20,000 nt of DNA from Scenedesmus sp. PABB004 (Eukaryota), in contig JABVCE010000035.1 of assembly GCA_014905635.1 (NCBI GenBank), positions 294,675-314,674 of the forward strand, read 5' to 3'. A program made the position numbers and the translations under genes. The notes under the pieces were generated by a model that was not told the DNA's origin, made no database searches, and was given only the letters and a program-made list of their open reading frames with translations. This document shows, piece after piece, positions 1 to 20,000 of the stretch. How positions within the stretch are numbered: position 1 is the stretch's first letter; every line of letters starts with the position of its first letter.

Positions 1-20
1 GCGCGCCGCTGGCGGGGCAG

Positions 21-253
21 GCGCCCGCGGCGGCGGCGCCGAGCGTGCCCGGCATGTCGCCCGATTTTGCGCGCTACCTCGCGGCGCACACCGACCCCGC
101 GTGCGACGCGGCGCTGGTGAAGTACTTTGGGCACGAGCTGCTGCGCGCGGGCGCGCACGACGCGGCAGCCGACGTCTTCCACCGCCTCCTGCTCGGCGCG
201 GAGGGCCGCGCCGCGCAGGCCGAGTACCTGCAGCTCTGCCTCGACTGCTGGGC

Positions 254-300
<47 letters not shown>

Positions 301-304
301 CGGC

Positions 305-350
<46 letters not shown>

Positions 351-1028
351 GAGCCGGCGGCGGCGCCAGCGGGCGCCGCCAGCCCCGCGGTCGTGCGCAA
401 GCTCGCCGACTTTGTGCAGCGGCAGCGCAGCGTCGGCGCGGCGGCGATCGTGGAGATGCTGGCGGGCATGCACCACGGCCCCCGCGCCGCGCTCGCGCTG
501 TGCCAGGAGCTGCTCGCCCGCGCAGCAGCCGCCGCCGCCGCGAGCGCGGGCCCCGACGCCGAGGCGGCGCTCGGGCTGCCCGGCGGCCTTGGAGGCGTCC
601 TGGAGGTGCTGCTGGCGCTCGTCGCGCTCGGCGAGCAGCAGCTGCAGGAGCAGCTGCGCGCGCTGGCGGCGCAGGTCGCGGCGCTGCAGGCGGCGAGCGC
701 GGGGCGGCCGGCCGGCAGCGGCGGCGTCGACGCTGGCGCCGCCGCGGCGGCGGGCGCCGCGGCGGGCGCTCTCCCCGGCGCCAGCAGCAGCAGCAGCGGC
801 GGCGGCGGCGGCGGCGCGAGCGGCGCGGCAGCCGGCCTGGCGCGGCCGGCGCGGCGGCAGGGCGCGCGCTGGCGCGGCGGCAAGGGCGCGGGGGTGCTGC
901 TGGGCCGGCTCGCGCGCGGCGCGGCGGCGGGCACGCTGGCGGCCGCGTCGCTCGCGAGCGGCAACGCGCCCTGGCTGCGCGCTGCGCGGCTGGCGCCGCT
1001 GCTCTACCTCCTGCGCGCGGGCCTGTGA
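21..1028 (+). CDS. Terminal exon of an uncharacterised alpha-helical protein (5' part outside the window)
   Basis: Likely acceptor GGGGCAG ends at 20 and is in frame with ORF 45..1028. The translation has protein-like amphipathic segments (DAALVKYFGHELL, AEYLQLCLDCW, LAPLLYLLRAGL) split by Gly/Ala linkers. Stop TGA at 1026-1028. No family recognised. Confidence 0.65.
261..348 (+). repeat. Interrupted (GGC)n microsatellite encoding poly-Gly
   Basis: Two GGC runs separated by GAGGGCGCGGCGGCC, read directly. Confidence 0.9.
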
Positions 1029-1498
1029 CGTGTGACGTGTTTCGTTGAACCGCGACGAGCGGCGCCCAAGTTGTCCCGTCGCCGGCTGCAGCGGATACAC
1101 AGAGCCGCGCGGCACACACCGCACGCCGCCCACACGCTCGAGGTGCCTCGCCCCGCGCACGTGGCCCGCGCGGTGCGCACACGGTGCCCCGCCGCCGCGC
1201 GGCCTGCCAGCTCGCGCCAGGCGGCTGCGCGCAAGCGCTGACGCGCTAGTAACGCGCCCGGCGGAGGCGTCACGCACGCGGGTGAGGCGAGGCCCTGCCG
1301 CGGCGCGCCGGCGCGCACACAGACGGCGGTCAGCGCTGCGCGGCGGCCGGACCCTCCGCCCCCAATGCGGCCTTCCCGGGGGCCGGCAGCAGCTCGAAGA
1401 GCACCAGAATCGCACCGAGCGCTGGCAGGGCGCGCCGCGCGGTCCAGCGGCGCGCTCGCTCAGCTCACGCGCGGCGTCGCTGCTGTCGCAGGCGCGCC

Positions 1499-3179
1499 AT
1501 GTCGGACGGGCTCTCGCGCATCGAGCTCAAGGCCGCGGCCTATGGCGCCCGCTACGCCCAAGAGGATGGCGAGGAGCGTGGGCTGCTGCGCACCGCGCCC
1601 GACCCCGCGGCCGCGCAGGCGCGCCGCGCGCCGCCGCGCGCCGCCGCGCGCGCCGCCGCGCGCCGCGGCCGCCGGCACCCCGCCGGCCGCGCCGACCCGC
1701 GCGCCGCCCCGCCGCAGCTGGAGGACGGTGACGGCGGCGCCGTGCCGTCGTCGTACGACAGCGGCGACCTGCTGCCCGTGATGATTGAGAATGGCCTCGA
1801 CAAGATCGGCGTGCTGTGCGTGCCGGTGCACCGCTCGCTGCGCGCGCCGCACGCGCCGGCCGCTGCGCCCCTGCCGGGCCCGGCCGCGCGAGGGCGCTCG
1901 CCAGCGCTGCCGAGGAGCTGAGCCTGCTCCCGCCGCGCGGCGCCCTGAACCCCGCAGGCGGCACATCAACCGGGTGCTCGACAACACCGGCCAGATCCGC
2001 AGCGAGCTCTTCCGCTGCCTCGTTGCCGAGTTCATGGGCACGCTGCTCTTCCAGATCTTCGGCGGCGCCGCGCCGCCCAAGGACACGACCGCGCCCGCCG
2101 CCAATGGCTTTGCGCTCGTCTGCATCGGTGCGTGGCGCCGCGCGCCGCGCGCCGCGCGGCGGCCGCCGCTGCCGCCGCGCCGGCGCCGGCTGACCGACCC
2201 GCACGTGCCCACCGCGGGGCCGGCGGGCGCGCGCAGTGTACGCGTTTGCCAACATCAGCGGCGCGCACCTCAACCCGGCGGTGTCGTTTGCGCTCATGTG
2301 CACGGGGCACATGAAGTGGTGGAGGGGCCTGCTCTACATGACCATGCAGGCGCGTGCGGGGCGCGTGCGCACACGCGCGGCCGCCGCGGCAGACGGCCCC
2401 GCGCGCGGCCGCCGGTCAGCGTGCGGTCAGCGCCCGCGTGGCCCCACGCCGCCGCCTGCGCGCCGCGCCACACACCGCGCCGCGCGCCGCGCTGCAGGTG
2501 CTGGGGTCCATCATTGGCTCGCTCATCTACGCCGGCCTCATCCCCGGCCTGCGCGTCGGCGCGACCTACACGACCGGCATCACCGCGCCGGGCTGCTTCG
2601 GGCCCGGCCCCGACGTGCGCGCCGCGGCGCCGCGGCGCCTCGCCGCGGACCGCCGCTGCGCACCGTCGCATGCGACGCTCGACCGCCGCGCCGCGCCTGC
2701 GCGCAGGTGACCAACGCGGAGCTGTTCTGGTGGGAGGTGCTCATGACCTTCCTGCTCGTCGTGACGGTCTACGCCGCCGCGGTGTCCAAGCCGGGGCACG
2801 GCAACACCGCGCCGCTCGCGATCGGCCTCGCCCTCTACGCCGCCGCGCTCACCGGTGCGGCGGCGCCGCGCCGGCCGTGGGCGGTGGCGGGGGCCGGGCC
2901 GCGCGGCAGGGCTGCACGGGCGAGCCGCCGCGCCGCGCACGCGCAGGCGGGCCGTACACCGGCGCGTCGCTCAACCCCGCACGCACGATCGGGCCGTCGG
3001 TCGTGTTTGCCTGCAACGTCGGCATCTCCTTCTGCTACATCTTCGCCGAGTTCTTTGGCGGCGCGCTCGCCGCGGGGCTGGCCATCTTCCTGTACGGCCG
3101 CGCGCCGGTCGGTCGCGCCGCGCCGGCCGGCCGCGGCGCCGGCGGCGCCGGCGGCGCCGCGGCGGCGGCGGCCTGCTAG
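1499..3179 (+). CDS. Aquaporin / major intrinsic protein. Exons 1499-1618, 1718-1815, 1958-2127, 2237-2349, 2498-2614, 2707-2854, 2947-3179
   Basis: The spliced frame gives AEFMGTLLF (TM1), SGAHLNPAV (MIP signature, NPA1), WEVLMTFLLV, APLAIGL and GASLNPARTIGP (NPA2). All intron phases are consistent. Donors at 1619 and 2350 are GC. The 1619-1717 intron is in frame and is inferred from composition. Confidence 0.95.
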
Positions 3180-3584
3180 GCGGCGCGAGGAGCGGTCCCA
3201 GAGGGTGTGTGGGACGCCAGCGACGAGGGGTCAGGGTGGAGGGCAGCGTGCGGGCGCGGCGAGGGCGGGTGCGCGAGCGCGGGCGGGCGGGGGCCGAGCG
3301 CGCGGCGACGGCAGAGGCGGCGGCGGCGGGCGCCCGTTGATCGGTCTCTCGGCACACCTGCGCGCTATGCGCAGCTCTGATAGATGAGCGGCGGCGGCGG
3401 CGGCAGGGGTCACCGCCGCGCGGGCTGACCGCAGCAGCAGCGGCGCGCGGCGTGACGCGAGTGACTCTGGTCGCCGCGACTCGTCGCACGGTGCCGCGCC
3501 GTCCCCGCCGGACATTCATCAGTCCGCCGGGCAGTCGCGCCCGTACGTGGCCCCTCGCGGCGATCTGCCGACGACCCTCGCGGC

Positions 3585-5585
3585 ATGGCGCCCACGCCGC
3601 GCGCGGGGCTGGGCCTGCTGGCCCTCGCCAGCGTGCTCCAGGTGCCTACAGCTGCTCCGCGCGACTGCGCCCGGCGGCGCGGCGCCTGCGCCGCCCTGCA
3701 GCGTCCACGGCAGCGACCACCGCTGCTGCCGCGCTGCTGCTCTCACGCTGCCGCCGCGGCCGCCGCAGCTGGCCGCCGCGGCTGCTCTCACGCTGCCGCC
3801 GCCGCCGCCGCAGCTGGCCGCCGCGGCGCCGCCCGTGAGCCAGGTGCTCCGTGACAACGGCTTCAGCCTGTGGCTGCGCCTGATGGAGCCGGTGGGCTTC
3901 CTGCCCGACGAGCACATCCCGGCGGGCCTGCCGGTGACGCTGCTGGCGCCGACCGACAAGGTGCGGTGTGGGCGCGGCGGCGGCTGCTCCTCAGCGGCAG
4001 CGGCGGCCGCGGGCACGTCACCCCGTGCCCACTGCGCCGCGCCGCGCCGCGCCGCGCGCGGCGCGTCGCCAGGCCGTGACCGAGTTTGCGCGTGCGATGT
4101 CGCTGAGCGTCGACGAGCTCGCGCGCACGCCCGCGCTCGTGGACACGCTGCTGTCCTACTCGCTGCTCCCCGGCGCCGCGCTCACCGGCAGCAAGCTCGC
4201 GGCCGGCGGGCCGCCGCGCCTCGCGCGCAGCGCCAACCCCGCGTTCTCGGTCGAGCTCTTCCGCGCGCCGGGCGGCGGGCTCGCCGCGACGGACGTGCAG
4301 GGCAACGTCGCGGCGCTGAGCGGCGGCTGGGACGCCGCCGACCGCGTGCGCGTCTACGGCGCGAGCCGCGTGCTGCTCAACGGCGAGAGCCCCGCGCCGC
4401 CGCGCGCGCTGCCGCCCCGCGCCGCTGCACACGCCCGCGCCGCCCGTCACTCGCCCGCACCCGCCCCACACCCGCACCGCCGCCGCCGCGCAGGCGACGT
4501 GTTCACCAGCCCCGCCGCCTTCCTGACCTTTTACCCCCGCTTCAGCGCCCTCGCGGCGCTCACCAAGCGCGTGGGCCTGTGGCCCACGCTGCAGCGGAGT
4601 GACCTCGACCGCACGCTCTTTGCGCCGAGCAACGCCGCGCTGCGCGCCGACGGCGGCGCGGCGGCCGCGGCCGAGGCGGGCGGCCTGAGCGCGCTGCTGC
4701 GCTACCACGTCGTGCAGGTGCGCCGCGGCGGCGGGGGCCTTCACGGCGCGCGCGCGGCGCGCCCCGGCGCGCGGAGGAGCGCTGCGCGCCGCGCGGGGGT
4801 GCCCACGAGCGCCCCCCGCCGCGCCGCGCCGCAGGGCTCCCGCCGCGTGCCGTACGGCTTCAAGGCCGGCGTGGCCGTGCCGACGCTGCTCGCGGGCAAC
4901 ACGCTCTCGCTGCGCTACGGCACCAAGCGCGTCGCCGTCGCGGGGACCAACGGCTCCCTCGTGCTCACGACCGCCGACGTCGTGCCGGAGGCGGGCTCGC
5001 CCGGCAAGCCGGCGCGCATCGTGATGGCCAACGTCTTCGCCGGCCGGGTGAGAGGCCTAGGGCCGCGCCGCGCCGCGCCGCGCCGCGCGCCGCACCCCGC
5101 CGCGCCGGCGCGCCGCCGACCGCCGGCCGCCCCGCCCTGCCGCCGGCCGCCGCCGTGGCCGCGCGCTGCCGCCGCAGGCGACCATCCACGGCATTGACCG
5201 CGTGCTGCTCCCGCGGCCCCAGGCCGGCCGCCGCCTGCTCTGGCGCGGCGGCTTTGCGCGCTACGGCGGCGGCGGCGGCTTCGCGGGCGGCTTTGACGGC
5301 CGCTGGCGCGGCGGTGCGGACGCGTTCCGCGCCCCCGCCTACTGGACCACGCACGACCCCAACTCGCGCTGGGGGCTGCAGTACGCGGCCGCGCGCGCGG
5401 CGGCGGCGGGCGCGGGCTACGGCGAGTCGTGGGGCGCGTGGGGGCCGCGCATCCCCGCGCCGATCGGCGTGCCCGTGCCCGCCGTGGCCGACGCCGGGGA
5501 CTACAACACCTACGACACCAACTACGACGCGCCCGGGGAGCTCAAGTCGCTCGAGACCGAGGACAACGGCTGCTACAACTGCTGA
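3585..5585 (+). CDS. Secreted protein with two fasciclin (FAS1) domains and a C-terminal extension. Exons 3585-3641, 3769(or 3814)-3960, 4073-4382, 4494-4717, 4835-5047, 5178-5585
   Basis: Signal-peptide-like start MAPTPRAGLGLLALASVLQLAAAA. FAS1 H1 motifs TLLAPTDKA and TLFAPSNAA, YH motif LLRYHVV, and H2 motifs VYGASRVL and IHGIDRVLLP. Splice phases are consistent. Confidence 0.9.
3736..3825 (+). repeat. 45-bp tandem duplication spanning an intron 3' end
   Basis: 3736-3780 and 3781-3825 are both gctgctctcacgctgccgccgc(g/c)gccgccgcagctggccgccgcg, with one mismatch. Confidence 0.95.
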
Positions 5586-5663
5586 CCGCCAGGGCGGTGC
5601 TCGCATCGGTGGGCGCCGCTGCGGCGGGCTCGGGAGAGCCCGCGGAACCGCCGCGGCAGCCGG

Positions 5664-5668
5664 TTACA
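5664..5668 (-). terminator. TGTAA polyadenylation signal of the membrin gene
   Basis: TTACA on + reads TGTAA on -, about 100 nt past the membrin stop. UGUAA is the established chlorophyte poly(A) signal. Confidence 0.6.
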
Positions 5669-5765
5669 ACGGCTGCGGTTCCGGGTGGTTGTGATGCAAC
5701 AAAATGCGCGCGCGCCGCGGCGAGGGGCTGCAGTGTTTCAGCAGCGTCGGCGGCGCCGCGCGGGC

Positions 5766-6700
5766 CTAGAACCAGGCCCACCAGATGAGCCCGATCGTCA
5801 GCAGCACGGTCGCGACCTGCGCGCCGCCGCGGCGCAGGCGTCAACAGGGTCAGCAGGGGCCGCTCTGCCGCCCTGCTGCGCCGCCCTGCCGCTGCTCTGC
5901 CGCGCCGCCGCTGCTCTGCTGCGCCGCGCCGCGCCGCCGCGCCGCCGCACCATGCCGCCGACCGCGATGTACGCGTCGGTGCGGTGCCGGCGCTCAATCA
6001 TCTTGAGCACGCTCTCGCCCAGGCCGACGCTGTTTATGACGTCCAGCACCTTGGTCTGCGCCGCCTTGATGCGCTCCCGGTTGGCCGACATGCCGGCGAG
6101 TATGCTCGTGCCCTGCTCGCGCCGCGCCGCGGGGCGCGCGGTCACCGGCGCGGCGGTCGAGTGGCGCCGCGGCCGGGCGCCTGGGCGGCCGCCGCCGCCG
6201 GCGCCGCCGCGCGAGCGCCGCGCGCCTGCTCAAACATCTCCCCGAGGTAACGGCGGCTGCGGCCGATGTGCCCCGCGACCGCGGCCTCCTCGTCCATCTC
6301 GTCCTTGACGCGCCGCCCCGCCTCGGCGCGCGCGAGCAGCTCGTCGCGGTCCGCCGCCTCGCGCTGGCGCAGCGCCTGGCGGCCGCCGAAGCGCTCGAGC
6401 GAGGTGCGCAGGAAGTCAGCCTCCTCCGACACCTGCTCCACCTTCCTGCGCGGCGGTCGTCGCGGCGGACGACGCCTCCGCAACCGGGGGCCGCGTCGCC
6501 GCCGCCGCCGCTGCCGCTAGCTGCTGCGGGGCCCCCGCGTGCGCCGCGCACGCGCCTCTTCCAGACGTCGTGCTTGGCCGTCTGCTGCCGCACCAGCGCC
6601 ATGCGCCAGCTGCCGTCCAGCTCTCTGCTGGTCCGCTGCGGGCGGCGGGGAGGGGGGCGGGGGGGCGGGGGAGGCTGGGGCCAGCGCGCGCCTCGCCGCC

Positions 6701-6736
<36 letters not shown>

Positions 6737-7044
6737 GCAACCGCAGCAACCGCCGCCGCGCGGTCGCGCCGCTGCCGCGCCTGCAGCTCCGCCAGCTTCT
6801 GCTGCAGGTCCCGCGCCAGCATTGAAGGGTCCCCGGGTCGCAGGCCATGCTGCGGGCCGCCGGCGGCGCCCGGCGGGTGGGTGCAGCGGCCGGTGCTCGC
6901 CGCTCGCTGCTGCCGCGCCGCGCCGCGCCGCCACCGCGCCCACGCCGCCCGGCCCACCTCTGCCGCTTCCAGGCGCTCCAGGCCCTCCCTCAGCGAGAGT
7001 ATCAGGCGCGTGGACTGCGCGTGCAGGCGCGGGAGGTCCGTCAT
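5766..7044 (-). CDS. GOSR2: Membrin / GOSR2 / Bos1-type Golgi Qb-SNARE. Exons 7044-6958, 6849-6781, 6635-6556, 6445-6226, 6112-5951, 5816-5766
   Basis: Spliced protein MTDLPRLHAQSTRLILSLREGLERLE...DVWKRKVEQVSEEADFLRTSL...GTSILAGMSANRERIKAAQTKVLDVINSVGLGESVLKMIERRHRTD (SNARE motif), followed by a C-terminal TM AYIAVGGMVATVLLTIGLIWWAWF*. Three of five donors are GC. Confidence 0.92.
6702..6734 (+). repeat. (CAG)11 microsatellite in membrin intron 2
   Basis: Read directly. Confidence 0.9.
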
Positions 7045-7350
7045 GCCGGCCCGGCCCTCTCGCGCGCGCAGGTCGAGGCAGGGGAGGGCCGGCTGCAATG
7101 CGGGGCGCGACGGGCGCAACGCCACGCATCGACAGCGGCCGCCTGCGCGCCAGGGCTTAAACTTTGACCGCTCAGCTGTCGGCGCCGCTTCCGCAGCTGC
7201 CGCCGCGCGTGCGGCCGCCCAGACCGCCCCGCCGCAGGCAGGCAGCATCGCGACGGCCGCCATGCACGCACCCGGCGGCTGAGCCGGGCGCCCTGTTGCG
7301 CGGTCGGCGCCGGCGCACGACAACGTCGCGCCGCGCGCCGCCGCCGGGCC
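7045..7350. promoter_or_regulatory. Compact divergent promoter/5' UTR region between membrin and the LRR gene
   Basis: 306 bp separate the two head-to-head start codons. The one AT-rich patch is TTAAACTTTGA near 7158-7168. Confidence 0.5.
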
Positions 7351-9620
7351 ATGGAGGGCTGCTCTCCCGGCGGCCGCCGGGAGCGCGGTTTCGCGGCCGC
7401 CGCGCGCGCCGCCAAGCTGGCCGCGCTGGCCGCGCAGCAGCGCGGCGGCGCCGGCAGCGGCGGCGGCGGCGCCGGCGGCGCGAGCCCCCGCGCGCGCGGC
7501 GGCGGCGGCGGCGGCGGCGGCCGCGCGCCGCCCGGTGTCGCTGTCGGCGGCGCTCGCGGCGGCGCCGCAGCACGCCGACGGCTACAAGGTCGCGGCGGTC
7601 GAGCGCCGGCTCACCGCGCTCGATGAGCTGCCGGAGCGCCTGCGGTCAGCGGAGGTCGTGTACCTCAGCAAGAATTCCCTGGCCAGCCTCGACGGCGTGC
7701 AGCAGTTTGCGCGCCTGCGCGTGCTGTCGGCGGCCGACAACCTGCTGCGCGACTTTGACGGCGCGCTGCAGGCGCGCACGCGGGGGCGGGGACCGCCGCG
7801 CGCTGGCCGCAGCGCCCTGCCGCGGCGGCGCGGTGCACGGCGTGCGCTGCGCGCTGCACGCTGCGTGCTGAACGGGCACCCGCCAACCACCGCCCGCGGC
7901 CGACTGACCGCCACGGCCGACCACCGACCGCCGCGGCCGCGCCGCGCAGCCGCTCGTGGAGGGCTGCCCGCGCCTGCAGGTCGTGAGCTTTGAGCGCAAC
8001 CCGGTCACCGCGCTGCCCAACTATCGTGCCCGCGTCATCGCCGCGCTGCCGGGGCTGCAGATGCTCGACGGCGAGGGCGTGTCCGCGTCCGACCGGCGCG
8101 CCGCCGCGGCGGCGCTGCAGCAGGAGGGCGCCGCGATGGCGTGCATGCTGACCAACGCGTGCATGGCCCACAAGCTCGCGCGCGCCGCGGAGCTGCTGCA
8201 GCTCCACAGCGAGCTGCGCGCCGCGCTGTTCGGCGCGCGCGCCGCGGCGCGGGGCCTGCTGCCCGCGCGCATTCCGCTCGACATCATCAAGCTGCTCCGC
8301 ATGTGGGACTACGAGGGCGGCCTGAGCCCGGCGGTGAGCGGCGGCTGCGACGACGTACACGCACGCGCTCGAGCGCCGCCGCGCGCGGTTTGCAGTGCCG
8401 CCACGCCGCGCCCGCCGCCCGCCGCGGCGCAGGAGCGGCGCGCGATCAGCGGCGCGCTGACGCGTGAGGTCGTGCGCGTGCACCGCCGGCTGGCGGCGGC
8501 CGCGTCGCAGCTGCGCGGCGCCGCGCAGCTGCCCGCGCTGGAGTCGTGGGGCGCCGCGTTCTCGCAGGTGGGGCACGCCGGCCGCAGCGGCGGCGGGCCA
8601 GCCGCAGCCACGCGCACGCCGCCGGGGCTGACGCACGCACGCCGCGCCGCCGCCGCGCCGGTGCGCGCGCCGCCGCGCAGGTCATGCTGGCGCAGCAGCG
8701 CACGGTGGTGCAGCTGGTGGAGCTGGTCAGTGGCCTCAACGAGGAGGCGGCGCGCGTCATCGCCACGCTCACCGGCCAGCCCCCGCAGCAGCGCGGCGCG
8801 GCGGCGGCCGCGGACGCGGCAGACGAGGCGGAGCAGCAGCTCGCGGCGGAGCGGTGAGCCGCACGCCGGCCGGCCGCGCGCTCGCGCCCCGCCACGCACG
8901 GCTGGCTGTACCAACGGCCGCCCCGCCGCCGTTGCTGCCGCCGCCGCTGCCCTCACTGCACAGTGAGGCGCTGATCATCGATCTGCGGGATGCGGCGCTG
9001 GAGCTCGCGGGCGTGCTGACCGCGCCCAGCGGCAGCGCGGCGCAGCAGCTGGCGGCCGCGGGCGGCGACGGCGCGCTGACCAGCACCTGCAGCCAGCCGT
9101 GCACGCCGCAGCGGACGGCGGCCGCGGGGGAGCAGACTGCTGCTGCTGCGCCCGAGCCTGAGCAGCAGGCGCCGTCGCCGGCAGCATCACCGGCCAGGTC
9201 GCCCGCACAGCGGCTGCCAGGGCCGGACGGCCTGCGGCTGCGGCCGGCCCGCAGCAGGACCCCAGGCGGCGGCGCGGCAGCAGCGGCCGCGCAGCCGCGC
9301 CAGCTGCCGGCACCGCCCGCCTGGCAGCGGCAGGAGGAGCAGGCTCAGGAGCAGGGCAGACCCTGCAGCTCGGGCTCGCCCCAGCCGCGCCCGCTCAGCC
9401 CCACGGCGCGGCGGCTGCTCCGGGGCGCCGCGGCTGCGCAGCGAGAGCAGCTGGAGCGGGAGCTGGAGCTGGAGCCGGAGCCCCGGCCTCCCTACTATGC
9501 AGCAGCTGGCGCGCAGGCAGGCAGCGAGGGCGGTGCCAGCTGGGAGCTGCCCGAGGGATGCGGCTGGCCCGAGCAGCGCTGGTCGGAGACAGAGGAGGAG
9601 CAGCCGCCGCCGCCGCCGCC

Positions 9621-9704
<84 letters not shown>

Positions 9705-10076
9705 CCCGCAGCAGGCCCAGGGCACGGCGCCGCCGCCGGCGCCGCCGCAGCCGGCCTCGCCCCGTGCGCCGTCCGGCGGCGCGGCAGCGGCTGGCGCGCA
9801 GGGCTCCCGTGGTGGCGGCGCGGAGCCGGGCGCGCAGGCGGCGACCGACGCGGAGCGCGAGCTGGACGTCGCGACCATGGTGGCGGCGGCGGAGGCAGCG
9901 GTGCGGCAGCTGTTTGCGGTGGAGGGCGAGCCGCGTGCTGCCGTGCCGTCCAGCCCGAGCCCGCCGCTGCTGCAGGGCCCGCCCGAGCTGAGCTTTGCGC
10001 TCAGCGGCTCGGCGGCCTCCTCGCCCGACTGCGATCGGGCGCCGGCAGCGGCTGGGGTGCTGGGGCAGACGGCGGC

Positions 10077-10127
<51 letters not shown>

Positions 10128-13100
10128 GCACGTGCTGTGGGCGCTGCTGCAGGCGGACGGCTCGGTGGACACGCCGCTGTCGACGGCCGGCAGCAGGCGG
10201 GACGGGCCCGCCGTGGAGAGCGCAGGGCCAGGCAGCCCCAGGAGCGGGCTGCCCGGGGAGCCGTGGCCCTCGCCCGGGAGTGCGCACGTGCCGCGTGGCT
10301 CCCCCGGAGGCGGTGTGTCCGGCGCGACGCCGGCGGCCACGCCGGCGCTGGCCACGTTTGGCGGCAGCCCCGCCGGCGCGCAGTCTAGCCGGCTTGACGG
10401 CGCCGACGTCAGCCCGGTGCGGCAGCGGCTGTTCGAGCCTGCTGCAGCTCCGCCATCGCCACTCAGCGCCGCGGCTGAGGCGGCGGCTGCGCAGCAGCAG
10501 CAGCCCCCGGCGTCACCGAGGGCAACAGCCAGGGGCGTGACTCTGGAGGACTGGGCGCAGCCGGCGGGCGCGGCGCCGGTGCAGACGCCGAGCAGCGCCG
10601 CGTCGCGGAGGGCTGCGGCGCAGGGCGATGCCCCCGTGCGCTCTGGCAGCACCGTTGGCGCAGGGGCGGGGGGCGTGCTGGCCGCCGCTGTGGCGGCGGC
10701 GGCGGCGGCCTCGCCCAAAGGCGCGGGCGCTGCGGCGGCCGCGGCGGTGCTGGCTGCCAGCCGGGCGGGCTCGGCCCCCGCCAGCCCGCGCGGCGGCGTT
10801 CGGCCGCCCTCGCCCCTGGCGGCGCAGGCGGCCGCGGGGGGCGGCCACTTGGCGGCGGCCGCGGCGCCGAGCGAGAGGGTGCTGGCCGCGCTGCAGGGAC
10901 AGCTGGTGGCGATGGCGGTTGACAAGGTGGTGCTGGAGAAGGAGCTGGAGGTTGGCCGGGTGCAGCTGGACGCGCTGCAGGTCCAGGCTGCAGCGGGCGA
11001 GGAGCTCGGCACGGCGCTGCAGCTGCTGCAGACGGAGCTGGCGGCCACGCAGGCGCGGCTGGCGGAGGCGGGCGCGTGCGCGGCTGACCACGCGGCGCGC
11101 AGCGAGCAGCTGCAGGCCCAGCTGGCCGCGCACGACGCGGAGCAGGGGCAGCTGGCGGCAGCGGCAGTGCACGCCCGCCAAGCGCTGGGCCGCCGCATGC
11201 TGCGCCTGTTCCGTGAAGCTGCGCAGCAGGCGGCGGCAGCGCAGAGTGCCGCTGCCGCAGCGCACGCGCACTGGCAGCAGCACGCACGGCGGCGCGCGCT
11301 GCACGGCTGGTCGGGGGCGGTCGCCGCGTCGCGGCGCGTTCAGGTGCTGCAGCTGCAGTGTCGGCGCCGCCAACTGCGCCGGGGGCTGCAGGCGTGGGTC
11401 GACGCCGCGCGGCTGCGCTGCGAGGCGGCCGCGCAGGCCCGCGCCGCCGACGCGCGTTGGAGGGGCCGCGGGCGCCGGCGCGTGCTCGCGCGCTGGCGCT
11501 TCTTTGCCCAGCAGTCGGCGCAGCTGGGCGTGGACCCGCCGTCGCCGCAGACTTCGGGCGGGAGCTCGGATGCCGAGCTCGGCGCGGGCACGGAGGGCGG
11601 TGGCCTCAACCTCGCTGGCGGCAGCGGCAGCGCTCGCAGCGGTGGCAGCGGCGGCGCCAGCTCTGACGTGCACCTGACTGCGCTGGCAGGCCCCTGCCTG
11701 AGCGAGCCCAGCCCTCCGCCGGCGCGGCCGGGCGCAGCTGCGCGCGCGAGCTCGCGCCGCGGTCAGGCGTCCGACAGCCTGGCGCGCGGTGCGCCGGCCG
11801 CCGAGGGGCCCCACGTGCCGCTGGCGCTGCAGCTGGGCTTCGTGGCGGCCGCCAGGGCACAGCGCCTGCGGCGGCGCTGCCTGCTGGCCAAGGCGTGGCG
11901 ACGCTGGCGGCAGCTGCTGCACGTGCGCGCGGCCGACGAGCGCAGGCTGGCGAGCGCAGGCAGGCTCTGCGAGCGGCGCCGCCAGCGGCGCGCATGGGCG
12001 AGCTGGCGCGCGTTCGTCCAGCGCCGGCGCGACAAGCGCGCACACGGGGGCAGCGGCGAGCACGGCCAGGCGCGTCTGGTGGCGCAGCACCTGCGACTGC
12101 GGCGGCGCGCGCTGCTGAGCCGGTCGCTGCACGCATGGTGCCTGCTGGCGCGGCGGGCCGCCGCCGCGCGCGCCGCTGGCGAGGCCTACGCGGCGCAGCG
12201 GCGGATGCAGCTGGCGCGCCGCGCGCTACGGGCGCTGCAGCGGCACGCAAGCGCGGCAGCGTGCAAGCGGGGCGCGCTGCTGCGTGCCGCCCGCTTCTTC
12301 TCCGCCCAGCGGCTCCGGCGCTACTGGGCGGCGTGGCAGGCCAGCGTGGCGGAGACGCGCGCGGGCGCGGCGGCGTGCGTGCAGGCATCGCAGCAGCTGG
12401 CTGGACGCGCGGTGCTGCGCTGGCGAGCGGTTTCGGCCGCCGCCACGGTCGCGGCGTGCCGGGAGCGCAGGCTGCAGCGACTGGCGGCGCGCCGGGAGCT
12501 CGGCTTGGCGACTCGCGCGCTGGCCACATGGCGCTGCGCTGCGCTGCAGGCGGCCAGGGCGGCAGCGGCGGGCGCGCCGCAGCAGCTGGCACCGCCGCAG
12601 CAGGTGCCGCAGCAGCAGCAGGCCGGCGTGCAGCCTGCGCAGGAGACCGCCGACCTGCGCGAGGCGCTCGCGGCGGCGCAGCAGCAGTCGGCGGAGGCGC
12701 TGGCCGGCAAGGCGCTGCTTGAGGAGGTGCTGTCGCAGCAGACGGAGGCGCTGCACCAGCAGGCGGCGGCGCAGCAGGTGGCAGCGGTGGCGGCGGCGGC
12801 GGCCGCCGCGCAGCAGGAGGCCGCGGCCGCGGCCGCGGCGGAGCAGCTCGCGCAGGCGACCGCCGCGGCCGACGAAGCGGCGCAGCAGCTGGCACAGCTG
12901 CAGGCGGCGCGGGCGGGGGACGTGCGGGACGCGGCGCTGGCGTGGCAGGCGGCGGACGCAGCGCTCGAGGCGGAGCGGCGGGCGCTCGCGCGCGCAGAGG
13001 AGCGCGAGCGCGAGGCCGTGGCGGCGCTGGCGGCCTGCAAGGCGCAGGCCAAGGAGCTGGCGGGCCAGCTGCGGCGCTGCAGCGAGGCGCTCACGCAGCA

Positions 13101-13883
13101 CGTGGACGCGGGCGCGGCGCTGCGCGACGAGCTCGCCGCGGCGCAGCGCGAGCTCGCCGCGGCGCGGCGCGGCGCGCTCGAGCAGCACCAGGGCGCCGCG
13201 CAGCGCGCGGCCGCGGCCGACAGCGCGCGGCTGCGCGCGCAGCAGGCGCTGCACGCGGAGCGCGCCGCGGGCCTGCAGCTGCAGTCCCGCCTGGCGGCGG
13301 CGCAGCGCGAGCTGGCGGAGCGGGCGGCGGCGGCGCGCGAGGCCGAGGACGCGCGGCGCGCCGAGGTGAGCGGCCTGGCCGAGCAGCTCGCCTGCCGCGA
13401 CGCGGAGCTCGTGGCGCTGCAGGCGCAGCTGGCCAGCCAGGCGGCCAAGGTGCGGGAGGGCTGGAGCCAGGCCCGTGCGGTGATCAAGGCGCAGCGGCGG
13501 ACCATCCGGCGGCTCGGCGGCGACGGCGACGCGGCGGGCGGCGGCGCAGCCGCGGCCGGGGCGAGCCGTGGGGCGATGCGCGGAGCTGCCCCATCACCAG
13601 CTGGGTGCGTGATGCCTGGGGCAGCGCCGGCGGCGTGGACGAGGCGCCAGCCGCCGCCGCCGCCACCGCGTGGCCAGCGGGCGACTGCCCCGCGGGCTGC
13701 GGCGACGAGGCCGCGCGGCGCGGCGACCAGCGCAAGGCTGCTGCCGCGGCTGCGGCTGCGCCCGCCACGGAGCAGAAGCAGCCGGGGCGCGCGGCGGGGA
13801 GCGATATGCTGCTGACTGATGCGGCGGCGCTGCTGCGCTGCTCTGATGACGTGCTGCGTGGCGTGCTGGGCCGCGTCGACTGA
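7351..13883 (+). CDS. Large LRR (SDS22/U2A'-like with LRRcap) + Sfi1-like Trp repeats + coiled-coil protein, putatively centriolar. Exons about 7351-7771, 7950-8333, 8433-8567, 8681-8853, 8964-13883, with apparent frameshifts near 7531 and 13560
   Basis: LRRs [26 protein letters not shown] and [11 protein letters not shown]. LRRcap [18 protein letters not shown]. An exon of about 4.9 kb carries poly-Q, repeated L/WxxW motifs and heptad-rich Ala/Glu/Gln helices. The literal ORF stops at 13815, but the more protein-like C-terminus is in the frame ending at 13883. Confidence 0.75.
9622..9702 (+). repeat. (CAG)27 coding poly-Gln tract
   Basis: Pure CAG run, read directly. Confidence 0.92.
10081..10125 (+). 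repeat. (CAG)15 coding poly-Gln tract
   Basis: Pure CAG run, read directly. Confidence 0.92.
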
Positions 13884-13966
13884 GCGAGAGCTGCGGGCGC
13901 GGCTCCGCCTGTGACTCCAAACACAGCGCGCGGCCGGGCCGTCCGTCACACTGCTGGGCAGCTCGC

Positions 13967-16418
13967 TCACGCCTTGCCCGGCTTTCGCTTGCCCGGTGAC
14001 TTGCCGCCGCTGCCGCCGCCCTTGGCTGCCTTCTGCGCCGCGACCTTCTTCCTCAGGCGACCGGGCAGCGCCTTGCGCCGGCCCGTCTTCGCCGCCAGCC
14101 GCGACGCAAAGCCGCGGCCGCCGCCGTCGTCGCTGTCGGTGCTGCTGCCGCCGCCCGGCGCCGCGCCGGCACCGCCGCCGCCGCCGTCGTCGTCCGACGC
14201 GTCCGACGCGTCGGCAAACGCGCCGCGCCGCCGCGCCAGCCCGGGGAGCGGCGGCAGCTTGGGCTTGGCCGCGGGCTTGGCCGCCGCCTGCGCCGTCTGC
14301 TGCTTCTTCTTCGCCGCCGCGGGCGGCACCGCGGGCGCCGCCGCGGGCGCGCGTGCTGCGTCGCGGTAGTACCCTTGGCCCCTGCTGCCGCGCGTGAACA
14401 CCATGCCGGGCCGGGGCCCCGCCCAGCGCGGCGCGGGGAGGAACTCCGTCGCGGCGGCGGCTGCGCCGCCGCCGCCCCGCCGCCGCCGGCCGCCGTCGAC
14501 GCGGCGTGCGGGACGAGCAGCGCGTCGCCCGGCCGCGCCTTGGACGCGCGCGCCTTCTTCTTGGCCGGGCCGCCGCCGGTGAGCGCGAGCGCGAGCTCCA
14601 GCTGCCCCTCGAGGGCGGCGCCGTGCGGCGCCGTGCGCTTGCCCGGCTTCGCCTGGCCCTCGCGCGTCCGCGCCAGCAGGCCCTCGTGCAGGTCCTCCGG
14701 CACAGCGGCGGCGCGGTCGCCGCCGTCGCCGCCGCCGGCGGCGGCCGCGGCCGCCTCCTCCTCGTCGCTGTCGGCGGCGCCGCGGGCGGCGTCCGGCAGG
14801 GCCTTGCCCGCCGCCGCGAGCGCCGCCTCGGCCTGCGCCCACGCCTGCGCGAGCGCGTGGAGGTTGGGGTCCACCGCCTGGCCGTGCGCCTCGAGCAGCG
14901 ACACGAGCGGGCCCGCGAGCCGCGCCTGCGCCCAGCGGCGTCGGCGGCGGTGAGCGGCGGCGGTGAGCGTATGCGGCGCGCCGCCCCGCCGCGCCACCGC
15001 CCGCAGCGCCTGCTCTGCGGGCCGCCCGCCCGCTCCGCCGCCGCGCCGCCACCGCGTGCGCGCACCAGGGGGCGCGTGAAGAAGGAGAATGCGTGCCCCG
15101 CCGCCGCGAGGCGGCCGGTGCGGCCGACGCGGTGCACGTAGGTCTCGAGGTTGCTGGGCAGGTCGTAGTTCACGACGTACGGCAGGCCCCGGATGTCGAG
15201 GCCGCGCCCCGCGACGTCCGACGCGACGAGCACCTGGCGGCCGCGGGCGCGGGCCGCCGCGGGGCGCCGCGGGCGCCGCAGGGTGCGGCGTGGCGAGGTC
15301 GGCCGGTCAGTTGCGTGGGCGAGAGGGCTCGGCCGGGAGCGGCACAGAGTGAGGGAGAGAGGGAGAGAGAGGGACGGACAAAAGGGAGAATGCCCGGTGC
15401 GAAAACAACCCGCCGCACACGGGGGAGGTGCGGCGCGTCCAGGAGCGCCGGCCGCGCGCGGGTGCTGTGCGGGGGCGCCGCGCGCCCGGCGTGCCGGCTG
15501 GCAGTACGGCAGCCGGGCGGCTAGTGTGGGCGCGGCCCCGCCGGCGCGTGCGCGCGCGCGCGCCGCGCGCTGCGTGCCCCCGGCCGCCGCCGCGCCGCGC
15601 CCTGTGGCACCGCACCCGCCCGCGCACCTGCGCCTTGCCGGCTTTGAAGTCCGCCACCGCCGCTTCGCGCTCCGCCTGGGTGCGCTTGCCGTGCAGCGCG
15701 ACCGCGCGGTAGCCCTCCGCCACGAGCGTGCGGTGCACAAACGCCACGGTCTGGCGCGCGGCGCCGCGGCGGGCGGTGAGGCGGGCGGTGCGGCGGCGGT
15801 CGCGCCAGCCCGCGCGCGCGCCCGCGCCGGAGCGGCCCCCACCCTCCGCGCGCGCCGCGGGCCCTGCCACGCCGCGGCGCGGCCGGCGCGGCGCGCGGCG
15901 TCGGGCGCGCGGCGGCGTGCCGCCGCACCTTGATACGGTTGGCAAAGACCATCACGCGAGGCGGGTTGCGCAGGCCCGCTGCCGCGGCCTTGATGGACGC
16001 GAGGTGCTTCAGCAGCTTGGCCGGCTTCTTGTGCTCCGCGCACACGTGCACCACCTGCCAACCAGCCGGCCGGGCGGCGGGGCGGCGGGGCGCGTTGGCG
16101 CCGCGCGTCGGCAATCGGCGGCGCGCAGCAGCACGGGCGCGGCGGCGCGGACGCGGCGGAGCCCGGCGGGCGGGCCGCCCACCTGCGTGACGCTGCGGCT
16201 GATGGCGTCCGCGCCGCCCGCCGCGCGCACGCGCGCCGCGCCCGGCGCGAGCCACGCCGCCGCGGTCGCCAGCACCGCGTCCGGCAGCGTCGCCGTGAAC
16301 AGCAGCACCTGCGGCCGCGGCGCGCCGCCGGCGCCGCCGCCGCCGCCGCCAGCAGCCTCGTCCGTGCTGCTGCGCGGCTGCTGCTTGTTGTCCTTGGCCC
16401 CCTTCTTCTTCTTCTTGC

Positions 16419-16464
<46 letters not shown>

Positions 16465-17533
16465 GCTGCCGCCGGCGGCACGCCTGGCCGCGGCGCGGCC
16501 GTTCAGCAGCAGGCGCTTGAGGATGGCGAGCTGCGGCTCAAAGCCGACCGAGAGCATCTTGTCGGCCTCGTCGAGCACCACGCAGCGCACAGCGCCCAGG
16601 CCCACCTCGCCGCCCTGCACCAGGTCCAGCAGCCGGCCGGGCGTGGCCACGACGACGCGCGGGCGGCGCGCCGCGAGCGCCGCCGCCTGCGCGCCGCGGT
16701 CGGCGCCGCCCGTGACGGCCGCGGCGGCCGCGCCCGACACCGCCGCGAGCGCGGCGGCCTGCGCCGCGACCTGCTGCGCGAGCTCGCGCGACGGCACGAG
16801 CACCAGCACGCGCGGCGCCACCGCGCCGCCGCCGTCCGCCGCGTCGCCGCCGTCGCCGCCGTCGTCGCCGGCCGCGTGGCGCGCGAGGGCGGGCAGCAGG
16901 TAAGCGAGCGTCTTGCCGCTGCCCGGCTCCGCGACGCCCTGCAGGTCACGGCCCGCGCACGCGTGCGGCCACGCCGCGCCCTGGATCGGCGTCGGCTCGG
17001 CGTGCCCCAGCCGCGCCATGCAGCGCGCGAGCAGCGGGGGCAGGCTCGCCGCGAGCGCCGCGAGCGCCGGCGCCGCCGCGACGGTCTCATCGAGCGCCTG
17101 GTGCGCCGCGGCGCGGCGCGCCGACGACGCCGCGCCCGCGCGCGCCGCGCTCTCCTTGGCCGCCGCCGAGGGGTCCAGCAGGCGCACGCCTGCGCCGGCA
17201 CGGGCACGCGCAGACGGCAGGCGGCGGCGGCGGCGCTCGGCAGGCGGACGACGGCGGCGGACGACGGCGGCAGAAGGTGCCGCCTGTGGCGGCCGTCGTC
17301 GCGCACCTGTGGAGAGCTTGGGCTTCTGCTGCTTCTCCTTGGCCGGCTGCTTGGGCTGCTGCTTGGCCGGCTGCTTCGGCGCCGCCGGCTCGGGCTGCTG
17401 CTGCGGCAGCTTTGCCAGCTGCTCCTCCACGTCCGAGTCGTAGCCGGACTGAGCGGCGGGCGCGGCAGCAGGCGCGGGCGCGCGGCGCGCCGCGTCAGCG
17501 CCCGCCCCTCGGCCGCGCGCGGCGGCGGCAGCT

Positions 17534-17568
<35 letters not shown>

Positions 17569-17932
17569 GGCGCGCGGCGCGGCGCGGCGCGTGGCGCGGC
17601 GCGGCGCCCGCGCGCACCGCCGCCATGCCGCCCCAGCCGCCCTCGGCCTCGCCGGCCTCCCAGGTGCCGTCCCAGTCGCGGTCCTCGTCGGTCAGCGCCG
17701 GCGGCTTGTAGCACAGGCTCCGCGCGATGCGCAGCGGCACGGCGTTGTTCTTCTTGCGCTTGCGCTTGGCCGCGTCGCCGCCGGCCGCGTCGTCGCCGGG
17801 CTCGGCAAAGTCGACCGCGTCGTCCGCGCCGCCGCGCCGCCGCTTCTTGTGGCGCGGCCCGCCCTCCGCGTCGCGGCCGAGGCGCTTGCGGTGCTTCTTC
17901 GCGGCCTTGCGGGCGATGTAGTCCTGCCCCAT
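13967..17932 (-). CDS. DEAD-box RNA helicase, probably nucleolar. Exons 17932-17618, 17448-17307, 17189-16183, 16054-15929, 15750-15628, 15233-15066, 14925-13967, with an apparent frameshift near 14476
   Basis: Q motif GHAEPTPIQ, motif I AEPGSGKT, Ia PSRELAQQ, Ib [54 protein letters not shown]. Both termini are Lys/Arg-rich. Six GT-AG introns with consistent phase. Confidence 0.95.
15346..15390 (-). repeat. CT-rich polypyrimidine tract in helicase intron 5 (GA-rich on +)
   Basis: agagtgagggagagagggagagagagggacggacaaaagggagaa on +. On the sense strand it lies upstream of the branch-like AACTGAC. Confidence 0.7.
16420..16461 (-). repeat. (CAG)14 poly-Gln insert in the helicase core
   Basis: (CTG)14 on +, located between motifs II and III. 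Confidence 0.9.
17534..17566 (+). repeat. G33 homopolymer in helicase intron 1
   Basis: 33 consecutive G, read directly. Confidence 0.95.
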
Positions 17933-18750
17933 GGCGCCGCGGCGGCCCGCCGCTGCTGCCGCGCGCGCCGCGCGGCTGCCGGCGCGCGCCGCGGGCCGGG
18001 AGCGGGCGCAGTGGGTGGCAGGCGGCGAGCGCGCTGCCGGGAGAGCGGCCGGCGAGCGAGCAGGGCGCGGCGCGCGTGGGCGGCGGCTGCGGGCGGCGGC
18101 GCGCGGCGGCGGCCGGGCCGGGCCGGCTGCTGCTGGGGGCGCGGCCCCGCGCGGGTCGCGGGTGCGGATGCGTGGAGTGGCGGCGCACGCGGAGGCGAGG
18201 CTGCGGCGAGCGGCAGCAGCGGCGCGCTGGGCCCTGCGCCGCCGCCGGCACGCCGATGCCCTGCTTCCTGCTCGCCGCCCGGGCGCACCGCACTCTGCTG
18301 CGTGAGATCTCGCGTGGAGACCGTCGCCGCCATCGCAGGCGCCGCGAGCTGAGCAGCAGCCGCGCTCGGCGGCAGGCGAGGCCGGGCGGCACAGGTGCGG
18401 GGCGTGGGGATGCTCGCGGCGAGCAGCGACGCCAGCGCGAGCGAATGCGCGATCCGGGGCACGCCCCCGGCCGCAGCAGAGATGGCCAGCGGGGGCCGCG
18501 CCTGCCCGCGCCGAGCGCGGCTCATTGGGGCGCCGCAGCGCGGCCAGGCGTGGCGCGCCGCGGTCAGGCCCGGCAGCGCTGCCGGGCCCGTGCCGGCGGC
18601 GCCTGGCCAGCGGGCGGCGGCGCCGCGGCTGCCGGCGCTGCTGCTGCCCGCTGCGCGGGCGGCGGCCGGCCGCGTCCGCCTCTCTCGCGCCCTCACGCCC
18701 GCGCCTGCCGCGCTCCGCAGGCGGGAGCAGCAGCGGGCGGCGGCGCCGCG

Positions 18751-20000
18751 ATGCCGCTGCTGCCGTGGGACTCGCTGTTCCTGGCCGGCTTTGCCTACAG
18801 CGGCTATCGCACGCTCGGGCGGTGGCTGAAGTACACCGGCGACACCGCCAAGGCCCAGTCCGGTGCGGGGACGGCAGCGCGGCGCGGCCGCGGCAGCCGC
18901 GCGGCGCGACCGCGGCGGCGGCGGCGCGGCGGCGGCGGCGCGGCGGCGGCGAGGGCGCCGGCGACGCCGGCGCGCCCGCCGCTCGCGCCCGCCGCCGCGT
19001 CAGATGCCGGGTACCTGGAGGGCTTCACCGAGTGGCTGGCCGAGGCGGCGACCGCGGGCGAGCGCGGCCGCGCCGGCCCCGGCAAGGGCGCCGACGCGAG
19101 CGGCAGGCGCACCTCTGGCGCGACTGGGCGGGGCTGAAGACCAAGCAGCGCATCGCGCTGGTCACCGAGATGCAGAAGGTGGGTGCCGCCCTGCGCCCCA
19201 CGCGCGCGGGCGGGGGGCGCCCAGCCGCTGCGCCGCCGCAGCGCCGCGCGCCGGGCGCCGGCGGCCGCAGCAGAGCTAGCAGCGCCGCCGCCGACTCCCG
19301 CCGCGTCCCCCGCGTCCGCCGCGGCGCCCACAGGTGCTGGAGTGGACGGGGCAGGACGAGGCGCTCCGCCTGGTCAAGAAGCACCGCGGCAAGCCTGGGC
19401 GTCGCTGCCGCACGGCGCGAAGAAGGCGCTGCTCGTCGCGGCGGACCAGCTCGACTGGAGCTTCGTGTCGGACATGGTCGCGGTGAGCGGAGCGGACGGC
19501 GCGCGCTGCGTCCGCTGCCAGCTGCTGGCGGGGGCTCGGCGCCGCGCGCGGCACCGCGGCGGGCTGGAGGATGGCTTACAAATTGCAATAATCCGAACTC
19601 ACGCGGGTGGACTGTATTCGTACGCTGACAGCCCGCCGCCGCGCTCCCGCTGCGCGGCGGGCCTGCGCGTGCGCGCGCTGCTGCGCTGCTCACGCGCCCG
19701 CCCGCGCGCCGCGCGCGCCGCCGCGCCGCGCGCCCGCAGGAGGGCGGCGCCGCAGCGCGCGCCGCGTGCCTGTGGCAGGTGAACGAGCCCGTCCTGCCCT
19801 GTCGGCTGAGCCGAGCCTCGCCGAGCTCCTGCTCGAGGAGTGCGCGACCTGCAGTCACTGACGGCGAGCGGGACCACCGCGGCGAGCGCGCTGCTCGCGG
19901 GGCAGCAGGCCGCGGTCATCGCGGCGCTCGCGCCGGCGCAGCGCCTCGGCGTGCTCGAGGCGCGGCGCAAGCTGGAGCTGCTGCGCGAGGCGGCGCAGGG
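18751..20000 (+). CDS. Uncharacterised protein and snoRNA host gene (3' partial). Exons 18751-18862, 19004-19178, 19334-19482, 19779-beyond end; probable 5' UTR intron 18395-18720
   Basis: Clear splice sites (TCCG|gtgcgg, AAG|gtgggt, GCG|gtgagc, ggcag|GTG). A coherent protein MPLLPWDSLFLAGFAYSGYRTLGRWLKY...AHLWRDWAGLKTKQRIALVTEMQKVLEW...DWSFVSDMVAVNEPVL... needs four single-G restorations. No family recognised. Confidence 0.7.
19556..19639 (+). ncRNA. Intronic dual-guide box C/D snoRNA
   Basis: Perfect 11-bp terminal stem (19556-19566 with 19629-19639), C-like box AGGATGG 19568-19574, D' CCGA 19593-19596 and D CTGA 19625-19628. Both guides are complementary to conserved rRNA segments recalled from memory. 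Confidence 0.85.

Follow-up and report, generated by a model that had tools for sequence, protein, structure and literature searches.

A probable intronic dual-guide box C/D snoRNA family in chlorophyte algae

A compact AT-rich island interrupts an otherwise GC-dominated algal sequence. We analysed a 20,000-nt stretch of DNA from Scenedesmus sp. PABB004 (contig JABVCE010000035.1, positions 294,675–314,674 of the forward strand), called the window throughout. Its GC content is 79.9%, and five 40-nt stretches fall below 55% GC. The lowest spans 19553–19628 at 45%, in agreement with a preliminary description of this DNA that had drawn attention to an AT-rich island there. A second low-GC island, at 5664–5705 (52.5%), contains GTGATGC and a run of A and sits beside an inverted repeat, GGAACCGCCGCGGCAGCCGG / CCGGCTGCGGTTCC.

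The principal island holds the elements of a dual-guide box C/D snoRNA on the plus strand, ordered C – guide – D' – C' – guide – D and enclosed by a terminal stem. The 5' arm of the stem, GCGGCGGGCTG (RNA GCGGCGGGCUG), occupies 19556–19566 and pairs perfectly with the 3' arm, CAGCCCGCCGC, at 19629–19639. Inside the 5' arm lies a C box variant, AGGAUGG (DNA AGGATGG; 19568–19574), recognized by alignment with three homologues. It is followed by the D' guide AATTGCAATAAT (RNA AAUUGCAAUAAU; 19581–19592), the complement of 18S AUUAUUGCAAUU, and by the D' box CCGA (19593–19596), which the homologues carry as CUGA, CCGA or CAGA. The second half opens with a C'-like box, GGGUGGA (19605–19611; GUGUGGA, AUGUGGA or AUGUUGA in the homologues), one base 5' of the D guide. 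The latter, TGTATTCGTAC (RNA UGUAUUCGUAC; 19613–19623), is the complement of LSU GUACGAAUACA and is separated by one spacer G from the D box CUGA (19625–19628), invariant in all five aligned copies. Spacers measure 18 nt from C to D' and 13 nt from C' to D. Judged by its position, GGGUGGA would act as the C' box in this copy; degenerate internal D' and C' boxes are common in box C/D snoRNAs. The preliminary description had listed the C-like, D' and D boxes and a perfect 11-bp inverted repeat flanking them, and each string is present where it was placed. The box order, spacings and fifth-nucleotide positions likewise read as it had given them, and the architecture is kept in three green-algal homologues.

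The 11-bp stem is not by itself beyond chance. Perfect 11-bp inverted repeats with 40–100 nt loops number 31 11-mer pairs in the window, compared with a mean of 20 and a maximum of 39 in 100 Markov controls. In the minimum-energy fold the stem closes the AT-rich island, and the folding energy is mildly better than that of shuffled sequences (z of −2.4 for 96 nt and −1.6 for 101 nt). What makes the stem count as evidence is its position right against the boxes and its retention in relatives.

Codon-position GC periodicity and splice motifs place the candidate in a probable host intron of 372 nt (19483–19854, plus strand). An earlier reading had drawn this intron as 19483–19778 (296 nt). Its 5' end is plausible, the GT at 19483 following a complete codon, but its 3' end does not fit the downstream frame: with an end at 19778 the next exon is read in a frame that lacks codon periodicity, whereas the acceptor CTGCAG at 19854 fits the periodic downstream frame (from about 19840). 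The 3' boundary is probably 19854. With either acceptor, the candidate is intronic and in sense orientation.

Codon-position GC further delineates coding exons at about 18751–18830, 19060–19170, 19290–19375, 19380–19482 and from about 19855. Within 19290–19482 the reading frame switches near 19375, running ...VLEWTGQDEALRLVKKHRGKP in one frame and then WASLPHGAKKALLVAADQLDWSFVSDMVA in another, and the junction leaves too little space for an ordinary intron; the switch could reflect a single-base error in the assembly, a genuine frameshift or an intron of very small size. The two halves of this segment resemble a SANT/Myb-type W-spaced repeat, and Pfam gave no match to them. A Pfam search of five open reading frame pieces of the host gene in the window returned no families, and tblastx between the window's host gene and the homologue loci described below gave only low-complexity noise. 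The minus-strand neighbour had been described as a probable nucleolar helicase. It is a DEAD-box helicase on that strand, with relatives that sources name DDX5/DBP2/RH20-like and best named matches in Chlamydomonas sp. UWO 241, Chlorella sorokiniana and Chlamydomonas eustigma, which mark the source as a green alga; the label nucleolar found no support. Over 18700–20000, the freshwater metagenome X1 (0.05 of words) yielded one 170-nt DNA contig covering 19413–19582 with two differences, the rest being short GC-rich pieces of long unrelated contigs.

Both guides are perfect complements of eukaryotic rRNA. As reference we used the rRNA of a eukaryote contaminating a prokaryotic assembly, an organism other than the window's alga. 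The D' guide pairs with 18S over 12 nt, or 13 with the first base of the box, in the eukaryotic rDNA contig G003:C179, and the D guide pairs over 11 nt with the LSU genes of loci L016 and L017. Both targets fall within the single contig G003:C179, and both complements end beside their box, D' or D. Assembly G003, labelled Hyphomicrobiales (loci L006 and L012–L020), has at least eight contigs with eukaryotic 5.8S and rDNA units, a substantial eukaryotic contamination.

The 18S target recurs across eukaryotic contigs. We scanned prokaryotic assemblies for the complement of the D' guide followed, after a gap, by a universal 18S primer sequence, and obtained 10 contigs, all of which Rfam assigns to SSU_rRNA_eukarya. 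G-ATTATTGCAATT-ATTA stands at the equivalent place in all ten, the 12-mer itself being required by the pattern. The complementarity to a green-algal 18S segment proposed in the preliminary description recurs in the 10 eukaryotic 18S contigs and in G003:C179. For the LSU, GTACGAATACA is present in contigs C9 and C179 of G003, which places the complement of the D guide in real eukaryotic LSU as had been proposed; that segment, described there as conserved, is a hairpin loop with a covarying 3' strand and is not invariant. Viral contigs scanned for the 18S and LSU target contexts gave no loci for either, and one match from pattern searches in 10 assemblies was set aside as a chance match outside rRNA.

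The rule of the fifth nucleotide assigns one candidate methylation site to each guide. Box C/D snoRNAs direct 2'-O-methylation (Nm) to the target nucleotide paired with the fifth guide position upstream of D or D'. The 18S target corresponds to about 1580–1591 of the Rfam SSU model, comprising a hairpin loop and the strand 5' of it, with the U at 1584 as the predicted site. The LSU target corresponds to 2737–2747 of the Rfam LSU model, covering the last part of a 7-nt loop together with the 3' strand of a covarying hairpin; here the predicted site is C 2740.

Such complementarity is rare among shuffled guides. Shuffles of the 12-nt D' guide matched the 5,797-nt rRNA span in 117 of 200,000 trials and those of the 11-nt D guide in 291 of 200,000; the product of the two frequencies is about 1e-6. 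Across both strands of the whole window, only 19 12-mers match the span. The longest of the other complements that we considered, a perfect 16-nt match to the reference rDNA at 6593–6608 (about 0.05 expected), has no C/D boxes nearby, falls in a variable LSU region of an unrelated reference and is probably due to chance. Complements at 9150–9163, 17626–17638 and 5014–5027 (minus strand) have no adjacent C/D boxes and were also set aside as chance.

A metagenome scan revealed three green-algal homologues, L021, L022 and L023. The scan pattern comprised both guides and box D, so that 25 bases are conserved by construction. L021 lies on a contig from a brine metagenome (54% GC), L022 has 63.5% GC, and L023 lies on a 58-kb contig with 61% GC. 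Contamination by the window's own organism is ruled out by these GC contents of 54–64% and by different host genes and flanks. Beyond the pattern, all three have CUGG and then AUGAUGC on the 5' side, a D' box of the form NNGA straight after the first guide, a C' element (GUGGAC or GUUGAC) immediately 5' of the D guide, and CAG immediately 3' of box D. Spacer lengths vary among the copies through insertions and deletions, which rules out a conserved coding exon.

The terminal stems differ in sequence and still pair. In register, the window pairs at 11 of 11 positions and L023 at 10 of 11, including one G-U; L022 forms 10 bp with a 2-nt bulge, and L021 forms 3 bp followed by an internal loop and an outer helix. 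Among only five copies, 6 of 11 pairs are altered on both sides, and 72.7% of stem cells are paired in register versus 25–55% when the partner is slid (five sequences). The homologues do not fold more stably than their shuffles (z of −0.2 to −0.7). A covariance model built from four algal copies, with the window left out, found one match in the window, on the plus strand at 19555–19638, scoring 64.2 bits (rough E, 3e-13).

The homologues occupy a different host gene from the window copy. In all three algae the snoRNA lies in an intron of a diaminopimelate epimerase gene, between exons ending ...PIKV and beginning ...ELDL..LGPK, and the copies are clustered there. Intronic clustering is the usual layout of algal snoRNAs. 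The host exon of L023 is 92% identical to Chlamydomonas reinhardtii CHLRE_05g237400v5 and to proteins of Gonium, Tetrabaena and Volvox. These matches indicate that the L023 alga is chlorophycean, and the identity to CHLRE_05g237400v5 makes an orthologue of the snoRNA in C. reinhardtii likely. With diaminopimelate epimerase as host in three algae and another gene in the window, the snoRNA has exchanged its host gene in the course of chlorophyte evolution.

Two further snoRNAs accompany family members in these introns. L022 carries a tandem paralogue in the same intron (L022:5148–5227, minus strand) that shares the C box and D' guide and differs in its D guide, CAAACUACCA followed by CUGA; by its sequence it would be an isoform with a new specificity. 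In L023, the diaminopimelate epimerase intron that houses the family copy also contains, some 190 nt upstream of it, a second box C/D snoRNA (L023:5170–5261, minus strand). This second snoRNA scores 22.6 bits against the family model and has a different D' guide, AAACCAUGAUAGGGCAAAAU, preceding CUGA. Its D guide, CUGUAUUCGUACUG, addresses the LSU hairpin that is also the target of the family, pointing to a U two nucleotides 5' of the C. We take this U to be the site of yeast snR51 and human SNORD41.

The window copy deviates from the family in its C and C' boxes. AGGAUGG agrees with RUGAUGA at five of seven positions, keeping the G-A-U-G core and deviating at positions 2 and 7, compared with six of seven for the AUGAUGC of the three homologues. 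From family to window, AUGAUGC becomes AGGAUGG and RUGUGGA becomes GGGUGGA, with the same U-to-G change at position 2 of both boxes. Position 2 is the flipped-out base of the kink-turn, a motif thought to be nearly invariant. The roles of the C/D bases in sheared, U-U and G-C pairs are established, and the window copy retains each base involved: G-A for the sheared pairs, U for the U-U pair, and G for the G-C pair with box D. Compared with the AUGAUGC of the family, its C box is degraded.

How the expressed RNA would act follows the standard box C/D scheme. After splicing of the host pre-mRNA, trimming of the intron would stop at the terminal stem. AGGAUGG and CUGA, as the C/D pair, and GGGUGGA and CCGA, as the C'/D' pair, would each form a kink-turn-type motif to which Snu13, Nop56/Nop58 and fibrillarin would bind. 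The D' guide would then pair with the 18S hairpin AUUAUUGCAAUU and direct a 2'-O-methyl group to the fifth target nucleotide, U 1584 of the SSU model, and the D guide would pair with the LSU hairpin GUACGAAUACA and direct methylation of C 2740 of the LSU model. We infer the expression, processing, protein binding and both methylations of the window snoRNA from these features.

Taken together, the locus 19556–19639 is, with high probability, a genuine intronic dual-guide box C/D snoRNA gene, belonging to a family with copies in several chlorophyte algae. We weighed three other accounts. That the island is merely a functionless AT-rich hairpin, fallen by chance into an intron, would fit the abundance of 11-bp inverted repeats in the window (31 against a control mean of 20) and the weak folding z-scores, but we give it next to no credence: two independent rRNA complements, both perfect, stand at box-defined positions (joint shuffle frequency about 1e-6), and three other algae carry homologues built in the same way. 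Loss of function in this one copy deserves more weight and is nonetheless unlikely. In such a copy the U-to-G change at position 2 of C and C' would stop Snu13 binding, the RNA would be degraded with the intron, and a canonical copy would reside elsewhere. Consistent with decay, AUGAUGC in the three homologues stands against AGGAUGG here, the C' element shows the same substitution, the family model gives the window copy its lowest score (64 bits versus 82–97), and paralogous copies occur in other algae, two of them in L022. Against decay, the copy has kept its two guides, D box, GA cores and spacings intact; no other family member has a terminal stem as long or as perfect, and searching the 20-kb window with the covariance model gave no second copy. 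A 24-nt AT-rich guide pair free of constraint should also erode quickly at 80% GC. We take the window copy to be functional because its AT-rich guides are untouched in a genome otherwise pushed to that composition.

The remaining account grants an expressed C/D snoRNA and denies one or both guides a methylating role, casting them as a folding chaperone for pre-rRNA or directing them to other RNA targets; we consider this very improbable. In its favour, neither predicted position is methylated in Arabidopsis (PMC8053127), each target is part of a hairpin with a stem that differs from species to species, and the D' and C' boxes are degenerate. The duplexes argue otherwise, being perfect over at least 11 bp and set in canonical register beside D' and D. 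Two nucleotides from the predicted C, the same LSU hairpin is also addressed by the second L023 snoRNA, a pattern that a methylation hot spot would be expected to show, and Arabidopsis SnoR68 methylates U2736 within the same segment (PMC8053127, PMC5122169). For a methylating snoRNA we offer, tentatively, a fuller reading: the family may mark two nucleotides that bear no Nm in Arabidopsis, the 18S hairpin U and the LSU loop C, perhaps specifically in chlorophytes; its snoRNP may work with G at position 2 of C and C'; and GC pressure may have reshaped the motif, possibly compensated by a terminal stem that, at 11 bp, is unusually long.

The family is an addition to the box C/D catalogue, an ordinary kind of gene absent from Rfam. 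It enlarges the small green-algal snoRNA catalogue by an unlisted family and predicts two rRNA methylation sites without counterpart in land-plant maps. To our knowledge, both sites are also unmodified in yeast and human. The same snoRNA is housed in different host genes across algae, and in extremely GC-rich genomes intronic AT-rich islands offer a practical way of locating constrained guide RNAs. The C and C' boxes, each with G at position 2, provide a natural test of the sequence needs of the kink-turn protein. The general understanding of snoRNAs is unchanged by the finding.

Rfam holds no model of this family. At the gathering threshold the whole window has no match, and with E up to 10 the interval 19400–19800 has one unrelated lncRNA match only, in line with the initial impression that the guide pair belongs to no named family. 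Neither the window copy nor the homologues match any Rfam plant snoRNA model. The L023 copy aligns with SNORD12/SNORD106 (RF00581) in its terminal stem and in the generic boxes C, D', C' and D, but at 23.2 bits versus a gathering score of 43 (E 1.2) and with no similarity in the guides; the window copy does not match. We therefore rejected L023 as a SNORD12 member, its score being below gathering and its likeness limited to generic boxes.

Land-plant snoRNAs reach the same LSU segment in other registers. The Arabidopsis map comprises 111 Nm (PMC8053127, Table 1), and neither predicted site is among them, the nearest being 25S U2736 (SnoR68) and 18S A1579. SnoR68, which guides 25S Um2736 (PMC8053127), is a box C/D snoRNA whose D guide, ...GGTTCGTATTCG before CTGA (PMC5122169), overlaps the LSU segment. 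Its register lies four nucleotides further 3', on a U and not the C, its other guide differs, and it has no detectable sequence homology to the window copy. Taking the SnoR68 register as given, the predicted LSU C would be position 2732 of Arabidopsis 25S. Beta vulgaris snoR18b-2 has TTGTATTCGTACTG before CTGA in its D guide, including the 10-mer of the window's D guide (PMC5122169). In this register the guide points to the U that lies 2 nt to the 5' side of the C; the 5' half of the RNA is unrelated, and snoR18b-2 is a single variant of a land-plant family.

Published snoRNA collections contain few traces of the guides. Plant snoRNA supplements, in the parts available, lack the guide strings except for that one Beta vulgaris variant. 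No 8-mer of either guide occurs in the C. reinhardtii sequences listed in the accessible part of the PMC5122169 supplement. Both guides are likewise not found in the portion of the Ostreococcus tauri snoRNA supplement covered, where sequences are line-wrapped and a match could be missed. The Arabidopsis RiboMeth supplement also lacks the guide strings, and a full-text literature search for them gave unrelated papers only among the matches listed. Chen et al. (2008, Genetics 179:21) are said to have described intronic, clustered box C/D snoRNA genes in C. reinhardtii, a chlorophycean. The family resembles those clusters in being intronic, clustered and of the box C/D class, and it may already be listed among them.
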